Shown in pieces: positions 1 through 64,000 of a stretch of DNA of 64,000 nt. A model generated the notes under the pieces. That model was given only the letters and a program-made list of their open reading frames with translations, did no database searches and was not told the DNA's origin. Each line of letters starts with the position of its first letter. Position 1 is the stretch's first letter. Source of the DNA: Lingula anatina (Eukaryota > Animalia > Brachiopoda); contig CM120640.1 of the NCBI GenBank assembly GCA_051362555.1, positions 71,464,788 through 71,528,787 on the forward strand, given 5' to 3'. The position numbers and the translations under genes were made by a program.

Positions 1-183
1 GTGCATAGTTCATTGGATCCAGTCCATGCTAGATGATCCACCAAACTCAAAGATGACAGATTAACGTATGCAAAATTATCCTGTCATGTATGTAAATGAT
101 ACCAGATTTTAAAGTAACGATATGAAACATACCTCATCATCTCTACCACACTTTATCTAACTTAAAACTTTTTATTGTTTTAG

Positions 184-2658
184 AGGAATCACATGACAAA
201 GAAGAGAGCAAGGCTGATGGTAAAGATGAAGATGAGGATGGCACAGAGGAGGGCAAGACACCATCTTTTACAGTACTTCTCCACGGCAGTCTTAAAGTTG
301 AGGGCATGGTAGCGCTGGTGGAGGTCAGGTAAGCAGTGCTGTAGACCAGATGTAGAATACTGCTCATATAACATAACACATAGGGACCATTTCCAGACCC
401 TACCTAACTAACCGTGGATCGATCTATCTCCAAGGAGATTCTAGTTAAATTGCAGTCAACTTTTAAAAGGTCTGTCACACCTACTGAAGTGCTAAGAGTA
501 ATTAATTATCATTTAGCAGCTTCAGTAGGCGTGCCACACATCTAAGCTGCTTAAACTGAAAGCAATGTAGCGAGAAACACCTTGGAGATGGATCGATCCT
601 GTTAGATCGTTTTAGGCATGGAAACCAAGTCTTTAGCGAAATGGTATTTTATCAAAATTCCATTGCATATTGTTGAAAGATTAATAATACATTTATACCT
701 ATCCTTCTGAGCGTTTTTGCGTGGGCAGACTTAGATTTGACAGTAGTTCTGTGTTCATTTATTGATGTACATTGTTAATTTTCCTCCTAAATTTTTTGTC
801 AGCTTTATCGTCATTTGAAATGTTATAGCCTGAATTTATTGTGTAATGACATTGTTTCTGCAATATTTTTATTGAATTTTCTTTCACCAGTTTTTAGAGG
901 ATTGTTTTTTAAAAATCTTGATGTATAAATAATTTTAATAACTTTTATTTGTGCTTATTTATTTGTTTGGTGACTCTAATAATCTTATCATTATTTTAAC
1001 ATTATTAGTGAAGACTGGTATGGGATGCTATATATATTATTTCAGTGACTTTAATAAGCTAATTATTATTTTAACATTTTCAGTGAGGACTGGTATGGGA
1101 TGCTGTACTCTTGGGCTGACAGTAAGAAGAAATCAAATCTCATGTTGTCCATTTTTGAACCTGGTAAGTCAACGTGTGGAAAGCTTGAAATTGTTGCATT
1201 TTATCTGTATCACATCTATTAAAAAACAAGTAGTTTAAAAACGTTGGAAGGGTTTAGAAAGCTGCAGCTGAGTTATTTTTTACAACACAAAAGGAGAAGT
1301 TATTTAATCAGAAATTTGAAATAAGATCAGATTTATATATTATAGGAAGTATCTCAAATGCTTCTTGGATGTTTTTTTATTTTATTAGTACCACCAGCGT
1401 GTACGCTGGCGGTACTCATGGTTTTAGTCCCGACCCGTCTCGTACAGCTCCGCCGGCTCCTGCGGCTCCGCCGGCTCCTGCAGCTCCGCCGGCTCCGCAG
1501 TCGGGCGCCGGAAACAAGTCACCGTTACCGCTTCTCCTCCTAGACCGCAAGGACCTGTGTCCCCATCTCTTGGATTTAGGTCACATATAATCTCAACTTG
1601 AACACCCTGGTTTTTCTGTCTCCGTCGGTGCATTGGCCTGGGCGTGACGCTTGTTGAAATGCACCCTTGTCAAAATTTTTGAAAATTCAATGCTAAATAT
1701 CTCCCAAACCAAAGGAATTATGGGAAAAATTACTACAGAAGTCTGACCGAAAGTCATATGTGGAGATTCCAAATATGCCCTTGGATTTGACTTTTGACCT
1801 TTTTTTCAAGGTCAAACAAGCCAAAATTTTCTAAAAATGGGAATTTTCTGTAAAAAAATATTTGTTTGTGCTAATTTTTGGAAACTACGCAGCCCTAAGC
1901 TCTCCTGTTATAGTGAGGGGTTACCATTGGTGACTCCTTTCATCTTTGAGAGTTTGGGGTCAATCAGTGCAGTTTCACGGGAGAAGCAGCCATTAGATAC
2001 CAAAACTGAAAACTCGCTCTAAATCTGGAACGGTAAATGCCAGAGACCTCTTTTTTATTGCATTTTGTAGAGCTTGTTAAGTGCAATACTGGGGGTGGTG
2101 TCCATTTTTTTGTTTTTGATATGGTTTAGGCGTTGCCCTATATCAAAAATTACAACATCGCAACATTCAGTGGGGAAAATGTGAAATACTCCAAAATTAG
2201 CAGAGATACGCCCATAGTTACTATTGAACTTGAATAGGAAGTCATATACTGGCAATCTTACTGTGACCTTGAAATTGTCCTTTGACCTACTATTTATGAT
2301 TAACTGCACTTTGCATGTTTCCTGGCCTTCATATCTCCAAAATTGGCAAAGAAATGCCCATAGCTACTATTGAACTTCTGTAGGAAGTCATATACTAGTA
2401 CTGTGACCTTGAAATTGACCTTTGACCTACTTTTTCACCACAAACTGAACTCTGCATATTTTCTTGCCCCTCATATCTTCAAAACTAGCAGAGATCTGCC
2501 TACTGTTGTCCCAAGGTTTTCTCTTTTGTCAGCAAATATGCAATACTGATAACACATTTCAAGGAAAACCAATAGGTTTAGAAAATCACAGGAGTCATCA
2601 GTGTTAGGAAAATACGGCTCAAATTGAACATCTGCTTGATTTGAACAGTTATGTTTGT

Positions 2659-2740
<82 letters not shown>

Positions 2741-3885
2741 TTGCATATTTTGAGAACTCTTTTTATTGCATTTTATAGAGCTTGTCAAGCACAAGACTGG
2801 TGGTGGTGTTCATTTTTTGGGGGTGGAGTTTCCATGAGAATGTGCTTACTCCAGCTGGTGGTACAATATCCAGAGGCGGTATCGCCTCTCTGATCCTCTA
2901 GTTTTATTTTAGGGACAGATGTTCTCCCTTGGTTAGGAGAATTGGACCATCTGTCTGCCCACTCCTCGACGCTATTTCCTGACCCACCTTACGGATTTGA
3001 AGACAACCGTACGCCATTCCCCGTCAGACCTCAGGACAGACGCAGCTATGCACAGAACTGTGTCGTGTGGATCAAGGCAACAGGACTACAGGTAACACAA
3101 ATAACTAGGACAGTTGTTAATATACACATGCATTTTAAACAATTTTGTACAATTGAGCTATAGGTAAAAACTAGATAAAATGATGTGAAAAAGATGGGTG
3201 TTTTCAATATAGAAATAGCTGTTATCTATTAAAAGCTGTTATAACCTGTATTTTTGTTCTTACATTGATAATTTCCAATTTTTTCCTTATAAGCAAAGCT
3301 ATACCATATTTATGCCAGTGTTTTTGAAAAAGTTAACAATCACTGTCAAAACCCAATTTCAGTCTGACATACAGAAGATTCTGCGCCATGCCCGTAAGCT
3401 GCCAGAGAAACAGCAGCAGTTCTACAAGGTACGCTTGACTTGGGAATGTTTTACTTCAAATTTGGAGGTGTCAGAAAAAATGGTGAAAGTTACATGGGGT
3501 TGATATGTATGTGAAGTTTTGGATTGTCAGTTTAAAAAAATGATAAGCTGCTTGTTTTGATTGTATGGCGTTATTATAGTGTATATAATGTTTTTGATCT
3601 ATTTTTTTTGAATTTCATTTTATGTAGCCAGCAAAACATGTACATAATTGCTTTTTGTTTTAGGAGTTGAACAGGGTCCGTAAAGCAGCTCTTTCCTTAG
3701 GGTTTATGGAACTTCTAGAAGCCCTGTCCACCATGTTGGACCGTGAGTGTACTCTGTTGCCAGGAACAGCCCATCCAGACGCTGCTCTCCAGTTATCACA
3801 TGCAGCAAACTCTTTAAGGTCGGACAATGCAAAGGAATACAGTCAAAATATTCTCCCTCTGAGTACTAACTTCAGCGGTGAATAG
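184..3885 (+). CDS. INTS14: Integrator complex subunit 14 (VWA9), 3' portion; 5' exons lie upstream of the window
   Basis: Phase-consistent GT-AG exons 184-328, 1084-1163, 2913-3091, 3363-3428, 3664-3885 (stop). Translation contains TPSFTVLLHGSLKVEGMVALV, WYGMLYSWADSKKKSNLMLSIFEPG, RSYAQNCVVWIK, DIQKILRHARKLPEKQQQFYKELNRVRKAAL and LLPGTAHPDAALQL, which I recognise as the INTS14 C-terminal region. Confidence 0.92.
381..633. mobile_element. Foldback/MITE-like palindromic element, family B copy 1 (INTS14 intron)
   Basis: Long imperfect palindrome (gatcgatctatctccaagg ... ccttggagatggatcgatc; cctactgaag ... cttcagtagg). Colinear with the copy at 30568-30820 and related to 19472-19700 and 51641-51857. 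Confidence 0.7.
1381..2903 (+). mobile_element. Non-autonomous Helentron-associated (HINE/DINE-1-like) element, family A copy 1
   Basis: 5' subterminal repeat tattagtaccaccagc with an adjacent inverted copy (gctggcggtac), a ccgccggctcc microrepeat, ~145-bp core repeats (tgaccttgaaattgacctttgacct), a 3' subterminal repeat gctggtggtacaata, a hairpin agaggcggtatcgcctct and terminal CTAGT in a T-rich site. Homologous to 53092-55437 and 23701-23817. Confidence 0.75.
2663..2742. repeat. (TA)n microsatellite followed by poly-T
   Basis: Directly visible. Confidence 0.95.
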
Positions 3886-4569
3886 AGATCAAACCACCAT
3901 TGATACCATTACATTCTCCAACTTGGGTGGGGAAATGTCCGCTTCATTTACTTTGTGTACATTTTGAAAAGGTTTGAGAAATGACCTTTTTTTTTAAAAT
4001 AATTGAACGATGAAAAGATTTTTACTAAGCATTTTGGGATCACCTTTTACCTCATCAAAGGCAGGCATCCCATCAGAAGCTTTTATGCCGATTTGTAAAA
4101 TTTGTAATTGCCAAGAATAAAAGTAGCATAAGTTAAACTAATGAGTTTAATTTATTTTTCATCAGTTTAGGTAGACAGTTAATGTATGAACAACACAGCT
4201 CAAATCAGTTTATGTATATTGTCTGATGTCATATATAATAAATGATAATAATAATAATAAAAGTTCTGGTACACCAAATATAAAGTAAAAACTGTTAGTG
4301 TTAAACGGTTTATTCTTCATCATATCCAATTTACAAGAAATTTTTTTTGAGATCTGTGAAGCATTTCTTCTCTGACACCTCCCCAAACACACTATCATAC
4401 AGATGACCAACATTGAAAGAATTAGCAACTGGGAGTAGAATCTTTCTCTTCAGACATCAATTTCATGCTTTGTAAAAATGATCCTGCTAACATGCCACCG
4501 TGCATTCAGTTCTTTCATAATTAACTCTCATCAGTTAAATTTCCTTTCCAATCATGTGAACTGATGATT

Positions 4570-4767
4570 TACAACAGTTATTAATCAGTTTGGTGGTTGG
4601 CTGATTGACCTATACAACAGTTATTAATCAGTTTGGTGGTCAGCTGATTGACCTATACAACAGTTATTAATCAGTTTGGTGGTCAGCTGATTGACCTATA
4701 CAACAGTTATTAATCAGTTTGGTGGTCGGCTGATTGACCTATACAACAGTTATTAATCAGTTTGGTT
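4570..4767. repeat. 43-bp tandem repeat, ~4.5 copies
   Basis: Unit tacaacagttattaatcagtttggtggtcagctgattgaccta, with consecutive starts at 4570 and 4613. Confidence 0.9.
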
Positions 4768-4859
4768 GGGTTTTTATTATTAAACTATCTTCCACTGAAT
4801 CAAGTTCCACATCAACCACCACGGTCCGCTAGTCAAGTAATGTCCAGCAGTATACAAAG

Positions 4860-4925
4860 CCCAGTTCACACTTTTCCAGTTCACACTTTTCCAGTTCACT
4901 CTTGTCCAGTTCACACTTGTCCAGC
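4860..4925. repeat. ~15-bp tandem repeat (ccagttcacactttt), ~4 copies
   Basis: Directly visible. Confidence 0.8.
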
Positions 4926-5032
4926 CTGATGAGGTGGGTGTACACCTTTCAATATCCCCAGCATTGCTAGCTCAGGGCAGGGTATATTGTACCGTCCACA
5001 TCCAGGGGGTCCATCCGGCAGCCATGACACCC

Positions 5033-5272
5033 TCAGCCATTGCCGTCTCGCTGGTTATTGACTCGATACTCTTTGTCATACATGTCTGCAATGGCCCTCA
5101 AAGTCAGGCCAATCTCTATCATAGAGCGTCTCTGCTCTTCATTGGGCTCTGTGTTGTTATTGTTTGCTCTGTGGCGGTAGACCACTGGTTCCATAACCTG
5201 GTCTAGATTCTGAGGGAGATTGGTTGCTGGAAAACCTCTGTTCCGATCTTCATCTGGCATGTTGACAGTCAT
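5033..5272 (-). CDS. Candidate BH3-only pro-apoptotic protein, 79 aa (PUMA/BIM-like BH3 motif)
   Basis: EIGLTLRAIADMYDKEY aligns without gaps to PUMA BH3 EIGAQLRRMADDLNAQY. The remainder is polar and low-complexity. A strong acceptor (ttttttatttccag) puts the exon start at 5309, and a consensus donor GAG/GTAAGT at 6337 defines a non-coding exon 1 next to the MCL1-like promoter. Confidence 0.7.
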   Translation of the reverse strand: MTVNMPDEDRNRGFPATNLPQNLDQVMEPVVYRHRANNNNTEPNEEQRRSMIEIGLTLRAIADMYDKEYRVNNQRDGNG

Positions 5273-5869
5273 TTCCTATATTGTGGTTTTTTTCTGCATA
5301 TATCGCCAACTGGAAATAAAAAAGTAAAACTTAAGCAAGGCTGGGATTAAAGGAATACCATATTTGCAATTACATTTGTAACTGTCCAAGTCTTTTCTGT
5401 CTTCATGTCCTGTAAAACTACTTGTATTCTCCCTAATTCAGACCTTAATGACTTTAAATGATGAATTAACCCATCAAATAAAAGTATCTGACATGCATAG
5501 TTTCCCTCTGAAATGTACAGGTGACTTGAGAAGTGGAAACATTTGGTCACACAGTAAGAAAATAAAATTTAACTGAAATGGACAAAACAATGAATTCCAA
5601 GTGCAAGGACCAATAATATATGATTGTGAATAGGTGAATATTTTTCTCTCTTGTGGAAAATTCAATTGGGGTTGATAACTTGCTTTCAATATCATGGATT
5701 ATATACTAGTACCATTTCATAGTGAGAACTACATGTACATGTTAAGTACCCAAAAGAATGTTTATTCTTAGGGGTACATATACCAGGGCACGTAAATGTT
5801 TGTAAACCTGTATGTTTTTAGTACTGTACAGTCCAATGTGGACCTTTGTCAAATTACTGGATTATAATC

Positions 5870-5872
<3 letters not shown>

Positions 5873-5912
<40 letters not shown>
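5873..5912. repeat. (TA)n microsatellite
   Basis: Directly visible. Confidence 0.95.
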
Positions 5913-5917
<5 letters not shown>

Positions 5918-6419
5918 CATGTTATATATCAAGTTTAGCAAATAAATGACAAAAAAGTATCATTATTCTGAATTTTATTGAAAAGATATACATGTAAATT
6001 ACTATAGTACCATTGGCACAGGTATACTACTGTAGAATCAACATACTAGTCAATCGAGAAGTCTGAATTTGTTGGTAGGTATAAGGGATAAGCATAACAA
6101 ATTGTAAAATTAACTTGCTAAGGTAATTAATCAACAGATTAAAACAAAATGGCGCGAATAACGTATTACTAATACTGACTTCTCAGTAAACAGGTAATTA
6201 ATCAACCAATGTATTAATAAGCTACCGCAGTACCTGTAAAATTAAAAAACTATGGATGTTTCTAAGATTACATCTACAAACAAAATTTAAAGAAAGTAAA
6301 AAAGGTGGAAACTGTGGGTATTTTTATCTAACTTACCTCCCAGATCGCCCTGCTTCTTTATTGGTTTCTCTTCTGCTAATCCTGAAACGTCCTAGACTTA
6401 AAAACTTCTCCACTTCCAC

Positions 6420-6530
6420 CTTGTCGTTCCCACGTATGGCACGTGTCCTCTGGTCAACCAATCAGAGCACCAAAAAGCCATGACGTCATGCACTCGCTGC
6501 TATTTTCGTCGTTGACTTCATATTTAGTGT
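6420..6530. promoter_or_regulatory. Putative bidirectional promoter shared by the BH3-only and MCL1-like genes
   Basis: CpG-rich gap between divergent 5' ends with E-box CACGTG (~6440), CCAAT box (~6458) and a perfect palindromic CRE ATGACGTCAT (6480-6489). Confidence 0.6.
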
Positions 6531-6626
6531 TTGCCCAAACACCTTCTCCGAAATTTTTCGCTTTCGTCACTACGGATATCTACGGACGGAAGGCCTAGAA
6601 GTTCACTTTTCGGAGACCATCTGGAG

Positions 6627-7873
6627 ATGAACGAGAATGGAGTGGAACCATCGGTGAGGAGTAGGGGGACGATGAAGGCCGACATTCAAGAGAATTTTTA
6701 CAACAACAACAACAAAATGGCCGGCAAAGTCCGTGATCAGGGGTTGAACGGGTTGATGAACAACCGTGGCACTCAAACAGGCGAAGAACATCTACCTTCA
6801 TCCGCCATAGCAAAAACAGCCAAAGAGATAGCCCATGATGTTTTGTTCTGGACCGTTGGATATAATAACTCAAAACCAAACGATGCTTATTCAAAAACGA
6901 TGAGGCGTCTGGTAACGGAAATGCTGGAAAAGCACAAAATAACCTTTAATGGGATGATGAACAAACTTGATTTATCAGAGCAAAACGGCGAAGAAACTGT
7001 TAATGGTTGTTTGGAACACATATTTACCGACCACGAAGTCAACTGGGGGCGAGTTGTCACTGTGTACGCGTTTGGATCTCGATTGATGAAACATTGTGAA
7101 GAAAACAAAATGGACGCGTTGATGGGCAAACTTCCTGATTATGTTGGTGAATATGTTGCGACCAAACTTGGCCCCTGGATACATAAACAAGGTGGCTGGG
7201 TATGTATTTAAGATTTTGTTGTTAATATTACTTTATAAGAGATCTTGATTGTATTTTTAAAAGTAGAAATACATACTAATGATAACAAATATTGAAAAAT
7301 GTATGCAGTTGAAAGTCTACCTTTGGATTTAACTTGTGAATCTTTTTAATAAGGACAATTACAATTTACTTATGACAAATATATGACTTAAAATTGGTAA
7401 AAAAAACTTTTTGGGTTGGGGGGGGGGAGGGTAATGTATTTGTCTAATTGACCTTACTGGAGGGCAATCCTGTGTAAAGTTATGTGATATTAGTCACTGT
7501 AAGGAATGCATACCTTTGGAACTAGTGCCGCCTGACTACCAAGGTGTTGATTTATGATTGCCAGAAACCTTGGATCCTATCCAGATATTGTTCATTTATA
7601 TCTAACCACAAATAGTGTCAAGTTACAGGTTCTTAGAATTTTTCCTATTGTATTAAGAGTAACTATCACTCAGTATGATGTATTCTCTCTATGTTAAATA
7701 TTTTGCCATTGAGTGTATGAAGTTGACTGTATTGTGACCACTTCTCTCCTCTCTAGGACACCTTTGTAGCTTCTTTTCCTGACAAGAATCAGATGGAGAA
7801 TGGGATCTGGAAGGGTTTGCTGGTCACAGCCCTGGGTTTGGGTACTCTAGCCACCATGGTCGCAGTGCGGTGA
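6627..7873 (+). CDS. MCL1: Anti-apoptotic Bcl-2 family protein, MCL1-like
   Basis: Exons 6627-7199 and 7757-7873, with a phase-0 intron in BH2 GGW/DTF as in other Bcl-2 family genes. TMRRLVTEMLEKHKITFNGMMNKL resembles MCL1 TLRRVGDGVQRNHETAFQGMLRKL; BH1 IFTDHEVNWGRVVTVYAFG; BH2 WIHKQGGWDTF; C-terminal TM IWKGLLVTALGLGTLATMVAVR. Family is secure; orthology to MCL1 versus A1/BCL-B is inference. Confidence 0.85.
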
Positions 7874-10510
7874 CTAGCACTGAAAGCAACAAGATGAAGA
7901 ATTCAACCAGGAAGCCTGCATAAATGGCTTCATATGAGAGAGAAATACAGACCCATTTTTGAAAAAAAATGTGAAGGAAATGTGATTGTTGTAACTTGTT
8001 GATTAGAAATAAAAGAGTAACAATTCATATTTGCGATAAGAACACACAAACTGAGGGAGACTTAAAATGATGGAAAATGACAGACTGGTCAGTGTAAGTT
8101 TTCTACAACAATCGGGAAAATGGGGTAAGCTTTTGCTTCCCTGTCAAAAGGCAGCATATGGATAAATAAAATGAGCAGCTATTCTCTCTTCTTCAGCCCC
8201 CTTATGCTTGCGCTGTCCAGGAAAAGCCATGAGTCTTCCTTTAATGATGATAATTTTGGTCACAGCAGTAGTTCTTTAATTTCATTTTGTGTCACAGTAT
8301 AGGTATCCTAGCATAACAGTTGCGTGTAACTAGATCATGATTCTGGTTGTATGGTTCTTTGACTCATCGGTTCCCATGGTCACAAAATAGCCATGGCATA
8401 ACAAAACCTGGGGTGATGGTGCTTGGTCATCAGCTCAGTGAGGTGACAGTGCAGGGAAGGTTTAAAGAATTGAATATTGATTCACTAGGCTGAGTTTTTG
8501 GTTAAAATTGACCATCCTCAAAAATTGAATGTTTTAGTGTTGAGTCATCATCACCCCCCCCCCCCCCCCCCCCTCACTGAGCTGAGGTCAGTTCTGATTT
8601 CTGTGATTCACAATTTGTGTTCAATTTAATATACATTTGGTGTCAGCAATCATCGTTTAAAACATTACACTAAAACAGAAATTTTGTTATTTTATTTGAT
8701 TTTATTGGATAAATAAATATTGTTTAATAAACAATTTATATCTGGGTTATTATTCCAGTGGTATTTACTCTTTGTCGTAATTTCTAAAGCAAGTTGGCTG
8801 TGTGCCAGTGACGTCAGCGCTGTTGCACCACAAGCGATGTAGGGGACAAATATGGCGGTGAGAAGAACTATAGCTTCATTATTTTACACACACTAATGAA
8901 TAACTGAGAAGGCTGTTCTGGCAAGCCTTCAATACTTTTTTGTCTGAGGGGAGACGGCTGAAAATATTTAGGGTCAATGAAGACAATTTCTTGTATATCT
9001 CTATATTATATATCTTTATTCATAAGAAGGTTTTTTTTGTAGAAGGATTAAGTGACATCTTTTATGGCTTCATCTCCAAGTTAAAATTAGCCTCAGTTTA
9101 ATCAAGGAGGTTTATGAGATGTAACAGTTTTAAAGGTCGATAGTAAATGTTACTTAATTGGCTTCAGCATCGCCAACTAGAGTTATCACTTTGATGTATT
9201 TTTAGAGAGAGAATAGTTCATTGCGTCACCTGGGAAAGTTTATCGCACCTACTGCTGTCACGAGAGACTCTCGACCAGAGAAAAATAAGGGTATACGCAA
9301 ACGTCCTTTAATAAGTATTTTAAGTTGTACTCAAAAACACCGCTTATGAAACATTAAAACTACAGTTTTGAGTTGAAATCGAAATCTGTGTATATACTGA
9401 GCAAAAAAGTTAACACCCCATGTGAATTATATATATGTCACATGTACTGGGCTACGGACAGTAATCTGCAGATATATATATAACCATAAAGCTGATAATT
9501 TTTTTCTTAAAGTATTGAGTGGGGCGTTTATTTTATTTTATTTATTAATGTGTTTTATTTAATTATTATTATTTTTTGCTCAGTGTGCATTTTTTGCTAT
9601 ATGCATATTTACCGGTGCCGAGTTGATATTTGACGCACAGTCGTTTACGAAGTTACAACTAGTGCTAAGACAAAGAGTAATCATTACCTTCTGAAATCAG
9701 GGGCTTCTAAAAAATTACAAAATTCAAGAATGTGATACAAAAATTTTGTCACAGATTACAAACGCATCCTGTGGTGAGAGTGTAAAAGATTATGACAAAA
9801 ATCAAAATACAAGAAAAAAATCCGAGGATGATGTTAACAAACAATGTATAGATAATGTTGAAGGGTGAACCCATCATCGTAACGCACTCGTGATTTCTGG
9901 ACTGAGATCTACTTGTTTGAAAAGAATACAAGTAATAAAGTAAAACAGGCAAATCAGACCTACCCCTTCGCAGGACCTTACACGAAAGACAGCTATGAAT
10001 ACAGACCAAACAAAAGAATAATAATAATAATAATAATGATAACACAAATTAATAAACAAATATAATTCGTTTTACAAAACATATTTATAAACGTTTTGAT
10101 ACAGTGTTTTGGTTGACAAATGAGGTGAAATTGACCTTTGATTTTAGGAGAAAAGCATCGAAATCGCGTGTGATTTTTGTCTGTTATGTGAAGATTTAAT
10201 CAATCCATATTTCTGTACCTGATTTTACAGTATATTTGAAAAATGAGGCTTTAGTTTCAAGCCGATGCAGACCAGAGTTAAAATTATGTACCCGTTTGTA
10301 TATTTATAATGTGTACATATATGGAAATGAAGACGCTGACCCTCGTTCGACCTGAAGTTCAGGTCAGGAAATCTAACTTGATGTTCAGAGATATATACTC
10401 TTTTCCACAAATCAAATTAATGTGCATTTACCTTTATTTTAAGTAAAAACAGCAATGTTGCTTGCCGAAAGGAAAAATATTGGGAGGAAATTCCAAACCG
10501 TTCCCCTCTG

Positions 10511-10547
<37 letters not shown>

Positions 10548-10938
10548 GAGAGCATTCGGGTAAAATATAAATAATCCGTGTACTTCGTACTGAAAATTTA
10601 TTTTAAAAAACCCGCAAAACTACGAACATTATCTCTTTACAGTAGAAAGAAATGTTTGTATATCCGGGTGGGGAATCCCTCCCTTTGTGACGTTCCGGAC
10701 CTCACATTGGCTGTTCATTAAGGAAAAGCATGGTAACATGGTCGCTGACAGTGTTATCAGAACAACGTGAAGCCATACCTGCTATAAGAAATGTGACCAA
10801 CAAATAATTGAATTATAGTAATATGTAGACCTGGTCTTGTTGACACGGACCTATGTACGTAGGTCGCCTGGTATTGTATTAGCCCAGGCAGTTTGATTTA
10901 TTGTCATTTCTGACCATTTTTTGTTCAATGTTTCATTA

Positions 10939-11438
10939 ATTAAAAGGATAACAACTGTTCATTTTGGCGGAGAAAGTGCCAAAACACAGATAAATTTCCC
11001 GGGGTAAACGATGATTTCTCGTACTGTCCAATGATTAACACCCTGAGCTTCAGAGCTAACTTGACACTAACCTTTTCACCGAGCCTATCTCCATCGTGTC
11101 TTGACACGATGGAGATAGGCTACAGTGAAAAGGTTAGTGTCAAGTTAGCTCTGAAGCTCAGGGTTATGATTAATGAATCTGTTCCGAAACTCAAAGATAT
11201 ATAGTCGATGGTTATTTTTTTAAGTGTGGTTTTTGTAATAATTTCTCAAGAGATTGATACGGAAGGTAGCCATCTATGAAGGTCCAAGTGATCAGATGGC
11301 AAACACAGATGTCAGAATAATTGCGATAACAAACCGTTTTTGTAGTAAAATTGAATTTACTATATTTCTATGATGTTGTTTACAATGTACTTTTTCTGTA
11401 GAATTTTGAATCTCATTTGAAGAGTTGTTATCCCTTTA
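10939..11438. mobile_element. TTAA-flanked non-autonomous DNA transposon (Kolobok/piggyBac-type ends)
   Basis: Ends ttaaaaggataacaac ... gttgttatccctttaa are inverted repeats. The left end (ggataacaactgttcattttggc) recurs in reverse at ~13109-13135. Confidence 0.5.
11039..11165. mobile_element. 127-bp near-perfect hairpin MITE with 8-bp target-site duplication
   Basis: accctgagcttcagagctaacttgacactaaccttttcac...agcctatctccatcgtgtc / tt / reverse complement, flanked by ATGATTAA at 11031-11038 and 11166-11173. Confidence 0.8.
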
Positions 11439-11670
11439 AACATCATCTTTTGTCATTTAACTAACTCGAGAGTGTCTCATGAAAAATTATACAGATTCGT
11501 TCCATCTTGTAAAAAATTGATATTCAACAAGGCCAAGATCGTTCAACATGTTTTAATAAGAAAACAACTAAGAGCCTCACTCTGACCAGGGCCAGGGTCG
11601 AGGCAAGTGCATGGAGAATATTCCTCATATCTTGCGCCCCCTTCAGGCATTTCGCTACACCAACAGGAAG

Positions 11671-18265
<6,595 letters not shown>

Positions 18266-19471
18266 TACTGCAGATAGCCAGTCAGCGACGCACCTTCACC
18301 CTAACTGGAGCATTGCCCTTCTATAATTTACACAGACTTTGTACATTTCTGTCCCACAATTTAGGTGCAAGTTAAAGTTGAAACAAGCGGGGGTTTGGTT
18401 TTCGTTTCCAGTTGAAGGACAAACATTGTAGGAATGTGGGTGTGACAGCGTCTCACCTAACACAATACAGGAAGTGGACTATGATGTCTACCGCTAACAT
18501 TGTGTTGGCTGTGATTCTGTCACAACTAACACAATAACAATAATGGGATATGACATTTATTTACTCAATGTGTTAAGATGTTTTCTCTCTGTGGGGGCAG
18601 ACTTGGGTTGGAGCAATGTGGTCTTATGTTGCTTCAGCTCTAGAGGTGCTATGTACACAATTCAGGGTGTACTATTACTAAGGACCTTTTTCAATTCCTG
18701 ACACACTGTAGATGTCAAGGTGACAGTATCTTGCAAATGTGGTTTAATTATTAAGAAATGAGGTATAGATGTGGATATAGATGTTTAATAAGGACATGAC
18801 ATCACTCTAGTGCAATCATATCAGTGGTAGGGGCAGGGGGGATTGGGGGGGGGGGGAGAGGAGTTGGAAGGCAAGGGTCTGTAAACCAGGCTGGTCCAGC
18901 AGGAACGTACTTTGATCTGACCGGTGTGAGTTTGATCAGCACAATTCTTTATATATATATAAATCTGCCAGTGTGTTTATTTATTTATGAATTACTATAG
19001 ATAAAAATAGATTTCACCGAATGGATTGTTAATACCTCTTAACAAATAATGACTAAATTTGAAGAATGTGAAATTTATAACCACACAGTTTTATAGTTAT
19101 TATTCACAATCATGTCAGGAGATGGCTGGGGGGATGTTTTCTCGTCCAGATACTCTCATGTCAGTGAATTCCACTTGCTATCATTGTACATAATGAAAGT
19201 AACATGTATGATTTGAATTATTTTTTTTTTGCTCAAATTTCCTTTCGCACTTTTGTACTGGTATGGGATTTTTAAAAAACTTATATGGATGTACAAATGC
19301 AGTGTGCTGCATATAGCTTGATACCTTGAATATCTGTGAAATAGGAGTGTTGGCAAATATTTAAATTATTATAACACCATTAGTCTGAAATAAAATGTGC
19401 TGCTGCCTATAAATTGTTTTCTTTATTCATTAGAAAAGTAGTATTTTTCTTTGTAAAAAAAGTCATCAGTA

Positions 19472-19700
19472 AGACTACATTCCCACAGATTAAGATCGAT
19501 CCATCTGGGAGTTCATGCTAAATTGCTGTCAGCTCAAGAGGCTTAAATGTCTGTCACGCCTACCGAATTGGCTAGGGTAAAGATAATTACCCCCTAACAG
19601 CTTTACTAGGCGTGACAGACATTTAAGCCGGCCAAGTTGACAGCAATTTAGTGAGACTTCCCAGGGGGATAGATCGATCTAAATATCTGTGGGAATGGTA
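19472..19700. mobile_element. Foldback/MITE family B copy 2 (between REEP5 and LRRC49 3' ends)
   Basis: Termini cattcccacagat...gatcgat / gatcgatct...atctgtgggaatg; internal arms cttaaatgtctgtcacgccta / taggcgtgacagacatttaag. Confidence 0.75.
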
Positions 19701-20561
19701 AGGTACAATTTTTTAACAACAAAGACTATATTAAGAAGGCATCATAACTTGATTTTGAACCAGGCCTTTGGCAGTCTAATGTATGCATACCACTTGTACA
19801 TTGTACCACTTGATGGAAACCAAGAGCCAACAAATAAACAAAGTTTTATTACAACAGTGCCATTTGTGTAGCAAATACATTTTCTTTTTACATACAAAAA
19901 GCCCTGTTTGATTGAAATGAGTTTTAAGAAATCACAGATGCAAAATCACAATCCTTCATCAATTCTAGTAATGGCTACATCTATGTTGTTCATGCACTGC
20001 TCCTTTACATCACCTAGCAACACCATTACATCACCTAGTAACATTTTAAAACAACTGCCACATGCAATGTGAACTTGGAATGTACGTACACAGAGAAATG
20101 TCTGACTAGACGCTATAACGAGTCAGCTTTTATAAATGATAAAAAAGCAAGCACACACTGCCATGTCAGAACCACTGGTTCCTTTGCTTTAACCCTGTGG
20201 CTATTTTCTATCTCTACCACTTGGTGGCAACAAAAATTCTCTTGGAAAAATCATCCCAGAGAAATTGGCAACCCCTGAAAGGGATATCAAACTTGAATAA
20301 GTTCCACTGAAAAATAACAATGGAAAAATGCATCCTTCGTGTCCTCCCTACCATATAAATCAGAAGTCATTATTTGCCAATCTAGTTACAAATGTTGAGA
20401 TTGACTAAGACTAAGAGTAAGTGCCACTTAATTCTTCAATTTAATCCCCCAACCTCCTCCATCTCCTGTGGTGTAAGTCTGTGATGTCATGAGAAGGCAG
20501 CGAGGTGCCCTGGGCATAAATAGCAGGTATCCAGACTTAAATGACTTTTAAGCCCACATTT

Positions 20562-37779
<17,218 letters not shown>

Positions 37780-39030
37780 TCCTGCATTCAAAGTTAATCC
37801 AGGGTTTTTTTCCTAAACGTATGGTTTTTTGTTAAAATCTCTTAAGAGATTTTAACTGACGGAGCTCTCTCTGACATTGCAAAGTCACTGGTGACCTACT
37901 TAAAACCGCGGGAAAAGCAGACAACAACAACACTATATAAGATTCATGAGATATATTCGTCTTTTTGTTAAAAATGCATTTATATCCACAATGTGTGCCA
38001 TTCTGGGCTTTTCGTAAACCGACGCACTGTACAAAAACTCGCAACTTAGGTCTGCGTCCACATTAATGCGTTTGGCGCCATGTTATTTTGGTCTCGAATG
38101 AACGCGAGAATCCGCGTGACACCATTACGTCATTAGCAACGAATGCCTTGATGACTGGGAAGAAAGGCATCGAAAGCCCCGTTGACAAGCACAGATTTTA
38201 GTTTTACTACAATAACGGCCGTTTTAGTGGTAAAATACAATAGAATATATTTCCATGCGTTGTTTACAATGTATTTCATGCGGAATTTTGAATCTCAAAG
38301 GAAGAGTTATTATTGCTTTAAGTTTAATAAAATAATAAAATGTGTAATGTTTCATTTTTTACCTATCTATTCAAACATTTTTTACCAGTACAGTAAATGT
38401 ATGTAATAGTACCTCTAAGTAATAAAAGAAACTGAACCACTATTAGTTGTTAACCCCTCTCTACTTATTCAGCTACTAGTATTCCCAGCTAGTCCCATAA
38501 TACCGTAATAATTTGAACTCTCTGCCCTAACCTCTTACCCCCCCTCCTCCTAGAACATTAAATAGATACTATTATACTAAGTCTACATTGTTGCTAAGGT
38601 AGCATCCCCCCTACAAACCCCCTAGTAGGCTAGAGAAGCACACTGGGGGTTGGGGGTTGGATAAGCACATCAAAGCACACTACATGAGGTATGCTAAATT
38701 TAAGACATAAAACTCACGGGAAGCTTGCTGGCTCTTGGCTGTAAAAAAGGAAACAAACAGATCAAGAAGACTTGTCAATTTTCTATTAAAAGAAAAAAAA
38801 AAAAACAATTACAAAAGACTTGAGTGAATTTCTTAAGGTCAGACATCATCTGGTATTATTAGGTAATAGCATCTATAAGTACATATATCAGACACAACAG
38901 GTTCTGTGTTACAGCTAGGTAAGGCTTTTGTGTGCAATGACTACAACATAGCTACATATGCCCTGGCAAGATTAGTATACACACAGGCATGCATTTACAT
39001 GCACCTGCACACAGATACATATATGCATGG

Positions 39031-39031
<1 letters not shown>

Positions 39032-39075
<44 letters not shown>
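39032..39075. repeat. (CA)n microsatellite
   Basis: Directly visible. Confidence 0.95.
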
Positions 39076-39079
<4 letters not shown>

Positions 39080-40979
39080 TCAATGTACGTAACTACAATT
39101 AAGTTGTAATTGCTGCACTGGTGAACTGCTTTGCTAAAACATTCCCTTTCACTACATTAGGAGTAAAAACATTACTAGTATAAGAACACCTACCACCAGT
39201 GCTATTCTTAATATTACATATACAAAATTAATAAAAGAGCTCAATCTCCTTATTCATCAGAACATAATAAAAAACACATTCAACATCATACCAGCATGTG
39301 CACCTGAAGGGATTACCTTTTAGGTATACCATTATTAGACATTATTTACAAATTATGGTTGTACTATATATGTTAACTTCTATTATTAACAAATTATGGT
39401 TGTACTATATATGTTAACTTCTATTATTAACAAATTACGGTAACACTCTATGTTAACTTCCATATCTATTCTGTACATTGTGTTTATATAAACTCCAAAG
39501 CATGCATATATCAAGCAGTTAAAATAACAACAAGTATTAACTACTATTAATTAAGATAGAGCGCCAGCGCCACAGTAGATATCTTACCTGCAATCTGGAG
39601 CTCGGTGGGCTGGCCGTATTTCTTCAGGAGGGAGGTGGAGGGGTCAACAGTGGAGGCGGACGTAGGGTGGACATCTCTGGGATACTGACCATTAAATCAG
39701 ATAGTTCATTTTAATCAATCACTTGCAAGACACACATATGGAAACAAACTGATACCAACACTCACAGTAAATAATAAAGAAAAAATGTAGTTAATAATGT
39801 GGACCAAGCCACGTGTGGAAAGAAAACGAAGAAATTTCTAAAAGCTGGCCATAATCTCTGTTATGGCCAGCTAAGTAAAGACAAGTTTAAAATGTATAAA
39901 CTTCAAAAACACTTTCACACAGTACATAATTTGATCAAAGGCTATATCAAATAAAATGGCTTTCTAAAATGCAAACTTGCAAATAATTAAAAAAGCTAAG
40001 ATGAAAAAAAAAGTTTGCAAAACAAAACAGCAGCAAAAACTATAAGTCACTGTCTGCTCCATATCAACAGATGCAGGCACCAAAAGTTACATCCTGCACC
40101 TGTTCAATTATAGGTCTCTCAGTTTCTGTTATGGACACATTTCCAACTTAAGCAATAACCAATTCAACATAAGGTCTTTCAGTTATTATCAAAGAGATAT
40201 GACACTCTGCAGTAGTTACCTGTTTAGTGATAGGTCTTTCAGCCACAACAGTTGCAGAAGCTTGGAGACTAAACTGAGGTCCAAACAAGTTCTAAGTAGC
40301 AGGTGGGAGAAAAAGACAATTGAAGAAAAAAGCTATATTGGTGTTAAATGAATTCAAATACATCAGCTTTTTGTCATACAGATTTATTTTGTTGTTGACC
40401 AATGTCTAGGAGAATACACAACAGGAGAATTCTAACCTTTCAATTTTTATCAAGCCTAGCACAGGCTGCACTAGTATTAGTGGAAAGCAATGAAAGATAT
40501 TGTAAACTGGAGGATTGGATTATGAAAGGAAATAAATAGTTTCTCATTTAGTATAAGCACAACTGCCAAAACAAAATCATGAAACAAACTATAAACTTGG
40601 GAACTTAAATATGTTTGAAATTGTTACAATTTACTAGTATTTTTTTGTGGTAAAATATGTTATCTTTAATATAAGATCTGTGTAACTATGACCCGTTTTC
40701 GGAAGAGAAAACAGCCATGAAAGCACTTTATCCATCAAAGAGCTTAGTTACATGTACGCATCAATCGATTACTGGAGCTCACGAGGCGGTAAATATCGAC
40801 TAATATCACTTCAAAAGCTACAGCGAGTCTCCAGTCCCACCTGTCCTTCCTGCGAACTCCCCTGTCTGGCTCGAGACTTATTGTAATGATACATAGCTGC
40901 ATCAATAACAGACGCTTAGGTCATCTCCCCCGTCATTTTCTTTCAGAAACAATGACAAAAATATCTAGAAGTACTTAAA

Positions 40980-41110
40980 AACTTTCCCTCATGTCAACCA
41001 AGCAGCTGCGTACTCAGCCATGCTCCGCCATCTTTCCAAACACTTAAACAGGAAGTTGGCAACAGGTGCGCAGGCGCAGTTGACTTACCACAGGCTCGTG
41101 GCACAAGGCA
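40980..41110. promoter_or_regulatory. Putative GALT promoter, possibly bidirectional with LRRC49
   Basis: CpG-rich, with YY1-like CCGCCATCTT (~41024), ETS ACAGGAAGT (~41048) and NRF1 TGCGCAGGCGCA (~41067) just upstream of the GALT ATG. Confidence 0.55.
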
Positions 41111-51036
<9,926 letters not shown>

Positions 51037-51640
51037 TGATGGGCAGCAAAAATTTTGGCTGTGGCTACTTTTAACTTTATGATGCAATCTCGTGTTGCTT
51101 AATATACTTACTTTTTATCCAGTTTAGGGAAATTAATTTTATTCTATACAAGGTGTGGAAGGGTGCTTTTATGACCTTAGGTGATATATTACCTACTTAC
51201 ATGTGAAGGATAAGGGAAAATAATTTGATTTCATTATCTTATATTTAGGTAGCTACTTATTAATATCACAATTTGTTTAACACTGAGGGTCTAACCAAAA
51301 GATCATGTAACATATATTTGACAGGCAAATATGAATTAATAACTTGGGTTTTGAATAATCTGTTTATAGTGGTTAACATGGGCTTTAGATCTACACTTTA
51401 TCTAACCAGGCATTTACTGTGTGGTTATATGACCAACCTCATTTATACATTACAGAAAAATGTTTGAATCATTATGATTGGGCAATATTGAATGAAGAAT
51501 AAACATTAACATATAATCTTTCTATTCTTTTCCTCATGAATGTGAATCTGCATGTGATGAGTTTACACATTTTCAAATTTTTGACTCTAAATGTTTTTCA
51601 GTTTTCTTTCACAGTAGTAATGTTAAGAATAAATTGATCA

Positions 51641-51857
51641 TAGACTGCATTCCCACAGATTTGAGATTGATCCATCCCCGTGGGGAGTCTCACTAGATTA
51701 CTGTCAGCTTAGCAAGCTTAAATGTCTGTCCTGCCTACTAAAAGCTGTAAGGGGGTAATTAACTTCCGTGCGTGTTCGGCTGACAGCAATTTAGCATGAA
51801 CCCCCAGGGAGTTAGGTCGATCCAGATGGATCGATCTAAATCAGTGGGAATGCAGTC
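51641..51857. mobile_element. Foldback/MITE family B copy 4 (between GALT and KAT5 3' ends)
   Basis: TIR gactgcattcccac ... gtgggaatgcagtc; interior homologous to 19472-19700. Confidence 0.75.
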
Positions 51858-52382
51858 ATTGACTTTTTAATTATCTTCCCTCTTGGTAGACTTATCAACA
51901 TTGTTTTAACCAACACCAAGCAAACAGATATTAATTCTTCCTGATCCACTTTTCATTTTGCAACAATGAAACCTTGTTGACTTTGAAAGACAAAGGGTAT
52001 TACAGACAAATGTATTGACATCACAGTTGATGGGTATCCTCATGGGGAACCAACTTGTTCATCTAGGTCACAGAAAATATTTTAAACTACTACTCCGTGA
52101 ATTGGAATATTTATATTAAAATGATTTGCTAATAGATGCATGCTTCTTTTCACTGGTTTTTGTTCACAGCAATTCAAACCTTGGATAAAACCCTCTATGT
52201 GTGCAATGAACAAGTCCATGAAGTGGCAGCACCACTGTGTGCCCTACACAGTTGGCGCCACCATCTGCTCTACACAGAGCTAAGAGATTAATCATCCATT
52301 TTGGCAAATTTCTCTTTCTCTTCAGCCTTTCAGTGTCATTCTTCATTTTTCCATTCTCAGTGGCCTAGGCCCGTTCCTTTTT

Positions 52383-59327
<6,945 letters not shown>

Positions 59328-59727
59328 TGTAAGTTTGTGTTTTTTGGGGCGAAAGTATGACAACTGTGCTTTTCAAATACTTTGAGTCGGCCTTCACATA
59401 AGCCCTTTATTCTGAACTTCTTACAAAAAAGATTGAAATCTTTTACCGCTACTAGATGGCGCGTACGCTCATTACCTGCTGCAAACTATGATATGCCAAG
59501 CGCCACCTAAAGGCAGTTTTTGTGGCAGACACTGAACCAAAACTAGGCGGAACACGAGATTGTTTGCTCATTTAATTTTCTGCTTAACGATAAAAATTTC
59601 TTGTACCAGAATAATTGATAATGATAAGAAATTATCAATTATTTTAACATTAAGTAACATGTAATAGGCCACAGATTGTAATCTGTAGCAAGCTGAACAA
59701 CATAATTCACTTTGTATGGTTTTTTAA

Positions 59728-59885
59728 GGGGCCGTAGCGATAGTCCGAAGGTTCAATAGTCCGAAGGTTCATTGGTCCGAATGTTCACTATAGAACCTTC
59801 GGACCAATGAACCCTTGATTAAAAAATCGATAAAAATGTTACCACTTTTCGGACCAATGAACCTTCGGACTATCGAGACGCCCCC
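59728..59885. mobile_element. Palindromic MITE-like element upstream of KAT5
   Basis: gggg...cgatagtccgaaggttc(attggtccgaa) mirrored by ttcggaccaatgaaccttcggactatcg...cccc. Confidence 0.65.
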
Positions 59886-62474
59886 TTTTTTAAAACACAC
59901 GCTCCTCTTCTTTTCATTTAAAACTTTTCATAAAAAAAGAAAGAAAGAAAGAAAACAGTGTTAATAACCAAAAATATTATGTGCAACAATAAAATTTCCT
60001 TGATTTTTTTTTCTTTTTTTTGTGTCTGTGTGTGTGCATGTAGTAGAAGAGCAGGTAAAATGGTTATTTTTTAAAGATGAAAGTAGACCTTTTAAACAGA
60101 AGTCCAGAAAATGAAAACATTTAACGTGGTCAATTTTACATAGGGATCTGGGGAATTGCACCTGAAAACTTTTTCATAATTTTTTTTACAAATTTTCTGG
60201 ACAAATCTGCATCGGTCCTTTTTTGTACTATAGTGTTTAACAATTACAATTCTGTTTCTCTGTATTAAATGTTACAATCAGCAGAGAGTATCTCTAAAAT
60301 CACTAGTTTTGCCAGGAAAAAAGGAACCACAAGTGTGACAGCTAGAAGTTTAAAAAGTACATACAGATGCAGATCACTTCTAAATAGTACAACATTTTGT
60401 ACGTGGCCACTTAGAAGACATCCCATTCTTACCCATACTGTCATTGTCAGTTTTTCAGGAGGGTAATAAATGAAATCATGTCATCAGGAACAAGCACATA
60501 TAATCTATTCATATTTATTATTACAATATAGCCATATCTACTACATTTGTACTTTTATCATACACAATATAACTTATATACTTGTACATATAATAATATA
60601 AAAGTATCATAAATAATAATTTTGTATTCTAGCTGAATACTTTTTATATCAATATTTTCAAAGTTTTATCTTAATAGTTACACTACAATGCTTTTCTTTA
60701 TGAATGGTGTTATTGATGGGTAACTGTGACAGATAGTTCCTGTTTATATACAAAATATGGAAATATATCTGGTGAGGAATACAAACCCAGCTGATTAACT
60801 TATAATATCAAAGTACAAAACTCATTTAAAACACTTCACATTGAAGCAACTTATATACTGAACTCTGTCATTTATTAACTAATAAATAAATAAATGATAC
60901 TGTATAATACAATGAGAAACTACTGGTTGATGTTGCTGTGGTACAATAAGAGATAGAAGACAAGACAACAAGCATCAGATACGCAACTCCATTTTTATCT
61001 ATAATATATTATACAGGCAAACTTTACATTGAATATACTGTGGATGCACAATTAAACTGCCCTTACATTGTAATTTTGCTACTTGCTTTATATATTCCAC
61101 AGAAAAAATACCAATGCTCTTTCACTCATTTTAGCATATCTTATATGTCCATCAAGTCCTGTGTCTAGAATTTAAGTACATCTTGATGTGCTTCATGCCA
61201 TTTTATGTTTCCAAATATATTTATATATATGCAACACAATTTGCCATCCATTAATTTACCACATATAATCTTGTCTACAGTTTTAACCTGTGCAATCTGT
61301 ACACTACCCAAGCCAAGTTAACAACTGTGTAAGGATGACACAGAATTGACAGAGCTACAATTTCACTTGTACAGTTACTACACCACATATATCTATATGT
61401 ACACTGGATTAAGACATTGCACTGCGCCAGAAAGAAAGAGTTCACAGTTTCCCAGTACTTACAACTATGGTCTGCTGTGTTGAGAGTAGAGAACTTGTTT
61501 AAAATATAATGAACTGTCAATGTCTCCAAAATATGCAGGCTGCAACTGCATATTAAGTTTATACACTATATTTTCAGTCAAAATAAAATGTAAGGTGAAA
61601 ACTTCCAGTTTCTGAAAACAAGAAGACTACATGGAATGTGTCAACTAAGAGGAAAATGGAATCAGAAGTTAACTGAAAGAAAAATAAATAAAATTAGATA
61701 AACCACAACGTATGTTTTTTGTTGTTGCTTGACATTTTTATTAGTTATGTAGTTTTGAAGTAATGTTGTTATTTTATTTTATAACTATGTAGCTTAACCT
61801 TTGTCATAGTTATGTAGTTAAACCTTTGTTATTGGGATCAGTCAATCAAAACTGAAACTATCCCTTCACTTTATGTTTGCATTTTCACATTGAATGATGT
61901 CCAATAAATACTACCTAATACTCTAATAAAGGAAGCAATTCACAGAAATCTAGTTTATAATTTGAAACAACATTATATAAAGTAAGCATTTCTGTTTTGT
62001 TATCCTAATTATTTTTCCATTTCCATACATACTGCTACTAGTTGAATTGAGTTCTTGTGAACCTAGATGCGTCATGAGTAGCTGCTTGTACAGCAAATAT
62101 ATCCAGAGATTTCCACCTCTGTGTAAGTGGACTGTCCACTCTACTTACAACACATCTTGTGTGATAATGTTGAGTAACATGGTATAGTTGTATTTAATAC
62201 AATAATGTATGCTGCAGTGACATCCCTGTATCCAGACTGTCAGTTGTTGATCCTATGGGCAGCTGAGTGGAATCCACTGCACTGACAACCTTCTCCATAT
62301 CCCATGACTACCTAGTGACAGGACAATACACAGCTGTTCACAGCAGGAACTAAAACTGAACTTTATCTATTGCCATTAAGTATGTTTGTCCTGGATCTGG
62401 ATGCTATACACATCTTCCATATCACTGAGGCTGTGAGTGACTATAATGCACTGAATTCCTGTCCTTTAAATTTG

Positions 62475-63662
62475 TCAATCACTTTCACTTTCACTATCAT
62501 CAAATCCGTCCAAGTCGATCTCTCCCAATACGCCTTCGCGCTGTGCATGTTCCAGTAATGCCAGATGACAGAACACGTACTGGTCTGGCATCTGTATACT
62601 GAAAGCACGTTGTGACCGTATTCTTTGCACTGTAGACTCCACATCCACCTTACAGTCATCTGCCAGCCACTTAGTACAGATGTCCATGGTAATGAAGGTT
62701 CCTAAAAGCATTCAAATAGCAGTCAGTTATAACAGGGACAAGATCTAGGGGGTTGATTACAGGGAGTTGGTTACAGAGAACCAGTTACAAGAAGGCAGTT
62801 ACAAGGAGCCAGTTACAAGAAGGCAGTTACATATGGAGCCAGTTACAGGAAGGCAGTTACATATGGAGCCAGTTACAGGGAGTCAGTTACAAGAAGGCAG
62901 TTACAGGGAGTCAGTTACAAGAAGGCAGTTACAGGGATGGGAAAAAATGAAGAGTTACCAATCAAAGTTATATAAGAGAATTACTTAAAATTAAAATTGA
63001 AGCTATCAAGGAATTCTATTTATCCCAATGCCAATAGTACAGCTTATATCCCAGTTAATGACCCTTCCAGCTGATATAACCCAAGTCAGAGGTAATATAC
63101 CCATACTAACCTGTTCTCCCTATTCCAGCACTGCAGTGTATAATTATGGGGGGCCCCAGGGGGTGGCCTTTCCAGCTGCCACCAAGCTCTGACACTCTTT
63201 GCTCTTGGTGTCGACGTACCCGGAACATGAAGTCAAGGAATCCTGAGGCCGAGTGGGGGACGCCATAGTCTGGCCAGCTGGTGAACTGAAAGTGGGTCAC
63301 TGTCCTGTGCTCCTCTGTCTGAAAGTTTACAGATTGTTTTATTTTACCTTTGTTATAACCCTCCTAGTGCCTCACAATTCTAGAATTCGCATTTCTTTAA
63401 GGGGCATGGTCCTTTTTTACAACTATAACTTTAATCTCAAAATGCACACTCATTCTGTTTTTTATTATTGATATTTATCATAATGGTGAAAAGAAAAAAA
63501 CCTCCCCCTACCTTAGGGTTCTGTATTACTAGTGTAGAGACTGTGTAATCTTTGTTCAGTTCTATTTTGGTGTTGATAACAATTAAGTCTCCATATTGTT
63601 CATAGGTGTCTTCCTCATTAGGCCAGTACTGCCCACACTTCACACGGTTCCTCTCCACAGCT
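62475..63662 (-). CDS. PTPN9: Non-receptor protein tyrosine phosphatase, PTPN9/MEG2-like, last three exons
   Basis: Exons 63662-63512, 63318-63111, 62701-62475. KCGQYWP, HFQFTSWPDYGVP, catalytic PIIIHCSAGIGRTG and Q-loop RSQRAFSIQMPDQYVFCH; the RAFSIQ signature points to PTPN9. Confidence 0.87.
62755..62937. repeat. Degenerate cagttaca-based tandem repeat in the last PTPN9 intron
   Basis: gagccagttacaagaaggcagttaca repeated. Confidence 0.8.
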
Positions 63663-64000
63663 CTGAAATAGTTACATATCACAGCATGTGGTCACAGTGC
63701 ACAGAATAATTGCTTCTATTTCATTTTTATTGGCAGTTTAAGTTTTCAAATTATAAATTTAACTCTAGACTATGACATATATGATAATTTTTCTCTCAGT
63801 TCAACTAAGTCTATTTGATAAAGGTGTATAGTTCAAATAATCAACTGTTCACAAGTGAAAGCTGCCTGATACAAACTGCACATGCACATTGTTATTTAAT
63901 GCACCTGACAAACTATATTTCTAGAGAGAAGAATAAAACACCAATTGGTTGCCCTGACAATGACCAGCACTTTGTTGTCATGATGATCATCACCATTTAT

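Follow-up and report, generated by a model that had tools for sequence, protein, structure and literature searches.

Two genes lie head to head in the stretch of the Lingula anatina genome analysed here, a window of 64,000 nt. On the minus strand, a 79-aa reading frame (5033..5272) makes up the single coding exon of a candidate BH3-only gene, and is covered by RNA in 8 of 8 runs. The first-pass annotation had placed a 17-residue BH3 motif within this frame, and the motif does lie at 5116-5066 (residues 53-69), with I54, G55, L58, I61, A62, D63, Y65 and Y69. The pattern I54-G55-x-x-L58-x-x-I61-A62-D63-x-Y65 includes the conserved leucine, the small residue, the aspartate and the four hydrophobic positions; a tyrosine at the fourth of these is less usual. 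The strict BH3 pattern is matched only once within the six frames of the 64 kb, by the 79-aa frame itself. According to 40 order-3 Markov simulations, 0.175 matches are expected per window, and 0.025 if the distal aromatic residue is included. A looser pattern occurs at chance level (3 found, 4.5 expected). Two other coding assignments were discarded. A plus-strand frame of 60 aa overlapping the candidate (5024-5206) shows start loss and an internal stop in one RNA run (X8), and no plus-strand RNA in stranded runs; a longer BH3 protein starting in the upstream exon finds no ATG there, and meets an in-frame stop.

The minus-strand transcript is spliced. A non-coding first exon (6337..6425, the 5' end being approximate), devoid of ATG up to 6480, is separated by a GT-AG intron of 1027 nt (5310..6336) from a second exon made of a residual 5' UTR (5273..5309), the coding region and a 3' UTR (4773..5032). 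The nearest AATAAA is at 4778-4773, and read depth reaches the edge of the examined stretch, at 4800. In the DNA, the donor GAG/GTAAGT is found at 6337, and the acceptor TTTCCAG at 5310. Nine RNA runs bear the species label, and eight of them were examined; the reads come from other animals carrying the same label, and haplotypes are mostly 90-99% like the window. The 6337-5309 junction was detected in all eight runs (10, 33, 50, 29, and 15, 19, 28, 43 reads), and in the five stranded runs it maps on the strand opposite to the reads of the neighbouring MCL1-like gene. RNA evidence thus confirms the spliced non-coding first exon anticipated in the annotation, and the donor is 290 nt from the ATG of the partner (6337 to 6627), in keeping with the proposed distance of less than 300 bp. 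Minus-strand depth drops past about 6407; reads are few up to 6425, and traces extend to 6500. The 5' UTR in exon 2 holds an upstream frame of seven codons (5299-5276) in a weak start context. This small frame is polymorphic, with indels at 5280-5287 and the ATG lost in 30 of 57 reads of run X8, and is not conserved among the RNA variants.

The partner is encoded by the plus strand. Exon 1 (6529..7199, coding from 6627) specifies the BH3-BH1-BH2 region and its NWGR; an intron of 557 nt (7200..7756), in phase 0 after the GGW of BH2, precedes exon 2 (7757..8730), in which the coding sequence extends to 7873, through the last helix and the membrane anchor, and is followed by a 3' UTR to about 8710-8730. 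Depth and read ends set the 3' end at 8709, and AATAAA occurs at 8712 and 8726. The 7199-7757 junction falls within the stretch examined for four runs, and all four show it (98, 237, 214 and 168 reads). The protein matches the Pfam Bcl-2 family (PF00452, E 1.2e-27), has a C-terminal hydrophobic segment (at residue 210, hydropathy 1.67), and shares 90% identity with the L. anatina Mcl-1 homolog XP_013403667.1, the sole match among 144 candidates. The domain, the NWGR, the second exon at 7757-7873 and the hydrophobic C-terminus bear out the earlier assignment of a divergent MCL1-like neighbour, and the gene is likely pro-survival. The best PDB match is human MCL1 (3e-14), followed by BCL-xL (3e-12), and these E-values weakly favour a putative orthology to vertebrate MCL1. 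Vertebrate MCL1 carries a long PEST N-terminus, which is absent from the Lingula partner. An MCL1 clade has been recovered in molluscs and close relatives (PMC11463336), and the gene resembles this lophotrochozoan MCL1-like group, and XP_013403667.1, in having two exons, the NWGR and a C-terminal anchor.

Between the two transcripts depth is near zero, and E-box, CCAAT and CRE motifs are found there. Minus-strand 5' read ends occur at about 6410-6425, plus-strand ends pile up at 6529-6551, and the divergent start sites that had been predicted are consequently about 100-130 nt apart. The sites were derived from RNA-seq ends, not from CAGE, and are only approximate because the reads belong to other individuals. 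The pair fits the definition of a bidirectional promoter, which is divergent starts less than 1 kb apart, and the distance from ATG to ATG is 1355 nt. The inferred promoter (6426..6528) comprises CACGTG (6440-6445), CCAAT (6458-6462) and TGACGTCA (6481-6488), and the gap of 100-130 bases likely acts as one promoter for both genes. The whole region is compact, the exons of INTS14 terminating at a distance of about 1.1 kb. The same samples contain transcripts from both genes, on opposite strands. The partner RNA is in excess, with 4-10 times more junction reads than the BH3 gene, and the ratio of BH3 gene to partner junctions varies from 0.10 to 0.23 between runs. Over 4 runs, the levels of the two transcripts do not co-vary significantly (Spearman 0.8, p 0.2).

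The 79-aa product is a predicted BH3-only protein, plausibly disordered except for one BH3 helix. An AlphaFold2 single-sequence model features one helix at residues 45-77 and no structure before residue 45; pLDDT is 83-94 over residues 41-70, and about 52 over residues 1-44, a low value which, as no alignment entered the model, does not prove disorder. A hydrophobic tail is lacking (maximal 19-residue hydropathy 0.15). Pfam gave no match, and no other BH motif or Bcl-2 fold was found. A word-index search among database proteins of 43-139 aa retrieved neither the upstream gene nor any relative of it. Used as query with phmmer against PDB, the frame hit no BH3 peptide; the only match, the NEMO coiled coil (E 0.01), was taken as chance. 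In the Atlas the protein neighbours BAK fragment, BMF, PXT1, BIM and NOXA clusters (top score 0.86), a closeness to be regarded only as a lead. The register of the motif had been likened to that of PUMA. A specific relationship to PUMA is not borne out, given the lack of a PDB BH3 match by phmmer and a score of 0.76 for the PUMA Atlas cluster. Traits of PUMA (BBC3) orthology were missing as well in Pfam, and paired p53 half-sites with up to 3 mismatches were not found in 5273-6630.

Small size, predicted disorder, a single BH3 helix and the lack of other BH motifs liken the Lingula protein to NOXA/PMAIP1, PUMA/BBC3, BMF and nematode EGL-1, to none of which sequence homology was detected in Pfam, PDB and word-index searches. 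The frame complies with the minimal BH3 rule L-X3-(G/A/S)-D (PMC10107002), and its length falls within the 54-198 residues spanned by BH3-only proteins (PMC7022251). Unlike known short members, it has a tyrosine at the fourth hydrophobic position, lacks a membrane tail, and shares its promoter region with a Bcl-2 gene. The BH3 resides in the last exon, whereas the penultimate exon contains it in vertebrate members, Bid excepted (PMC7022251).

Sequence variants from RNA reads indicate that the motif region is kept. The analysis covers 40 of 42 difference rows, and 20 fall in the BH3 frame. Codons 1-46 host 10 amino-acid changes and 2 silent ones, codons 47-70, which span the motif, 1 amino-acid change (K67R) and 4 silent ones. 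Selection on the motif, for which a test had been proposed, is supported by this contrast of 1:4 versus 10:2 (Fisher p 0.028), which counts as moderate evidence because the regions were delimited once the positions were known, and matched DNA was lacking. Codons 71-79 contain one silent change, one amino-acid change and one stop, at codon 75, the latter carried by 18 of 67 reads in run X8; this allele and K67R show tolerance downstream of the BH3 core. No indel is listed within the frame, and neither its start codon nor its stop codon varies, while four indel rows fall in the adjacent UTR. On sequence grounds, purifying constraint on the BH3 motif appears moderately supported.

Loci with the same layout occur in anthozoans. 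A full HMMER search with the Lingula partner gave 1058 matches, and the best 25 of the 150 listed were aligned; with the profile built from this 25-row alignment, 80 of 106 confirmed metagenome loci were taken. The strict BH3 pattern applied to them was slightly widened, its class being fixed beforehand. In the 80 loci, seven matches were upstream in opposite orientation, one upstream in the same orientation, and none downstream (111 kb upstream and 151 kb downstream were covered). The chance of an upstream-opposite BH3 frame is about 0.002 per locus. All seven anthozoan loci with at least 1400 nt of upstream sequence (L026-L031 and L034) have the BH3 frame head to head with the Bcl-2 gene. 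The frames encode 90-97 aa, have no intron in the coding part, and their ATG is 1084-1124 nt from that of the partner. L026-L031 are regarded as stony-coral loci because their partner is about 78% identical to Acropora millepora AmBclWC, over exon 1 (hand count on a supplement row of PMC4715348). L034 is assigned to a second anthozoan lineage solely on its likeness; its BH3 frame is 41% alike to those of L026-L031, which are 89-91% alike to each other, and the partners are 70% identical. The seven loci correspond to two lineages, and to one ancestral event.

The coral frame belongs to a family for which 39 protein clusters, all of them unnamed, were retrieved from 561 candidates. G, Q, L, G and D of the motif are invariant in 31 of 31 aligned rows. 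In the C-terminal half, pN (0.012-0.035) is lower than pS (0.10-0.26) in all six pairs, which are non-independent. Searched against PDB, the coral profile has two BH3 peptides as best matches, at E 0.04-1, among chance matches. The last exon of the coral partner carries a similar membrane anchor. Imperfectly paired p53 sites occur once, in L034, and none was found in the other six loci. In the window, as in all 7 coral loci, CACGTG followed by CCAAT precedes the partner, and the phase-0 intron after the GW of BH2 is common to all 57 genomic partners, including the coral ones. Shared intron and promoter motifs are common features, and constitute weak evidence for ancestry. Lingula and coral BH3 frames also have in common a run of Asn before the motif, and a short tail ending in Gly.

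The distribution is uneven. Conservation of a BH3 frame upstream of MCL1-like genes in relatives had been predicted; it holds for the anthozoan loci, and was not seen at 22 other animal loci. In all, 22 of the 29 loci with at least 1400 nt upstream, out of 57 genomic ones, have no BH3 frame, and most are uninformative. Fifteen of the 22 make up one annelid-like group, so labelled from likeness, and the promoter may be off the contig, because in 11 of 11 checked a splice acceptor precedes the matched exon. Two more are long CARD-type or related fusion paralogs. Promoter loss is no excuse for L021, L023, L067 and L079, where no upstream BH3 frame was found; the negative loci that include a first exon comprise L015, L021 and L023, and L015 sits among other reading frames and a TnpB-like fragment. 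Viral contigs gave no match. Prokaryote genomes yielded one stray animal-like contig (L081), which carries a different paralog, and no BH3 frame among its listed frames.

The reading that we favour, with a probability of about 0.6, is that the locus hosts a spliced and expressed gene for a predicted BH3-only protein of 79 residues, divergent from an MCL1-like gene and likely driven by the same promoter, and that the layout shared with corals was likely inherited from the cnidarian-bilaterian ancestor. A convergent origin, less probable by far, would imply that brachiopods and corals each placed an unrelated BH3-only gene beside a different pro-survival paralog, the shared promoter serving to buffer a lethal gene. 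The sequences are compatible with it. The coral profile scores the Lingula frame 8.4 bits (E 1.8), the best of 2155 segments of the window, a score no better than that of chance segments of other loci, and lower than the 13-17.6 bits given to unrelated BH3 peptides; with this profile no homology of coral and brachiopod frames was detected beyond the motif. The partners differ in their best PDB match, the coral one being nearest to BCL-xL (1.8e-26), not MCL1, and the supplement row of PMC4715348 links it to BclWC of Acropora and not to AmMcl1-like, a separate gene of that coral. In a quick tree of 77 rows, without outgroup, coral genes join other rows (support 93), and the brachiopod gene resides in an open fork; the tree leaves out 73 of 150 protein matches and at least 69 of 80 loci, and 41 of its 74 inner branches are open. 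Moreover, BH3-only proteins have been called polyphyletic (PMC11463336, PMC10107002), and several bilaterian relatives lack the upstream frame. Against all this, it is less parsimonious that the same orientation, a spacing of 1.1-1.4 kb and a size of 79-97 aa arose twice, along with the single coding exon, the Asn run and the Gly-ending tail. Disordered proteins lose detectable homology fast, and the frames of the two coral lineages have already diverged widely. Inheritance of the head-to-head layout from the cnidarian-bilaterian ancestor is hence the likely scenario.

It is still more doubtful that the BH3-only gene, though real, simply lies in a gene-dense region, is regulated largely apart from its neighbour, and targets mainly other Bcl-2 members or BAK/BAX. 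The compactness of the region, with the INTS14 exons close by, the varying junction ratio, and the presence of several Bcl-2 family genes in Lingula (PMC11463336) would be in line with such an accident of position. The starts, however, are separated by little more than 100 nt, and two anthozoan lineages, with partners 70% identical, would very probably not share the arrangement unless selection or a regulatory tie had kept it. Least credible, indeed highly improbable, is the notion that a long non-coding transcript of the promoter-upstream type accounts for the minus-strand RNA, the motif being incidental. Lack of a Pfam match and of protein relatives of 43-139 aa, an N-terminus evolving nearly neutrally, the stop allele at codon 75 and the upstream frame are what such a transcript would show; yet frame, start and stop persist beside a UTR that has acquired indels, most changes in the motif are silent, the motif is expected only 0.025-0.175 times per window, and a conserved coding counterpart exists in corals.

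If the gene pair is what we propose, its mode of action may be sketched from the chemistry of the family. A BH3 helix binds the pro-survival groove via four hydrophobic residues and an Asp-Arg pair (PMC7022251). Similarly, residues 45-77 of the Lingula protein, which is predicted to be disordered, would become helical on docking into a pro-survival Bcl-2 groove, plausibly that of the neighbouring MCL1-like gene product; L58 would enter a hydrophobic pocket and D63 would face the arginine of NWGR, thus freeing BAK/BAX. Through the CRE, CCAAT and E-box, incoming signals would increase expression of the two genes in parallel. Cells would survive as long as the antidote is in excess, and die when its translation or stability drops, or translation of the trigger rises. 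Loci from which both a killer and a protector derive are known, as bacterial type II toxin-antitoxin modules and the MCL1-S and BCL-xS splice forms of vertebrates illustrate, and BID and BCL2L13 are adjacent, in a tail-to-tail orientation. The first-pass annotation had envisaged a cassette with toxin-antitoxin logic. Of the traits of such modules, only a surplus of RNA from the partner was seen, amounting to 4-10 fold in junction reads; evidence of a labile antidote, of autoregulation or of mobility did not emerge. In contrast to toxin-antitoxin modules, the Lingula pair consists of two separate divergent genes, and no operon was seen. The term holds as an analogy only, and the pair would serve as an internal rheostat, not as a selfish module.

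Small BH3-only proteins are of a known kind; what is new is the head-to-head arrangement, found in two phyla. No report of a BH3-only gene head to head with a pro-survival gene was retrieved from the literature searched, which left out bioRxiv supplements and most subscription journals. A putative proximity of zebrafish noxa to mcl1a gained no support from the literature search, and was not used. Invertebrate BH3-only candidates have been collected by Suraweera et al. 2022, who searched NCBI by BLAST, taking human Bim, Bad and Bmf as queries (PMC8998228), and because the legend of Fig. 5 in that work lists a Lingula candidate, we make no claim to the first brachiopod or coral BH3-only gene. 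Linkage of these candidates to a Bcl-2 gene is not mentioned in the available part of PMC8998228, nor is a gene neighbouring AmBclWC in that of PMC4715348, which describes AmBclWC as a predicted anti-apoptotic protein, and the coral BH3-only repertoire as uncharacterised and an important unsolved item. In oysters and molluscs, BH3-only genes were reported to be missing (PMC5550854). Sequence cannot trace such genes back to their origin. A conserved position would offer an orthology marker independent of sequence, and the position rule a simple way to find BH3-only genes in any animal genome. We would lay even odds that one bidirectional promoter has served both a BH3-only gene and a pro-survival Bcl-2 gene ever since corals and bilaterians had their last common ancestor, the pair being the ancestral regulatory unit of intrinsic apoptosis, and that scanning 1-2 kb upstream of MCL1-like and BclWC-like genes, on the opposite strand, will reveal the BH3-only genes said to be missing in molluscs and uncharacterised in corals. 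The pair provides a concrete trigger and protector for studies of coral stress, bleaching and spiralian cell death and, if ancient, the pairing points to where hard-to-find death triggers hide in other animals.

The BH3 gene, the candidate trigger on the minus strand, lies tail to tail with the gene for Integrator subunit 14, whose exons occupy positions 126-3885 of the plus strand (Pfam IntS14_b-barrel and IntS14_C), its stop codon being about 1.1 kb from the INTS14 exon end. On the other side, just beyond the 3' end of the MCL1-like gene, a second TGACGTCA and one AAATATGGCG motif are found on the plus strand at 8809-8862, suggesting a further promoter past that gene. Elsewhere in the window, fragments at 14438-15372 (plus strand) resemble a REEP/Yop1-type gene, and a Pfam scan of them gave no match. 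What resembles a Tip60-like Tudor-knot exon resides on the minus strand at 58139-58447 (Pfam E 2.6e-5), and four long tandem repeat arrays (16500-17760, 27700-29200, 36400-36900 and 57300-57950) yield spurious open frames.

Among the metagenome loci retrieved with Bcl-2-family proteins, L055 (2757-3284) and L056 carry a Bcl-2-like gene lacking introns, with a membrane anchor of the same kind. The contig is gene-dense, has ORFs that look phosphatase-like and RNase III-like, and probably belongs to a large DNA virus. In L015 an MCL1-like gene has a TnpB/Cas12f-like zinc-finger fragment (2702-3082; Pfam E 1e-18) directly adjoining its last exon, and long ORFs without introns are present upstream on the opposite strand. 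L081, a 2.1-kb contig with an animal-like Bcl-2 gene, was binned in a bacterial genome, probably host contamination. CARD and Bcl-2 domains are fused in a single long exon in L022 (3790-4887; Pfam CARD 1e-14, Bcl-2 2e-23); long forms related to it occur in L039 and L042, and CARD was not detected in the stretch of L042 scanned.

In the 5' untranslated region of the BH3 gene, a 7-codon uORF (minus strand, 5276-5299) ends 3 nt 5' of the main ATG. In RNA reads from other haplotypes its frame is shifted or its ATG lost. Translation of the trigger could be tuned by this uORF.
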